From Candidatus Marinacidobacterales bacterium (GTDB lineage: Bacteria > Acidobacteriota > Vicinamibacteria > Marinacidobacterales > DATDRI01), in contig OZ245365.1 of assembly GCA_965226495.1 (NCBI GenBank), forward strand, positions 1,600,001 to 1,664,000: 64,000 nucleotides of DNA, in the 5' to 3' direction. Position 1 is the first letter of the stretch. Every line of letters starts with the position of its first letter. Of this stretch, positions 1-64,000 are shown piece by piece. Position numbers and translations under genes: made by a program. The notes below the pieces were generated by a model. That model saw nothing but the letters and a program-made list of their open reading frames with translations, was not told the origin of the DNA and made no database searches.

Positions 1-259
1 GAACGTTGATGAAGCGCTCGGGTGGTCGGTATTCAGATACCAACGCCTCCCAGCTGAGTTCTAGCGGCCAGCCGCGAAGACGATACCCGAAGATCGCCCC
101 GGGCCGAAGATCTTTCGGAAGTCGTTCTAGCTCGACGCCCGATGTGCTTGGTGTCACGAGCCGAAGATTCTCCGGAGTGTTGTAGAAGGCAAAGACCTCG
201 TTGATGGGCCGCGCAATCTTGGTGCTGTGTTCGATGAGGATGCTTCCTCCATTCCTCAT
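1..259 (-). CDS. SRPBCC/polyketide cyclase-like protein (3' end runs off window)
   Basis: Manual translation from ATG 259: MRNGGSILIEHSTKIARPINEVFAFYNTPENLRLVTP...LSWEALVSEYRPPERFINV. The IxRPxxEVFAF...PENL pattern is typical of SRPBCC. Not in ORF track because it is truncated. Confidence 0.75.
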   Translation of the reverse strand, partial: MRNGGSILIEHSTKIARPINEVFAFYNTPENLRLVTPSTSGVELERLPKDLRPGAIFGYRLRGWPLELSWEALVSEYRPPERFINV

Positions 260-271
260 GGGGGCCCTATC

Positions 272-670
272 CTATGTCCGGGGGGTGTCGGAATTCAACG
301 ACGTCTCGAGAAGCGGCAGGAGCCGGGCCGTCGCTGATTCGACGTGCTCGATGGCCTTTTGGCGCCGCCGGCCGGTCAGCGCTTCGTTGAGGACGACGGT
401 TACCAGCGCCCGTGAGTTCACCTGGCGCACCAATACGGTCGGATACGGATCTTCCTTTCCTTCACCGAGGAGTGCCCCCAGTAACGGGGTCATGGACGCA
501 AGAGGGTAAGGGAGCGGGAGGTCGACGTTCCCGAACGCGCCAAAGGGAGTTCCCGCCTCATCTACCAAGAAGGCCGAGCGCGCACCGAGCTGCGACACCA
601 GGTCGGCGAGCACCTCGCGAATCGGCGCTATGGCTCCGGGGCGCGAAAGAATTTCGTCCGACAAAGACAA
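272..670 (-). CDS. Roadblock/LC7 (MglB-like) fold protein, putative
   Basis: 132 aa; LxxLxxxxGARSAFLVDEAG pattern resembles roadblock/LC7 proteins; GGAG upstream of TTG start. Confidence 0.5.
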   Translation of the reverse strand: MSLSDEILSRPGAIAPIREVLADLVSQLGARSAFLVDEAGTPFGAFGNVDLPLPYPLASMTPLLGALLGEGKEDPYPTVLVRQVNSRALVTVVLNEALTGRRRQKAIEHVESATARLLPLLETSLNSDTPRT

Positions 671-714
671 CGTTTCACTCCAGTTGATATGTTATGAACA
701 GCCTTGAGCCAGCG

Positions 715-810
715 CGAAGTCGCCGCCGGCCGCGGAGCCTTCAGCCGCCTCGTAGCCCGAGGTTGCGGAGAGGCTGGCGACGGGGGTGGGGTCCCCGTCG
801 CATTGATAAG
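715..810. repeat. REP-like intergenic element (hairpin GCGACGGGG-GTGGGGT-CCCCGTCGC plus GAGCCTTCAGCC motif)
   Basis: Perfect 9-bp stem at 777-801; same core recurs more than 10 times in the window. Confidence 0.75.
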
Positions 811-1022
811 CGACGCTTGCCGAGCGGAGGCCAGGGGCCGAACGAAGAGTGAGGCCCCGAGTACTTGAGGTCGACGAAGCGCGACCCGTTGGGGGGTGTC
901 CGCCTCCGCTCGCGTTGAGGATTGGCCTTCGCGAGCTTTGGCGAGACCGCGCCGTAGCCCGCAGGGTCCGGTTGTGGGCGTAGGCGGGGGGCCCCGACGG
1001 AGTCAATATTTCCAGGAGGCAC

Positions 1023-1640
1023 GTGACGAGCAAGAATTCACTTATAGCGGTGCCTCTTTCGCTCAGCGACACCGTTCTGATGGGTCTCTACATTGGGGCA
1101 GAGCTGGCCGCCAACGTGACGGAGGCCAAGCCCGTCCATTTGTGGGGACTCACTGTCGATGGCGGAACGCTCATCTATGCCCTCACCTTCACTTTGCTCG
1201 ACCTATTCCACGAGAAGCAGGGGAAAAAAGGGGCACAGAAACTGGTTATAGCCACCTTCGCTGCCAATTTGCTTCTCGCCGCCTACGTGCATCTTACCGT
1301 CCTACTGCCTTACCCGTCCTTCTACGAAGGCCAGGAGAGTTATCGGCAGGTGCTCGGGGCGACCCCTCGCATCGTAGCGGCTAGCCTCACCGCGTTCCTC
1401 CTGGCCTCGCTGCTCGATGCCGAAGTCTACGCATGGTTCAAGCGGAAAATTCGTGGCCATCGTTGGCTCTGGGTCTTGAGCAGCAACGCCGCGGCGACTT
1501 TCTTGGACAGCGTCCTTTTCATCACACTCGCTTTCTACGGTCGCTTTCCCCTACTGCCTCTCGTCATCGGCAACTTCATCGTCAAGATGGTGGTGACCGT
1601 GATGAGCCTGCCCTTGATTTACGTCCGTGGGCGCTCGTGA
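1023..1640 (+). CDS. Queuosine precursor transporter, VUT/YhhQ family
   Basis: 205-aa membrane protein with TPRIVAASLTAFLLASLLD and FLDSVLFITLAFYG motifs; AGGAGG RBS before GTG. Confidence 0.88.
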   Translation: MTSKNSLIAVPLSLSDTVLMGLYIGAELAANVTEAKPVHLWGLTVDGGTLIYALTFTLLDLFHEKQGKKGAQKLVIATFAANLLLAAYVHLTVLLPYPSFYEGQESYRQVLGATPRIVAASLTAFLLASLLDAEVYAWFKRKIRGHRWLWVLSSNAAATFLDSVLFITLAFYGRFPLLPLVIGNFIVKMVVTVMSLPLIYVRGRS

Positions 1641-1703
1641 TAGGATGCCCTGGGTGTTCCAAAGCGGCACCCGAGTAGGCCTAACAGCTTAGCGGAGACT
1701 AAG

Positions 1704-1904
1704 ATGCTTTTACCATTGGTATTTGGACCGCTCGGTATTCCCGAGCTCCTAATTATCCTCTTCATCGTCTTTCTGATCTTCGGTGCGAACAAGCTTCCCC
1801 AACTTGGTGCTGGATTGGGAGAGGGGATTAAAAACTTCAAGAAATCCATCAAGGGCGATGGCGAAGAGCTGCCCGGCAAGAGCTCCGACGAAAAAGAAGA
1901 TTAA
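1704..1904 (+). CDS. tatA: Twin-arginine translocase TatA/TatE subunit
   Basis: [38 protein letters not shown] is the TatA signature. Confidence 0.93.
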
Positions 1905-1947
1905 CCGTTTCCCCCCTGAGTCGGTGTCGGCTGTATCGACGCTTCGC

Positions 1948-2466
1948 TTACCGCGCAATGTCCGTAATGATGAGTGTGTTGGTGCGTTCGTCGAACGCAA
2001 CCTCCCCGCGAGGAGACAGGGTTCGCTGAAGAACCGGGGCTAGATCGCGCGCGCGGGCGTAAGAGAGTCGACGATAGCTCGTCTGGAGCGGACCGGATTG
2101 ACGCTTTTCCTCTTCGTACTTCCTCCGCTCCGCTTGCTCTTGAGTCAATCGCGCCAAAGTTGCCACACGGATCAAGTTTTCACCCATGCGGTCTTCAACG
2201 AGCCGGCAGTTTCTAAGCGTTAGTTCCATCACTTGACGCCAGGTTACGCTCTTTACAGCCAACGTGAATTGGCACTGCACTTCCGGATCCGCGACCAAAT
2301 TGAAGTCGCCCACCTCAGCGAGGAGCCGGAGGATGTCCAAGACGTTTGCGTCTTTAACGTCAAGGTCGATGAGAGTTTCCGAAGTCTCTCCGGGTTGTGA
2401 ACTCCGTTCTGCAGGGACGTTGGGCGACTGTAAGAGTAGCAGGCTCAAGAGCACCGTCGACGTCAC
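1948..2466 (-). CDS. Secretin N-terminal-domain-only protein (PilQ-like N0/STN + N domain, no secretin barrel)
   Basis: Signal-like N-terminus; IDLDVKDANVLDILRLLAEVGDFNLV and LSYARA...DERTNTLIITD match PilQ periplasmic domains; stop follows directly. Confidence 0.75.
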   Translation of the reverse strand: MTSTVLLSLLLLQSPNVPAERSSQPGETSETLIDLDVKDANVLDILRLLAEVGDFNLVADPEVQCQFTLAVKSVTWRQVMELTLRNCRLVEDRMGENLIRVATLARLTQEQAERRKYEEEKRQSGPLQTSYRRLSYARARDLAPVLQRTLSPRGEVAFDERTNTLIITDIAR

Positions 2467-3197
2467 AAGTTCACCTCTTGGCCGTCGTCCGCCAATTCGA
2501 AACCAAGCTGGGAGCGTCGGCTGAGAACATCCTCTCCCGCATGTAACAGGAGCGTCCGCTTCGCGCCGATCTCACTGCGGTGCTCCTCCAGTTCCTTGTA
2601 GGACATGTGAAATTCGATTTTTTCCTCGTAGGACGAGCACTCGCAAATGAAGAGGTCTGCCCCCTGGGTTTGATGGGCAAGTTCATCCGTCCACTCGGTG
2701 TCGCCGGAGTAGACCACGGTGCGTCCGTTCAAGCTCAGTCGGTAGCCGAACGCGATACCCTGCGGGAAATGGCGTACCGGGAACGCCGTCGCCTCTAGAC
2801 CACCCCACCGACCGGTTTCTCCTGCCTTCATCTCGCGAAAGACCAAATCGAAATTTCGTGGCTTCGCCTCGAGTCCCGGAAAGAGCAGGGACACGGCTTG
2901 TGCAATCTTGTCTTTGGTGCCGTCGGGCCCTACGATCGTCAGCCCGCGATCACGGGCCTGCTGGTACTGGAACTCCAGCAAGAGGAACGGCACCCCCGAG
3001 AAGTGGTCCCCGTGATGATGGCTGATGAATACCATATCGATACAGACCGGTGACTCATTCAAATGTTTCATCATTCGAAGAGCGGAAGGGCCGCAGTCGA
3101 GGAGCATGCCCATCTCCTCTGACTGAACGAGGATGGAGATGGGATTTCGGCCGCCACTCCCGAAAGCATTTCCCGTTCCGAGGAAGAGGACCTTCAA
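2463..3197 (-). CDS. MBL-fold metallo-hydrolase (RNase Z/BN-like)
   Basis: FLGTG, LLDCG, HHHGDH (HxHxDH), YSGDT motifs. TTG 3197 is the likely start (ORF track extends to 3269). Confidence 0.88.
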   Translation of the reverse strand: MKVLFLGTGNAFGSGGRNPISILVQSEEMGMLLDCGPSALRMMKHLNESPVCIDMVFISHHHGDHFSGVPFLLLEFQYQQARDRGLTIVGPDGTKDKIAQAVSLLFPGLEAKPRNFDLVFREMKAGETGRWGGLEATAFPVRHFPQGIAFGYRLSLNGRTVVYSGDTEWTDELAHQTQGADLFICECSSYEEKIEFHMSYKELEEHRSEIGAKRTLLLHAGEDVLSRRSQLGFELADDGQEVNL

Positions 3198-3219
3198 TGT
3201 TTGGCGTTCCGCTTCCGAT

Positions 3220-4650
3220 TTAGGACGGGGGTTTCGAGTTGCGAGGGAAAAGGAGGATTGAGTCTCCATTTTGTCGCTCGCCGGTTGGATCGGAAGGCGA
3301 GTTCACCAGCCGGTTGCGCACTGCCATTGCGGTAGACCCGCCACCATCTAGGTTCATCGCAGAAACCGCACCGAGCTCGATGAATAGATCGGTCAACTCG
3401 GCGAGCGACATCCCGACGCTCGTTCGGGGTTGGCGGCCGTCGACGGTGACAAACAGCAACGTGCCGTCGGCTCCTACTCCGATTCCAGTTCGCGGGTGAC
3501 GAGAGTGGTAGAAGGCTTGGGATATAGATTCAGTCTCTGGGTCCTCGATCCGCCTCCCCTCGGAAAGAAGCAGAGGTCCGCCTCCGACTATCGACGTGGC
3601 CTCACTCCAGTTTCCCCGGTACTCGGATCGGGATGGCACGACGGAGAGGTCGAGACTCAAGTTGTGACCGACCTGGAATCGGGGGAGCAACTCCACAGCT
3701 CGCGAAGTCGAAATGGAAATGACAAACCCCTCGCGAGGTATGACAGAGCTTCCGCTCTCCGACCTGATCTCGTCGATGCGGTTTTCGCGCACCACGATTT
3801 CTGCACCACCCGGTGGGGTAAGAGTTGTTCTATGGAACTCCGGCGTGTAGAGGACGATTTCCTTCCGCCCTCGGCGGCGATTGACGCCGTCGAGTTTTTG
3901 GCGTGTGCCGTTTTCGAAGACCAGCTCTCCTCGAAAGTGAAGTCTCCCAAACAGGAAGTGTGTCCTTCCCGCGCTATCCAGAATGCCCAGGGCGGCACGC
4001 CCCCGATCCGGCTCGGAGAGGAGCGCGCCTTCCACTCGAAGCACACCTAGAGCGTCGCCTTGGAGGATGCCGGTCCGCAGGTAGTAACCACCGTTAATGG
4101 CGGCGATGGCACCGCGTCGGCGGGCAAGACCGCTCGTTGTCTCGAGTCCGATAGCCGCGTCGTAGGCGTGGGCAACCTGCACCCGAGTTTGAATGGGGTC
4201 CGCCTCGAGGATGTGGATCTCCCAAGGGCCGTCCGGGTTGGTCACGTCCTGACCGTATTCTTCAATGGTCATGTCCGCGGTGAAGCCCGAGGCGCTCAGC
4301 ATCTGTCGTTGTGTCTCCGCGGTTTGCCGATCGGGCAGGGCCTCTACGCAGATTCGATAACGAAGGCCACGGTAGTGAGGCGCGGCGGCTACTCCTTCGT
4401 TTTTCACGCGGGTAAGCATCGCATCGGCCTGGGTTTGAGAGTCGAACGAGCCGACCAGGATCCGGTAACGAACGGATGAAGAAGTGCTACCCCGAAGGAT
4501 TCGCGTGTGTCGGAGCCCCGGTGCGAGGAGCTCTTCGGTTCTCTTATCGAGCGGAGACGATCCGTAAGCGTCCGGAAAGCTCCAAATGGCAAGACAAACG
4601 GCGGCGAGGCCCACGGGCCAAGATAGGAAGGACTGGACAAGCCGGGTCAT
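3220..4650 (-). CDS. Phosphodiester glycosidase (NAGPA-like) family protein with SPOR-like N-terminal domain
   Basis: AAINGGYY, RHPRTGIG, VDGRQ, AMNLDGGGST motifs; YRILVGSF...A pattern is SPOR-like; hydrophobic N-terminus. ATG 4650 lies 2 nt after the upstream stop. Confidence 0.85.
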   Translation of the reverse strand: MTRLVQSFLSWPVGLAAVCLAIWSFPDAYGSSPLDKRTEELLAPGLRHTRILRGSTSSSVRYRILVGSFDSQTQADAMLTRVKNEGVAAAPHYRGLRYRICVEALPDRQTAETQRQMLSASGFTADMTIEEYGQDVTNPDGPWEIHILEADPIQTRVQVAHAYDAAIGLETTSGLARRRGAIAAINGGYYLRTGILQGDALGVLRVEGALLSEPDRGRAALGILDSAGRTHFLFGRLHFRGELVFENGTRQKLDGVNRRRGRKEIVLYTPEFHRTTLTPPGGAEIVVRENRIDEIRSESGSSVIPREGFVISISTSRAVELLPRFQVGHNLSLDLSVVPSRSEYRGNWSEATSIVGGGPLLLSEGRRIEDPETESISQAFYHSRHPRTGIGVGADGTLLFVTVDGRQPRTSVGMSLAELTDLFIELGAVSAMNLDGGGSTAMAVRNRLVNSPSDPTGERQNGDSILLFPRNSKPPS

Positions 4651-4652
4651 GA

Positions 4653-4952
4653 TCAAGGGGGTGAAGGGGCGCAGTCCCCGCACAGGAACCTCGATTTGGG
4701 GCTGTCGGTGTTGACGACGCGGGAACAACGAGCGCATTCCCTACGATCGCGTCCCAGGAAATGCTCCGCTTTGCGGTCCACCAAGTCGCCGAGATAGCGC
4801 TTGAGTGCGGCGAGGTCTCCACCCGCGAACCACTGCGAATCCTCGCTCGGATCCTCCCCCGGGTGGCTGCGCTCGGAGGTCGATACCTCGATGCGGCGGC
4901 CTTCGCCATCGTCAGTCTGCCAGGAGCTTTCGATGCGGATCTCGATGGCCAT
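4653..4952 (-). CDS. Small hypothetical protein with C-terminal CxxC-x14-CxxC zinc-finger-like motif
   Basis: 99 aa; GAAGGA RBS; CARC...CGDC; fills the gap between larE and the NAGPA gene. Confidence 0.6.
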   Translation of the reverse strand: MAIEIRIESSWQTDDGEGRRIEVSTSERSHPGEDPSEDSQWFAGGDLAALKRYLGDLVDRKAEHFLGRDRRECARCSRVVNTDSPKSRFLCGDCAPSPP

Positions 4953-5003
4953 AACGTCCTTCGTCTGAAACGGAGAACCGGTTTATCGTCTCGGAAGGAG
5001 GGA

Positions 5004-5885
5004 TTATACCACCGGGAGCTTCAAGGCTGGAAGCACCTCGTTCAGGCTTCCAGTCCGGTAACCTTGGAGGTCGACGGTCACGTACGTGAAGCCGAGCTCT
5101 TTGAACGTCGTCAGCAACTTTGGAACCATGTTTGCCGACAAAGCGCGGGCGATTTCCTCGGGTGCGAACTCGAGCCGTACGAGCTGGTCGTGGTGGCGTA
5201 CTCTAAAATGACGAAATCCCAGCTCACGCAGCGCGCTCTCACCGTCTTCCACCGTTTTGAGCTTTTCGGGTGTTACGGGACTTTCATAAGCGATGCGCGA
5301 GGACAAGCACGCCGATGCGGGCTCGTCGGCGGTGGGAAGAGAGACTTGGTGAGAGAGGTAACGTATCTCCGACTTCGTTAAACCCGCTTCCTCGAGTGGG
5401 CTCCTCACGCTCAAGGCTTTGGCCGCCCGTCGTCCGGGGCGGAAGTCCCCCAAATCGTCGGCGTTCGAGCCGTCAGCGACGCAGTCGAAACCTCGCTCGT
5501 CGGCCAAGCTTGCGAGCCGGGTGTACAACTCGTTCTTACAGTGAAAGCATCGGTCGCTTCCGTTTGCACGATAGGCCTCGATTTCGACCTCGCTCGTTGG
5601 GACGAAAACGTGGGGAATGCCGAATTGGGCACTGATTCGCTTCGCCATTTGCCTTTGATAGTCAGGGTAGCTCGGGCTTTCGCCGGTGACCGCGAGCGCC
5701 GCTTTGCCGAGTGAACGGTGGGCCGCATAGGCCAAGTACGCGCTATCCACTCCGCCGCTGAACGCCACCACAACAGAGCCCATCTCCTTCAGGATCGACT
5801 CCAGCGTCGCGCGCTTCTTCTCCGCCCTCTCGATCAAAGTCTCTCCCGATCCAGCTCCTTCCGTCTTGGTGTCCTGTTCTCTCAA
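5004..5885 (-). CDS. larE: ATP-dependent sulfur transferase, LarE family (PP-loop)
   Basis: AFSGGVDS PP-loop, RCFHCK, DGSNADDLGDFRPG, SACLSSRI, RVRHH, GYRTGSLN. Confidence 0.92.
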   Translation of the reverse strand: MREQDTKTEGAGSGETLIERAEKKRATLESILKEMGSVVVAFSGGVDSAYLAYAAHRSLGKAALAVTGESPSYPDYQRQMAKRISAQFGIPHVFVPTSEVEIEAYRANGSDRCFHCKNELYTRLASLADERGFDCVADGSNADDLGDFRPGRRAAKALSVRSPLEEAGLTKSEIRYLSHQVSLPTADEPASACLSSRIAYESPVTPEKLKTVEDGESALRELGFRHFRVRHHDQLVRLEFAPEEIARALSANMVPKLLTTFKELGFTYVTVDLQGYRTGSLNEVLPALKLPVV

Positions 5886-6055
5886 ATTTCACCCCATTCT
5901 CCGCCTTCAATCGGTGCCAGCTCTAGTTCAATCGGGCCGACGCTCAACACTCGGAGATCCACGCCGCACTCCGGGCAGCTGATCACTTCGCCTTGGTCTA
6001 CATCCAGATCATCAATTTCGATCTCGGACTCACATTCTGGACAATCAGGATGCAT
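5882..6055 (-). CDS. lysW: LysW-like amino-group carrier protein homolog (57 aa, variant C-terminus)
   Basis: Manual translation MHPDCPECESEIEIDDLDVDQGEVISCPECGVDLRVLSVGPIELELAPIEGGEWGEI; two CPEC motifs, very acidic, WGE near the end; GGAAGAGG RBS; TGA overlaps larE TTG. Below the ORF-track length cutoff. Confidence 0.85.
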   Translation of the reverse strand: MHPDCPECESEIEIDDLDVDQGEVISCPECGVDLRVLSVGPIELELAPIEGGEWGEI

Positions 6056-6287
6056 AGCCTCTTCCGTAAAGTACTATGAGACAGTATTGGGTCAATAAAT
6101 TTCACTTCCGCTGTCGTTCTCGAGCCTTCACGAACTGAGATTGAGCGTCAAGAGCTCGTTGTGGATCTCTGCTACTCGTTCCGGAGCAGAATTATAGCAA
6201 CTCTCGAAATGCCATCGCAAGCTTGCCATAATCCTCGATACTATTTAGAATCAAACCTTTAGTTCGACGGTCCGAAGGGGGGAGAGG

Positions 6288-6692
6288 TTGACCGAGTTAG
6301 ACGACCAGGCGCGGAGCGTGTTGGATGCCGTTCTTCAAATCGTTTCTGCCTTCGATCGCAGAGATCTCGACAGCTTGATTGCCGCCCACTACCAGGGATC
6401 CGAGTCGAGTATGATTCCCGCCGGAGTGAGCACTCGGGCAAGCGGCTGGGAAGCAGTTCGAGACCGATTGGAGACCTTGCTCGGCGAATTCCAGCACTCG
6501 AAGACAACCGTGCATGAACCCGAGGTATCGCTTTTCGGCGACGTGGCCATCATCGACTACAAAAAGAAAATACACAGCAACGTTCATGACATCGAGTTCG
6601 CCTGGGAGGGATGGGTTACCGACGTGATGGTTCTTCGCGAGGGACGGTGGTTGAGAGTCCACCATCACGCCTCGGACCGACGCCAGCCTTAA
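6288..6692 (+). CDS. NTF2/SnoaL-like (DUF4440-type) protein
   Basis: AFDRRDLD, GWEAVR, GDVA and C-terminal EGRWLRVHHHAS pattern; GGAGAGG RBS. Confidence 0.8.
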   Translation: MTELDDQARSVLDAVLQIVSAFDRRDLDSLIAAHYQGSESSMIPAGVSTRASGWEAVRDRLETLLGEFQHSKTTVHEPEVSLFGDVAIIDYKKKIHSNVHDIEFAWEGWVTDVMVLREGRWLRVHHHASDRRQP

Positions 6693-6694
6693 GG

Positions 6695-6955
6695 GGGCAG
6701 TGCGCGCTCAGTTTTTCATCAGCGCTCGCGGGGGCCCCACCCCCACGAGCTACAACTGGGCTGATGGCTCCGGCTCTCGCTTCGCGTCTCGCTGCGCTCG
6801 GGCTGAGGGCTCTCATTAATGCCGCTGGGCCCCACCGCCGTCTGGCTAGCTCCGGTCAAAGCAACCTCCTAATTTGACGGCCAGCAGGAACTGAGTGCCC
6901 GCCTGGCTAGCTCCAGATTGGCTACAACCTGTTTTGGCGGCAAGCAGGGCAGGTG
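6695..6955. repeat. Composite REP-like element cluster between convergent genes
   Basis: GCTCGCGGGGG-CCCCAC-CCCCACGAGC hairpin, GCTGAGGGCTC motif, second core near 6827, CTGGCTAGCTCC repeated at 6842 and 6904. Confidence 0.7.
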
Positions 6956-6969
6956 GGTGCCTGCCTCTG

Positions 6970-9526
6970 CTAGGGGTTTAGGAGAAGGCGGCTTTCCACG
7001 GCTCCGTCGATCTGTACGCGGTCGAAAAGCAGAGGATGGTTGCGACCCGCTTGCCAGTCTCCGTTCTGGTCGAAATAGTGGGGACTCAAAGGGTGGCCCG
7101 ATGCTCCGGTGGGGACTACAGAGCTGGTTGCATTCCAATTGGCGACGTCCATCACTAAACGCAGGGACGTCCCGGCGGGGGCGGCGAACGGATCGCTGAG
7201 TGAAACCATTGCGTTCGCGATGGTGTAGGTCGAGCCGCCAAAAGGTGAGGGGCCGCGATTGAAAATCCACCCGAGCAGGGGGCTCTGTCCCAGCGGGTGC
7301 TCGAACAAAACACCGTGCAGTGCCGCCCAGTCCCATCCCGAGGGATCTTGGCCTTGCCGAGTGCCCAGGAGTGCGATGGCTTCCGCAAAACTTTGCATGA
7401 AAATCGCGTTGCGATCTTCCACTGCCGGCGTGGTGCGGTTGTCCCACCATTCAGAGTTGGGGTCGTCGACGATCGCATAGATGCCACCCGGATGCCCCAT
7501 TTCGACGAAGTCCAAGAAATCTGAATAGAGGGCGTCTGAAATGTCGTCTTGAAAGGTGTTCGCCAGCAGCCGCGCGTAGAATGCTTGATAGAGCGCGGGA
7601 GCGGCACCCCCTCCCATTCTTCCGTCCCAGGTTCTCAATAAACTCTGTGCGTCGCTCGCATCACCGGGATCTACGTTCAATGCCACCACGTAACGGAGTA
7701 GCGACTCGGTTGAGATGTCGTATCGATCCGCCTGGATGGCTTGGAAGTCGGCGGCTCCCAGCTGGGCACGGGATCCGACGAGCGCCGCGATACGGTTGGC
7801 TCGGAACGGGGCCAGTTGATCCCGGCCCAAGGGATAGTCCGTTTCGTCCAGCACCATCTTGTGGTTTGCTGAAATGATGAAGCCTTCTTCGGGGTTCAGG
7901 ACGCACGGGCTTCAACTCATGCGGGATATAACCTTGCCACTCGAATTGCCCCGACGCACCGTCGACGGGTGTGGTCGTCCAGTCGAAACCCGTTCGAACC
8001 GGCACCTCGCCCGCGGGGAAGAAACCGATGTTGCCTTCGACGTCGGCGTAGACGAAGGCGAGCGCCGGGCTCGTCAATGTCCGAAGCGCCTCGGTGAATT
8101 CGAACCAGCCGCTAGCGCGATTCAACCTTAGCAGAGCGAGCGCACTATCACCGTTCCACGGGGCGTCCCAGCGGAGGGCGAGCATTTGGCCGTTCTGCGG
8201 TTGCTCGGAAACGACCACACCGTGTCGACTATGCTGGATCGGTAGGGTGACGGGAGTCCCTCCTGCCACCGAGATTGTCTCCTGAAAGCTCTGAAAGCTT
8301 TCCCATACATCACCCACCGCGTATTGCCCCGGGTCGGACGGGTTGATCCTCTCGACGTAATGGTCTTGGACGTCCGCATAGAGCGCGGTGACTCCCCAAG
8401 CGATGCGATCGTTGTGTCCGATGATCACCATGGGGAGACCGGGGAGACTTGCTCCCGCCACGTTGAGACCTGCGCCAGAGAGATGAATTTCATACCACGT
8501 CGAGGGAATACCGAGTCGCAAGTGCGGATCGGATGCAAGGAGGGGTGCACCGGTCGTCGAGCGTGCACCTGATACGACCCAAGCATTGCTAGCGCCCGCC
8601 CGCAGAAAGCGATGACCGGAGGGAGCGGACAGAGACGCCAGCTTTCCCAGGCCCTGGCCCGCTTCCGTGTTGTTCGCGCTGTCGGTGGGCGGTGGTGCGA
8701 GTCCGGTTAGGAGGTAAGCCGCTTCGATCCCCACCGTTTCTGTCAGTTGTGAGCGCAATAGTTCGACCGATGCGTTCTCGGAGAGCAGAAGCGACATCCA
8801 TTTAACGATGGCCAGACTGTCGGCCGGTTCCCAGGGGCGCGGTTGGAAACCGAGGATCTGGAACTCCGGCGGAAGGCTGCCCTTTTGTGCGGTCAAGTAC
8901 GCGTTCACCCCCTGCGCGTATGCATCTAGTACGGCACGGGCCTCCGGATCCGTTCGTTCCAGCTCCGTGCGGGCGGCCAGACCCAGGCCGAGCCGACGAA
9001 CTCTACGGTCGAGTGATAGCCCGGGCTCTCCCAGAACTTCGGCCAGCGTTCCCGTGCCCATGCGGCGCGAGAGCTCCATCTGGAACAGACGATCTTGCGC
9101 ATGAACGAAACCGGTGGCGCGGGCAACGTCTTCGACACTGGTCCCGAATATGTGAGGGACGCCGAAAGGATCGCGAAGCACCTCGACGGGAGCGGAAAGA
9201 CCGGTCAGTTTCAGCGAGCCGTCGAGCTGAGGTAGTGATGCTTGGGCACGGTAATACAGGTAGCCACCACTGCCGAAGATAACGAGCACGAGGGTCAAGA
9301 ATAGGATCTTCAGCCACAGCGCCATAGGTCCCCGGGGTTGCTTGGGACGGGGAGGGGCCTTTTTACGGGGTGGCTTTCGTGATGGAAGTGCCGCGGGAGG
9401 GCGCTTCGGCGCGCCCGGTTTGCGAGGTGGCGGAAGCTTTTTCGATCCACCGGGTGGGCGAGGTGGTCGGGGGCCCCGGCCGACGATGCTTCGAGGTCGT
9501 CCGGCAGGTTTCATTCGCGGTCTCAC
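6970..9526 (-). pseudogene. Penicillin acylase family (Ntn-hydrolase), frameshifted near 7900
   Basis: GVPHI, AQDRLFQM, GASNAWVVSG nucleophile, ASDPHL, YADVEGNIG in ORF 7661-9526. Homology continues in another frame (VLNPEEGFIISANHKM...) into ORF 6970-7857 (GASGHPLSPHYFDQ). Real lesion or sequencing error. Confidence 0.8.
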
Positions 9527-10014
9527 TTTGCTTCCTGTCGTACATAGGGTCCGCTTCGTCCACCCGACTTTGAGAGAAGGCGGACGTCGTCGATGACGAC
9601 CGCCCGATCGACCGCTTTCACCATGTCGTAAATCGCAAGCGCGGCGACGGAAACGGCAGTGAGTGCTTCCATCTCGACTCCTGTCTTCGCGTTCGTGCGC
9701 ACGGAGGCCTCGATCTCGAAGCCGGTCCCGATATCTCGAATCTCGATCCCCACGTGCTCCAGCGGAAGCGCATGGCAGAGCGGAATCAACTCCGAAGTCT
9801 TCTTCGCCGCCATGATGCCGGCCAGGCGAGCGGTTTCCTCGACGTTGCCTTTGGCGATTTGCCCGTCTCTCACTTTGTCCATCGCTTCGGGAGATATGCG
9901 GACGGTGCCCGCCGCCACCGCCTCCCGCCGGGAAACGGCTTTATCCCCTACGTCCACCATTCGGACGCTCCCGCTCGGGGAAACGTGGGTTAGCTTGGTT
10001 GTGCGGCGTGCCAT
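9523..10014 (-). CDS. moaC: Cyclic pyranopterin monophosphate synthase MoaC
   Basis: MVDVGDK, AGIMAAKKTSELIPLCH, TGVEMEALT, KSGGRSG. Confidence 0.96.
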   Translation of the reverse strand: MARRTTKLTHVSPSGSVRMVDVGDKAVSRREAVAAGTVRISPEAMDKVRDGQIAKGNVEETARLAGIMAAKKTSELIPLCHALPLEHVGIEIRDIGTGFEIEASVRTNAKTGVEMEALTAVSVAALAIYDMVKAVDRAVVIDDVRLLSKSGGRSGPYVRQEAK

Positions 10015-10029
10015 CGGTCCTCTCTAGTG

Positions 10030-10170
10030 CCTCAATGCGCGCTCACTCGTCGATAGGTGGCGCGGGGCCCCACCCCCACCCCCACACCGCCGTCCCTTCG
10101 CCGGCATTCGGCTGCGGGACAGCTGACGGCTCTTGGCGCAGGGTGCCGTGCATTCTTCAGCACCCTGCCA
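10030..10170. repeat. REP-like element; inverted, internally deleted relative of the 42584-42840 copy
   Basis: Reverse complement matches about 42605-42670 joined to 42790-42838; CAGGGTGC...GCACCCTG hairpin overlaps the moeA 3' end. Confidence 0.75.
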
Positions 10171-11431
10171 GGTAAAGAAATCGGTCCAGAGGATACACCT
10201 GGACTGTCTGTCCCGCGGCGAGCCGATCCTCGTCCTCGGGTACGATCAACAACGCGTTTGCTTTAGAGAAAGCGACGATGTCGGCGGACCCGCGTGTCGA
10301 GATCGGATGGGCCGCAATGCCCTCGCCCTCGGGTTCGATCCACCCCGGTAGGAACGCGCGTCGGGCTCCCCTACTCGATAGAGAATCTCGGAGCGTGGCC
10401 GACAGGAGAGGGCGGTGTGGCTCGCTGCAGCCCTCCATCTTGGCCAGAGCGGGACGAACGAAAAGCTCGAACGTCACCATGGTTGATACGGGATTGCCGG
10501 GAAGGCCGAACACCAGTCCGCCGGCGTCGGCCGAGATCCCGAAAACGAGTGGTTTTCCTGGTTTAAGGGCCACACGATCGAAAAGCGTGCGCACGCCGAG
10601 CTCGCCGAGAACGCCCTCCACCAAATCGAAGCGGCCCATCGAGACACCGCCGGACAGCAGGAGCACGTCTGCACGCAGTCCGTCTCGGATCAACTCTCGA
10701 AGCGATTCTTCCGTGTCTTTCGCCACACCTAGATACTGCACCTCCGCTCCGGCGGAGCGTGCCTGGGCGACTAGAGAAAAACCGTTGCTGTTTCGAATCT
10801 TGCCCGGCCCGGGTTTGGAAGCAGGATCGACGAGCTCGTCGCCGGTCGCGATGACGGCGAGGCGAGGGCGACGGCCTACCGATACCTTGACTCTGCCGAC
10901 CGTTGCCGCGACCGCCACCGAGGCCGCATCCAAGCGAGTACCCTTCCAGAGAACGACGTCACCCTCCTTGACTTCATCACCGCGGGGCGCGATGTTTTGC
11001 CCCGAACGTACGGTCTCAATGATCTCGACGAGCTCTCCCTCGAGGCGCGTTTTCTCAACCATCTGTACCGCGTCTGTTCCTTCGGGTACGGGAGCGCCGG
11101 TCATCACTTGAGCGGCCTCGCCACCGTTGACATGGAATGCGGGTGAAGCTCCAGCGGGGACAACACCGACGACGCGAAGCTGGGATGGTGGTGATTTCAC
11201 ATCTGCAGAACGCAGTGCAAAACCGTCTACGGCAGACCGAGGAAAGGGAGGCAGATCGAGATCGGAAACGATGTCTTCGGCAAGCAGGCGCCCCGGCGCG
11301 TCTTGAAAGTCGACGTTTTCCGTCGGAAGCGCGCGCGCGTTGTCGAGAACGATTTCGAGTGCTTTTTGGACGGGGATCAAATGCGGCTCCTGGAGAGCGC
11401 CCATCGTATCCAAACGTGGATCGAGTGTCAA
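10157..11431 (-). CDS. moeA: Molybdopterin molybdotransferase MoeA (Glp)
   Basis: PPFPRSAVDGFA, MTGAPVP, TGDEL, SGGVSMG, KPGKP, GLPGNPVS. Start may be ATG 11404. Confidence 0.95.
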   Translation of the reverse strand: MTLDPRLDTMGALQEPHLIPVQKALEIVLDNARALPTENVDFQDAPGRLLAEDIVSDLDLPPFPRSAVDGFALRSADVKSPPSQLRVVGVVPAGASPAFHVNGGEAAQVMTGAPVPEGTDAVQMVEKTRLEGELVEIIETVRSGQNIAPRGDEVKEGDVVLWKGTRLDAASVAVAATVGRVKVSVGRRPRLAVIATGDELVDPASKPGPGKIRNSNGFSLVAQARSAGAEVQYLGVAKDTEESLRELIRDGLRADVLLLSGGVSMGRFDLVEGVLGELGVRTLFDRVALKPGKPLVFGISADAGGLVFGLPGNPVSTMVTFELFVRPALAKMEGCSEPHRPLLSATLRDSLSSRGARRAFLPGWIEPEGEGIAAHPISTRGSADIVAFSKANALLIVPEDEDRLAAGQTVQVYPLDRFLYLAGC

Positions 11432-11451
11432 AAAATATCGATGGGTCTCGC

Positions 11452-12489
11452 TCAGCTCAAAAGCCGCTGGATTTTCTCCTCCAGTTCACGGAGTTTCGCC
11501 TTCAACCGAGGGAGGGCTCGCATCTCTGCCAGCGCGCGCAGGACTTCGCCATGGGGGCGGGCGGGATATCCAGAGACCTTGGTCCCAGCTGGAATGTCGC
11601 CGATCACGCCTGCCTGGCCGATGAGGATAGCATCGTCGCCCACCTTCACGTGATCGGCCATGCCGACTTGACCGCCCATCATGACTCGTCTTCCGATGAC
11701 GGTGCTACCGGATATGCCACACTGCGCGGCCATGACCGTATCCTCACCTATCTCGACGTTGTGGCCGATGTGGACTTGATTGTCGAGGCGCACACCGCGT
11801 CGTATCAACGTTCGACCGAAGGTGGCGCGGTCGATCGTTGCGTTGGCGCCAATCTCGACGTCGTCCTCCATGACCACTGTGCCCACGTGACGGATCTTGA
11901 AGAAGTGGCCGTTTCGTCGAGCGAACCCGAAACCGTCGGCGCCAATCACCGCCCCCGGGTGAATGATTACGCGAGAACCGATCGAAGTGCCTTCGCGGAT
12001 CACCACGTTCGGCCATACCGTCACATCTACTCCCAATCGAACTCCCTCACCGACGTACACGCCGGGGTGAAGCACGGTTCTCGCACCGATCGATGCTTCG
12101 GCTCCGATGCAGACGAAGGGGCCGATTGAAACTCCTGCCCCGATCTCCGCAGAGCCCGAGATCTTCGCCTGAGGATCTATTCCGGGGGGAGGCCTCAATT
12201 GATCTGGAGGGTTAAAGAGATCGACGAGTCGATTGATGCTCAGAAACGGATCGGACACCAGGATTTGCGGGATGGCGAGCTCAGGAACGTTGTCGACCGA
12301 GAGGATGGCTCCCGCGCGCGTGTGGGCCAACGCGTCGGCGTACTTAGCGCTGGCAACGAAGCTGACGTCGGTCGGTCCCGCGTCTGCAAGCGAGGCTACC
12401 CCGGTGATTTCGACGCTACCGTTACCGACCAGGTCCCCTCCAACCTGCTTCGCTAACTCGTCGACCCGGAAGGTTCGTCGGTTACTCAA
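11452..12489 (-). CDS. lpxD: UDP-3-O-(3-hydroxyacyl)glucosamine N-acyltransferase
   Basis: Hexapeptide repeats; [29 protein letters not shown]. Confidence 0.95.
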
Positions 12490-12637
12490 GGCGTTTTTCT
12501 CTCTCTTGTTGATCGGGCTCGAGCCTCGGGGGCATTTTAGGGAAAGCGAATCTCGAAGTCAAAGAGACGCGGTTCTGGAGTGTAAAGGGTTCTCGGAGAG
12601 CCGTTTGGGAGGACTTCATGGAGATTCTGGGTAGGAG

Positions 12638-14911
12638 CTATTGGAGGTTCTCGAGCTCCTGTTTCGCCATCTCCGCATTGAGGTCATCGGGTGCAAGGAG
12701 AAGGAAAGCCTCCAAGTGAGTCTTACTTTCCTCGGCGGTGCAGTTCGTCTCTCTGGCGCAGAGCACTCCGAAGGTGAGCCGGGCGTCGCTATGCCGCGGC
12801 GCCACTTCGAGAAGCTCTCGCAATACCGCGGTAGCCGTTTCGATGCGTTCGTCGGTGAGGAGGAGCATGGCGAGGTTCCAGAGGACCTCCGGTTGATCTC
12901 GGCGTACCTCGAGAGCTCTTTCGTGTAAGTCGGCCGCGCCTTCGAAGTCGAGCACTTCGTACCGCTCCTGGGCCTTGCTTAGAAGGGCGCTGATTTTCGT
13001 CTCTTCCATGGCGGTCAGCGTTTCTTTCTGCAAGTATGACTTCTCGAGTAGACCAAGCTGACCGTACAGATCGACGAGCGCTCTTCGGGCCTTGAGGTTC
13101 TCCCCATTCAACTCGAGAACGCGCTCGAACTGTCGGGAAGCGTCTGCATCGCGCCCCTGACCGTAGAGAGCTAGCGCAAGGTTGTAAGTAAATTCTTCGT
13201 CTCGAGTTAAGCGAAGCGCCTGGCGGGCGGTGGTCTCCGCGAGGCGGTACATCCCCTTATCGATGTAGAGACGGGAAAGCGCCCTTAACGTTCGGAGCGC
13301 GTCTGGGTCGAGACGGTGCGCCGCCTCGAAGGCTTCCAAGGCTTCTTCTCGCCGCTCGACTCGAAGAAGCAAACTTCCTAACTTCCACAGGGTCGTCGCC
13401 GAGGGAGGATAGCGCTCGTAGTGCTCGAAAAGCTCCTGGATCACCAAAGGCACCGTCGCCGGCGTGTAATCCCACGGCTCCCCGAGAGGATCGAAATAAC
13501 GAAAGGCTAGATCGGTGAGTCGCCCCGAGCCATCCGCTTCTTGCGCGAAGAGAAGGGCGGTGTCGTCGAAGAACAGTAACGTCAGCTCTGGGGTCTCGGC
13601 CAGCTGTGCTTTTTCCCGGCGCGCGAAATCGCGATCGACTAGAACGAATTCAAGATCATGGTGCTCGAGCGTCTCAGTGAGTCGACGCGAAACAGTCTCG
13701 CGCTCGAATGCCTCGAGGGACGTGGAACGCAAGTACGCGAGCGGCGTCAACTCAGAGCCACCCCGCCAGCTGGCAAGTCCGCCTGCGCTTGGAACGTTGA
13801 AGATCGGGCGCTCTAGGCCGTGCTCGGTGATAAAGCTCATCACGGTTTGGAAAGGGTGTTCTTGCGGTGTTGTCGTCGCATTGGGGAACACGAGTACAAG
13901 GCCCACGATGAGGGCGGCCGCAGGGTTTGTGAGTGCCCCGAGCAACCGACGTGGAGTCGGTGGGACTTTCTCTGCGAGTTTGGTTAGGGACCGGCTGCTG
14001 GGTGGCATCGCGACCGCAGCGAAGAACAGGACGAAATGCCTGGAAAAGAGCGAGGAGATCAGAAAAGAGCCCATCGCCAAGGTCTCGAACGGCATCGCGA
14101 GAGGTGGAGCCGCGAGGGCTAGCAGGCCAGTGATCGTGGCCAGCACGAAGAACAATGTGTCTTCTCGAACCGACACCGGGTTCCAGGAGGAGATCCCCGC
14201 TTCTTGCAAGAGTGCTATCTCGGTGAACGGGTTGTCGATGTTCTGCCATCCTTGCGGACTCGCGCTGATGAGTATCGCCGCCACCACCCCTACGCCGATC
14301 AAGATCAGCGGCTCTTGGAAGACCACCCAGCGTTTTTCCGGCTCTGCACCCCGTGCCAGCCTGATCGCACGAATTAGAAACGTGAACATCGCCAGGCCCG
14401 CCAAGGTCAATCCTAGCAACGCATCGCGATTGAGGAAGGACCAGGCGCTCAGAGGAACGAGAAGCAGTAGTAGCCACCACTTGTTCTTTTCTCGGAGTGT
14501 GGTCAAACAGAGGACGACCGTCGATAGGAGCGGCCAAGAAAAGAGGAAGGTGGATAGATCAAGTGTGGTGGCGACTAATGAAACCGCGCCGCACGCGGTT
14601 ACGAATCCACCGCTGCTCGGCCGACAGAGGAACAACAGTAAGGCTCCGCCACCCAGGCAGGCTGCGGCCAGAACGCGCAGACCAAGCTCGCCGCCGAGAC
14701 GATGGACCTGAAAGAGAAGCCAACTTCCCAGCCAACCGCCCGTCTTCTCGGCAATTCCTGGCGAGAGGACCGTGTCGGGTGGTGCAGGCCGGCCGGTAAC
14801 GCTTATCTGACGTCCCTGGGCCAGGTCTAGATAGCCGCCGTCGGCGAATGGTAGGAGAGCGCCTAACCAGCCTCCGAAAAGAACGAGAATTATTGGAAGG
14901 AGGCGGGTCAC
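12638..14911 (-). CDS. Polytopic membrane protein (divergent GT-C-like) with C-terminal TPR repeats
   Basis: About 10 hydrophobic segments, then RPIFN...GG..W and LLFFDD motifs, then several TPR-like helical repeats. Confidence 0.7.
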   Translation of the reverse strand: MTRLLPIILVLFGGWLGALLPFADGGYLDLAQGRQISVTGRPAPPDTVLSPGIAEKTGGWLGSWLLFQVHRLGGELGLRVLAAACLGGGALLLFLCRPSSGGFVTACGAVSLVATTLDLSTFLFSWPLLSTVVLCLTTLREKNKWWLLLLLVPLSAWSFLNRDALLGLTLAGLAMFTFLIRAIRLARGAEPEKRWVVFQEPLILIGVGVVAAILISASPQGWQNIDNPFTEIALLQEAGISSWNPVSVREDTLFFVLATITGLLALAAPPLAMPFETLAMGSFLISSLFSRHFVLFFAAVAMPPSSRSLTKLAEKVPPTPRRLLGALTNPAAALIVGLVLVFPNATTTPQEHPFQTVMSFITEHGLERPIFNVPSAGGLASWRGGSELTPLAYLRSTSLEAFERETVSRRLTETLEHHDLEFVLVDRDFARREKAQLAETPELTLLFFDDTALLFAQEADGSGRLTDLAFRYFDPLGEPWDYTPATVPLVIQELFEHYERYPPSATTLWKLGSLLLRVERREEALEAFEAAHRLDPDALRTLRALSRLYIDKGMYRLAETTARQALRLTRDEEFTYNLALALYGQGRDADASRQFERVLELNGENLKARRALVDLYGQLGLLEKSYLQKETLTAMEETKISALLSKAQERYEVLDFEGAADLHERALEVRRDQPEVLWNLAMLLLTDERIETATAVLRELLEVAPRHSDARLTFGVLCARETNCTAEESKTHLEAFLLLAPDDLNAEMAKQELENLQ

Positions 14912-15064
14912 GAGCTCCTAACGGCCGACGGACCTCCCGGCCCGCTAGTCGGCGCGCGCTGAGGGCTTTCATCAGTGGTCTGGGGCCCCACCCCCGCCGC
15001 TCGGCTCACTCCGGTCGAAGCAACCACGTATTTTGGCGGCCGGCAGGGCGCGTGGAGTCTCCTA

Positions 15065-15330
15065 GCAAGCGACTGCGCGCGGGCTGAGGGTTCGTCAATC
15101 ATCAATGGTCTGGGGCCCCACCCCCAGACCTCGCGCTCCGTCGGCAAGCGACTGCGCGCGGGCTGAGGGCTCGTCAATCATCAATGGTCTGGGGCCCCAC
15201 CCCCAGACCTCGCGCTCCGTCGGCAAGCGACTGCGCGCGGGCTGAGGGCTCGTCAATCATCAATGGTCTGGGGCCCCACCCCCAGACCTCGCGCTCCGTC
15301 GGCAAGCGACTGCGCGCGGGCTGAGGGCTC
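15065..15330. repeat. 79-bp tandem repeat (about 3.3 copies) of the REP-like unit
   Basis: GCAAGCGACTGCG starts at 15065, 15144, 15223 and 15302. Each full unit has hairpin GGTCTGGGG-CCCCAC-CCCCAGACC. Diverged copy at about 14955-15000. Confidence 0.95.
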
Positions 15331-15371
15331 CTTTTTCAGAACCGACAAGTTCTTACCGGGGGTCTCCGACC

Positions 15372-16637
15372 CTACGGGAACAAGCCCCGGACCTTCGTGG
15401 CTTCGGCGACGCGGCCGACGGCCAAAACGTACGCACCAATGCGATTGTTAACTTTGTGCTTTTCCGCGGACTGACCTACTTCATGAAACGCGCGGATCAT
15501 AATTTTTTCGAGCCGTCGATTCACCTCGTCCTCGTCCCAGAAAAAGCCCTGCAAATCCTGGACCCACTCGAAGTAGGAAACCGTGACGCCGCCGGCGTTC
15601 GCCAAGATGTCGGGGATCACGAAGACACCTTTGTCGTGGAGAATGTCGTCGGCGCCTGGCGTGGTCGGCCCGTTCGCCGCCTCCGCAACGATCTTAGCGT
15701 TGACCGAAGCGGCGTTCTCCAGCGTGATTTGGTTCTCGAGGGCGGCCGGGACCAGAACATCACACTCCAGTTGGAGGATCTCTTGGTTCGTGATGGCGTC
15801 GGCGCCCGGGAAACCTGCGACCGAACCGGTCTCCTGCTTGTGAGCGAGAACCTTCTTGGGGTCGAGCCCATTGGTGTTCAATATGCCAGCGCGGGAATCG
15901 GATACCGCAATGATCTTCGCACCATCTTCGGCTAGCAAGTTTGCGCTGATGTACCCGGCGTTCCCGTAGCCCTGCACTGCCGCGGTGGCACCGGAGAGGT
16001 TGATCCCTTTTTCCCTGCACGCTTCGCGGATGGCAAAGAGACAACCCCGGGCAGTCGCTTCGTGCCGGCCCCGCGATCCGCCTAGCTCGATCGGTTTGCC
16101 GGTGACGACGGCAAGAGTCGAGTGTCCTTGGATCATGCTATAGGTGTCCATGATCCAGGCCATGGTTTGAGCATTCGTGTAAACGTCCGGAGCGGGGATG
16201 TCTCGATCGGGGCCGATAATGATCGAAAGCTCAGCAGCGAAACGCCGCGTCATATTCTCGAGCTCTTGTTGGGACATGTTCTTTGGGTCGCAGATCACTC
16301 CGCCTTTTCCACCGCCGTACGGGACGTTCACGGTGGCGGTCTTCCAGGTCATCCAAGCCGCGAGGGCCTTCACCTCGTCCAAAGTGACGTCGGGATGGTA
16401 TCGGATGCCGCCCTTGGCCGGGCCTCGCGCAACGTTATGTTGCACACGATAGCCTTCGAATACTTTGACTTGACCATTGTCCATCTTCGTGGGAATCGAG
16501 ACGATGAGCTGCCTCTTCGGGCTTCGGAGCACCTCGCGCATCCCCGGGTTCAGATTCAGGATATCGGCCGCGCAGTCGAATTGTTGCGAGGCGATGTGAA
16601 ACGGATTCAGGTCTTCCTTGACTTGGGTGGTGGCCAT
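15372..16637 (-). CDS. gdhA: Glu/Leu/Phe/Val dehydrogenase (glutamate dehydrogenase)
   Basis: GPAKGGIRYHP, GGGKGG, DIPAPDV, QGYGNAG, ANAGGVTVSYFEWVQ. Confidence 0.93.
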   Translation of the reverse strand: MATTQVKEDLNPFHIASQQFDCAADILNLNPGMREVLRSPKRQLIVSIPTKMDNGQVKVFEGYRVQHNVARGPAKGGIRYHPDVTLDEVKALAAWMTWKTATVNVPYGGGKGGVICDPKNMSQQELENMTRRFAAELSIIIGPDRDIPAPDVYTNAQTMAWIMDTYSMIQGHSTLAVVTGKPIELGGSRGRHEATARGCLFAIREACREKGINLSGATAAVQGYGNAGYISANLLAEDGAKIIAVSDSRAGILNTNGLDPKKVLAHKQETGSVAGFPGADAITNQEILQLECDVLVPAALENQITLENAASVNAKIVAEAANGPTTPGADDILHDKGVFVIPDILANAGGVTVSYFEWVQDLQGFFWDEDEVNRRLEKIMIRAFHEVGQSAEKHKVNNRIGAYVLAVGRVAEATKVRGLFP

Positions 16638-16809
16638 TATTCTCCTCCGCGGTGGGTGTCAACTGGCCCTTCGGATGTTATCGGACGTGAGCGGTGACGA
16701 TTCTGGGACCGTTTCGTCCTCGTAGAACGACTGTATGCAAGTTTAGTTCCCGTCCTGCTTTAGCCGGCGGGGTTGGAATCCTGCCTACGGCGGTCGTGAC
16801 GGCCGCGCT

Positions 16810-16838
16810 AATCTAATGGATGTGTGGCTTGCAGTCAA
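16810..16838 (-). promoter_or_regulatory. sigma70-type promoter for gdh
   Basis: TTGACT-N17-TAGATT on the minus strand, about 170 nt before the ATG. Confidence 0.55.
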
Positions 16839-17005
16839 CCTCTCGGGCCGGTCGGGGGCGGTAATCGCCGGGATTGGGGGGAGTGCCGCAGTTACAGCAC
16901 CCAATGGGCCCGGGGGAGTGCCCGTTTTCGTGGTCCGGCGTGAGGGTCAACAACTTCGCATTTGTTTGCTAAAATAGCTACAGGTCTGAATATAGCCAAG
17001 GACAC

Positions 17006-19318
17006 ATGTCTCAAACACCCATCGGCAAACTCGGCAAGTACGAGATCCGAAAGGATCTTGGCAAAGGTGCTATGGGTGTTGTGTATCTCGCCTGGGATCC
17101 GGTCCTCGAGCGCGAAGTGGCGCTCAAGGTCATGGCCAGCACCATCGTATCCGATGATGACTTGCGAGAGCGTTTCGCGCGTGAGGCCAAGGCAGTCGCC
17201 AGGCTCCAGCATGCCAATATTGTCACCATCTACGACCTTGGGTACGACGATGCCGGGTCTCCCTTCATCGCGATGGAGCTCCTCAAGGGAACCGACCTCG
17301 AGCGAAGAATTCGCAAGAACCCCCCTTCGTTCGGGCAGCGTTTGGAAATCGTAGCTCAGGTGTGTCGGGGTTTGGCGCATGCCCACGGCAACGGGATCGT
17401 GCACCGCGACGTCAAGCCCGCCAACGTCTTCGTTCTGGAGGGTGGTGGAGTCAAGATCATGGACTTCGGCGTGGCGCGGTGGATGCAGTCCTCGCAGACA
17501 CAAACCGGCGCCGTCCTCGGCACTGCCGACTACATGTCCCCGGAGCAAATCCGCGGTCAAAAAGTAGACGGTCGGTCCGACATTTTCAGCGTTGGCATCA
17601 TTCTCTATCGGCTACTGACGAACAAGAAGCCCTTCACCGGCGAGAACATTCAAGCGACCTTCTATAAGATCCTGACAAACGATCACCCGCTGCTCGTTCT
17701 ACCTGATGGACAACAGGTCGACCAGCTCCAAGACATCGTCGACCGCGCCTTAGCGAAAGACGCCGACGAGCGATACGGGTCCGCCGAGGAAATGGCGGAT
17801 GACATCAAGGAGTTTCTCCGTGTCTTCGAAGGCGCCCTTTCCGAAGATACTCTTTTCGATACGGCTTTCGATCCGGAGGCGGCGCCCCCGCGGGACACTC
17901 CCTCCGGGGTGGGAAGTGGAAGACGGGGCACCATGCGCCCCGGTAGCACGGGTCGCGGGGGACGAACTTCTCCCGGCAGCACCGGTCGCGGTTCCCGAAC
18001 GGCGCGCGGAACCTCGGTTCCGCCCACCGCTATGGGAGGCGCAGGGCAGACGGTTACCGGCCAGACCCAGCACACGGCGATCGCGGGCAGGACCTCGATA
18101 AGTCCTGCGACACGCGTCGTCGCCAGGCCCGCCCCTCGTAAGAGCTCGGCGGGGCTCCTTGTCGCGGTGACGGCGGTCGCGGCGATCGGTGCGGGAGCGG
18201 CGTACTGGTACTTCAACCAGCCCGTACCGGGAGCGGGGAATACGGCATCGGGAACGAATGCCGCAACAACGACCACGCCCTCTCCCGAAGTCCTGAACAG
18301 CCGCTTCGATTTCGCAGAGGGCTTGCTAGAAAAAGGACAAGTGGCACAAGCGTTCGAGGTCGTTCAGAACATCCTTACGATCGCCCCCGACAACGAGCGT
18401 GCCTTGGAGCTTCAGGCCCGCATTCAAGAAGCATCCGCGAAGAAGGGTGCCGACGGGTCGGCTACGACCCAGCGGGGAGGTAACTCGGCCGCTCAGTCTT
18501 TGTCCGCAGACGCTTCTATGGCGATTGCGGGCGGGCAACTGGAACAGGCCAGGTCCCTCATCGCCCAAGGGCGCGAGGTGGATCCATCCAACCCGCGTTG
18601 GGATCAATTGAGCCGACAGGTTCAGGATCGCGCCAGACAGCGCCAAGCCCAGGAGACTCAGAGAAAAAAGGTGGAGCTGCTGTCTGGACATCTGCAGCAA
18701 GCGACGAAGCATGTCGAAGTCGGGGACTACGACAGCGCGATTGCCGCTTACGACGTCGTTCTTAGTGAGGACCCGACCAACGCTGCAGCACTCAGTGGAA
18801 AGGTGCAGGCCACGGGTCTGAAGCAGCGAGTGGAACTGGATCGTAAGCGTCAGGAGGAGTTCCAGCAGAAGACCGCCATCGCCCCTACCCGGCGCATCGC
18901 CGAGGGTAAAACCGAATACACGGCGCCGGGTGGGCCAGAGGGGCCGAAGGGCTTCGAGAGCGGCGGAGTCCAAGTGAAGAAGGCCACCGGTGCGCCTACC
19001 TTCCCGGCCCAGGTCATCATCGAAGTGAATCCGCCCAACGCTCAGCCGGGGCAACCGTATGTGCTACGAGTCAGGATGCACAACGAAGGAAACAAGCCCA
19101 TTCACGCCAAGACTATCGAGTTGGTAAGCACGTACAGCGGTAGCACGACCGGCAAGGGACAACAGATTCCGGTCCGCACAGCGCGAGTCAACCCTAGGGC
19201 CACCGCCATGTTGCTCGAGGTTTCCGGCACCTGGTCGGAGGAGCAGAACAAGGGCCAGATCGTTGCCCATGTTTCGCTGATGGGTGGTGGCTCCCTGACT
19301 AAAACGATCAAATGGTAA
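17006..19318 (+). CDS. Membrane Ser/Thr protein kinase (Hanks-type) with TPR-like and C-terminal beta-sandwich regions
   Basis: LGKGAMG, VALK, HRDVKPAN, DFG, YMSPEQ, DIFSVG; G/T/R-rich linker; one TM segment; helical repeats. Confidence 0.93.
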   Translation: MSQTPIGKLGKYEIRKDLGKGAMGVVYLAWDPVLEREVALKVMASTIVSDDDLRERFAREAKAVARLQHANIVTIYDLGYDDAGSPFIAMELLKGTDLERRIRKNPPSFGQRLEIVAQVCRGLAHAHGNGIVHRDVKPANVFVLEGGGVKIMDFGVARWMQSSQTQTGAVLGTADYMSPEQIRGQKVDGRSDIFSVGIILYRLLTNKKPFTGENIQATFYKILTNDHPLLVLPDGQQVDQLQDIVDRALAKDADERYGSAEEMADDIKEFLRVFEGALSEDTLFDTAFDPEAAPPRDTPSGVGSGRRGTMRPGSTGRGGRTSPGSTGRGSRTARGTSVPPTAMGGAGQTVTGQTQHTAIAGRTSISPATRVVARPAPRKSSAGLLVAVTAVAAIGAGAAYWYFNQPVPGAGNTASGTNAATTTTPSPEVLNSRFDFAEGLLEKGQVAQAFEVVQNILTIAPDNERALELQARIQEASAKKGADGSATTQRGGNSAAQSLSADASMAIAGGQLEQARSLIAQGREVDPSNPRWDQLSRQVQDRARQRQAQETQRKKVELLSGHLQQATKHVEVGDYDSAIAAYDVVLSEDPTNAAALSGKVQATGLKQRVELDRKRQEEFQQKTAIAPTRRIAEGKTEYTAPGGPEGPKGFESGGVQVKKATGAPTFPAQVIIEVNPPNAQPGQPYVLRVRMHNEGNKPIHAKTIELVSTYSGSTTGKGQQIPVRTARVNPRATAMLLEVSGTWSEEQNKGQIVAHVSLMGGGSLTKTIKW

Positions 19319-19866
19319 GAGCCCTAACTGCGTTCCTCGCCTTCGCTTTCTCCGCCGCACCTGTTTTTTCCGAGGAGCCCTTGTTAGATCATCAACCCAT
19401 CGTTTGTTCGCTTCCCGGCAAGAACCCCCGAGTCCGAGGAGCCCTTGTTAGATCATCAACCCATCCCGGCAAGAACCCCCGAGTATGCGCGTACGTTGCC
19501 GATGACGGTGAAATAAAGAGAGTCCGCTCGTATTTCCGAGCCAGGGGCAAGGAATACTTCTATTGGAGCGAAATGGCGTTCGACGGCATCCAATACTGTG
19601 CGACCCTCCCGGTTGCCAAGAACAACGTGAAAGGCGTCGAGTACTACATCTGGGCCATCGACGATAGCTTCCAGTCTCGGCGAACCCGTACCCACAAGAT
19701 GTCTCTGGTCCCCGAGGTTCCCTGCGAGTATCCAGTCTTCGACGATGATCCGGAGCGAAGCTCCAACCTCGTCGTCAACGCCACCTCGCCCAAACAAGGC
19801 AACTCCATCTCCGACTTCAGCGAAAAGGGCATTGTCCGCTACGTGGCGGTAGGGCAGAAGGAGTAG
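19312..19866 (+). CDS. Secreted hypothetical protein coupled to the kinase gene
   Basis: Signal peptide; ATG overlaps the kinase 3' end; contains an in-frame 51-bp duplication. Confidence 0.7.
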   Translation: MVRALTAFLAFAFSAAPVFSEEPLLDHQPIVCSLPGKNPRVRGALVRSSTHPGKNPRVCAYVADDGEIKRVRSYFRARGKEYFYWSEMAFDGIQYCATLPVAKNNVKGVEYYIWAIDDSFQSRRTRTHKMSLVPEVPCEYPVFDDDPERSSNLVVNATSPKQGNSISDFSEKGIVRYVAVGQKE

Positions 19867-19904
19867 TTTTTCCGCTTCTAACTTCTCTGTAACAAGCTCG
19901 CCGT

Positions 19905-20200
19905 CGGGGCCTCCGGCCCGTCAGCGCTCGCGGGGACCCCACCCCCGCTCGCTACTCGCTTCGCGACTCACTTCGTTCGCGCTCCGCTCGGGCTCAACGC
20001 TGCGCTCGGGCCGAAAACCACGGCCGGTGCCCTTGGCGCCCGCACTCCATGAGCCAATCGTCCGCCTTGGGGCTCCTTCGAAGGAATCAAATGAGCCAGT
20101 ATCACTTCGAAGCTACTCCCCTGGCTTAATTCCTCCCGGCCGTCGGGTCTCGAGCCCGTCAGTGGCGCGGGGACCCCACCTCCGCTCGGGCTCAAGGCTG
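19905..20200. repeat. REP-like element cluster
   Basis: GCGGGG-ACCCCAC-CCCCGC at 19930-19948 and a similar copy near 20167; CGCTCGGGCTCAA repeated. Confidence 0.7.
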
Positions 20201-20292
20201 TTCCCCGGTGGCGGTTGATCTAAGCACCCCGAAAACGGGTAGAATCTCCCCCTACCAGATCTTCACCGTAGAGGGGGGGCGAGGAGGTGTTC

Positions 20293-21756
20293 ATGCTACC
20301 GCGAGCCAACATCATTCTCCCCGCCCTGGTGCTCGTCTGTGTGAAGCTCTCTTTTGCGGAGCAGCAGCCTTACCCATCGTCTGGGGAGCTCGATGCGCGA
20401 GTTCTCTCTCTCGAGGAGGCCGTTAACATGGCCCTCGCGGACAACCTGGGCCTCCAGACGACAATCGACAACGTATCCAGTTCTCAGATAAGTAAAGGAC
20501 TTGCCGAGTCCCGCTTTGACTTCAAACTGACCCCTTCCTTCGCCGGAGGCTTCGGCTCGGAGATCGGGCGAGACCGCGTCTTCGGTTTCGAAGCAGCCAA
20601 GCTACTGCCCTATGGAGCGACAGTGACTGCGAGCGCCCAGAGTGACTTCACACGCAACCAATTTGGCGAAGTGACCGGCTCCCATTTGACGTTCACCGTG
20701 ACTCAGCCGCTGTTACGTGGTTTCGGCTTGAAGACGACCCAGTTCGATTTGACGAACGCCAAGCGGAATTTGCAGAGTTCGGGGCGAAACCTCGAGATAA
20801 GCCGCCAACGTTTGGCGGTAGAGGTCGTCGCCAGCTACTACAACATCGTCAGGCAGCAGGGCCTGGTCGATGTCGCGGACAAGTCGGCAGAGCGTAGTAG
20901 GGAGTTGCTCCGCGCTTCGGAGGCGCGGCTCAAGGTCGGACTCGCTTCGAAGCTAGACGTTTTCCGAGCCGAGCTGCAGCTCTCGCAAGCCGAACAGAGT
21001 TTGATTAATTGGGAGGAAGCGCTCGAGCTCGCCATGGACACCTTCAAGTTCAACCTCGGCCTGAACCCCCAGGACGAGGTTTATCTCGAAATGGTTGAGC
21101 CGGACTATCAACCAGTCGTATTGGATCTCGAAGCGGAGACCAGGCTCGCACTCAGTCATCGCCTGGAGATCCGGGAGGAAAAAGATCGCATCGGCGACGC
21201 GCGGCGGAGCCTGTCCGTCTCTCGCCAAAATCTACTGCCGCAGCTCGACCTGAACGTTCGTTACCAACAGTCGGGCCTGGGAGAGAGCTTCCGGCAGAGC
21301 CTAGATCTCAATGACGGGGGAGTCGGGGTTTTCTTGAGCACCAGCTATCCCATTGACCAATCCGCAGAGCGAGCCTCGGTGGCGCAATCGAACATCGATC
21401 TAGCAGCGAAGCGTCGAGCGGTGCGCTTGCTGGAGTACAACGTGACTAGAGAGGTCCGCGCGGCGGTCAGAAGCGTGGAGCGTGTCGGCAAGAGCATCGT
21501 GTTGCAGGAAAGGAATATTGAGTTTGCCGAAAAACAGCTCCGGCTGGCCAGCTTACGCTATCAGCGCGGGCTCGCGAGCAATTTCGACATTATTGATGCC
21601 GAGAACAATTTGATCTCTGCGCGCAGCAACTATGTGTCCTTCATCGCGGAGTACAATGTTGCGCTCGTAGAGCTAAAACGCGTCACTGGCACCTTGGATC
21701 TTCAAAAAGATTTTGCGCCCGGCCGCCACACGGCTCCGGCTCGACATCATCCGTGA
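20293..21756 (+). CDS. TolC family outer membrane efflux protein
   Basis: LSLEEAVNMALADN, TQPLLRGFG, YQRGLASNFDIIDAE; GGAGG RBS. Confidence 0.9.
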   Translation: MLPRANIILPALVLVCVKLSFAEQQPYPSSGELDARVLSLEEAVNMALADNLGLQTTIDNVSSSQISKGLAESRFDFKLTPSFAGGFGSEIGRDRVFGFEAAKLLPYGATVTASAQSDFTRNQFGEVTGSHLTFTVTQPLLRGFGLKTTQFDLTNAKRNLQSSGRNLEISRQRLAVEVVASYYNIVRQQGLVDVADKSAERSRELLRASEARLKVGLASKLDVFRAELQLSQAEQSLINWEEALELAMDTFKFNLGLNPQDEVYLEMVEPDYQPVVLDLEAETRLALSHRLEIREEKDRIGDARRSLSVSRQNLLPQLDLNVRYQQSGLGESFRQSLDLNDGGVGVFLSTSYPIDQSAERASVAQSNIDLAAKRRAVRLLEYNVTREVRAAVRSVERVGKSIVLQERNIEFAEKQLRLASLRYQRGLASNFDIIDAENNLISARSNYVSFIAEYNVALVELKRVTGTLDLQKDFAPGRHTAPARHHP

Positions 21757-21767
21757 AAGTGTAACTC

Positions 21768-23426
21768 ATGTCATTAGCTCCTACTTCAGTGTTAGCCGGT
21801 GCGCGGGAGGCGGTCCGAAACGGCGCGGCAGCCCTTGGCAAATGGAGAAGGTGGATGAAGGACGGCATCCGCATTCCGCATCCGGCGGCGTTACCTCAGA
21901 CACTAGTGAAGGCGTCCGGGTGGGCGCACGCGAACCCTCGCCGCGCGCTGGTTGGTGCTGGCGGCTCCGTGGCGATGCTCGTCGGACTAACCATGCTGCC
22001 GTTCGCAAGCGACGACGACGGTTCACTCCTGGTTGCGGCAGTGCAAGAAGGGCCATTCGAGGTTACCATCGTCGAGAACGCAACACTTCATGCCCTTCGT
22101 TCGGTCAGCTACTCCTCTTCTATTCCCGGCAATCAAGCGAAAATCCTTTTCCTCGCCCCCGAGGGTGTAAACGTCGAGCCCGGCGATGTTCTCATTCGAT
22201 TCGATTCGAACCCGTTCGAAGAAGAGGTCCGACGAACGAATGCTCGGTTGGCCCAGTCGCGAGCCGAGCTAATCAAAACGGAACAAGACCTGAAACTCAT
22301 GCGTCTTCGCAACATGGAAGAGCTGGCCGAGGCGCACGACAAAGTGAGATCGGCGGAGCTCGAGCTTGCGAGCGTGACCGACGGGAAAGGCAAGTTGGCA
22401 GAGGCGGAGTTCAGTACGAAGTTGGGGCAATCCCGCCGCGAGTTGGAAAGAGCTCTATCCAACTACGAAGATCTGAAGCCTTTTCTCGAAGAAGGTTTCA
22501 TCACCAAGCTGGAATTGGACAGAGCCCGCCACGCGGTAGATAAGGCGAGGGAAGACCTAGAGCTTCTGGAGGTCAAGCACCAAACCTACATGGAATACAC
22601 GCGCCCCGCCGAAATCGAAGGAGCACGCGCCATGCTCCACAATCGCAAGGAGGGGCTCCGTCAACTTGAGCAGGCGGTTTCATATCGTCTATCCCAAGCC
22701 GAAGCGGCACTCGTCCTCGCCGAGAGCAAAGCATCGGAGCTGACTGCCAAGCTGGAGCTCCAGAAGGAGAACGTCCAGAACAGCGAGGTCCGCGCCACCG
22801 TCACCGGGATGGTCATATACAAGGAAGTGTTTTTCGGAAGCGAGAAGCGCAAGGTGCAGGTCGGGGACCAGGTTTGGCCGAATCAGCCCATCGTGATGGT
22901 GCCGGATCTCTCTCAAATGGTGACCGAAACCCAGATCCGTGAAACCGACATTCACAAAGTCGAGAAGAACCAACGCGTACTCATTTTCGTGGAGGCGTAC
23001 CCACAGCTCCAATTGGCGGGCGAAGTCAGTTTCATTGGAACGCTCGCTCAGCAGGAGCAGGGTGGTCCATCGGGGAAGTATTTCCAGGTGACGATTCTGG
23101 TTAAGAGGGTCGATCCCCGTCTTCGCCCCGGTATGAGTGCACGCGTCGAGCTTCTAGTCGAACAAATTGAGAACGCCCGGTACGTTCCGTTAGAGTCGGT
23201 GTTCGAAAAGGGTGGTCGCCGTTACTGCTATGTGCTTCGGAAAGGAAAGGCGCTGGTGCAGGAAGTCTTGACCGGTCCAAGCAACGAGAACCACATCGTG
23301 ATCGAAGCCGGCCTGGAGCGGGGAGAAAGGGTGCTTCTCCGTGACCCCACTGATCATGGCGGTCCAGTCGGCAACGAAGGCGCCGGCTTCTTGGACATCG
23401 TCTCGCCCACGAATTCAGGGCACTAG
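21768..23426 (+). CDS. Efflux periplasmic adaptor subunit (HlyD/MacA-like)
   Basis: EGVNVEPGDVL lipoyl-like motif, long coiled coil, LRPGMSA, GLERGERV. Confidence 0.88.
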   Translation: MSLAPTSVLAGAREAVRNGAAALGKWRRWMKDGIRIPHPAALPQTLVKASGWAHANPRRALVGAGGSVAMLVGLTMLPFASDDDGSLLVAAVQEGPFEVTIVENATLHALRSVSYSSSIPGNQAKILFLAPEGVNVEPGDVLIRFDSNPFEEEVRRTNARLAQSRAELIKTEQDLKLMRLRNMEELAEAHDKVRSAELELASVTDGKGKLAEAEFSTKLGQSRRELERALSNYEDLKPFLEEGFITKLELDRARHAVDKAREDLELLEVKHQTYMEYTRPAEIEGARAMLHNRKEGLRQLEQAVSYRLSQAEAALVLAESKASELTAKLELQKENVQNSEVRATVTGMVIYKEVFFGSEKRKVQVGDQVWPNQPIVMVPDLSQMVTETQIRETDIHKVEKNQRVLIFVEAYPQLQLAGEVSFIGTLAQQEQGGPSGKYFQVTILVKRVDPRLRPGMSARVELLVEQIENARYVPLESVFEKGGRRYCYVLRKGKALVQEVLTGPSNENHIVIEAGLERGERVLLRDPTDHGGPVGNEGAGFLDIVSPTNSGH

Positions 23427-23443
23427 GGCAAATCCCGTCGCCG

Positions 23444-24148
23444 ATGGGGGCTTCACCTTTGCTTGAGGCCATCGACGTCAGCAAGATCTACCCTCGTCCG
23501 CGAAACGATGTCATTGCGCTGGCCGGTGTGAGTCTGTGCGTCGAGCGCGGGAGTTTCTTGGCAATCATGGGGCCGTCCGGCTCCGGGAAATCGACGCTCC
23601 TTAATCTTTTGGGTTGTCTCGACACCCCGACCTCGGGGCGCATCCTCCTCGACGGCGAAGACGTCGCGGGGCTCGACGATCGTATCGCCAGCCGTCTCCG
23701 TAATCGCCGCATCGGTTTTCTCTTTCAGTCGTTCAACCTGATCCCCCAGATGAACGTCGTGGAGAACATCGAGGCGGCTCTTCTCTATAGCAATCGACCG
23801 CAGCGCGAGTGGCGAGCGAGGGCCTTGGCGGGCCTTGAAAGGCTCGAGCTCCTCGAGAGGGCATCCCACCGGCCGGGAGAGCTTTCGGGCGGAGAGGCCC
23901 AACGCGTCGCGCTGGCCAGGGCCTTGGTCAACGAGCCGGATATTCTCTTGGCCGACGAGCCGACGGGAAACCTTGATTCCCGAGCCGGCGGCAATGTTCT
24001 CGACCTGCTTCTCGAGCTCCGTGACCAGGGGCGGACAATCGTTCTGATCACGCATGACGATACGGTTGCCCACCGGGCCGAGCGCATCATAGAGCTGAAC
24101 GATGGAAAGTGGGTGGGAACTCGAACCCCGGGTTCGGTTGCGTCATGA
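23444..24148 (+). CDS. ABC transporter ATP-binding protein (MacB/LolD-like)
   Basis: GPSGSGKS, LSGGEAQRV, LADEPTGNLD. Confidence 0.95.
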   Translation: MGASPLLEAIDVSKIYPRPRNDVIALAGVSLCVERGSFLAIMGPSGSGKSTLLNLLGCLDTPTSGRILLDGEDVAGLDDRIASRLRNRRIGFLFQSFNLIPQMNVVENIEAALLYSNRPQREWRARALAGLERLELLERASHRPGELSGGEAQRVALARALVNEPDILLADEPTGNLDSRAGGNVLDLLLELRDQGRTIVLITHDDTVAHRAERIIELNDGKWVGTRTPGSVAS

Positions 24149-25359
24149 ACCCGCGAGTGCTCTGTCCACTGGCATGGCAGGGTCTCGCCTTGCACAAACT
24201 GCGTTCCACTTTGTCGGCGATCGGAATCGTCTTCGGCGTTACGGCGGTGGTTGCGATGATGTCGGTCGGGGAAGGAGCGCGCCGCGAAATTCTCGCCGAG
24301 ATCGGACGGTTAGGTTTGACGAAAATTTCGGTCCGGGCGGGGAGGCTCTCCGGAGAAGCGGAAAGCGAATCGGTTGCTCTTCAATCGCCCGGACTCACCC
24401 TTCGAGATGCGGACGCGATCTCGCAGGTTTGTCCCACGGTGGCGAGCCTAGCACCGTTGCGGCAACGCCCGGTTCAACTCGTCGCATCCGGTCGCAGAGT
24501 GGAGGCGTTTTTAGTTGCAACGACTCCTTCGTTCGCGAGTACCGAGGATATGGTGATCGCGAGCGGACGATTCCTCTCCGACGCCGATCTGAGAGACGCA
24601 AAGCGAGTCATTGTGTTGGGATACGATCTGTCCAGGGGTTTGTTTCCGTATCAGGATGCCATGGGGAAGAGAGTGCGGGTGGGGGAGCAGTGGTACTTGG
24701 TTGTCGGAACACTCGATGCCCGCGAAAGATCGAAGCGAGGTGCTCGAATAGGAGGGCGAGACATCAATCGTTCCGCATTGACTCCGTTGACCTCTCTACC
24801 TATGCCGCGGGGCGGGGTTGACGAGATCGCGATCACGATCGTCAATTCTGACGAAGTGAGCGGTTCGGCACGGTTGATCGATTCCGTTTTGCGAAGACGC
24901 CATCGGGGGGCGATCGACTTCGAGGTGGTTGTGCCAAGGGATCTGCTCGCCGGGTACGAACGGGCGCGGTTTCAGTTCAATGTCGTGGTGGGGACGGTGG
25001 CCGCCATCTCTCTCCTCGTCGGCGGAATCGGCATCATGAACATCATGCTGGCCAATGTCAGCGAACGAACGCGGGAGATCGGGGTGCGACGGTCGCTGGG
25101 AGCCAGCCGCGTTGACATCGTCCAGCAGTTTTTGGCGGAAGCGGTGCTGCTGACGGGAGCCGGAGGCGCAGCCGGGATCCTTCTCGGCGTCTTGGCCTCG
25201 TTCGCGGTATCCCGGTTTGCAGGCTGGCCGATCGCCACCAGCGGCGCCGCACTGCTCGCCGCCTTGGTCTTGGCGGGAACAACCGGAGTGAGCTTTGGGA
25301 TCTACCCTGCGTGGGAGGCGGCGAAGAAGAACCCGGTTGAGGCTTTAAGACACGAGTGA
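24145..25359 (+). CDS. ABC transporter permease (MacB/FtsX-like)
   Basis: LRSTLSAIGIVFGV, SLLVGGIGIMNIMLANVSERTREIGVR; ATGA overlap with the ATPase gene. Confidence 0.93.
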   Translation: MNPRVLCPLAWQGLALHKLRSTLSAIGIVFGVTAVVAMMSVGEGARREILAEIGRLGLTKISVRAGRLSGEAESESVALQSPGLTLRDADAISQVCPTVASLAPLRQRPVQLVASGRRVEAFLVATTPSFASTEDMVIASGRFLSDADLRDAKRVIVLGYDLSRGLFPYQDAMGKRVRVGEQWYLVVGTLDARERSKRGARIGGRDINRSALTPLTSLPMPRGGVDEIAITIVNSDEVSGSARLIDSVLRRRHRGAIDFEVVVPRDLLAGYERARFQFNVVVGTVAAISLLVGGIGIMNIMLANVSERTREIGVRRSLGASRVDIVQQFLAEAVLLTGAGGAAGILLGVLASFAVSRFAGWPIATSGAALLAALVLAGTTGVSFGIYPAWEAAKKNPVEALRHE

Positions 25360-25361
25360 GG

Positions 25362-25712
25362 TCAGGATTTGCTGCTGCCGAAGCTCCCGATAGCCTCCGC
25401 CTCGTCCTCGAAGACTTCGAAGATCGGGAGGAGTTTCGCAGTGGCGAGAGAGCTCCGTAACTTGGGGGAGGCGCTCAAGATTTTCAGCTTGCCGCCGAAC
25501 CGCTCCACCATGCGATGGCTGGCTACGAGCTCGCCCACTCCTGCGCTGTCCATGAAATCGACTTTGGATAGGTTGATCAGGATCTTCGTCATCCCGGATG
25601 CCACCAGCGTGTCGATGGCTTCCTGAAGCATCGCTTCGCCGCCTCCCGAGGTGACTTGTCCCACGACTTCGAGGATAGCCACACCTTTTTTCTCGCGCAG
25701 GTCGAATTTCAT
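25362..25712 (-). CDS. STAS-domain anti-sigma factor antagonist (RsbV/SpoIIAA-like)
   Basis: INLSKVDFMDSAGVGELV with the phospho-acceptor Ser. Confidence 0.92.
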   Translation of the reverse strand: MKFDLREKKGVAILEVVGQVTSGGGEAMLQEAIDTLVASGMTKILINLSKVDFMDSAGVGELVASHRMVERFGGKLKILSASPKLRSSLATAKLLPIFEVFEDEAEAIGSFGSSKS

Positions 25713-25722
25713 GGGGAGCCGG

Positions 25723-27639
25723 TCATCCTGTCAGATCCCGAAGCGTTTCCCGGTTTACCTCGACGGAGGAACGTTGCTGGAGAGCCTGCAGATAGGCGGC
25801 CCAGAATTGCTGTCGCTTTTGGGCGAGCACCTGTTCGGTGAAGGTGTTTTTCTCGGAAGCGAACTTTTCGGCATCGTATCCGGTTCGCTCGACCACACGT
25901 AGCACGACGAAACCGCCGGGCGAGGGAAGTGGCGCGGAAAAGGTGCCGGTTTCACCAGTAAATGCTGCATCTTGTACCGCCGGGGAGCGACCGGCCTCGG
26001 GTAGCTGCGTTCCTCGGTAGAAGCTCTCCGCGGTCTTGAGCTCCGTGCCCGCGGTCTTGGCGGCGTCGGCCGCAGCTAGGGCGTCCTTCAGCTTGAGGCG
26101 AATCTCTTCGGCTTTCGCGCGTGCGGCGCTCATGGCCGCCTGATCTAGCAAGTCTTTCTTCACCTGCTTCCGAACGTCTTCGAACCGAGGAAGGTGGGCT
26201 GGACTTTCTTCCAGCACTTCGAAGAAAACGTAATCTTGCCCCTGGCGGAGCGGCGGCGATACCTTGCCGATCGGGAGCTCGAAGACCAAGCTTCTGAGCT
26301 CTTGCGAGCCACCAAGCTGCGGCACGGGGTCCTGGTGCCCGAAGAAGTCGGTCTCTTGCGTGGTCAGGAGATCGTACTGTTGTGCCAATCCTTCCAAGTT
26401 CTCTGTGCTACGCAGGTATTCGCTGGCCTGGGTCACAGCCTCGCCCATCAGGTCGACGGCTTTTTCCTGATTCAGGCGACCCCGTATCTCGTCGCGCACG
26501 CTGTCGAGCGGCCGGGTCAGTGGCTCTTGCCGTTCGGTCACTTTGATGATGTGGAAGCCGTATGCGCTCTTTACGAGTTCGGACGTGTCTCCGATACTCA
26601 ACGAAAATGCCATTTGTTCAAACTCGGGCACCATTTCTCCTCGCCCGAAGAAGCCAAGATCCCCACCCTGCTCCGCCGATGTATCCCCGGAGTGTTTCTT
26701 TGCCAACGCTGCGAAATCGCCACCCGAGTTCACCTCAGCTAGGACCGCCTCGGCTTGGCGCCGCACTTCCTCTTCGTCCGCGTCCGCGGTCTTGAAGAGA
26801 ATGTGGCTGGCTTTTACCTGCAGGGGTGTTTCGTAAAGAGGAAGATTCTGATTGTAGTCGCGTTCTATTTCGCGCTCGGTAACGGTAACCGAAGCGAGGA
26901 AGGGCTGAGAGGTAATCGGTAGGTATCGGATCCTGCGTTGCAGGGGCAGCCGATACTGTTCCTTCTTTTCCTCGAAGAAAGCGGAGAGCTCTTCGTCGGC
27001 AACTTCCTTGCTTTCGTCGATCGGTTCTTTAGGCAGGTAAACGTACTCTAGCTTGGCCATCTCGTTGCGATTGCGATACTCGCGCTCGACTTCTTCGGAA
27101 CTAACGAGCACGCCATCGGTGACCAACGTCTGCAGCTTCTGGCGTAGGGCTTGGTTGCGAAGCTCGGCCTCGAACTGCCCCGCCTTCCATCCATTCTGCG
27201 ATAGTGTCTGCAGATAGGCGGCTCTTCCGATGAATTGCCCGTTACTCTGGAAGGAGGGATCTCTAAAGATGCGGCTGGCCAATTCCTCATCACTGATCGT
27301 TAGGCCCTGTCGTTCTGCCTCCACAACGAGCAGGGCGTCCTGAATGAGTCCTAGCAAAACGAGGTCCTCTAGCCCCAATTGCCGCATCAGCGCATGCGAG
27401 TACTGCTGACCGAGTTGGGCTCGATAGACCTGCTCTTGAAGACGGTAGCGTTGCTGGAACTGTTGCGCGGAGATCCGTACGCCCTCGACGCGCGCGATCT
27501 CACCGGTTAACCCAGCTCCACCCGCCGGTGCGAGGAAATCAGGAATATAGAAAGCGATGAAGGCAAAGATGACAAGCCCCAGCAGGATTACGCCCACCAT
27601 GTAACCCATTCTCTTGCGATCTCGAAAGTACTTCAGCAT
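25723..27639 (-). CDS. ppiD: PpiD/SurA-type peptidyl-prolyl isomerase
   Basis: N-terminal TM, SurA-N region, parvulin motifs ASHIL, GGDLGFF, MVPEFE, YGFHII. Confidence 0.88.
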   Translation of the reverse strand: MLKYFRDRKRMGYMVGVILLGLVIFAFIAFYIPDFLAPAGGAGLTGEIARVEGVRISAQQFQQRYRLQEQVYRAQLGQQYSHALMRQLGLEDLVLLGLIQDALLVVEAERQGLTISDEELASRIFRDPSFQSNGQFIGRAAYLQTLSQNGWKAGQFEAELRNQALRQKLQTLVTDGVLVSSEEVEREYRNRNEMAKLEYVYLPKEPIDESKEVADEELSAFFEEKKEQYRLPLQRRIRYLPITSQPFLASVTVTEREIERDYNQNLPLYETPLQVKASHILFKTADADEEEVRRQAEAVLAEVNSGGDFAALAKKHSGDTSAEQGGDLGFFGRGEMVPEFEQMAFSLSIGDTSELVKSAYGFHIIKVTERQEPLTRPLDSVRDEIRGRLNQEKAVDLMGEAVTQASEYLRSTENLEGLAQQYDLLTTQETDFFGHQDPVPQLGGSQELRSLVFELPIGKVSPPLRQGQDYVFFEVLEESPAHLPRFEDVRKQVKKDLLDQAAMSAARAKAEEIRLKLKDALAAADAAKTAGTELKTAESFYRGTQLPEAGRSPAVQDAAFTGETGTFSAPLPSPGGFVVLRVVERTGYDAEKFASEKNTFTEQVLAQKRQQFWAAYLQALQQRSSVEVNRETLRDLTG

Positions 27640-27843
27640 TTAGTTGACTCCAAACCAACCATGCTAACGAATCGTGCACACTCGATCAAGCTCGATCAAC
27701 AGGGCGGTGCGATGCGATGTGGCCGGCGTGGAGCGATAACCCCAGTTTTTTCAACGAGATTGGCGTCGGGGATGCTGCCGGTAGCCTTTGAAAACTAAGA
27801 GGCGGTATGTTAAACTCATGTGTCGCATACCTTTAGGCGCCAA

Positions 27844-29109
27844 ATGTCGCAACGAAATCAGTACGGTGAACGCTCCGGCCTCCACGTCGAGTGGGTGACT
27901 ATTCGGCATAGGACCGTCTACCTTTTGGTCGCCCTCGCTGTCCTCGTGGGTGGCGGTGCTGCCGCGTTCTACTACTTCGCTTACCATGCGCCCCCCGATG
28001 TCGGCACTGACTCCGAGGCAGAGGTTGCGCTCAACACCAGCGCAAGCTTCATAGAAATCTCGGGAAGCGTCAAAGTTCGCAAGGCCGGGACGTATGCGTG
28101 GATCGACGCGCGAAGGGGAATCGCTCTATCCCGGGATGACCACGTGAGGACCGATAGTAACGCGACGGCTCGGATCCGCTTCTTCGATGGGACGGAATAC
28201 TTGGTGAAGCAGGACACGATTTTGGTGATCGAAGAAACGTACGAAGACCCGCAAACCAACGTAAGGCGCGTGGCGGTGAAGCTGACCGCAGGACAAGTGA
28301 ATCTCCAGACGCCGACCAGGAACGTCGAAGGATCCAGTTCCGAGTTGGCAACGCCGAACACCGAGGCGAGCTTCGACGAGCGGACGGTTGCGGATGTTCG
28401 GTACGATCAATCGAATCGAGTGTCTGGTTTCACGATCTTCCGGGGTGCGTCGGATCTGAAAGCGGGAGGCAAGAGAGTGAAACTCGGTTCTAGCCAGGAA
28501 GTGGAGGTTTCGGCGGCGAATAGTTTCTCGGAAATAGTCCGACTTCCGGGCATCCCATCCCCCGAGTCGCCCGCCCATCTCTCGACTGTTGTCCACCGAG
28601 ACCCGGTACGTTCCAACACCGAGTTGAAGTGGGGCGTCGTGGAGGGAGCTCGCCGATACCACGTGATGCTCGATCGCACTCCAAACTTCTCCGATCCCTT
28701 GTGGGATAGCAAGGTTAAAGGGCTCAGCGCGGTCGTCCCCGGACTAGCGCCGGGGGCCTACTATTGGAAAGTCAGCGCCGAGGACGGCGAAAATCGGCAG
28801 GGCGGCTACAGCGACTTCGCGAAGTTCAGCATTAGTACGCGGGCAAAGACGAACACACCACCAAAACTGCTGGTGTCCAATCCGACCGCGACCCTCGACG
28901 GTGTTGTTACGTTCAATGGGACGACCGATCCTGACGCTGTGGTAACCGTGAACAACGAGCGGGTCTCCGTCCGGCCCGACGGTTCCTTTCAGCACTATTT
29001 CATCATCGGAAGACCCGGTCGCCACGAGATCATCGTCAAGGCGTTCAAGCGTAGTGGGGGCACCGCGGAGAAGGTCTTTCAGGTAACCATAGGCTCCGAA
29101 GGGCCTTGA
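27844..29109 (+). CDS. FecR-domain protein with FN3/Ig-like C-terminal domains
   Basis: N-terminal TM; GSVKVR, DHVRT, IRFFDGT (FecR); PGAYYWKV (FN3); GTTDPDAVVTVN (Ig-like). Confidence 0.78.
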   Translation: MSQRNQYGERSGLHVEWVTIRHRTVYLLVALAVLVGGGAAAFYYFAYHAPPDVGTDSEAEVALNTSASFIEISGSVKVRKAGTYAWIDARRGIALSRDDHVRTDSNATARIRFFDGTEYLVKQDTILVIEETYEDPQTNVRRVAVKLTAGQVNLQTPTRNVEGSSSELATPNTEASFDERTVADVRYDQSNRVSGFTIFRGASDLKAGGKRVKLGSSQEVEVSAANSFSEIVRLPGIPSPESPAHLSTVVHRDPVRSNTELKWGVVEGARRYHVMLDRTPNFSDPLWDSKVKGLSAVVPGLAPGAYYWKVSAEDGENRQGGYSDFAKFSISTRAKTNTPPKLLVSNPTATLDGVVTFNGTTDPDAVVTVNNERVSVRPDGSFQHYFIIGRPGRHEIIVKAFKRSGGTAEKVFQVTIGSEGP

Positions 29110-29273
29110 ACGAGGGCACGGTGGCGAATCCCGTCCGAGTTCTCGGTTCCCCCGGTTACTAGTGCCACGCGCGTCCGAGTAATTAGGAAGAAGCGACTTT
29201 GAAGGCCACACGGCCCGATTCCTGGCGGCTTGTTAAGTCCGAGCGGCAAGCTCGGCAAGGGTCCGTCGTGCCC

Positions 29274-30803
29274 ATGCAGAAGCACGCCGTTACCCCTGGT
29301 ACTCCCGATACCCCCGATACTGACGCTGGGCGCGCCCATACCGCTAGTAGGGCGAGCGAAGGCCGCCTTGCCCTGTTCTACTCCAACCCCGAAGTCTGGG
29401 ACTCGTTTCAGTCGCTTTCGAGCGGAGGCGTCGAGTTAGTCGCGTTCGAGATCTCTCGGTTCGCCCTAGGTACCGGAAAGGACCGCGGTCGCGTCGACAC
29501 GCCGCATAAGAGTTGGAAAAAGGGCCAGCGATTCGAAGCCATCATCGTCGAGCAATCCTCCCGCAGCTACGAAAAACTTGTGCGTTGGTTACGCAAGGCC
29601 GTTCCCGAAACTCCCATCCTTGCCTACGGGTCGCCGGTCGCTCCCAAGGAACACCCTGGCGTATCCCTTCACCTGACGGAACTACCGACGACCGACGCTC
29701 TGCCCTTGATTCTGATCGATGCGCAACGGATTCATCGTTTGAGTCGGAAATCGGCCTTGCTTACTCGGCGGCTGAAGGAAACAACCCGACGCCTGCAAGT
29801 GCTCGGTGACATAGTTGCAACCGCCAACTCGGTGCTGGAACCTCAGCGCGTCGTTGCCGTGATCATGTCCCACATCCAGCGGCTCATACCGTCCGAAGCT
29901 TGGTCGATCTTGCTCGTCGATGAGACGAAAAAAGAGCTCACCTTTGAAATGGCGTTGGGGGAGAAGGGACAGGACTTCAGCGAGATCCGCCTGAAGATTG
30001 GGGAGGGCATTGCGGGTTGGGTGGCCGAGACCGGCAAACCGGCGATCGTGAACAACGTCGCCAGCGACCCTCGCTTTCAGGGGAGGTGCGACGCGCAGAC
30101 CCAGTTCCAGACGCGCTCCATTCTCTGTGCCCCGTTGGTTTCGAGAGGCGCAACAATTGGGGTGGTGGAGATTCTAAATCGCTCCTCGGGAAGCCGATTC
30201 ACCAAACAGGATCTCGATTTGCTTCTCACGTTGGTCGAGCCGGCCGCCATCGCCTTGGAGAATGCGCTCCTCTTTCAACGGGCCGAAAAATTAGCCATCA
30301 CCGATGACCTAACGAAACTCTACAACTCCCACTACTTGAACACCTGTCTTGGGAGAGAGATCGAACGGTCCAGCCGCGAACGAATGTGCTTCGCGTTGAT
30401 TTTTCTGGACCTCGATGGGTTCAAGGGGGTCAACGATCAGCATGGACACCTCTGTGGGAGCCGGACCCTGTTCGAAGTGGGTTCAATCCTTAGGCAAGCG
30501 GTCAGAGGAGAGGACGTTGTGAGCCGCTACGGGGGAGACGAGTTTGTGGTAGTGCTCCCGAACACCGACAGCCAGGGGGCGCTCTCGATCGCCCGCCGCA
30601 TCCGAAAGGGTCTCAAGGATCATGCCTTCTTGGGAGAATTCGGCCTCGCGGTGCATTTATCTGCCAGCTTTGGGATTAGCAGCTTTCCGCAGCACGGCCG
30701 GACGCCGCAGGATCTCATTCAAAAGGCAGACCAGGCGATGTATAGTGTCAAAGAAAGGGGGAAAGACGCAGTTGCGCTAGCTGGAAGCCTAACCGAGCCG
30801 TGA
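29274..30803 (+). CDS. GAF-domain diguanylate cyclase
   Basis: GEGIAGWVA...TRSILCAPL (GAF); TDDLTKLYN, DLDGFKGVND, RxxD I-site, RYGGDEF. Start uncertain. Confidence 0.92.
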   Translation: MQKHAVTPGTPDTPDTDAGRAHTASRASEGRLALFYSNPEVWDSFQSLSSGGVELVAFEISRFALGTGKDRGRVDTPHKSWKKGQRFEAIIVEQSSRSYEKLVRWLRKAVPETPILAYGSPVAPKEHPGVSLHLTELPTTDALPLILIDAQRIHRLSRKSALLTRRLKETTRRLQVLGDIVATANSVLEPQRVVAVIMSHIQRLIPSEAWSILLVDETKKELTFEMALGEKGQDFSEIRLKIGEGIAGWVAETGKPAIVNNVASDPRFQGRCDAQTQFQTRSILCAPLVSRGATIGVVEILNRSSGSRFTKQDLDLLLTLVEPAAIALENALLFQRAEKLAITDDLTKLYNSHYLNTCLGREIERSSRERMCFALIFLDLDGFKGVNDQHGHLCGSRTLFEVGSILRQAVRGEDVVSRYGGDEFVVVLPNTDSQGALSIARRIRKGLKDHAFLGEFGLAVHLSASFGISSFPQHGRTPQDLIQKADQAMYSVKERGKDAVALAGSLTEP

Positions 30804-30935
30804 TATCCTTTAGCTCGCTGTTGAAACTCGTCGGTGCCACAACCGGTCTGACACAGTGAGGTTTTCGCCTCGAGACCCCAGCGACGGGGCCGGTGAGGCA
30901 CTTGGTAACCACTCAAATACTGCCGAAAGGCAAAA

Positions 30936-31961
30936 ATGAATCTGCGTTCTGTTTTTAGCGTTTTTTCTAACGATCTCGCCATCGACCTCGGGACGGCGAA
31001 CACTCTGGTCTTCATCGAGGGAAAGGGAATCGTAGTCTCCGAGCCCTCGATCGTTGCCATTAACCAGGTTACTGGGAGAGTCGAGGCGGTCGGGAGGGAA
31101 GCGAAGGAAATGCTCGGTCGCACGCCGGGCAATATCACCGCGATTCGGCCGATGAAGGACGGGGTGATCGCCGACTTCGAGATCACTGAGAAGATGCTGG
31201 CGTACTTCATTCAAAAGGCGCACAACCGAAAGGTATGGGTCGCGCCCCGGATCGTGATCGGGATCCCCTCCGAGATCACGCAGGTGGAGAAACGCGCGGT
31301 GAAGGACAGTGCCCTGCGTGCGAAGGCCAGCGAGGTCTTCCTGGTGGATCAGGCGATGGCGGCCGCCATCGGGGCTGGTCTTCCCGTCACCGAACCGTCG
31401 GGCAACATGGTCGTCGATATCGGCGGTGGGACCACGGATATTGCCGTTATTTCGATGGCCGGCATCGTCTACAGCAGCTCGGTGCGCGTGGCCGGCAATG
31501 AAATGGATGAGGCGGTCATCAAGCACCTCCGCAAGAAGTACAACCTTCTCATCGGAGAACGAAGCGCCGAGCAAGTCAAGATCGAGATCGGTTCCGCATA
31601 TCCATTGGACAAGCCGATGACCATGGAGATCAAAGGGCGGAACCTGATCGAGGGTGTTCCGAAAACGCTGGTAGTAACGGATGAGGAGATACGGGAGGCG
31701 TTGGAAGAGACGCTCGCGGTCATCGTGAACGCGGTGAGGGTCGCGCTCGAACGGACTCCCCCCGAGCTTTCGGCGGACATCGTCGATCGCGGCATCGTAC
31801 TGACCGGAGGCGGTGCTCTTCTGAAGAATCTGGACAGGAGGCTGCGCGAGGAGACCGGGCTTCCGGTTTCCATGAGCGAGGACCCGCTCTCGTCGGTCGT
31901 GCTGGGGACGGGCAAGATGCTCGCCGATTTGAAGTTCCTTAGGAAGATCTGTCTGGATTGA
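30936..31961 (+). CDS. mreB: Rod shape-determining protein MreB
   Basis: [42 protein letters not shown]. Confidence 0.97.
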
Positions 31962-32038
31962 GAATCTGTTACGCGGCAGCATCGGCTGCGCCGGTGACGA
32001 AACGGGGTGGGGGATAAAGACCAGTGGTCTCTAACGGG

Positions 32039-32878
32039 ATGGCCATCCGCACGCGGGGGAGCCACGTCGTTTTCATCGCCCTCATCGTCGGTCACGGTCT
32101 GCTCCTGTCTTCTCAGGTCACTACCCCCAAAGGCCATTCCGCCCTCCAAGGCGGGATCCTCACGGTTTTCGCTCCGCTGCAACGTGGGTGCGGGGCGGTC
32201 GTGAACGGCCTTCGCTCGGCATGGTACGGATACGTCGACCTGAGAGCGGTTCGAGAGGAGAACCGCCAGCTTCGAGAGAAGGCGACGCGACTCGAACAAG
32301 CCTTGTGGATGGAGAAAGAGGCAGTGGCTCGTTACGATCGATTGAGCGGCGTTCTGCAACTGGCCGAACGTATCCCCTTCGAGTCGGTGGTTGCCGAAGT
32401 GACTGGCGTCGATGCGAGCTCTTGGTTCCGTAGCATCACTGTGAATCGAGGGGAAGATCGCGGTGTGGAGCTCAATGCGCCCGTCGTCGGTCCTGGTGGG
32501 TTGGTCGGACGGGTTATCGCCGTGGGGCCGTATGTTGCGCAGGTCCAGTTGCTATCAGATAGCGATTGCTCGGTGGGGTCTCTCCTGGTCCGCACGAGGA
32601 CCCGGGGAATCGTTTCCGGCCAAGGAGGTGCCGAGCTTCAGCTGAAGTACGTTAGCAATCTCGAAGACGTGGCGGTGGGGGACTTGGTCGTGACTTCGGG
32701 GATCGACGGGTTTTATCCAAAGGGGATCGCCATAGGGCGCGTGGCTTCCGTCCAAAATGGGCCCCGCTTGTTCAAAGAAATCGCAATCGAGCCTGCAGCA
32801 AGCCTCAATCGGCTAGAGGAGGTCTTCATCCTCGAGCCGGTCGGAGCAAACCTCGAATTGACCAAGAAGGTTGAGTGA
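32039..32878 (+). CDS. mreC: Rod shape-determining protein MreC
   Basis: EENRQLR coiled coil, GLVGRV, GDLVVTSGIDGFYPKGI; operon position. Confidence 0.94.
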   Translation: MAIRTRGSHVVFIALIVGHGLLLSSQVTTPKGHSALQGGILTVFAPLQRGCGAVVNGLRSAWYGYVDLRAVREENRQLREKATRLEQALWMEKEAVARYDRLSGVLQLAERIPFESVVAEVTGVDASSWFRSITVNRGEDRGVELNAPVVGPGGLVGRVIAVGPYVAQVQLLSDSDCSVGSLLVRTRTRGIVSGQGGAELQLKYVSNLEDVAVGDLVVTSGIDGFYPKGIAIGRVASVQNGPRLFKEIAIEPAASLNRLEEVFILEPVGANLELTKKVE

Positions 32879-33348
32879 AGGCGCTCGCGGTCGTTCTCGC
32901 CATCGTCGGCGCCTTCCTGGTTCAGACTCTAGGAGGACGATACTTCTCGCCCATTCAAAGCTACTTGGATCTGTTTCTCCTGACCGCCGCCGGATTCGGT
33001 TTGACCCAGGGGAGGCGGGTCGGGATGTTTTCCGGAACGGCCGCCGGTTTGGTCCAAGATGTGTTCTCGGGAGCACCTCCCGGCCTGAACGGCGTCTCCA
33101 AGACGACTATCGGCTACCTCGCCGGTATCGCGGGGCACCGATTGGTCGTGCGCGGCTGGGCGGGACGCTTCGTCTTTTTCGCCGTGGCCACGGCAGCCGA
33201 TCTAGCTATTGTGGGGGCCATCGGCCAGGTGCTGGAGCAGCCGACCGTCGTTGGAGGGCCGGCCGATCTGTTGTACCTTTGTGCCGCGAACGGCTTCACG
33301 GGCGCTCTAGTACTGAATTTGGTAGATCGGTTCACCGTGACTCGCTGA
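32875..33348 (+). CDS. mreD: Rod shape-determining protein MreD
   Basis: Hydrophobic 157 aa with GLVQDVFSG..PGLN; lies between mreC and mrdA. Confidence 0.85.
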   Translation: MKALAVVLAIVGAFLVQTLGGRYFSPIQSYLDLFLLTAAGFGLTQGRRVGMFSGTAAGLVQDVFSGAPPGLNGVSKTTIGYLAGIAGHRLVVRGWAGRFVFFAVATAADLAIVGAIGQVLEQPTVVGGPADLLYLCAANGFTGALVLNLVDRFTVTR

Positions 33349-33355
33349 AACTGTC

Positions 33356-35215
33356 GTGAATATCTACGAAGACCTGAGACCGCTGCAGTCGAGGTTGAAG
33401 TGGTGGCGCATCCTAGTGGTCACCCTCTTCGTGGGTCTTTGCGCTCGATTCTGGCAGCTTCAGATCGTTCGAGCCCCGCAGTATCAAGAGTTGGCACGCT
33501 CCAACCACGTGCGACAGATTCCGGAGAACGCTCCCCGGGGACTCATCCTCGACCGTTCCGGTCAGATCCTCGCCGAGAACCGCCCCTCATTTAATCTCAC
33601 GATGGAGAAGACGGATTGGGACGAGGCGGTAATGGGAGAGCTACTCGCGCTCTTGCCGTTCTCCGACTCGGAGCTCGAGGAGTTGGCGAAGCAACGCAAA
33701 CGGATGTCGGGTGCCGCACCCGCCTTGGTCAAAGAAGACATCCCGCTGGAAGAAGTGGCGCTGGTGGAGTCCCGCAAGCTCGAGCTCCCCGGGGCCATGA
33801 TTCAATTCGTTCCGCGGCGGTTCTATCCGCTGGGCAGCATCGGCGCCCACGCGCTCGGATACGTCGGCAGGATTACCGAGGACCAACTCGCGGAGGCTCG
33901 TTTCGATGGGGCGATCGCTAACGAATACGTGGGGCAATCGGGCATCGAATTTGGCTACAACCTAAAACTCATGGGACAAAACGGAGTCCAAGTCGTGGCG
34001 GTGAATAGCCACGGAAGGCGGGAAAGGATTCTCGAAGAGAGACCGCCGACTTGGGGCAACTCCGTTCAACTCTCTTTGGACCTAGAGCTCCAGCGCCTGA
34101 CCGAAAAGGAATTCGAAGACAAAGCGGGAGCGGTGGTGGTACTCGATCCGCGCAACGGTGAGGTGATGGCGCTCGCCAGCTCGCCTTCCTTTGACCCCAA
34201 CGTTTTTTCCGGGCGTTTCGACGCGGACGCGTGGCAGGCGTTGATGAACGACGAAGATCACCGTCTTCAAAACCGCGCTCTCCAGGGTCGCTATGCGCCG
34301 GGCTCGGTCTTCAAGTTGATCGTCGCGGCGTCGGCGCTGGAAGAGGAGAAAATCTCACCTGCAACGCGTCTTTACTGCGGCGGCGGGGTACGACTCTATC
34401 GTAATTGGTTTCCTTGTCATCGTGCTTCGGGGCACGGGTTCGTGAACCTCCATCAGGCTTTGGTGCAATCGTGCAATTCGTATTTCTACCAAGTTGGTGT
34501 GGAGCTGGAGATCGAGTCGATCGCCCGGTACGCTCGCGCTTTCGGCCTCGGGAGTCCAACCGGTATCGACTTGCCTTTCGAAGTCTCGGGCTTAGTGCCG
34601 GATCCGGAGTGGAAGCGGCGCGCGCGGAAGGAACCGTGGTACGCGGGGGAAACTGTCTCGGTCTCGGTGGGGCAGGGCGCGGTACTGGTGACCGTAATGC
34701 AGATGGCTCAGATAGCCGCCATCGTGGGGAGCTCGGGAGAAGTCTTCAGACCACACGTTTTTTTGCGACCCCTTCCGGCCGGGACGGTCGCCGAGCCGGC
34801 TCCCCCGACCCCGGTCGGAGAGCCTATCCGGCGAGTGGCGCTTAATGAATCGACTTGGCGTGCCCTACAGCAGGCGATGTGGGGCGTCGTCAACGAGAGT
34901 GGAACGGGATGGCGAGCCCGCGTGCAAGGCGTGGCCGTCTCCGGCAAGACGGGGACGGCGCAGGTTGCCTCGATGTCGAACCTGAGTGAGCGTGCGGACG
35001 AAGATCGTCCTGAGCACCTTAGAAATCACGCCTGGTTCGTCGGGTACGCTCCCCGCGAGAATCCGGAGCTCGCACTAGCGGTCTTGGTCGAACACGGGGG
35101 GCAAGGGGGGCGTGCCGCGGCTCCGATTGCCCAGAAGATCTTCCAAGCTTATTTCGAGGGACAAAAAAGGCGCGAAGCCGATGATGCTCGACAGGCGTTT
35201 TTGGTTCGGAATTGA
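33356..35215 (+). CDS. mrdA: Penicillin-binding protein 2
   Basis: APRGLILDR, PGSVFK (SxxK), SCN (SxN), KTGTAQ. Confidence 0.95.
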   Translation: MNIYEDLRPLQSRLKWWRILVVTLFVGLCARFWQLQIVRAPQYQELARSNHVRQIPENAPRGLILDRSGQILAENRPSFNLTMEKTDWDEAVMGELLALLPFSDSELEELAKQRKRMSGAAPALVKEDIPLEEVALVESRKLELPGAMIQFVPRRFYPLGSIGAHALGYVGRITEDQLAEARFDGAIANEYVGQSGIEFGYNLKLMGQNGVQVVAVNSHGRRERILEERPPTWGNSVQLSLDLELQRLTEKEFEDKAGAVVVLDPRNGEVMALASSPSFDPNVFSGRFDADAWQALMNDEDHRLQNRALQGRYAPGSVFKLIVAASALEEEKISPATRLYCGGGVRLYRNWFPCHRASGHGFVNLHQALVQSCNSYFYQVGVELEIESIARYARAFGLGSPTGIDLPFEVSGLVPDPEWKRRARKEPWYAGETVSVSVGQGAVLVTVMQMAQIAAIVGSSGEVFRPHVFLRPLPAGTVAEPAPPTPVGEPIRRVALNESTWRALQQAMWGVVNESGTGWRARVQGVAVSGKTGTAQVASMSNLSERADEDRPEHLRNHAWFVGYAPRENPELALAVLVEHGGQGGRAAAPIAQKIFQAYFEGQKRREADDARQAFLVRN

Positions 35216-36275
35216 TTGGCTGCTGGTTCTGGGGCTCCTTCTAGCCGCCGGACTGGGTGTGGCGATCATCTACAGCGCCACGCAGGGAGGGCCAACTCCG
35301 GACTACTACAAGAGGCAGATTCTTTGGATCGTGCTGGGGTTGGTTTTGATGTTGCTCGTCCTGGCCATCGATTACCATTCCCTTCTGGACCACGCGGAGC
35401 TTTTCTACGTCGCGGTGACCGGACTTCTGGTGTATTTGCTTTTCTTCGGGTCATTGCGTGCGGGAACGAATCGCTGGCTCGAGCTCGGCGCCTTTACAAT
35501 GCATTCCGGTGAGCTTGCGAAGCTCGCCGCGGTGGTTTTGCTGGCGAAGTACTTCGCGGCGGTGCGCAAGAACCGATTGGGTACGGCCGAGGTGGCGGTG
35601 ACCGGCGCGCTGGTCGGCGTTCCGACGCTTCTGGTTATTTTGCAACCGGACCTCGGTACGGCCGCAACGCTCGTCTTTGCGTACGCCGTCCTTTGTCTTC
35701 TCGCCGGACTGCGAGGCCGACTGGTGTTGGTCGCCTCAGTCATCTTCGCCCTGGCTCTTCCTCTCGGTTGGAGTTTCGTTCTCAAGGATTACCAGAAAGA
35801 GCGCGTGCTGGCGTTCCTGGATCCGAATCTCGATCCACGAGGAGCCGGCTATCAAAGCATCCAATCGACGATCTCGGTGGGTTCGGGCGGACTGACGGGC
35901 AAGGGGTGGCTGAAAGGCTCGCAGAGTCAGCTACAATTCTTGCCCGCTCCCCACACAGATTTCGTGTTCGCGGTCATCGGGGAGGAGTTCGGGTTCGTTG
36001 GAGTCGTTGCGGTGGTTCTTCTGTACTTAATGATCACGATACGGTGCCTCGACGCGGGACGCCGAGCACGGGACAGGTTGGGCATCTATCTGGTCGCCGG
36101 CATATTGGCCATGTTCGTTTTTCAGGCGATCTACAACATGGCGATGGTGGGAGGATTGGTACCCATAAAGGGATTTCCGTTGCCGTTGGTGAGCTATGGC
36201 GGGTCGTCGATGATGACCACGCTCGTCGGCTTCGGTTTGATTCTGAACGTGAGGATGCGTCGCTTCGTCAACTGA
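35181..36275 (+). CDS. rodA: Rod shape-determining protein RodA
   Basis: QPDLGT, GYQSIQS, FLPAPHTDF, GEEFG, LPLVSYGGSS. Confidence 0.95.
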   Translation: MMLDRRFWFGIDWLLVLGLLLAAGLGVAIIYSATQGGPTPDYYKRQILWIVLGLVLMLLVLAIDYHSLLDHAELFYVAVTGLLVYLLFFGSLRAGTNRWLELGAFTMHSGELAKLAAVVLLAKYFAAVRKNRLGTAEVAVTGALVGVPTLLVILQPDLGTAATLVFAYAVLCLLAGLRGRLVLVASVIFALALPLGWSFVLKDYQKERVLAFLDPNLDPRGAGYQSIQSTISVGSGGLTGKGWLKGSQSQLQFLPAPHTDFVFAVIGEEFGFVGVVAVVLLYLMITIRCLDAGRRARDRLGIYLVAGILAMFVFQAIYNMAMVGGLVPIKGFPLPLVSYGGSSMMTTLVGFGLILNVRMRRFVN

Positions 36276-36467
36276 CCGACAGACTTGCCAACGTCAACTT
36301 ATTCCCGCGCCTGTCGGTGGAAACCCATGCTCCTGGGGGTAAGGCCCCGCTCCTGGGGGGAACTTCCAACATCCAATACCCCACACTTGATTTGCTATAA
36401 GCTGCTGCAAACAAATATCTTATTAAAATAAACCTCGCGCGGATTGGTGAGGTCGAAATCCCTCGTT

Positions 36468-36484
36468 TTGGAACGGCAATTGCT
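36468..36484 (+). promoter_or_regulatory. sigma54 (-24/-12) promoter upstream of the pilin-like gene
   Basis: TTGGAACGGCAATTGCT, GG-N10-GC spacing, preceded by an AT-rich tract (about 36390-36432). Confidence 0.65.
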
Positions 36485-36542
36485 TCCTACGATAGGTGGC
36501 TGTCCCCCAGCAGTGCCAGAGTTTCAAACAGGAGCGTGCGCC

Positions 36543-37565
36543 ATGCGCAGGACAGCTCGTAGCAGGAAAACCTCAGCCCAGGGTTTTTCACTCATCGAGG
36601 TCCTAGTAGCCCTCACCATCACTTTGATCGTGATGAGCAGTGTCTTCAGTCTGCTGACGAAGGGGCAACGGAGCTTCGAACGTGAGCCCGAGATCGCCGA
36701 GCTGCAACAAAACGCACGAGCCGGCCTCGACGCGGTCGCCAGAGACTTGACCACGGCGGGCTACCGGACGCCTCCCAACATTGCGATCCAGTGGGCGGAC
36801 GGAGGCGGCACGACTCCGGATGAGATCACCATTATTTACGGCGATCCGCTACTTCCTACGGTTGAGTCGCTCCCATGCTCAGAACAAGGCGGTGGGCCCT
36901 GTAATACAATCGGTAACTCCTCGGTTCTTTTCGTCGATCACGATTCCTTCGAGCCAGCACAAGGCGATCCCGAGTTGGCCTATTCCGATGGGACGCCCCT
37001 CGTTATCCTGGAGACCAGCGATTGCAACGGCGACATGGAGATGGGTGTCGTTCCGTTCGAGTTGACTCAGGATCCTCAGATGGTTGGCGGCAAGCTCAAG
37101 CTTAAGCACAATCCAGGTCAGAGTAGCATGAACTTGCCACAAGGCTTCAACGACGCAGTAGAACCAAATTGCGCCATTGTAGGCTTCTTCAATATCATCC
37201 AGTATCGGGTCAACCCGCTGCCGCCAGCGGACAACCCCACCTTGGAACGCCGTGATCTAGGCGCGGGAGAGGACTGGACCCCCCTCGCCGCGAACATCGA
37301 AGACTTTCAGCTTCAATACGGCGTTGGGAGCGCGGCCAACTGGGTGGATTCGCCGGGCCCGACCGACCCCGACGACCCGGAGACCTGGATAACGAGGGTG
37401 AACCTGTCGATAAGGGCGAGGAGCGAGAGCACCGACCTCGAAGGAGGGACGACGGTGAACGCCGCGTCACCCGAGGATACTCACATTCGTAGGACCTACG
37501 CCACGACGATGAGCCTGCGCAATCTGCTCAACGCCACATCGCAGTACTACATTCTGAATCCCTGA
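36543..37565 (+). CDS. Type IV pilus minor pilin, PilW-like (prepilin peptidase site)
   Basis: QG/FSLIEVLVAL class III signal, LQQNARAGLD..ARDL..AGY, NIEDFQLQYG; AGGAG RBS. Confidence 0.85.
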   Translation: MRRTARSRKTSAQGFSLIEVLVALTITLIVMSSVFSLLTKGQRSFEREPEIAELQQNARAGLDAVARDLTTAGYRTPPNIAIQWADGGGTTPDEITIIYGDPLLPTVESLPCSEQGGGPCNTIGNSSVLFVDHDSFEPAQGDPELAYSDGTPLVILETSDCNGDMEMGVVPFELTQDPQMVGGKLKLKHNPGQSSMNLPQGFNDAVEPNCAIVGFFNIIQYRVNPLPPADNPTLERRDLGAGEDWTPLAANIEDFQLQYGVGSAANWVDSPGPTDPDDPETWITRVNLSIRARSESTDLEGGTTVNAASPEDTHIRRTYATTMSLRNLLNATSQYYILNP

Positions 37566-37664
37566 GGCGACACCCCTTAGGTCGGTCCTCAGCAGCAGCC
37601 TCCAGACGCCCCACCCAGTCGCCCTACTTGTGGGGGTGGAGCTACTCGTGGTAAATTCAATGAC

Positions 37665-37965
37665 TTGGAGCGGAACATGGATTCCGCGCCATTAAGATCT
37701 TGCGAGCCAAGGAGGCGAGCCAGGTGTTGGAGGGCGGAAAGCCCCGATACAGCGCCGGCCGTGACAGCACAGTCAGGTGCGACCGCCTCGAGAGCAAGCA
37801 GACGGATCAGCAAACAAGATTGCATGAAGTCGTTCGAGATGGTCTTCGTTTTCTTGACCACCAGCGGTGGCGATACCTGCCGCGCCGATCGTCGGTGCGG
37901 TGTGATGAGATTATTGCCGCGGGTGCTCACCGGAAGATCGCCTCGAACCTGAAGCGGATCAGGTA
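37665..37965 (+). pseudogene. Possible decayed transposase C-terminal remnant (IS1182-like)
   Basis: Split across frames: KSFEMVFVFL and RCDEIIAA...IASNLKRI resemble the E-x-x-F...A-x-N-L-x-R tail of IS1182/IS5-type transposases. Weak, recognised by eye only. Confidence 0.3.
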
Positions 37966-38260
37966 CCGGTTCCGTCTCTGCTTCAGAACATTGGGAGAAT
38001 CGAAGTCAAAGTGATGTTGGCCAACCAAAGACCGGGGGCGCCATCGCCCCGCGGTGAGGTTGTGGCGCCGCCGTCACCTCCTGTGGTTGGGAGTTCTATC
38101 CCGACCCCGGTCACTTCCCCGGCTGCTCTTGGCCGGTGCTTAACTCTTCTTCCGGCCTCCGGCCGCATTGCGAGATGCTACGCCGCCGCGGCCCGACTAC
38201 GAGAAGGGCTCTCCCCAAACAACCGGCTTTTCTCCCCATTTGCGGGTACTGGTGTCACAA

Positions 38261-40060
38261 ATGTCCAAGGAGTTGATCGTCAGTCACCACCCCCAGGAAA
38301 CCAAAGTCGCCCTCGTCGAGGATGGCGTCGTTACAGAAGTCTCAGTCGAGAGAGAGAGTAGTCGAAGCGTTGTAGGGAACCTGTATAAGGGCCGTGTCAA
38401 CCGCGTCCTCCCCGGGATGCAGTCGGCCTTCGTCGATGCTGGCTTGGAGCGCGACGCCTTCCTGTATGTCTCCGACGTATTGGAGGAGGAGTTCGACGCC
38501 TTCCAAACCGTGGAAGAGGAGAAGATAGCTGAGACGGAGCGAGAGATCGTCCGCGCCAAGGCCAAGAACCACTCCATCGATGAGCTTCTCACCGAAGGGC
38601 AGGAAGTTTTAGTCCAGGTCGCCAAGGAGCCCATCGGAACGAAAGGCGCTCGCATCACCTCCTACGTCAGTCTTCCGGGGCGACTGCTAGTTTTCATGCC
38701 GACTGTCGACCACATCGGGGTCTCCAGGAAGATTGAAACCTCGGAGGAAAGGGCCCGGCTTCGACAGTTGATTCAGCAGAACCGCACGGTTGGAGGCGGG
38801 TACATTGTCCGGACCGCGGTGATTGGCAAAGACGACGAGGCGATTTTGGCCGACATGCGTTTTCTCGAAAGCCAATGGACCGAGATTCGGCGCAAGGCCG
38901 AGTCTGCCAAGGCCCCCGCAGTCATCCATCGTGATCTCGGTCTGGTGTTCAAGCTCATTCGGGACATGCTTTCACTGGATTTCAGTGCTATCCGCATCGA
39001 TTCCGAAAAGTTATACGACGAAGTCGTGGAGTTCGTGAAGCAGATTCAGCCCCAGATGTTGCATCGCGTCAAGCTCTACTCCAAGAACTACCCGATTTTC
39101 GACGAGTACGGAGTGCAGGCCGAGATCGATCGTGCCCTCAAGAGCAAAGTTTGGCTCAAGTCGGGCGGATACATCGTGATCAATCAGACCGAGGCTTTGG
39201 TCGCGATCGACGTCAATACCGGTCGCTACACGGGCAGCAAGCGCCTTGAGGATACGATCACACGAATCAATCTAGAAGCCATCAAAGAGATCGCGCATCA
39301 AATTCGGCTCAGGGATCTGGGGGGCATCATCGTCATCGATTTCATCGACATGGAGGAGAGGCGCAATCAACAGAAAGTCTTCACCGACCTCGAAGAAGAG
39401 CTCGCGAACGATCGGTCTCCCACGAAAGCGATTCAGATTAACGAGTTCGGCCTGATGATCCTCACTCGCAAACGGGTGAAGAAATCCCTCGAGCGTACGC
39501 TGAGCCAAGCCTGTCCTTATTGTCAGGGGAGTGCCCGCGTCAAGTCGGCGACAACGATCGGCTATGAGATTCTCGACCATGTTCGAAGGAAGGCGTCGGA
39601 GCTTCCCCAAGACGGGGCGATGATAAAAGTCCATCCGGATGTGGGCCGTGCCCTTCAGAAGGGCGAGGCGCCCGTGCTCGACGAGATCAGGTCCATCCTA
39701 GGCGCAAGAACCGAGATCAAGCCGATGACCGGTTTCCACCACGAGCAGTTCGAGGTCCTGGCTCGAAAGGAATCGGGAAGACAGCGGAGACCCGAACGAC
39801 CGTCGAGGGGCTCCAACCGGCGGGTCTCCCCCGCCAGATCTGCCAAGCAAGGCAATCAGGAAAGACGCGGGGGGCGAGGGGCTTCCCCGAGGCAAGAAAA
39901 GGCGCACACGCCTGAAAGCGTGAATAGGGCTGAACAGACTAAGCCGCCTGAAGAGGCTGAAGAGGCTGAAGAGGCTGAACAGAGTCAACAGCCTGGACCG
40001 CCCGAACGAGTCGACGAAGGTAGTAGCGAAGGGCAAGCCCCGTCATCAGCGGGCTCCTAA
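38261..40060 (+). CDS. rng: Ribonuclease, Rne/Rng family
   Basis: VGNLYKGRV..VLPGMQSAFVD, KEPIGTKGARIT, AIDVNTG, RLRDLGGIIVIDFIDM, CPYC; R/E/P-rich tail. ATG 38261. Confidence 0.93.
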   Translation: MSKELIVSHHPQETKVALVEDGVVTEVSVERESSRSVVGNLYKGRVNRVLPGMQSAFVDAGLERDAFLYVSDVLEEEFDAFQTVEEEKIAETEREIVRAKAKNHSIDELLTEGQEVLVQVAKEPIGTKGARITSYVSLPGRLLVFMPTVDHIGVSRKIETSEERARLRQLIQQNRTVGGGYIVRTAVIGKDDEAILADMRFLESQWTEIRRKAESAKAPAVIHRDLGLVFKLIRDMLSLDFSAIRIDSEKLYDEVVEFVKQIQPQMLHRVKLYSKNYPIFDEYGVQAEIDRALKSKVWLKSGGYIVINQTEALVAIDVNTGRYTGSKRLEDTITRINLEAIKEIAHQIRLRDLGGIIVIDFIDMEERRNQQKVFTDLEEELANDRSPTKAIQINEFGLMILTRKRVKKSLERTLSQACPYCQGSARVKSATTIGYEILDHVRRKASELPQDGAMIKVHPDVGRALQKGEAPVLDEIRSILGARTEIKPMTGFHHEQFEVLARKESGRQRRPERPSRGSNRRVSPARSAKQGNQERRGGRGASPRQEKAHTPESVNRAEQTKPPEEAEEAEEAEQSQQPGPPERVDEGSSEGQAPSSAGS

Positions 40061-40122
40061 ACCCTCGGCCGTAGACGTTGAACTCCCCGGCATTCCCCCG
40101 GGGGAGGGGGCCTACTGGCTTG

Positions 40123-40623
40123 CTACGGACCTTCCGGACGATATCGTGCCTGATAGATTCCGCGCGGGTCGAAATCCGGGTCCACTTCGAAGGTCCGGCG
40201 GAACGCGTCCAGCGAGTCCTCGAAGTGCTTTAGGACGTAGTGGCAGTATCCCATCAAGTAAAAGACGTCGGCCCGGTCGGGTTCCGTCTGCGAGACATGG
40301 CCGAGTTCCTGAAGGGCTTCGGTGAAGTTGCGATTCCGGTAGTGCCGCAGTCCCCGTGCGTAGGCTTCCGTTGATGCCGTGTCGGTGTTTTGCGAGAGTG
40401 GCTCGGGCGGCGGTGGCGCCTCGGCTGGCATCGATGCGGTCGGGGGTTCTTGGCGCGTTTCTTCCTGTCCGAGTGTCAACGGCGCACCGAGCAGAGTGGC
40501 AACCGAAAAGGCAGTGAGCAAGCGTATCGTTTTTAGTGGGTTTAGTGGGTTTAGCGGGTTTAGCAGGTTTAGCAAGTTGGCCAGGTTGGCCGGCATCCTC
40601 GACAGAGCGCTCAAGGGCTTCAT
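40123..40623 (-). CDS. Exported TPR protein
   Basis: AGGAG RBS before ATG 40623; signal-like segment; TPR helices (YARGLRHY..., FYLMGYCHY). Confidence 0.75.
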   Translation of the reverse strand: MKPLSALSRMPANLANLLNLLNPLNPLNPLKTIRLLTAFSVATLLGAPLTLGQEETRQEPPTASMPAEAPPPPEPLSQNTDTASTEAYARGLRHYRNRNFTEALQELGHVSQTEPDRADVFYLMGYCHYVLKHFEDSLDAFRRTFEVDPDFDPRGIYQARYRPEGP

Positions 40624-40690
40624 GGGGCTATCTCCTGTATTCAGTTGTGGCGCGCTGGAAATCTCGGTTCCCATAGTAGCATGAAACGAA

Positions 40691-41632
40691 TCACTGGGAT
40701 TTGGCCTGGATGATCTCGGCTTCGGCCTTCTGCTGGAACTCGATGAAATCCGGATGGTCCGGAAGCCTAGAAGAGAGTGGGACCAAGCGATAAAAGAAAC
40801 GGGTGGCCCGCGACTCGGCGTCGAAGAAAAGCCTCAACTCGCCGAGCGTCATTCCCTGGGGGTACGGGTAAGAAATGAGAGTGTCTCCTTCGAACGCCGG
40901 ATGATCGAGATGTGTGTCATTCGCGGCGCCCACCAGTATGTCGATCCCTGGGACTGCCCTGGCGAGCTCCTTGGCCGCTGGCAGAGGCAATTGTGCTAGG
41001 ACCACGACAACGTCACATTTCCCGCGAAGCTCGCCGACGAGTGCCCGCGCTCTTTCTACCGGGTCGGCGAAGTCGATGGCGAGTGAATCGGAGGCCGGGT
41101 CGGTGAGGCCCATGAAACCAAAACGAATCGTGCGTCCCTCAGCGGTCTCGACTTCTTGGATCACGTACGGGGGGATCTCTAGGCTCGACTCGGATCCGAG
41201 GATGGCATTGGCGGAGACGAAGGGCAACTTCGTATTTCCCAGCTCGGTCCAGCGGTCGGTCTCTGGTATGACTTCCAGCTCCCCGATGTTGATAGCGGAG
41301 TAGTTCATGCGGAGCATCCCTTCCAGGACCCACCGGTTTCTAACCTCCGCCTCGAGGGCTACATCGGCCGAGAAGTCGCCCGCATCGACCAATATCCATG
41401 GTGTGCGGGAGAAGATCTTCTCGAACTGTTCTAGGTACCTCGCCCGCCGGGCAAAGCCCCCGAGGGGGTTGCGGCTTCAGCCACAGGGCTCAACGTAGCC
41501 GCGGAGCTCTCCGGTGAAGAAAACGGCTATGTCGGCATCCTCTAGCTCATCGGCCTCCGCCCAACGTTCGGAACCTCGAGCGACCGAGAGGAGTAACAGG
41601 AACGCGGCAAACGACAGAAATAGTCTGGACAT
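40691..41632 (-). CDS. UshA-like (5'-nucleotidase N-domain) putative selenoprotein, TGA=Sec at codon 52
   Basis: ORFs 41477-41716 and 40691-41392 are one frame joined by a single TGA: FFTGELRGYVEPCG-TGA-SRNPLGGFARRARY...LVDAGDF; signal peptide; 313 aa. Confidence 0.85.
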
Positions 41633-41666
41633 TTTTTCGAGAAATTCTAGCACAGGGGCACGGCGA

Positions 41667-42584
41667 GTAAAAGGCGGACGCATCCTGGTTATCCGAGCCG
41701 GAGCACTTGGAGACACGATTCTCGCCTTGCCGGCCCTTCGGGCTCTCCATGAGTGGAACCAGGGAGGTCCACTTGATCTAGCCGGCTACCCCTCGGTGCT
41801 GCAGGTGGCCCGCCTCGCTATTCCAGTTCACGCGATCCACTCCGTTGACCGTGCTCTTTTCACCGGCCTATTCTCCGATGGGCTCCCCGCCGAACTCCAA
41901 GGCTTTCTCCGCTCGTTCGACCTAATCGTTGCGTGGGTCCGTGAAGAATCCGTGGATCTCCGGCAGAAGCTCGACCGGGCTGAGATGCCCTGTATTCAGA
42001 CGAATCCGTACCCTCCACCGGGAGCGGGAGTACACGCGAGTCTTCATTTGTTGCAGAGCCTTTCACCTTTGGGTATCCGAGACCCGCTGTCGCCTCCCAA
42101 GCTGGAGTTTCCGATCGATGCGTCACGAGCCGCTCAGGAGTTTCTCACCCAAGCCGGTCTCAAGCAGGGCTGTTTTCTCGCCATTCACTCTGGCAGCGGA
42201 AGCGCCCTCAAGAACTGGGAGCCCAAGAGGTTCGGCAGTCTCGCGACCCGGGCGCGAGCCGCCGGTCAACAAGTCTTGATCATCGAAGGGGAGGCGGACC
42301 GGGAAGCCGCGGTGGCTCTTAGGGGAACGCTTTCTTGGCGTCCCCCAACTGCGGCGGGGCTAAGTCTCCCGGTTCTTGGCGCCGTCCTGTTCCAAGCTGG
42401 TGTTTTCGTGGGAAACGATTCGGGAGTCTCGCACCTCGCCGCCGCCTCGGGGGCCCCAACGATCGCCCTTTTTGGTCCCACCGATCCCGCGGTGTGGGCT
42501 CCTCTCGGTCCATCCGTCGAGATTCTGCCCCAGACCTCCTCTGACGAGGCGGTCTGGGAGGCGGCCCAGCGGTTAGCCAGGTAG
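41667..42584 (+). CDS. Glycosyltransferase family 9 (heptosyltransferase-like)
   Basis: ILVIRAGALGD, HSGSGS..KNW, VGNDSGVSHLAAA, LFGPT. Start unresolved: GTA at 41667 is where homology begins; the ORF-track GTG 41514 overlaps the opposite gene. Confidence 0.85.
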   Translation, partial: VKGGRILVIRAGALGDTILALPALRALHEWNQGGPLDLAGYPSVLQVARLAIPVHAIHSVDRALFTGLFSDGLPAELQGFLRSFDLIVAWVREESVDLRQKLDRAEMPCIQTNPYPPPGAGVHASLHLLQSLSPLGIRDPLSPPKLEFPIDASRAAQEFLTQAGLKQGCFLAIHSGSGSALKNWEPKRFGSLATRARAAGQQVLIIEGEADREAAVALRGTLSWRPPTAAGLSLPVLGAVLFQAGVFVGNDSGVSHLAAASGAPTIALFGPTDPAVWAPLGPSVEILPQTSSDEAVWEAAQRLAR

Positions 42585-42840
42585 CAGAGTGCTCAAGAAT
42601 TCAGCTGCACCCTGCGCGAGGAGCCCTCAGCTGTCCCGAAGCCGGTAGCCGGCGAAGGGACGGCGGTGGGGGTGAAACCCCACCGCATTGATGAAAGAGC
42701 GAGCGCGGCCCGAGTGGGCCGACGACGGATGCGCCGAGCACGCGAACGCAGCCATGAGCCCATCGGAGTCGCCAGTCGACGGAGCATGAGGCGTGGGGGT
42801 GGGGCCCCGCGCCACTTTCTGGAAGAGTGAGCGTGCACTG
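42584..42840. repeat. Longest composite REP-like element
   Basis: GAGCCCTCAGC motif; hairpins GCGGTGGGG-GTGAAA-CCCCACCGC (42663-42686) and GGCGTGGGG-GTGGGG-CCCCGCGCC (42790-42813). Confidence 0.8.
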
Positions 42841-43122
42841 ACCGCAGAATGTAGGCTCCACCCCGCTACCAAAAAGGGGGAAACCCCTACACAGTAACGT
42901 AGGGAATTGCCTACGTTTCGTGCGAAAACATGATATAGTACTTGAGGTCTTAGGGCTCCGGAAGGGCACCATCACACCACTGATAGTGTCTGTCTGGGCG
43001 CTAGGTAGAAGATGAAGTAACGGCCGCTGTTAGGCATGCAACTTGCTAAAAGGGCTCGCATCAGAGCCAATTGGCCCCCGGGGGCACCAAATTTCCTGGG
43101 GCTTAGCAAGGAGTGAAATTCG

Positions 43123-43458
43123 ATGCTTCAATCTGTTGACACGCAACAGTTCGCTATCGGGATCTACCAAGGTTCCGTAAGAGTTGGCAAGGTCCGTTTT
43201 CAAATCGGCATTCGGGCCATCGAAGGCGAGGTGGGCTACACCGCCGAGGAGCCCGAGCTTCGCCGGTCGCTTCGCCGGATCGTCGGGAAGCAGCGCTGGT
43301 GGAGTTGGAAGGAGCTGACCCGCAAGCTTATCGACTCCCTTTCTTTGTCCACTGGGGGCCGGTTCGTCCTGCGGTTCGGAACCACTCCCTCAGATGAGGG
43401 TCGTGGCACCGGTGACGATCGCTTGCGCAGGGCGATCGATCGGGCAGTCAACGAATAA
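43123..43458 (+). CDS. Hypothetical protein (111 aa)
   Basis: AAGGAG RBS, extended -10 TGATATAGT at 42931-42939 and its own terminator; no recognisable family. Confidence 0.6.
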   Translation: MLQSVDTQQFAIGIYQGSVRVGKVRFQIGIRAIEGEVGYTAEEPELRRSLRRIVGKQRWWSWKELTRKLIDSLSLSTGGRFVLRFGTTPSDEGRGTGDDRLRRAIDRAVNE

Positions 43459-43537
43459 GCTGGGAATAGTCGAGTAGCTTTAGTCACCCGACTCAGTCCC
43501 ACTAGGCCCGACTAAAACTAAGTATCGAAGGAAGAGC

Positions 43538-43568
43538 GAGGCGCGGACCACCGCGCCTCCATTTTTTT
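43538..43568 (+). terminator. Rho-independent terminator
   Basis: GAGGCGCGG-ACCA-CCGCGCCTC followed by CA and T7. Confidence 0.85.
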
Positions 43569-43589
43569 CTCTCTAAGTTAAGAGAGCTA

Positions 43590-44330
43590 CTACCTGCCTA
43601 ACGCCAGCCGATCCGCGAGGGGAGGCGGCAAGCCAGCGGCACGTATTTTTCTCTGCGTACGGTCGTATCGGTATTCCACGCGGTGGATGGTCATGGTCAT
43701 CTTGGTGGAGTCGAAAATTCCGAAGCTGGCACGTTTGTCTCCATCCCGCGGCTGACCGATCGAGCCCGGATTGATGAGGTAAAAGGCATCCTTTCGGAGC
43801 TGCAGCCGGAACGTGGGGCTGGTGGGGACATAAGTTGTCAACGATTCCGAGTCCAGGCAGAAAGCGACCGGGAAATGACTGTGCCCAAAGAAACATATCG
43901 GGAACTTGAGGAAGCGGAACATGTTGAGTGCTTCGATCTCTCCGAAGATGTAGGCGTCTTCATCGAGTGGGGTGCCATGAGAGATCGAAAACGTCTCGTC
44001 CACGTGGACCGGCCCCTGCGGGAGACCAGCAAGCCACTTGCGGTTGCCGGGAAGGAGTTTTTTCTGGGTCCACTTGGCGGAGACGAGGGCGATGCGGTTG
44101 AACATCTCACCCGATTCCAGCCCGCTACATACCTTATCGTGGTTCCCCCGGATGATGACCGCGCGCTTGAGGGAGCGGACCATGTCGACGATGGGGTTGG
44201 GCTCTGCCCCGTAGCCGACAAGGTCTCCCAAAATCACGGTTCGGTCAAACCGTTTTCTCCGGACGAAACGGAGGACGGCGGTAAGCGCCTCACGGTTCGA
44301 GTGGATGTCGCTCAGTATCAGGTATCTCAT
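43590..44330 (-). CDS. Metallophosphoesterase family protein
   Basis: SDIHSN, LGDLVGYG, RGNHD, GHSH, NPGSIGQPRD. Confidence 0.92.
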   Translation of the reverse strand: MRYLILSDIHSNREALTAVLRFVRRKRFDRTVILGDLVGYGAEPNPIVDMVRSLKRAVIIRGNHDKVCSGLESGEMFNRIALVSAKWTQKKLLPGNRKWLAGLPQGPVHVDETFSISHGTPLDEDAYIFGEIEALNMFRFLKFPICFFGHSHFPVAFCLDSESLTTYVPTSPTFRLQLRKDAFYLINPGSIGQPRDGDKRASFGIFDSTKMTMTIHRVEYRYDRTQRKIRAAGLPPPLADRLALGR

Positions 44331-44857
44331 CAGCTCTCGCAGTACGTTTGCAGCACGATGGCGAGTCGTGCGGTGACTTTCGCCAACGGCAACGCATTCA
44401 TGTTGAAGCGAATATCGGCTTTACTATAGTCGAGCAAGCGCTCATCTAGAAGCGCCCTGACTTGCTCCGTGCTGTGCCACAAGGGTCGATGCCGTCCTCT
44501 CGCGCCGCGCTCGATCACGAGTTCGGTCGGCGCATCCAGCCAAACGCTTACGCCACTAGAACCAATAATCTCCCGGTTCTCGGCTCGAGTGAAGGTCCCC
44601 CCACCGGTGGCGATGACTCCTGGCTCTCGTTTCACAATTTCACGAAGGCGCTCGGTCTCGATCGCGCGGAACGAGCCTTCTCCAACCGCGGCGAAGATTT
44701 CGTGGATCTTCTTCCCAATGTCTTGCTCGATCTCTTCATCCAAATCATAAAACGGCACACCGAGACGCTTGGCAACTCCCCGCCCTACCGTGCTTTTGCC
44801 GACCCCCATGAAACCGACGATGAAGAACCGTGTCCCGTCGACAACGTTCTTTGTCAT
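44330..44857 (-). CDS. aroK: Shikimate kinase
   Basis: GFMGVGKS, DLD, GEGSFR..E, ATGGG, RPL; ATG overlaps the aroA stop. Confidence 0.93.
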   Translation of the reverse strand: MTKNVVDGTRFFIVGFMGVGKSTVGRGVAKRLGVPFYDLDEEIEQDIGKKIHEIFAAVGEGSFRAIETERLREIVKREPGVIATGGGTFTRAENREIIGSSGVSVWLDAPTELVIERGARGRHRPLWHSTEQVRALLDERLLDYSKADIRFNMNALPLAKVTARLAIVLQTYCES

Positions 44858-46128
44858 GCAACTGCTTGGTCCAAAGTCTCCCAGAACTCCGGGAAGGAAA
44901 CGCTCGCTGCACTTTTTCCTTTGATCTGGCATGTTCCGTCGACACCGAGTGCTGCCACTCCCCACGCCATCGCGATGCGGTGATCACCGAAGCTGTCGAG
45001 ACTGGCCGCGCGCATCGGCCTTCCCCCTCTTACCCGTAGCCCGTCCGTCAGTTCTTCCACGTCGACGTTCAAGGCACGCAGTCCCGTCACCAAAGCATGT
45101 ATCCGGTCGGACTCTTTCACCCGGAGCTCGGAGGCCCCGCGAATGGTTGTTTCCCCATGTGCGAACGAGGCGGCCACCGCGAGGGCGGGGATCTCGTCGA
45201 TGAGTCCGGGCACGCGTTCGGCGGGCACCTCCACGCCGGCTAGCTCCGCGCCCTCGACGCGCACGCTACCGATGACCTCCCCGTCTTGCTCGTGCTCTTC
45301 CTCGATGATTATCCGAGCACCCATGGACTGGAGGACTTCGATGAAGGCAGTGCGGGTCGGGTTCAATCCAACGTCGGTTACGAGGAGACTGGATCCAGGA
45401 AGAACCGCGGCCCCCACAATGAAAAAAGCTGCGGAGGAGATATCGCCCGGAATCCTTATCCTTGTCGATTGCAGCTTGCTTCCGCCGGTGATGCGGACGC
45501 CGTCCTCATCGAGGGAAACCGGCACTCCGAACCGCATGAGAGCGAGCTCGGTATGGTTGCGGGAGGGAAGCGGCTCCTGAACACAGGTGTCGCCCTCGGC
45601 GTGGAGTCCCGCAAGCAAGACGGCGGTTTTTACTTGAGCACTCGCGACCGGAGACCGATAGAGTATGCCTTTGAGGCTCCTGCCACCGCGAATGTGAAGT
45701 GGTGCTCGCCCCTCGGTCGATTCGATGCGCGCGCCCATCCGCTCCAACGGATCGATGACTCGTCGCATCGGTCTGCGCTCCAAGCTTTCGTCGCCGGTCA
45801 AGTGGCTGTCGAACGCTTGGGGCGCAAGGAGACCACAAGCCATGCGGAGCGTGGTCCCCGAATTTCCCGCATAGAGAGTCGAAGAGGGTGCACGAAAGCC
45901 GAGATAGCCCTTGCCCGAGACGGAGACTCGATCGTGCTGGCGCTCCACGCGGACGCCGATGGCCTCGAGAAGGTCTAGCGTGCGTTGGCAGTCTCCGCCC
46001 GCGGGATAGCGCTCGATAACGGAGGTGCCTTGCGCGATAGACGCGAAAAGCGCCGCCCGATGCGCAATCGACTTATCGCCGGGTAGCGCCACGGTCCCGC
46101 GCAGGTGTATCCCGGCTGCTTGCTTCAT
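44854..46128 (-). CDS. aroA: 3-phosphoshikimate 1-carboxyvinyltransferase
   Basis: PGDKSI, GNSGTT, RPMRRV, SAQVK, ELRVKESDRI, DHRIAM. Confidence 0.96.
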   Translation of the reverse strand: MKQAAGIHLRGTVALPGDKSIAHRAALFASIAQGTSVIERYPAGGDCQRTLDLLEAIGVRVERQHDRVSVSGKGYLGFRAPSSTLYAGNSGTTLRMACGLLAPQAFDSHLTGDESLERRPMRRVIDPLERMGARIESTEGRAPLHIRGGRSLKGILYRSPVASAQVKTAVLLAGLHAEGDTCVQEPLPSRNHTELALMRFGVPVSLDEDGVRITGGSKLQSTRIRIPGDISSAAFFIVGAAVLPGSSLLVTDVGLNPTRTAFIEVLQSMGARIIIEEEHEQDGEVIGSVRVEGAELAGVEVPAERVPGLIDEIPALAVAASFAHGETTIRGASELRVKESDRIHALVTGLRALNVDVEELTDGLRVRGGRPMRAASLDSFGDHRIAMAWGVAALGVDGTCQIKGKSAASVSFPEFWETLDQAVA

Positions 46129-46268
46129 TTTGAAATGGTACCATGCCCCGGTCCAAGGGGGCGAGTCCTGGGGCCGCCTTGATTGCGGCGGCGGCTTTGT
46201 GTTACTAAGCCTCAATCTGCCGAGGCATTAGCGGTAAGCGATTCATCGAGACGCGAGGAAGACACTGA

Positions 46269-46706
46269 ATGGGATCCGCTAGTAAGGTCGTTCAAATCGA
46301 CATTCAGAGTAGTTTCGAGATGGTGGATTTGGTTCAGACCGTCTTCGAGTCCATCTCGACTCAGATCGGCTTCGATCAGGATTCCTCCCATTGGATGAGC
46401 GTAGCCATCCGCGAGTCGGTGACCAACGCGGTGCGTCACGGGAACAAGATGGACTCCACGAAGCGCGTCGTGGTGCGTTTCGAGCTGCACGGTCAGGAGT
46501 TCCGGATCTACGTCGAGGACGAAGGAGAGGGTTTCGATCTGGAGAAGCTCCGTGACCCCTTGGCAGAGGAAAACTTGCTGCGCGCCAACGGGAGGGGCAT
46601 CTTCTTCATGAAGAACTTTATGGACGAAGTGGTGTACCGCTTCCCGCCCAATTGCGGTACACAAGTCAAGATGGTGAAGAAGGTCTCGACGGCGAAGCCA
46701 GACTAG
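46269..46706 (+). CDS. Anti-sigma factor / Ser kinase, RsbW-like (HATPase_c)
   Basis: ESVTNAVRHGN, DEGEGFD, GRGIFFM. Confidence 0.9.
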   Translation: MGSASKVVQIDIQSSFEMVDLVQTVFESISTQIGFDQDSSHWMSVAIRESVTNAVRHGNKMDSTKRVVVRFELHGQEFRIYVEDEGEGFDLEKLRDPLAEENLLRANGRGIFFMKNFMDEVVYRFPPNCGTQVKMVKKVSTAKPD

Positions 46707-47049
46707 TCCCGCCCCGCGCAGCGAGAAAACTCAGCGACCCGGTCAAGGAAAAGAAGCCGAAGCTGAGGCCGGTCACGGCCCGAAGGCCATTGCTCCCCTC
46801 ATACGCTTCCAAAGCCTGCAGTACTATGTCCAGCCCAAGGGGGGCAGCACCGAGGAGGCAGACCTCTGTCCGAGGGATGGGGCGGCGAGTCAGGATGTAC
46901 GCCGCGGCCAGCAGAACTCCCAACGTGATCGCCGTACACCGGACACACAGCGGCAGTTGTGTGTCGTAAACGAACCAACTTCGCTCCGGCATTTGGTGGC
47001 AGAAGATGCCCATGAATTGGAACAGCGTCGCGTAGGCCGAGCCCGCCAT
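46666..47049 (-). CDS. DUF2085-type membrane protein
   Basis: CHQMPERS...LPLCVRC and SN..R..TG motifs. Confidence 0.82.
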   Translation of the reverse strand: MAGSAYATLFQFMGIFCHQMPERSWFVYDTQLPLCVRCTAITLGVLLAAAYILTRRPIPRTEVCLLGAAPLGLDIVLQALEAYEGSNGLRAVTGLSFGFFSLTGSLSFLAARGGTSLASPSRPSSPS

Positions 47050-47053
47050 CCTT

Positions 47054-47566
47054 TCAATCCTTGAAAATGCGGAAGCCTTTTTGGAAAAGCAGAGGCGTTC
47101 CGCCCTGCTCCAGCGTGGCTTCGTCGAACGAATGAATCCCTGCCGCGACGTTCAGCAAAGGGAGAGGTAACCAACAACAGACGCCAACGATGAGAAAGGT
47201 CAGCACGAAAGCTATGGCAATGTACGAGAACCAAACGCCGAAGATTAGAAGCGCATCTTTCACGTGATCTCTATTCTTCAGCAGCAAGAGTCCGAGACCA
47301 GGCGCGAGCAGACTAACGACCATTGGAACCGCCGGATGTAGCTCGGTGGATTTCCCTGGATCGGGAGTTGTCGGCGATGGGCTTGGCAACGTCGGAGCCG
47401 GCGGCGTGGACGGCGGAGAAGGTGCGGGTGGGGAGGGGAGTTTTTTTGGGGCTACGGTCTTGGCCTTGGGTTTCAGCGGAGGCGAACCGCTCGCTTGCGG
47501 CTTCTGTTTGCTGGGGTCTTTGCGAGGGGGCTTCCGTGAGGTTGTTGCCTTTTTCTTCTTCGCCAT
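47054..47566 (-). CDS. Hypothetical membrane protein with K/P-rich N-terminus
   Basis: Low-complexity N-terminus, SLLAPGLG, 2-3 TM segments; 4 nt from the DUF2085 gene. Confidence 0.65.
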   Translation of the reverse strand: MAKKKKATTSRKPPRKDPSKQKPQASGSPPLKPKAKTVAPKKLPSPPAPSPPSTPPAPTLPSPSPTTPDPGKSTELHPAVPMVVSLLAPGLGLLLLKNRDHVKDALLIFGVWFSYIAIAFVLTFLIVGVCCWLPLPLLNVAAGIHSFDEATLEQGGTPLLFQKGFRIFKD

Positions 47567-47624
47567 GGCGTCAGGACTATAGTCAAGGTGCTTAGGTCAG
47601 TCAAGAACTCATGCACACCGCGCG

Positions 47625-49205
47625 CTACGGTCTCGCGGCATCTCGAGACGTAGGGGCGGGGCTGGCCTCAGCAAGGATCTTTCCCCCGGACTCCGCCATG
47701 ACACGGGTACGCAGAGAGGGTTCGTCTACCAGCTCCTGGAAACGATGAGGTTCGGTCAGAGTTACGATACGGCCCCACTCGAGCACGCGGATTCGAAACT
47801 CCTCGAGAGTCCAGATTTCTCCCAAATGGTCTTGTGTGTAGAAGTGAGCTTGGGGATAGAAATTCTTGTAGCAGATCACCTTTTCATGGGGAGCGAGCTC
47901 AGCGAATCCTATCGATGCGAGCGTCTTGAGCGATTTGTAGGGTTCGATCAACGGCGCCAGATAAAGAACGAGTGTAAGGGTCAATGTCACCGAGCTCGCC
48001 ACCAGGCTCTGGAACGCCACCCGAGGGTGCCTTCGCCCAAGCAGGTAAGTTGCGACGCTGAGAACGATCACCAAAGACCCCAAAACCCAGCCGCCTTCGA
48101 CGATGGCGGGGAGTCGACTGGAGAAGCCATAGACGGCGGCGGCTCCAAGGACGATCGAAAGGCCGAGCTGAATTGCCAGAGGCCGGCTCACCCAGCGAGC
48201 TCCCGGTTCTTCGGTTCTGGACTCGTCGGTCCAGAACGTTCCGACGAGAAGGGAAAGGGGGGGCAGGATCGGCAAGATGTATCCGGGCAGCTTTGAGCCC
48301 GCGAGCGAGAAGAAGACTAGAGGAATACCGATCCACAAGAACAAAAACAGTCGACGTGGATCCCTTTTCCGAAACGCGCTCCAGACTGCTCCGGGAATGA
48401 AGGCGGTCCACGGGACGAGAGCTACGACGAGAATCGGAAGATAGTAGTAGAAAGGACCATCGTGGCGGTGGACCGTGGTTAGGAATCGATCGAGGTTATG
48501 TTGGAACACGAAGGACTCCACGTATTCCCAACCTTGCGCGTTGAGGATCGCTACGTGCCAGGGGGCGACCACCGCCAGAAACGAAACGGTAGATGTCAGC
48601 AAGCTCGCCGGTTTTGGCAGGACGCGGCGATGACTCACGACCTCGAAGAAAACTATGATGACGAGGGGGAGCACAATGCCGACTGGGCCTTTGGTGAGGA
48701 CGGAGGCTCCAAACGCCGCGAAGGCGACGGCAAGCCATTTCTGCGACGGCCGTACCGTCGCGTAGAACAGGTAGGCTCCTAACCCCAGCGTAAGGAAAAA
48801 GGTTAGAACCGAGTCCATGATCGCCGCGCGCCCGTAGAGGACCATGCCAAGGGAGCTCGCTAGCACCACCGCGGATCGTAGGCCGCTAGCGGAACCGAAG
48901 AGCCGAGCCCCCAGGAAGCCAATCGATAGGCAGGTAGCGAGTGCGGCGACTGCCGACGGTAGCCGCACCGCAGCCTCCGTCTCCCCCAACGCCCACATGC
49001 TCGTGGCGGCGACCCAATAGAAAAACGGGGGCTTGTGAAGCCAGGGCTGACCGCGAAGCTCTGGAGTTACCCAATCGCCTCGTTCCAACATCCCTCGCGA
49101 CACTTCGGCGTAGCGAGACTCATCCGGGCCGACTAGACCCACGCCCCCCAGGCGATAAAAGAAAGAAATGGCTCCAAGGACGATAAGAGCCACGGTAAGG
49201 CGCAT
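47625..49205 (-). CDS. Glycosyltransferase family 39 / ArnT-like
   Basis: DESRYAEVSR, KPPFFYW, RLPSA, TKGPVG, SKLPGYILP. Confidence 0.9.
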   Translation of the reverse strand: MRLTVALIVLGAISFFYRLGGVGLVGPDESRYAEVSRGMLERGDWVTPELRGQPWLHKPPFFYWVAATSMWALGETEAAVRLPSAVAALATCLSIGFLGARLFGSASGLRSAVVLASSLGMVLYGRAAIMDSVLTFFLTLGLGAYLFYATVRPSQKWLAVAFAAFGASVLTKGPVGIVLPLVIIVFFEVVSHRRVLPKPASLLTSTVSFLAVVAPWHVAILNAQGWEYVESFVFQHNLDRFLTTVHRHDGPFYYYLPILVVALVPWTAFIPGAVWSAFRKRDPRRLFLFLWIGIPLVFFSLAGSKLPGYILPILPPLSLLVGTFWTDESRTEEPGARWVSRPLAIQLGLSIVLGAAAVYGFSSRLPAIVEGGWVLGSLVIVLSVATYLLGRRHPRVAFQSLVASSVTLTLTLVLYLAPLIEPYKSLKTLASIGFAELAPHEKVICYKNFYPQAHFYTQDHLGEIWTLEEFRIRVLEWGRIVTLTEPHRFQELVDEPSLRTRVMAESGGKILAEASPAPTSRDAARP

Positions 49206-49285
49206 CGGAACGCATTATAATGATAATCCATGGCAACCAACTTGCCCGTTATCGCCCGCAGACCCAGCAGGGAACAAGCCTCGTC

Positions 49286-50065
49286 ATGAGAGCGGTCGCC
49301 GCCGCTATCGAGGCCGCGCTCGCCGGGGGCGATGTGATCCGTGGCTTCTATGGGGGCACGTTCGAAGTCTCGTTCAAAGGTGACGTCAACCTCGTTACCG
49401 AGGCGGACACCCAATCGGAGCGAACCATCGTTTCCCTTCTTAGGAAGCGCGTGCCAGGAGTTGCGATCCTCGCTGAAGAGAGCGGCGAGAGCGGAGGGAC
49501 GAGTGACCGGCGGTTCATCGTAGATCCCTTGGACGGGACGACGAACTTCGCTCACGGCTATCCTGTCTTCGCGGTATCGATTGGCTACGAAGAGGGCGGT
49601 GAGATACAAGCCGGCGTCGTTTACGACCCCATGCGGGAAGAGCTGTTCGTCGCCGAGAAGGGTGTTGGCGCGTTCCTGAACGGAAGAAGGCTCCAGGTTT
49701 CTCGGACGGGCGAGCTTCGCAACGCGTTAGTGGTCACCGGTTTCCCCTACGATTTGCTCCAGGACCTCACCGGCAATTTGCGACTGTTCACTCGCCTCAT
49801 GGCGGAAGTGCGAGCCATTCGTCGGGATGGCTCGGCGGCTTTGGACATGTGCTATGTGGCGGCTGGTCGCTACGATGGGTTTTGGGAAGAGAAGCTTGGG
49901 CCGTGGGATACTGCGGCGGGCTTGATCATCGTCGCAGAGGCGGGAGGTCAAGTGAGCGACTTTTCGGGAGAAGCCTTCAGTTGTCATGGGAAACAAGTGC
50001 TTGCTTCGAACGGCGTCCTACACGGAGAGATGTTGGCCGTCCTCAAGGACCCTGCGCCTCAGTGA
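49286..50065 (+). CDS. suhB: Inositol monophosphatase family protein (SuhB)
   Basis: VTEAD, AEE, VDPLDGTTNF, GSAALD, WDTAAG. Confidence 0.92.
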   Translation: MRAVAAAIEAALAGGDVIRGFYGGTFEVSFKGDVNLVTEADTQSERTIVSLLRKRVPGVAILAEESGESGGTSDRRFIVDPLDGTTNFAHGYPVFAVSIGYEEGGEIQAGVVYDPMREELFVAEKGVGAFLNGRRLQVSRTGELRNALVVTGFPYDLLQDLTGNLRLFTRLMAEVRAIRRDGSAALDMCYVAAGRYDGFWEEKLGPWDTAAGLIIVAEAGGQVSDFSGEAFSCHGKQVLASNGVLHGEMLAVLKDPAPQ

Positions 50066-50168
50066 CACCTATCCGGTTTTGAGGACACCGGTGTTTGCCC
50101 CCTCGCTCGTCGCACGCTCTAATCGACACACGCTCAAGAGCTAACCTGCCTGGCGGTCTTTGGCGCGG

Positions 50169-50185
50169 TTGGCACACGATCTGCA
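50169..50185 (+). promoter_or_regulatory. sigma54 (-24/-12) promoter
   Basis: TTGGCACACGATCTGCA, GG-N10-GC. Confidence 0.65.
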
Positions 50186-50271
50186 CTTACTCCAAGAAGC
50201 AACGTTCGAGCCCCCTCCGGAACGCAAAGAATGCAAGACGAGGGAGACGCCTGGCGAGTTCCGCTAGTGAA

Positions 50272-50303
50272 CCCTCACCCTACCCTCTCCCAGGGGGAGA
50301 GGG
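50272..50303. repeat. Palindromic CCCTCACCC..CCCTCTCCC/GGGAGAGGG element
   Basis: CCCTCTCCC-AGG-GGGAGAGGG hairpin preceded by CCCTCACCCTA; resembles a widespread bacterial intergenic palindrome. Confidence 0.6.
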
Positions 50304-50369
50304 ATAAAGGACGGTAGCCAGCATCGAATAGCGCGTGTTTTGGCGTCCGGCACGAGACGAGGGGGCTTC

Positions 50370-51063
50370 ATGAGAACCGCAGCGTTGATCCTTGGGACCT
50401 TGTTGGTGACTGTTCCCACCGAGGCGAACTCCTTTTCTATCCGGCTCGGCTTGTTCTCCCCGCGGGGCGATAGTCGACTCTGGGCGGAGAACGTAGAGAC
50501 TTTCGATTACGCAGTCGACGATTTCAACTCGCTCTTCGCTGGAGTTGAGTTCCATGTCGAGCTAAACGAGTACGTGGACGTTGCGATGGGCGTGGACGGC
50601 TACAGCCGCACACTGGCCACTCGCGGAGAATCGGGACGATTTCGTGTTCCGGGACGTGGACGTTGCGATGGGCGTGGACGGCACCGAGATCCTCCAGGAT
50701 GTACGGTTACGGGTGGCGCCGATTATTGTCGGAACTCGCTTCTTTCCAGCCGGGAAGTTCCATGTATTACTGCCTTACGTCTCGGGGGGGCTGGGCCTGT
50801 ACGTATATGAGTACCGAGAGGAGGGTGAGTTCATCGACTTCTCGACTTCCGAGATCTTCGGGGCGGCCTTCTACGACCGCGGTGTAGCCGTTGGCCTATA
50901 CGCAGCCGCGGGTCTTGAGGCGTCGCTCACCCCGGGCTTTCTCGTCTTCGGGGAGCTACGGCGCCACTTTGTCCGTGCCGAGCATGGCCGCGACTTCGCG
51001 AGTTTCGGCGACCTCGATCTGGATGCAACTCAACTGAGCTTCGGGATTACGTTTCGATTCTGA
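50370..51063 (+). pseudogene. Outer membrane beta-barrel protein, frameshifted near 50620-50680
   Basis: Signal peptide in one frame; LPYVSGGLG and terminal GITFRF in another; 29-bp duplication at the junction. Confidence 0.7.
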
Positions 51064-51159
51064 AGGTCCAGCGTGCGAGGCCCCGCGAGCTCCACCTTGC
51101 TATAATGGTATGATTCGTCTGGCTCGGCGGTCCGGGCACAAGATTCTTAATTTAGGAGT

Positions 51160-52782
51160 GTGATTGAAATGAATCCCGAACCAGACGGGCCTATCGTTCG
51201 TCGGGCCCCTGGGTGGGGTCGGTTCTTCGTGCTGTCGGCCGGTGCCGCGGCGGTCGCTTTGGGTCTGTCGATGGCTCTAGGAGTCTCCGGACCGTTGACG
51301 AAGGGCCCAGCGGCCCAACTTCCGATCCCTGCGGCTTCTCTCGAGTCCGAGAGCGAGAGGGAGCCGAGACCGGCACCTTCCGTACCGGCCATACCAGAAC
51401 GAAACTCGACGGCCCCCGTTCGCGACGATGATGAGAAACTTCCAGATCCCGAAGCGCTGTCGCGCGTCTTTGTCGGTGTCGCCGCCAAAGTAAAGCCGGC
51501 GGTGGTGAATATCTCGACGGAGAAGGTCTCGTCGGATTCACCCTTTCGGCAACCGGAGCCGGGAGGACCGTTCGACGACTTCTTCGAGCGTTTCTTCGGC
51601 GGTCCCCAGGGTGAGCAGCGGCGCCGCAGCCTAGGGTCTGGAGTGATCGTGGATTCTCGTGGCTACATATTGACCAACAACCACGTGGTCGAGCAAGCTG
51701 ACGAGATCGAAGTGCAGCTCTCCGATGAAAGCAGTTTTGCGGCGGAGGTCGTGGGGACCGACCCAGAGACGGATCTTGCGGTCATTCGGATTGAATCGGA
51801 TGAAGAATTTCCGTTTGCCTTGTTGGGCGATTCGAACGATCTCGTGGTCGGGGAGTGGGTGCTGGCGATCGGAAATCCCTTTGGTTTCGGGCACACGGTC
51901 ACGGCCGGCATCGTGAGCGCCAAAGGAAGGATCATCCAACAGGGTCCCTACGATGACTTCATCCAGACCGATGCCGCGATCAACCCAGGTAACTCGGGAG
52001 GACCTCTCGTCAACATGAAGGGGCAGGTGGTCGGGATCAACTCCAACATCATTTCCGCGAGCGGTGGCAGCATGGGGATCGGTTTCGCCATTCCTTCGAA
52101 CCTGGGCCGAAAGATCTACGACCAGCTCGTGGAGTATGGCTCGGTCACTCGCGGCTGGCTGGGGGTAGGTATCCAGAAGTTGACGCCCGAGTTGGCACGG
52201 AGCTTTAAGTTGGAGAACGAGAAGGGAGCCGTGGTCAGTGAAATTCTCGGTGACGACTCGCCAGCGGCTGAGGGAGGTCTTCAGGCGGGGGACGTTATCG
52301 TCGAACTGGACGGGAAAGAAGTGGACTCGGATACAGCGCTTGTGCAGAGGGTGGCCGATGTACGCCCCGGGGAGACGGTCGAGATCAAGTTCTTTCGTGA
52401 TGGCAAGCTGAAAGCCACGAGCATCACGCTTGGGACGCGCGCCAAGAACCTCGCTGCACGCGCGGAACGAAGTGAAGAGACCGAGCGCGGTCGACTCGGG
52501 GTCTCGGTTCAGAATCTCACTCCTCAGCTAGCCTCACAGCTAGGTACTGCCACACGCGCCGGCGTCGTGATTCTCGGGATCGATGCGGCGGGGCCGGCGG
52601 CCGATGTCGGACTCCGGCGTGGAGACATTATCCTCGAGGCGAACCGCGAGCCGGTCGCTACCGTTGATGACTTGGAACGGGAGATAACAAAGGTCGACGC
52701 AGGCGGCGACCTGCTGCTTCGGGTAGAGCGCGTCGTGCGCGGGCAGTCGAGCTTCCTCTGGATTCCGGTGGAGCTCGATTAG
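51160..52782 (+). CDS. degP: Do/DegQ (HtrA) serine endoprotease with two PDZ domains
   Basis: SLGSGVI, TNNHVV, TDLAVI, IQTDAAINPGNSGG; extended -10 TGCTATAAT upstream. Confidence 0.93.
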   Translation: MIEMNPEPDGPIVRRAPGWGRFFVLSAGAAAVALGLSMALGVSGPLTKGPAAQLPIPAASLESESEREPRPAPSVPAIPERNSTAPVRDDDEKLPDPEALSRVFVGVAAKVKPAVVNISTEKVSSDSPFRQPEPGGPFDDFFERFFGGPQGEQRRRSLGSGVIVDSRGYILTNNHVVEQADEIEVQLSDESSFAAEVVGTDPETDLAVIRIESDEEFPFALLGDSNDLVVGEWVLAIGNPFGFGHTVTAGIVSAKGRIIQQGPYDDFIQTDAAINPGNSGGPLVNMKGQVVGINSNIISASGGSMGIGFAIPSNLGRKIYDQLVEYGSVTRGWLGVGIQKLTPELARSFKLENEKGAVVSEILGDDSPAAEGGLQAGDVIVELDGKEVDSDTALVQRVADVRPGETVEIKFFRDGKLKATSITLGTRAKNLAARAERSEETERGRLGVSVQNLTPQLASQLGTATRAGVVILGIDAAGPAADVGLRRGDIILEANREPVATVDDLEREITKVDAGGDLLLRVERVVRGQSSFLWIPVELD

Positions 52783-52807
52783 GGACGGGCTGCCTCCTCA
52801 TTCCGTG

Positions 52808-52901
52808 GATAGTAATCCTTAGACAGCAAAAGTAATCAATTCACAGTAATCAGTACAACAGCAATGTACTGATTACTACTCGCTGATTACTGATAACTAT
52901 C
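52808..52901. repeat. AGTAATC/GATTACT heptamer inverted-repeat hairpin
   Basis: Perfect 13-bp stem AGTAATCAGTACA (52845-57) / TGTACTGATTACT (52865-77) with two outer nested pairs. Confidence 0.8.
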
Positions 52902-52904
52902 ATC

Positions 52905-53546
52905 ATGCAAAGTTTCGCAGATTACCTACGTGCATCGATCATCGGTCTCGGTAGCATTGGCGGGGGAGTCGGTCTCTTTTTCATAGCGTTTTTCGACTCT
53001 TCGTTCATCTCGCTACCCGAGATCAATGACCTCCTCGTTATCTATTTTTGCATGCGCTTCAAAGGCCATGCGTTCTATTACGCGGTCATGGCTGCGCTCG
53101 GTTCGGCGGCTGGTTGCACGGTGCTTTATTGGCTCGGGAGATCGAAAGGCTATGGATTCCTAGAGAAGCGCTACTCGGAAGAGAGGCTCAAATCGGCTCT
53201 TGGTTTTTTTCGGCGCTACGGAATGTTTGCGCTCATCGGCCCGGCTTTGCTACCGCCGCCCTTCCCGTTCAAGATCTTCGTTTTGTCCGCCGGAGTCTTT
53301 AAGATCCCGTTCGGTAGGTTTCTAGTCGCCATCCTATTGGGACGCGGTTTCCGATACTCTTGCGAAGCGTGGCTCGCGGTGCGATATGGGGAGCGAGCCA
53401 TGGCCTATTTGCACGCGAACTATATGCAATTGGCAATGGTCGCTTGTGCCCTGACCCTGACTTCCATTGTGATCTACCTCGTGGTCACGGCGCTCAAGAA
53501 GAGACATCGAGCGACTTCCGACGAGGCTCCCGAGCCCAACCTTTAG
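52905..53546 (+). CDS. VTT-domain (YqaA/DedA/SNARE-associated) membrane protein
   Basis: IAFFDSSFISLPE, GSAAG...YWLG, LLPPPFPFKIFVLSAG, GR..RY. Confidence 0.85.
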   Translation: MQSFADYLRASIIGLGSIGGGVGLFFIAFFDSSFISLPEINDLLVIYFCMRFKGHAFYYAVMAALGSAAGCTVLYWLGRSKGYGFLEKRYSEERLKSALGFFRRYGMFALIGPALLPPPFPFKIFVLSAGVFKIPFGRFLVAILLGRGFRYSCEAWLAVRYGERAMAYLHANYMQLAMVACALTLTSIVIYLVVTALKKRHRATSDEAPEPNL

Positions 53547-53651
53547 AGCGCTCCCCCCGGAGTTGCATGCTCCCGGAGGAGGGTTTTGACAAACAGGCCT
53601 CCGCAGGGCACTAATGAGTTAGTTTGAATCCCAGAGTTTCGGTGCACCACA

Positions 53652-54530
53652 ATGGAGGATAGCAAGCTCTCCGGCTCCCGGATTCGAGCCTCACCGATCG
53701 CCGGTACCTGGTATCCCGGCCAGCCGGACACTCTAGAGCGCGCGGTGCTCGATCTCTTGGAGGCGGTCGAGCCGGTCGATATTAACGGAGAGCTCGTAGC
53801 ACTCCTTTGTCCCCATGCGGGTCTGCGGTACTCGGGCGGAGTGGCCGCTGCCGGTTATCGCCTCTTGGAGCAGAGACCCTTCGATACCGCATTGGTGTTG
53901 GGGCCTTCCCACCACGTCTACTTTCAGGGAGCTTCTGTCTATGATCGCGGCGCCTTCGAGACGCCTCTGGGGCGCATCCAGATAGATGAAGAGCTTGCCA
54001 GGGCTGTTCACGACAGCAGCCCCTGTATGCGCGTTTTTTTCGAGGCTCATGATCAAGAACACTGTCTCGAGATGCAGCTACCCTTTCTGCAGGTTCTGAA
54101 CCCCGAGATGAAAATCGTCCCGATCATCATGGGAGACCAGAGTCGTCAGAACGTCGAGGCGGTGGCCGATGCCATCGCCTCGACTCTGATCCGCAACGGC
54201 AGACGGGTCCTCTTGATCGCAAGTTCAGATCTATCCCACTACAAGTCCGCAGAGGTTGCTCAGGCTATGGATGGAAAGGTCTCCGCACTCGTCGATCGGT
54301 TCGATCCGGACGGTCTCATGGAGCTTCTGGAGACGAATCATGAACATGCCTGCGGCGGCGGGCCGCTGGTAGCCGTGATGCGAGCGGCTCGGGCCCTCGG
54401 TGGTCGATCGGCACAGATTCTGAGGTCTGGGGATTCGGGCGACATCAGCGGGGACAAATCGGAGGTGGTTGGTTATTTGTCGGCGGCGGTTTACAGTTCG
54501 GAGCCACAGCGGTGCCACACGAGGACGTAG
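53652..54530 (+). CDS. amrB: AmmeMemoRadiSam system protein B (MEMO1 family)
   Basis: AGTWYP, PHAG..YSG, GPSHH, EHCLEMQLPFLQ, ASSDLSHY, ACGGGP, VVGY. Confidence 0.93.
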   Translation: MEDSKLSGSRIRASPIAGTWYPGQPDTLERAVLDLLEAVEPVDINGELVALLCPHAGLRYSGGVAAAGYRLLEQRPFDTALVLGPSHHVYFQGASVYDRGAFETPLGRIQIDEELARAVHDSSPCMRVFFEAHDQEHCLEMQLPFLQVLNPEMKIVPIIMGDQSRQNVEAVADAIASTLIRNGRRVLLIASSDLSHYKSAEVAQAMDGKVSALVDRFDPDGLMELLETNHEHACGGGPLVAVMRAARALGGRSAQILRSGDSGDISGDKSEVVGYLSAAVYSSEPQRCHTRT

Positions 54531-55120
54531 ATTCGAGTTTGAGCCCCGTTCAGCGCCAAGCACTTTTGAACATAGCGCGCTGGGCTCTCGAGACGTTCGT
54601 CAACGATGGGTCCGAGGCGTCCTACCGACTGAGAGATCCTGAGCTCGAAAAACCGGCCGCCGCCTTCGTTACTCTCACCCGCAAGGGAGACCTCCGCGGG
54701 TGCGTGGGATACAGCGATCCACTCTATCCGCTCCACCAAATGATCTCCCGTTGCGCGAGATCGGCTGCCAGCGAGGATTATCGCTTCCCGCCGGTTCAAC
54801 GCGACCAGTTATCGGAACTGAGAGTATCGATTTCCGTCCTCTCGCCGTTGGAGAAAGTCGACAACCTCGAGAACATCATCGTCGGGCGGGACGGCCTGCT
54901 CGTCGTCGATTCGGAATGCCGGGGGCTTCTACTTCCCCAGGTTGCTCCTGAGCAGGGGTGGGACCGAGAAGGTTTTCTAGATGGTGTCTGTCGGAAAGCC
55001 GGATTGCCGGACTCCGCCTGGCGGACGGGACGACTCGAGATATTCGGTTTCCAGACCGAGAATTTTTCTGAAGGTGAAAACGAGGTCGCGGTTGGGATGC
55101 AGGCCGTAACGAAAACGTAG
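54512..55120 (+). CDS. amrA: AmmeMemoRadiSam system protein A (AMMECR1 family)
   Basis: AFVTL, LRGCVG, D.RFPPV, ISVLSP, GLLLPQVA, CRKAGL. Confidence 0.93.
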   Translation: MPHEDVDSSLSPVQRQALLNIARWALETFVNDGSEASYRLRDPELEKPAAAFVTLTRKGDLRGCVGYSDPLYPLHQMISRCARSAASEDYRFPPVQRDQLSELRVSISVLSPLEKVDNLENIIVGRDGLLVVDSECRGLLLPQVAPEQGWDREGFLDGVCRKAGLPDSAWRTGRLEIFGFQTENFSEGENEVAVGMQAVTKT

Positions 55121-55174
55121 TCCCAACCGCTTTTGGCGAGGGCTAGAATGAGGACGAGGAGGAGGCCAACGTCT

Positions 55175-55250
55175 ATTAACCTGACGTCAACAAATTGTTC
55201 ACACCAAATTAACCCTCACGGGTTGACCCGCCGCGGTGAATCAAGATAAT
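55175..55250 (+). promoter_or_regulatory. Pho-box-like direct repeats plus sigma70-like promoter
   Basis: TTAAC 55176, TCAAC 55187, TTCAC 55198, TTAAC 55209 (exact 11-bp period); TTGACC-N16-GATAAT downstream. Confidence 0.7.
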
Positions 55251-55269
55251 AGAACTTCCGACTAGCTGA

Positions 55270-56439
55270 ATGAACCCGTCCTGCCGAGAAACCGCTCCTA
55301 GCCCGGCATCGCCGGGGCACCTTCTGCTGCGCCTCGCTTCGATCCTATTGTTGCTTTTCGTTTTCCTGATTGGAGTGAAGGGGCTCGGGGACGGCTTCAA
55401 GATGCTGGGCCGAGATCTTCTGGCGGGCTTCTTTACCGCCACCGAAAATCCCTTTATCGGCCTGATGGTAGGGATTCTGACAACGACGCTCGTCCAGAGC
55501 TCCTCGGTGACGACCTCCATGATTGTCGGTCTGGTCGCGGCACCGGAAAACCCATTGCCTCTCGCCAACGCGGTGCCCATGGTGATGGGTGCGAATATCG
55601 GCACGACGGTTACCAACACCATCGTGGCGTTGGCCCACATGGGGCGTCCAGAGGAGTTCCGTCGAGCCTTTGCGGTCGCCACCTGCCATGACTTCTTCAA
55701 CTACATGAGTGTCGCGATCCTGATTCCGTTGGAGCTGACGACGGGCTTCCTGCAAAGGGCGGCCGCCTTCCTGGTTGCCCCGCTCGAGGGAGTCGGGGGT
55801 ATCAAATACGAGAGTCCGCTCAAAGATGCGCTCAAGGCTGGTCTCGCCCCGGTCAAAAATTTCGCCAAGCTGCTGTTTGAAAGCGAGCGGGGCCAAGCAG
55901 TTGTGGTCATCTTTGTGAGCGCCTTATTGATCTTCACCGCCTTGGCGTTATTGGTGAAGGTGATGAGGTTGGTCATGCAGACCAGGGTGGAGAGTTACGT
56001 GGGCAGTGTCCTCGGTTCGAGCACACTTTTGTCGATGTTGATCGGCGTCATCGTGACGGTCATGGTCCAGTCGAGCTCCATCACCACGTCGTTGCTGGTG
56101 CCGTTGGCGGGAGCGGGGTTGTTGACCCTCAAGCAGGCGTTTCCAATCACTCTGGGGGCGAACATCGGCACCACCGTCACCGCGCTTCTGGCGTCGCTGG
56201 CGGTGTCAGGACCCAACGCCGCGGCCGGTGTCGAGATCGGTTTGGTTCACCTGCTATTCAACCTCACTGGGACACTGCTCATTTATCCCGTGCCCGCGAT
56301 CCGCAATATTCCCTTGAGGGTGGCCCGCGGTCTGGCCGATCGCGCGGTGCAGTCCCGCAAAGTGGCTCTAGCCTATGTGGTCGGGCTGTTTTACGGCGTC
56401 CCGGCTCTCTTGATAGTCTTGAATAAGATCCTTAGGTGA
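55270..56439 (+). CDS. Na/Pi cotransporter (NptA/SLC34-like)
   Basis: Two QSSS repeats, each followed by GANIGTT; HDFFN. Confidence 0.93.
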   Translation: MNPSCRETAPSPASPGHLLLRLASILLLLFVFLIGVKGLGDGFKMLGRDLLAGFFTATENPFIGLMVGILTTTLVQSSSVTTSMIVGLVAAPENPLPLANAVPMVMGANIGTTVTNTIVALAHMGRPEEFRRAFAVATCHDFFNYMSVAILIPLELTTGFLQRAAAFLVAPLEGVGGIKYESPLKDALKAGLAPVKNFAKLLFESERGQAVVVIFVSALLIFTALALLVKVMRLVMQTRVESYVGSVLGSSTLLSMLIGVIVTVMVQSSSITTSLLVPLAGAGLLTLKQAFPITLGANIGTTVTALLASLAVSGPNAAAGVEIGLVHLLFNLTGTLLIYPVPAIRNIPLRVARGLADRAVQSRKVALAYVVGLFYGVPALLIVLNKILR

Positions 56440-56457
56440 TAATTAGGGGAGACACCC

Positions 56458-57162
56458 ATGCTTCGTGAATTGCTCACCATATTTCGTTCCGAGAATCCGC
56501 TCAATGCGATGGGCAAAAAGTTCGCCAAGATGCTGCAGCTGACCCTCGAAATGACGACCCGCGCCGGCGACATCTTTTTCGATAACCAAAACTCTCCCGA
56601 AGAGCGGACCCGGATCTACGAACAGGATGTACGGGTCAATCAGCTGGAGCGTTCGATTCGTAAGAGGGTCGTAGCCCATTTGTCGATTCCGGGGAACACT
56701 CAAGACGTTCCATACTCACTGCTTTTGATGAGTCTGGTGAAAGACGTGGAGCGGATCGGGGACTACGCCAAGAATCTTGCGGAGCTCGTCGACTTTCGCC
56801 CCGGGTCGCTACCGGAAGATGAGATTGTCAACGAGCTCAAGGAGATCCGCCGGGGTGTCGAAGACGCCTTCCAGTCCACCCTGGACATCTTTGCGACGTC
56901 CGACACTGAGCGCGCCATGCAATACATTCACCAGGGCCGAGACCTTGCCCACCGGTGTGATTCACTGATTCAACGTGTTGCCAGCGCAAGCCACGATGCT
57001 GCTACGACCACGGTATTGGTTCTTTGCTCGCGCTATTACAAGCGCATCGGTGGCCACGCGCTCAATATTTTGTCCGCCGTGGTGATGCCGCTCCACAAGA
57101 TCGACTACTACGACGAGAATGAGATTCCCAAGAAGCAGCAAGAGACGGCTGCCTCGAGCTAA
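56458..57162 (+). CDS. PhoU-domain protein
   Basis: D..VN.LE, KDVERIGDYAKN, RYYKRIGGHA; directly follows the Na/Pi transporter. Confidence 0.88.
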   Translation: MLRELLTIFRSENPLNAMGKKFAKMLQLTLEMTTRAGDIFFDNQNSPEERTRIYEQDVRVNQLERSIRKRVVAHLSIPGNTQDVPYSLLLMSLVKDVERIGDYAKNLAELVDFRPGSLPEDEIVNELKEIRRGVEDAFQSTLDIFATSDTERAMQYIHQGRDLAHRCDSLIQRVASASHDAATTTVLVLCSRYYKRIGGHALNILSAVVMPLHKIDYYDENEIPKKQQETAASS

Positions 57163-57164
57163 GC

Positions 57165-57360
57165 CCTGAGCCCACGCGGAGCGGCGCTGGCGGCCGCAGC
57201 GAAGCCAGTCGAGCGTAGGCCGCGCCCGAGCGAGGAGCGAGGGTGCAGTTGAACCAAGACGCGAGTCGCGGAGCGAGCAGCGAACGGGGGGAGCCTTCAG
57301 CCGTCGCGCAGGCACCGGTTGACGAAGCGACGAGCACGGGGGTGGGGCCCCGTGAAACTG
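57165..57360. repeat. REP-like element cluster between convergent genes
   Basis: GAGCCTTCAGCCGTCGCGCAGG and hairpin CACGGGG-GTGGGG-CCCCGTG (57335-57354). Confidence 0.75.
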
Positions 57361-57393
57361 AAAGACTGCGTCCCCGCGCGTATTAATAAAACC

Positions 57394-59157
57394 TTAATAC
57401 GGCGTAACTCTGAGGACCTCAGAAACCGTCGACACTCCCCGCACCAGTTTTTCTATGGCGGACTCACGTAGAGACCGCATCCCTTCCTCGCGGGCGGTGC
57501 GGACGATTGCCGGCGCTTCGGCCTTCCCGACGATCAGCTTACGGATCTTGGAAGAGACCGGCATGACTTCGTACACGCCGCTGCGGCCTACGTAGCCGGT
57601 CTGCCGGCAGTGGATGCAGCCCTTACCGCGTCGGAAATGCAGCCCGGAGATTTTCTCGTAGGGGACCTGGAGAGCCAAAGCTTCCTCCTCGGTGGGTTTG
57701 CACTCCTCGATGCACTTCGAGCAGATGGTTCGCACTAACCGCTGCGCCAAGACCCCGACCAGCGTAGATGTGATGAGGAAGGGCTGTATCTTGAGGTCCA
57801 AAAGGCGCGTGATAGCCGAAGGGGCGTCGTTAGTGTGTAGCGTGGAAAGTACAAGGTGACCGGTGAGTGCGGCCTGCACGGCCATGTCCGCTGTTTCATG
57901 GTCTCGAATCTCCCCCACCATCACCACATCAGGGTCCTGGCGAAGCACGGTGCGGATGGCGTTGGCGAAGGTGACCCCGATCTGAGGCATGATCTGCACT
58001 TGGTTGAAGTCCTCATGGATCAACTCGACCGGGTCTTCGACGTTGACGATATTGATCTCGGGTCGTGAAAGATGGCGGAGTGCGGAGTAAAGCGTCGTGG
58101 TTTTTCCGCTTCCGGTGGGACCGGTAACGAGGATGATGCCTTCCTTGTGAGAGAGAAATGATTGGAATTTCGGGAAGTCCTTTTCCGAGAAGCCGAGCTC
58201 GTCCAGCGACTGGAGCAAAATGTCGGGATCGAATATGCGGAGCACGCATTTCTCGCCAAAGACGGTAGGCATCGTCGACACCCGAATCTCTATCTCCTTG
58301 CCACCTCGATCCCGCTTGATTCGTCCATCCTGCGGGCGCCGTTTCTCGGCGATGTTGAGCCCGCTCAGCATCTTGATACGACTCGCCACCGCTTGATAAA
58401 CGATCTTGGGAATGACGTGCACGTCGTGGAGCACGCCGTCGATGCGCAAGCGCACCAGTGCGATGTTCCGCTTGGGCTCCAGGTGTATGTCGGAGGCTCG
58501 CTGCTCAAACGCGTGATCCAGCAGGCTGTCCAAAGCGGTGACGACCGGCTGCATCGAGGGGTCCATCTCCTCCGAGGGACCGGACAGGAACTCTTGGTTG
58601 GTTACGTCGATGGAGGAGATGCGCCCTTCGGTAAGCTGGCTTTCCGCGGCTTGGAGGGAGGTCTTGAGGTCGTAGAAGCCTTTGTTGACGGTTTCGATAT
58701 CGGTGCGAGTGGCGACCACCAGCTTGACCTCGAGCCCCGCGAATTGCTGAAGATCCCGTAACGGAGCGAGGTTGAAAGGATTGGCTATCGCCACGGTGAT
58801 GCCGTTCTGGTGCTTCGAGATCGCACACATGGTGTGCTTGCGCGCGAAAGGGGCGGGCAGAGCGCTAGTGACGACATCGAGGTCGAGGTCCAGAGGATTG
58901 ATCTTCAAGAACGGGAGCTTTGCGTGTTGCGCAACGGCCTGAGCGATTTCGATTTCGCTCAGAACACCCAGCTGTAAGATGATATCGGCTTCGGGGCCAG
59001 GGTTCAGCTTGCGCGCGCGCCTGACCTTCTCGACCTGCTCCGCGGTCAGGAGCCCCTGTGTGGACAGAATATCCAGAAGTTCGGGGATGTTCGTCGAAGC
59101 AGCGGTCGCTGCGGGGCGTCGCGTGGAGGCCATTCGAATTCCTAGCGGAACATTCAT
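57394..59157 (-). CDS. GspE/PulE/PilB family secretion/pilus ATPase
   Basis: ASDIHLEP, RPQDGR, GPTGSGKTTT, EDPVE, LRQDPD, TGHLVLSTLHTN, tetracysteine motif; AGGAGG RBS. Confidence 0.94.
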   Translation of the reverse strand: MNVPLGIRMASTRRPAATAASTNIPELLDILSTQGLLTAEQVEKVRRARKLNPGPEADIILQLGVLSEIEIAQAVAQHAKLPFLKINPLDLDLDVVTSALPAPFARKHTMCAISKHQNGITVAIANPFNLAPLRDLQQFAGLEVKLVVATRTDIETVNKGFYDLKTSLQAAESQLTEGRISSIDVTNQEFLSGPSEEMDPSMQPVVTALDSLLDHAFEQRASDIHLEPKRNIALVRLRIDGVLHDVHVIPKIVYQAVASRIKMLSGLNIAEKRRPQDGRIKRDRGGKEIEIRVSTMPTVFGEKCVLRIFDPDILLQSLDELGFSEKDFPKFQSFLSHKEGIILVTGPTGSGKTTTLYSALRHLSRPEINIVNVEDPVELIHEDFNQVQIMPQIGVTFANAIRTVLRQDPDVVMVGEIRDHETADMAVQAALTGHLVLSTLHTNDAPSAITRLLDLKIQPFLITSTLVGVLAQRLVRTICSKCIEECKPTEEEALALQVPYEKISGLHFRRGKGCIHCRQTGYVGRSGVYEVMPVSSKIRKLIVGKAEAPAIVRTAREEGMRSLRESAIEKLVRGVSTVSEVLRVTPY

Positions 59158-59251
59158 TATCCCGTCCTCCTGATATGAAGTCAATGACGAGATCGGCCCT
59201 TCGAATCCGCCCTTTCGCGGCTATCTTCCTGTAAAAAAAAGGCTTGAGGGG

Positions 59252-59280
59252 TTGACACGGTTCTTGCGTCTTGCTATACT
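59252..59280 (+). promoter_or_regulatory. Near-consensus sigma70 promoter of tRNA-Val/thrS
   Basis: TTGACA-N17-TATACT with TG extension and an upstream A-tract. Confidence 0.85.
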
Positions 59281-59303
59281 CCCGGGCCACGTTGGTGTTT
59301 TGT

Positions 59304-59378
59304 AGGCGCGTAGCTCAGTGGGAGAGCGCTACCTTGACGTGGTAGATGTCGGGGGTTCAAATCCCTCCGCGCCTACCA
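59304..59378 (+). tRNA. tRNA-Val(GAC)
   Basis: Acceptor AGGCGCG/CGCGCCT, anticodon arm CTACC-TTGACGT-GGTAG, GTTCAAATC T-loop, encoded CCA. Confidence 0.97.
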
Positions 59379-59457
59379 TTTGCTGGATATCTTGCCATCT
59401 GCGAGGATCCTAGCGATCCGCCGCGGATTTTTTTGTGGGCCAAGCCATCTTCGAACT

Positions 59458-61395
59458 ATGAGTGATCAAGGCGTCATCTCGATAACGTTGCCCGACGGGA
59501 ACAGGAGGGAGGTTTCCGCCGGCACGACGGTGAAGGAGATCGCGGATGAGATCTCGCGCGGTCTGTCTAAGCGTGCGCTCGCCGCCAAGGTTGACGGCTT
59601 GCAAGTTGATCTGTCTCATCCAATGAAGTCCGACGCAAAGCTCGAAATTCTGACGGCCAAAGATCCCGAGGTGCTCGAAATCTACCGGCACAGTTCGGCT
59701 CATTTGTTAGCGGCGGCGGTCCTAGAGCTCTTCCCGGAGGCCAAGTGCGGCGTGGGCCCGCCCACCGAGGAGGGATTCTTTTACGATTTCCAGATGCCGC
59801 GGCCCTTCACGCCCGAAGATCTCGAGGCCATCGAAAAAAGAATGAAGGAGATCGTCGGTCGGAATGTTCCTTATCGGCGCGTGGAGATGCCGAAAGCGGA
59901 AGCCATCGAAAAATTCCGTGAGCTGGGGCAAGACTTAAAGTTGGAGCTGGTCGAGGAAAAAGGCGAACCCGTCGTTTCCTGCTATTGGTTGGGGGAGTTT
60001 TTCGATTTTTGCCGAGGACCCCATATTCCTTCGAGCAGCCAGGTCAAGGCGCTAAAAGTCCTCGGTTGCTCCGGGGCCTATTGGAAGGGCGATGAGAGTA
60101 ATGCGCCGATGCAGCGGATCCATGCGACTAGCTTCTTCAATCAAAAAGAGCTAGACGAGCATCTTCATCGGGTCGAAGAAGCCAAGCGCCGCGATCATCG
60201 GAAGCTCGGGCGCGAGTTGGGGCTCTTCACCATCGTGAGCGAGGCACCCGGGCAAGTGTTCTGGCTACCCAACGGATGGCGCATCGTGAATTTGCTAATG
60301 GACTACATGCGAGAGAAGCTCGAGCGGCGCGACTACCTCGAGATCCGTACCCCCCTCATCTTGGATGAAGAACTTTGGCGCCGGACCGGCCACCTGGATC
60401 ACTACCAGGACAATATGTACTTTGTCGAGAATGAAGAGAATGAATCGACTCGATTCGGCATCAAGCCGATGAATTGCCCGGGCGCAGCCATCGTTTACGA
60501 AAGCGAGTTGCGATCGTACCGAGATCTGCCCCTGCGGCTCGCAGAGTTCGGACATTGCCATCGGCTCGAGCGCTCCGGCGTGCTTTCCGGCCTCACCCGG
60601 GTACGCGCCTTCCTTATGGACGATGCCCATATTTACTGCACCATGGCGCAGGTCCAGTCGGAGGTCGAGGACCTCATCGATTTGGTCTTCGAGGTCTACC
60701 GCGAATTGGGGTTCGAAGGGACTCGAGTCGAGCTTTCGAGCCGGCCCGAAAGCTCCATCGGAACGGCAGAGCAGTGGGAAGAGGCGGAGGCCGCTCTCCA
60801 GAAGGCACTCGAGGGAAAGGGTTGCGAGTTCGGGATGAATCCGGGTGATGGGGCGTTTTACGGGCCCAAGATAGATTTTCACGTCAAAGACGCCCTGGGC
60901 CGCTCGCACCAGTGTGCAACCATCCAACTGGATTTCTTTCAGGCCGAGAGGTTCGATCTGCATTACGCGGCTGAAGACGGTACCAGGCAGCGTCCGGTCG
61001 TCATTCATAGGGCCATATTCGGCTCGTTCGAGCGATTCGTCGCCATTCTGATCGAGCACACGGGCGGAGCCTTTCCGTATTGGCTGGCACCGGTCCAGGC
61101 GGTAGTGCTCCCGATTGCCGAACGCCATACCGAATATGCCCAGCAAGTGACGGAAGCCCTTCGTAGAGAGGGCATTAGGGTCAAACTCGACGCCCGCAGC
61201 GAGAAGACCGGCTACAAAATCCGGGATGCCCAGTTGAAGAAAATTCCCTTCATGCTGGTGCTCGGGGATCGCGAAGTGGAGGCTCAGAACCTATCGGTCC
61301 GGAATCGGACTGAGGGTGACAAGGGGGCGATGAGCCTCCAGGAGTTCGTCCACCAGGGGAAAGACCTCGTCGAGCGCCGGGCTCTTACCCTCTAG
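59458..61395 (+). CDS. thrS: Threonine--tRNA ligase
   Basis: TGS domain, RHSSAHL, CRGPH, KRRDHRKLG, KPMNCP, GAFYGPK, HRAIFGSFER. Confidence 0.97.
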   Translation: MSDQGVISITLPDGNRREVSAGTTVKEIADEISRGLSKRALAAKVDGLQVDLSHPMKSDAKLEILTAKDPEVLEIYRHSSAHLLAAAVLELFPEAKCGVGPPTEEGFFYDFQMPRPFTPEDLEAIEKRMKEIVGRNVPYRRVEMPKAEAIEKFRELGQDLKLELVEEKGEPVVSCYWLGEFFDFCRGPHIPSSSQVKALKVLGCSGAYWKGDESNAPMQRIHATSFFNQKELDEHLHRVEEAKRRDHRKLGRELGLFTIVSEAPGQVFWLPNGWRIVNLLMDYMREKLERRDYLEIRTPLILDEELWRRTGHLDHYQDNMYFVENEENESTRFGIKPMNCPGAAIVYESELRSYRDLPLRLAEFGHCHRLERSGVLSGLTRVRAFLMDDAHIYCTMAQVQSEVEDLIDLVFEVYRELGFEGTRVELSSRPESSIGTAEQWEEAEAALQKALEGKGCEFGMNPGDGAFYGPKIDFHVKDALGRSHQCATIQLDFFQAERFDLHYAAEDGTRQRPVVIHRAIFGSFERFVAILIEHTGGAFPYWLAPVQAVVLPIAERHTEYAQQVTEALRREGIRVKLDARSEKTGYKIRDAQLKKIPFMLVLGDREVEAQNLSVRNRTEGDKGAMSLQEFVHQGKDLVERRALTL

Positions 61396-61546
61396 GCACT
61401 AACTAGTCCGTGACAGGAGTCGATTTAGGCAGTAGAATTGCCTGGCTATGAAAGGCATAATAAGGTTAAGTCCATGGACTACCTTCCCGTTTCAAGGGGA
61501 GCCCTGTAGTCGCGAGTCATATTTTTCATTCAGGCGGAGGTGAGCC

Positions 61547-62119
61547 ATCGAAAAATCGGTCCGGGTTAACGAACGGATCCGGGTACGTGAGATTCGGTTA
61601 ATCGACGAGGACGGAACACAAATTGGCATCATGCCTCCCGAGGAAGCTCTCAAGATGGCTCGGGAGAAGGATTTGGATTTGGTTGAGATCGTGGCGACAG
61701 CCCGCCCGCCCGTTTGCCGGATCATGAACTTCGGCAAGTTCCTCTACCAAAGAAACAAGCGCGCGCACGAGGCCAAGAAGCACCAGCGGCAGATACAAGT
61801 CAAGGAGGTAAAGTTCAGGGTGAAGATCGATCACCACGATTATGAGTTTAAGAAAAATCATATCATCCGCTTCCTCCAAGAGGGTAACAAGGTCAAAGCG
61901 ACGGTCATGTTTCGCGGGCGCGAGCGCTCACACGGTGAGCTCGGGGACAAAATCCTGAATCGGCTCATCGGGGAGTTACAAGAAATGGCTACGGTCGAAA
62001 TGAGGTCCAGGATGGAAGGCAATCAGAAATACCTCATTTTGGCACCGAGCAAAGCCGTCATGGAAAAGCTCAAGACTCAGAAGGAGGAGGTCGCGCCAGC
62101 CGCGGAAGCCGAAGCCTGA
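61547..62119 (+). CDS. infC: Translation initiation factor IF-3 (ATC start codon)
   Basis: Conserved RVNERIRVREIRLIDEDG lies in frame upstream of the ORF-track ATG; GGAGGTG SD precedes ATC 61547. Confidence 0.93.
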   Translation: MEKSVRVNERIRVREIRLIDEDGTQIGIMPPEEALKMAREKDLDLVEIVATARPPVCRIMNFGKFLYQRNKRAHEAKKHQRQIQVKEVKFRVKIDHHDYEFKKNHIIRFLQEGNKVKATVMFRGRERSHGELGDKILNRLIGELQEMATVEMRSRMEGNQKYLILAPSKAVMEKLKTQKEEVAPAAEAEA

Positions 62120-62134
62120 GCAGGACGACAGCGG

Positions 62135-62250
62135 GGCGAGAGCCCTCAGCCGTCACGCAGGTGCTTGCCACCGGAGTGACTCGCCTGGGGGTGGGGCCCC
62201 AGGCGAATAAATGGAAGCCGCGAGCGAGCGAAGAGCGAGCGAGCATTAAA
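62135..62250. repeat. REP-like element between infC and rpmI
   Basis: GAGCCCTCAGCCGTCACGCAGG and hairpin TCGCCTGGGG-GTGGGG-CCCCAGGCGA (62181-62206). Confidence 0.8.
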
Positions 62251-62266
62251 TAATGGAGAAGCACTC

Positions 62267-62458
62267 TTGAAGATGAAATCACATCGCGGAGCCGCAAAGC
62301 GGTTCCGCAAGACAGCTAGCGGCAAGATTAAGCGTGGACACGCTTATCGCAGCCACATCCTTACCAAGAAGACCACGGGGCGAAAGCGCAAGCTTCGCAA
62401 GGGAGGGTTGGTCTTCAAGGGTGATGCGCGACGCCTGATCCACCGCTTGCCTCGCTAA
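62267..62458 (+). CDS. rpmI: 50S ribosomal protein L35
   Basis: [12 protein letters not shown]...SHILTKK...RKRKLR. Confidence 0.96.
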
Positions 62459-62557
62459 GCTCCGTACTAGGAGAGTCAACACCAAAACGTTCGAGATCAC
62501 GCCTGCTTTTCTCTGGACAGGGTAAGCGGCCGAGAACAACATCGGAGTCATAAGTAA

Positions 62558-62917
62558 ATGCCTAGAGTCAAACGTGGAAACAATCGCCGACAACGTCGGA
62601 AAAAGGTCCTGAAACTAGCCAAGGGCTATCGCGGTACCAAGAGCAAGTTGTACCGCTCTGCGAAGGAGTCGGTGGACAAGGCGCTCAGCTACGCGTATCG
62701 AGACCGGCGCGCACGGAAACGCGATTTCCGGAGACTTTGGATCATTCGGATCGGTGCTGCCGCCCGCTCGTGTGATTTGTCCTACAGCACGTTCATGAAT
62801 GGGCTGGCTAAAGCGGATGTCGGGCTCAACCGAAAGCAGTTGGCCGAGCTCGCGGTGCGGGACGAAGCCGCTTTTCGCGAGCTGGCCAATGTCGCGCGCC
62901 AGGCGCTCGCCGCCTGA
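62558..62917 (+). CDS. rplT: 50S ribosomal protein L20
   Basis: MPRVKRG...AKGYRG...[18 protein letters not shown]. Confidence 0.97.
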
Positions 62918-62969
62918 GGCATTTTCGAGGGTTGTTTTCATCGCCACCCCGATCCTTGGCACTGACGTC

Positions 62970-63284
62970 ATGGCAAACAACGCCGACCCACCGCGGGAGC
63001 TGGAGCTCCTCGGCGAAAAGGTTCGCCAGGCCAAGGAGTTCATCGGTCGGTTAAAGGAGAGCAACCGGGCCCTTACTGCCGAGGTGGCCGAGCTAAAAAG
63101 CCGCCTCGATGGTGAGGAGGCGGGGGAAGGCCAAAAGAAGACCAGCCCACCTCGCCGACAATCCAAGTCGGCTCAATCGGCACAGCTAGAGCTGCTGCGG
63201 CGCGAGCGCAAGGAGATCCGCGAAAAGATCTCTCACCTCCTTCAGAAGTTGGGAGGGGACTCGACCTCCAGTTCGGCGGGCTGA
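62970..63284 (+). CDS. ZapB-like coiled-coil protein
   Basis: LELLGEKVRQA...LRRERKEIREKI..LL coiled coil directly upstream of zapA. Confidence 0.65.
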   Translation: MANNADPPRELELLGEKVRQAKEFIGRLKESNRALTAEVAELKSRLDGEEAGEGQKKTSPPRRQSKSAQSAQLELLRRERKEIREKISHLLQKLGGDSTSSSAG

Positions 63285-63393
63285 TTAACACCAAGCGCGT
63301 CAGATTCAAACCCCCGCTGTCCATCTTGAATTGCCGCGCCTACTCGCCTAGAATGAGCCTTGAGTCGGTCGGCCAAACCGACCGCTAACTGCT

Positions 63394-63714
63394 ATGCAAG
63401 AAAAGACGGACTCCAAGTTGATCTCGGTTGAGATTTTTGGTGAAACCTACAAAGTCCGAGGTGACGAAGACCGAGGTTACATCGCGGATCTGGCCCGCTA
63501 CGTGGACTCCAAGATGAAGAGCATCACCGAGTCGAGTGTTACCGGCGACTCGCTGAGAGTCGCGATCTTGGCGGCCCTGAATATCGCCGATGAGTACTTC
63601 AAACTGCAAGGCAAACACGAGGATTCGCGGGCACTTGTGGCCGAGCAGGCAAATGAGTTAACCGAGGTTCTGGACGAGGTTCTCCGGGAAGACCAATCGG
63701 GTGTTGTTTCTTGA
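63394..63714 (+). CDS. zapA: Cell division protein ZapA
   Basis: VEIFGETY, LARYVDSKM, VAILAALNIADE; TTGAAT-N17-TAGAAT promoter at 63326-63354. Confidence 0.93.
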   Translation: MQEKTDSKLISVEIFGETYKVRGDEDRGYIADLARYVDSKMKSITESSVTGDSLRVAILAALNIADEYFKLQGKHEDSRALVAEQANELTEVLDEVLREDQSGVVS

Positions 63715-63744
63715 AACTTTCTGGGGAGAGGCATAGAATCGAGT

Positions 63745-63917
63745 TGGCCCTGCTTTGTTCGTGATGGGAACATATATTTTGAGCCAACATCTATTTGAAC
63801 GGGTTGTCGAACTCTCACCATGCGCAAGCCTCCTCGCGAGGAAGCCTTAAGTGAGGGGGAGATGACCCACCTAGAAACGAGGTTCAAATAGGATTTCCAC
63901 ACGGCAAAGCGGGGCTA
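63745..63917 (+). ncRNA. ssrS: 6S RNA
   Basis: Closing stem TGGCCCTGCTTTG/CAAAGCGGGGCTA, TTTGAGCC/GGTTCAAA flanking a central bubble; canonical position after zapA; TTGAAA-N17-TAGAAT promoter at 63711-63739. Confidence 0.88.
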
Positions 63918-64000
63918 CTTCAAAACCCGTCTCCCTCCAAGACATACGTTTTTTGAAGCCGCTCCATTCGGATCAAGCCGGGTCGTGAATACTTGAGAAG

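Follow-up and report, generated by a model that had tools for sequence, protein, structure and literature searches.

A LysW-like zinc-ribbon protein encoded together with LarE in Vicinamibacteria, a candidate accessory partner of the sulfur insertase

The window, which is the whole 64,000-nucleotide stretch of DNA analysed here, encodes on its minus strand a small acidic zinc-ribbon protein of the LysW type whose gene runs into the start of larE, and the same arrangement recurs throughout much of the class Vicinamibacteria. We propose that the small protein, a LysW paralogue that has departed from lysine/arginine biosynthesis, serves LarE as a non-catalytic accessory partner, and we place the probability of this reading at about one half. 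The proposal builds on a LysW fold without LysW function, on a conserved gene coupling and on a paralogue distinct from the true LysW, together with a LarE that looks ordinary, recognition features like those of LysW and three LarE positions that track the pairing. According to the proposal, the small protein would be co-produced with the [4Fe-4S]-type LarE of this class, its acidic globule would dock on a basic LarE surface by analogy with LysW and its enzymes, and its flexible acidic tail, with one conserved Trp, would extend toward the cleft of substrate and cluster, where it could shield the open iron site, control access to it, or assist the hand-over of substrate or sulfur. We infer that the two proteins may bind physically, in this docking mode, and that binding may affect LarE activity. 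To our knowledge, the only partners known for LysW-type carriers are ATP-grasp ligases, in lysine/arginine synthesis and in some secondary-metabolite pathways, and LarE has been described as acting alone, with its sulfur supply in vivo still open. A class-wide overlapping pair points to an unrecognised accessory factor for the iron-sulfur LarE or, less probably, to new protein-borne sulfur chemistry; our literature search found no description of a LysW-like/LarE pairing.

Table 1. Features of the small gene, larE and orf99, in window coordinates.
Feature	Position	Strand	Basis or detail
57-aa LysW-like acidic zinc-ribbon protein	5882..6055	minus	ORF; Pfam PF21344; aligns to solved LysW
Small-protein Cys ligand codons	C5 6041-6043, C8 6032-6034, C27 5975-5977, C30 5966-5968	minus	
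C-terminal tail E50-G-G-E-W-G-E-I57	5885..5908	minus	Trp54 codon 5894-5896
4-nt gene overlap TTGA	5882..5885	minus	small-gene TGA 5884..5882 overlaps LarE TTG 5885..5883
LarE, PP-loop ATP-dependent sulfur insertase, tri-Cys [4Fe-4S] type (predicted), 293 aa	5004..5885	minus	TIGR00268, 313 bits (cut-off 150)
LarE PP-loop SGGVDS	5742-5759	minus	
LarE C113xxC116 (RCFHCK)	5538-5549	minus	
LarE C193 (SACLSSR)	5307-5309	minus	
orf99, conserved 99-aa hypothetical, C-terminal CxxC...CxxC	4653..4952	minus	52 nt downstream of LarE

The 57-codon small gene has a purine-rich GGAAGAGG 2 nt 5' of its ATG and translates to MHPDCPECESEIEIDDLDVDQGEVISCPECGVDLRVLSVGPIELELAPIEGGEWGEI, in which two CPEC motifs supply C5/C8 and C27/C30. 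A zinc ribbon held by four (or three) Cys ligands is one of the features that define LysW (PMC10433800), and with the LysW/ArgW proteins (TIGR01206, NF041070, PF21344; PDB: 3wwl, 5k2m, 3vpb) the small protein shares a length of about 55 residues, the four-Cys zinc ribbon, an acidic globule and a flexible acidic tail bearing Trp. It passes the cut-off of the Zn_ribbon_LysW domain PF21344 (52.9 bits, cut-off 27), and the alignment to Thermus thermophilus LysW (3wwl) spans residues 4–56 with an E-value of 1.1e-8. Its net charge is −16, the median across 68 LarE-linked homologues being −17. The four Cys, E13, D15, D18, D20 and G22 are invariant in 55 aligned sequences, and DVDxGE and further invariant residues specific to the family are present in the small protein. 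Judged from these alignments, the LysW-like recognition features, namely the acidic globule, the acidic tail with Trp and the invariant positions, are retained. None of three longer homologues (105–128 aa) is a LysW-LarE fusion, a set of few sequences that gives weak evidence either way.

The tail ends in GEWGE followed by Ile, in contrast to the EDWGE of LysW/ArgW, whose final Glu is covalently loaded with aminoadipate or glutamate on its gamma-carboxyl, and thus matches the LysW tail with one additional hydrophobic residue. Fourteen of 21 aligned close homologues likewise end in W-[G/D]-E-[I/M/L], and contigs from three runs belonging to three studies, one of which may be the window's own source, carry zero substitutions and zero indels over 5868–5911. 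Because independent contigs agree and close homologues share it, the unusual end does not stem from an assembly error; the extra terminal Ile, Met or Leu is real and clade-specific. The wider LarE-linked family differs from LysW in the residue after Trp (not Gly) and in a terminal Glu that is not fixed: the last residue of the 68 homologues may be E, I, S, T, Q, N or A, a W-x-E terminus is found in 48, and an acidic tail with one Trp in 65. Since the last residue varies, the family cannot be defined by ending in Glu or by ending in Ile, and the constant features of the tail, as far as the alignment informs, are its acidity and its single Trp. Everything that the preliminary description had read directly from this region was recovered (the 57-codon gene with its ribosome-binding site, both CPEC motifs, the IEGGEWGEI tail, the TGA/TTG overlap, and RCFHCK and SACLSSR in LarE), and the altered C-terminus that it had set against a canonical WGE-stop at 5882–5890 stands, but the weight it gave to the extra Ile does not survive the family-wide comparison.

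The substrate of LarE is pyridinium-3,5-biscarboxylate mononucleotide, from which it forms the dithiocarboxylate that precedes the nickel-pincer nucleotide cofactor. In 54 linked sequences S43, G44, G45, D47, S48, C113, C116 and C193 are invariant, and the PP-loop and the three Cys are also invariant in 20 unlinked LarEs. PMC9283937 describes LarE as a PP-loop enzyme that adenylates carboxylates, makes thiocarboxylates and resembles TtuA, and reports that the CXXC-C motif binds [4Fe-4S] in Thermotoga maritima LarE; by its CXXC...C triad, the window LarE is predicted to be of the [4Fe-4S]-dependent type. Set beside T. maritima LarE and the sacrificial LarE of Lactobacillus plantarum (PDB: 5udq), the window LarE shows the SGGxDS PP-loop together with a CXXC...C triad and an RVR phosphate site. 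It aligns to 5udq with an E-value of 2.4e-36, and C193 falls one residue after L. plantarum Cys176, as PMC9283937 describes. The window LarE is the sole copy in the genome, and LarA (Lar_N, 128 bits), LarB (293 bits, cut-off 175) and LarC (441 bits) are all encoded elsewhere, outside the window; LarE therefore most likely makes the nickel-pincer cofactor as an ordinary enzyme of that pathway. A second in-frame TTG at 5837..5835 and the lack of conservation in the N-terminal 20-odd residues leave the true LarE start uncertain; translational coupling from the small gene to larE is plausible from the gene arrangement. One metatranscriptome run yielded two 151-nt contigs inside larE only (5365–5515 and 5527–5675), with the small gene uncovered, a coverage insufficient to establish that the genes are transcribed, singly or jointly.

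The pairing is conserved well beyond the window. In a sample of 80 related loci out of at least 248, a same-strand LarE lies directly downstream of the small gene in 65, with three further loci giving fragmented LarE matches (68 of 80), and the LarE-alignable region begins no more than 30 nt past the small-gene stop in 48 of the 65 (median 17 nt). An even sample of the class Vicinamibacteria contained the pair in 44 of 76 LarE-bearing genomes and in 10 of 16 families, with the PF21344 match 30–220 nt upstream of LarE and, once, at 606 nt; LarC was found in 41 of these 44 genomes. Identity to the window LarE falls as low as 44% among paired loci. Three LarE positions follow the pairing in a comparison that is confounded by shared ancestry: S178 (54/54 linked, 1/20 unlinked), T185 (50/54 and 3/20) and R225 (53/54 and 4/20). 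R225 stands three residues ahead of the RVR motif, which aligns with Arg212/Arg214 of L. plantarum LarE, given as phosphate-binding in PMC9283937. The overall interpretation in the preliminary description is accordingly kept in part. The lysW-larE adjacency proved strongly conserved, the protein is a repurposed LysW fold (below the equivalog cut-offs, in a genome with LysA and without LysX), and no genome match of the RimK/LysX family, LarA, LarB or LarC falls inside the window, as it had noted; a thio-modification system standing apart from the Lar pathway, on the other hand, is not supported, given the sole LarE, the LarA, LarB and LarC elsewhere in the genome and the LarC of most pair-bearing genomes.

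On the other side of larE lies orf99, probably the operon's third gene. Of the 25 class genomes that possess it, 24 have it immediately after LarE. It is specific to the taxonomic order to which the window belongs, and has 32 homologues in which C73, C76, C91 and C94 are invariant. It has no Pfam family match, and its AF2 model (pLDDT 86.5) gave no PDB match in Foldseek at E ≤ 0.001 and a best VIA-align Z of 5.6, under the 7–8 typical of chance. LarE thus appears, from predicted zinc ribbons on both sides, to be flanked by two small zinc-ribbon genes, the LysW-like gene and orf99, whereas the accessible text of PMC9283937 mentions no partner protein for the T. maritima and L. plantarum enzymes and reports T. 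maritima LarE as active alone with IscS and cysteine. In PMC11796402, also on LarE, a term search found no occurrence of "accessory", "neighbor", "zinc" or "sulfur donor". Among the 80 loci, 18 have MoeA-MoaC as a recurrent neighbour; orf99 is confined to one taxonomic order, and no further neighbour is kept across the class. Clustering of neighbours with greedy ORF calling was noisy, its largest cluster consisting of antisense ORFs, and only tblastn follow-ups were used.

Several genomes count against an accessory partnership with LarE. LarEs do without such a partner in T. maritima and in the sister family f2, where 0 of 19 genomes have the small gene upstream of LarE, 8 of 19 are without any PF21344 match, and the LarEs retain every catalytic residue. 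The small gene also outlives the pairing in G018, a single 4.09-Mb contig with an intact LarE-type small gene that lacks LarE at E ≤ 1e-20 and LarC at E ≤ 1e-30, and it is kept away from LarE in G009, G010, G011 and G064. In G059 the LarE is of the linked type, yet the only relative of the small gene found there is a canonical LysW, and a subfamily ending in DGDYS (Terriglobia-titled records, 9 of 80 loci) stands alone with no LarE nearby. The small protein might accordingly be co-transcribed with LarE yet functionally independent of it, an acidic zinc ribbon that binds metal cations or another partner, with the gene order a matter of inherited synteny within one class. The separated and unpaired copies and the stand-alone subfamily fit this explanation, as do the near-confinement of the pairing to a single class (beyond that class, the phylum sample had it in 1 of 82 LarE genomes, a count in which the unpublished genome G126 is scored as non-adjacent) and the tails of some family members, which contain 30–40 Asp/Glu residues like those of cation-binding proteins. 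However, abutting or overlapping genes persist across 10 families while LarE diverges to about 45% identity, the surrounding neighbours are not kept across the class, and the three LarE positions vary with the pairing, so that we regard independence as possible but unlikely. A co-fold of LarE with the small protein, given alignments of both, returned no answer (score 0.00) and speaks neither for nor against binding.

A bolder alternative is that the small protein takes part in the chemistry itself. LarE could adenylate its C-terminal carboxylate and convert it to a thiocarboxylate, or the tail could act as TtuB does toward TtuA and bring sulfur to the cluster's open iron; in either case the small protein would represent a new class of protein sulfur carrier. 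The thiocarboxylate-forming, TtuA-like chemistry of LarE (PMC9283937) is compatible with such a role, and the tail of the homologous true LysW enters the active site of its partner and carries the substrate on its terminal Glu (PMC10433800). The gene overlap, the acidity of the tail, its conserved Trp and frequent W-x-E end, and a C-terminal alpha-carboxylate that is available whichever residue comes last, agree with it as well. TtuA and TtuB offer a close parallel: in both pairs the gene of a PP-loop enzyme of the tri-Cys cluster type accompanies that of a small protein with a C-terminal tail that could extend to the open iron. TtuB has the ubiquitin-like beta-grasp fold and a Gly-Gly thiocarboxylate end, and ThiS, MoaD and TtuB as a group combine the beta-grasp fold with a conserved C-terminal Gly-Gly. 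The small protein, in contrast, has a zinc-ribbon fold and no constant last residue, and its gene was seen to have no E1-like activator as a neighbour; with a LysW-type zinc ribbon ending in GEI, it does not belong among the ubiquitin-like sulfur carriers. Because the known sulfur carriers invariably end in Gly-Gly, the variable last residue argues against carrier chemistry. The single LarE, moreover, must already serve LarA, LarB and LarC, unlinked LarEs have identical catalytic residues, and no conserved gene for a sulfur acceptor or activating enzyme accompanies the pair, whose only recurrent neighbours are MoeA-MoaC and orf99. We consider a carrier role improbable, and a fuller version, in which LarE thiolates the C-terminus of the small protein or draws sulfur from it with orf99 as a further component in the taxonomic order of the window, a long shot. 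If a carrier role were true, a zinc-ribbon protein thiocarboxylate would represent a new kind of protein sulfur carrier, with no kinship to the ubiquitin-like carriers.

That the small protein is instead the genuine LysW/ArgW carrier of the organism's own lysine/arginine pathway, adjoining LarE by chance, agrees with the PF21344 match, the whole-length likeness to solved LysW and the LysW names given by JGI to some homologues, but is contradicted by the absence of LysX and can be given almost no credence. The protein scores under both equivalog cut-offs (TIGR01206, 44.6 bits, cut-off 53.2; NF041070, 45.6 bits, cut-off 75), and its tail is GEWGEI rather than EDWGE with a final Glu. The best match to the RimK/LysX family (TIGR00768) in the one-contig genome reaches 45.8 bits, against a cut-off of 143.4, whereas LysA is over its cut-off at 464 bits; with no such ligase over the cut-off and with LysA, lysine is made by the DAP route. 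A LysX/ArgX ATP-grasp ligase of the RimK family accompanies LysW/ArgW carriers in the genome, usually as a neighbour; the true LysW of relatives adjoins LysX, and in the place of LysX the small gene has LarE downstream. The canonical LysWs of relatives, with an EEDWGE end (L099, L101, L102 and L104), all exceed the TIGR01206 cut-off (61.6–72.7 bits), and LysX, LysZ, LysY or LysK genes are present at four of the five canonical loci fetched (G032, G034, G037, G043), the fifth (G061) having LysY only. G037, G043 and G061 hold the genes of a true LysW cluster, at a separate place, in addition to a LarE-linked copy. The tree separates the four canonical LysW rows from the 79 others with support of 80/67. 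By its sequence, then, the small protein is a LysW-fold paralogue and not a functional LysW, and a "LysW" label assigned automatically to an Acidobacteriota protein does not imply an aminoadipate lysine pathway. The ESM Atlas contains the exact small-protein sequence, and the clusters it returned were all LysW-named.

The 57-codon gene described as overlapping larE is present as an open reading frame, preceded by a purine-rich GGAAGAGG 2 nt 5' of its ATG, and its TGA (5884..5882) overlaps a TTG (5885..5883) of the 293-codon LarE frame. We regard its product as an accessory partner of LarE, with a probability of about 0.5. Since the N-terminal 20-odd residues of LarE vary among relatives, a LarE start at the overlapping TTG is plausible but not proven; a further in-frame TTG lies 16 codons inward (5837..5835).

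Features around the LarE gene, in window positions
Feature	Position	Strand	Description
orf99	4653..4952	-	99-codon ORF, 52 nt downstream of LarE
LarE	5004..5885	-	293-codon ORF; TIGR00268 313 bits, cut-off 150
Small LysW-like protein	5882..6055	-	57-codon ORF, encodes MHPDCPECESEIEIDDLDVDQGEVISCPECGVDLRVLSVGPIELELAPIEGGEWGEI
Penicillin amidase (whole)	6970..9526	-	two overlapping ORFs
Penicillin amidase ORF 1	7661..9526	-	PF01804 positions 1-402
Penicillin amidase ORF 2	6970..7857	-	PF01804 positions 418-674
MoeA and MoaC (molybdenum cofactor)	9523..11431	-	upstream of the LysW-like/LarE pair, same strand

A survey with one genome per species matched at least 600 stretches, of which at least 248 encode relatives; the best 80 of these carry record titles almost all from Vicinamibacteria, Candidatus Marinacidobacterales or Acidobacteriota. 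The adjacency to LarE on which the preliminary description was built is kept: in 65 of these best 80 loci the next gene downstream, on the same strand, is LarE, and in 48 of the 65 no more than 30 nt separate the small-gene stop from the LarE-alignable region (median 17 nt). In three further loci (L029, L048, L064) the LarE or small-gene hits are fragmented, and 12 loci have no LarE nearby, nine of them from a subfamily ending in DGDYS (the others are L022, L039 and L049). An even sample of the class had LarE in 76 of 81 genomes, 44 of which carry a PF21344 match upstream on the same strand (30-220 nt, one at 606 nt), and the pairing occurs in 10 of the 16 LarE-bearing families. It is missing from family f2 of the window's own order (0/19), from f9 (0/4) and from f12 (0/3). 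Among 82 LarE genomes outside the class (phylum sample, 121 genomes) one, G139, has the pairing, the unpublished genome G126 being counted as non-adjacent. These class-versus-phylum counts are new; our literature search found no paper on a LarE-LysW pairing, and the joint mention of the two was unrelated. Another operon layout was seen in f12, in which LarE follows LarC immediately with no LysW-like gene upstream (G027:C81, G042:C1, G075:C251).

LarE sequences with (linked, n = 54) and without (unlinked, n = 20) a LysW-like gene upstream are identical at all catalytic residues and differ at S178 (54/54 linked vs. 1/20 unlinked), T185 (50/54 vs. 3/20) and R225 (53/54 vs. 4/20). R225 sits three residues ahead of an RVR motif that aligns with RVRFH of Lactobacillus plantarum LarE, and the Arg residues of this motif bind substrate phosphate according to the Thermotoga maritima LarE study (PMC9283937). 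The pattern fits docking of the partner close to the active cleft, in a comparison confounded by shared ancestry. As an accessory partner, the small protein might dock its acidic globule on a basic LarE surface through LysW-like recognition, its tail reaching toward the active site, and could act on LarE in place of LysX/Z/Y/J/K without covalent loading.

Several genomes speak against a strict dependence on LarE. G018, a single 4.09-Mb contig (same record as L039), has an intact small gene of the LarE-linked type ending ...REDEEWQE, but neither LarE (E<=1e-20) nor LarC (E<=1e-30); in G009, G010, G011 and G064 such a gene lies far from LarE; and LarE of G059 has the linked residues, yet the sole small gene found there is a canonical LysW. 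LarE of the window's type can also work without the partner, as f2 and T. maritima show. The counter-examples G018 and G011 are new. Set against the adjacency counts, these cases bear on the likeliest alternative, inherited synteny with a small protein whose function is unrelated to LarE, which we consider unlikely.

LarE itself looks ordinary. Lactobacillus plantarum LarE (5udq) matches it at E 2.4e-36, and it has the SGGVDS motif together with C113xxC116 and C193, in agreement with the proposed Fe-S type: in T. maritima LarE, the CXXC-C motif binds a [4Fe-4S] cluster, with catalytic turnover in the presence of IscS and cysteine (PMC9283937). It is the only copy in the genome (one contig, 6.34 Mb, completeness 94.8%), where LarA (Lar_N, 128 bits), LarB (293 bits, cut-off 175) and LarC (441 bits) are scattered, so its simplest role would be normal nickel-pincer nucleotide cofactor synthesis. 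Of the 44 pair-bearing genomes, all but G007, G015 and G072 gave a LarC match (41 genomes). The earlier idea of a thio-modification system apart from the Lar pathway does not agree with this context.

The unusual C-terminus of the small protein is not an error, since region 5868-5911 is free of changes and indels in the contigs of three runs (three studies; one run may be the window's own source), and among 21 aligned close homologues 14 have the ending W-[G/D]-E-[I/M/L]. For the stretch 4900-6200, 16 runs of seven studies contain 95% or more of the sampled words. The altered end proposed earlier is thus real, but the extra Ile is not constant: over 68 linked loci, tails are W-x-E (48), W-x (7), W-x-[E/D]-hydrophobic (5, the window's clade), W-x-x-x (4), W-x-x (1) or other (3, two of which look truncated or frameshifted). 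The extra hydrophobic end, specific to the window's clade, is a new observation. Fifty-five aligned small proteins share C5, P6, C8, E13, D15, D18, D20, G22, C27, P28, C30, G31, L34, V36, P41 and L44, and the median net charge at the linked loci is -17 (window, -16). What stays constant in the family is thus the zinc ribbon, the very strong acidity and a single Trp close to the C-terminus; a terminal Glu and the extra Ile do not. Carrier or thiocarboxylate chemistry has its appeal, as LarE is a carboxylate-adenylating enzyme resembling TtuA, but we rate it improbable, since the last residue varies and the Lar context is ordinary.

In the contig of one run (X13, depth 13.7), position 5934 has C for G, which by codon reading turns the otherwise invariant Pro41 of the small protein into Arg. 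Some LarE-linked homologues (L069, L075, L078-L080, L083-L086, L093, and L133 of G139) have 30-40 residue poly-Asp/Glu insertions ahead of a final (D/E)W(D/E)E. Records titled Terriglobia or Acidobacteriaceae contain stand-alone LysW-like zinc ribbons whose acidic tail closes with (S/T)EDGD(Y/F)S, and neither LarE nor LysX is near the nine loci of this DGDYS-ending subfamily (L072, L088-L092, L094-L096).

That the small protein is a true LysW can practically be dismissed, despite its fold. It is the one match to Pfam Zn_ribbon_LysW (PF21344) in its genome (52.9 bits, cut-off 27) but misses both NCBIfam LysW cut-offs (TIGR01206, 44.6 vs. 53.2 bits; NF041070, 45.6 vs. 75), and Thermus thermophilus LysW (3wwl) aligns to residues 4-56 (E 1.1e-8), leaving one residue past LysW's terminal Glu. 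LysW is defined (PMC10433800) by Zn-binding Cys residues, an EDWGE with substrate-carrying terminal Glu and LysX/ArgX recognition; the small protein has the Cys residues but neither of the others. No RimK/LysX-family ligase in the genome exceeds its cut-off (best of eight weak matches 45.8 vs. 143.4 bits) and diaminopimelate decarboxylase LysA is present (464 bits, cut-off 298), so the organism is predicted to make lysine by the DAP route and to have no enzyme for loading LysW. The repurposed LysW fold suggested earlier holds, and by its sequence the protein is a paralogue, not LysW itself.

Within the class, PF21344 scores highest on canonical LysW proteins, which end in EEDWGE, and all four tested pass TIGR01206 (61.6-72.7 bits). 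LysX, [LysW]-aminoadipate kinase, ArgC/LysY or [LysW]-lysine hydrolase accompany them at four of five loci (G032, G034, G037, G043), the fifth (G061) having a reductase only. Because G037, G043 and G061 additionally carry a LarE-linked copy, both forms coexist in the same genomes. On a tree of 45 columns, four canonical LysW rows branch apart from the 79 remaining ones, the support being modest (80/67).

A conserved neighbor of LarE, newly recognized here, is orf99, by its homologues a real gene. The 32 homologues (85-139 aa, mostly 95-104) share the N-terminus MAIEIRIES... and C73, C76, C91 and C94 (CxxC...CxxC); orf99 has no Pfam family, and its confident model (pLDDT 86.5) gave no clear structural match. 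It was found in 25 of 81 class genomes, all within the window's order (f1, including the window, 3/3; f2, 19/19; f3, 3/6), and immediately downstream of LarE in 24 of these; in G011 its preceding gene is the LysW-like one, and LarE is at another site. In this order LarE thus probably comes with another small zinc-ribbon companion, and this includes f2, where the LysW-like gene is missing. The matching frame in f2 is open for 343-741 aa, so a larger protein may contain orf99 in that family.

MoeA and MoaC are found upstream on the same strand in 17-18 of the best 80 of at least 248 loci (L019, L026, L028-L031, L038, L039, L041, L045, L046, L049, L052-L054, L064, L065), a partial synteny with the LysW-like/LarE pair; MoaC is immediately upstream (63-141 nt) in five of them. 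The split penicillin amidase gene is frameshifted, a pseudogene or misassembled, and the N-terminus of its first ORF is long and rich in Pro, Lys and Arg.
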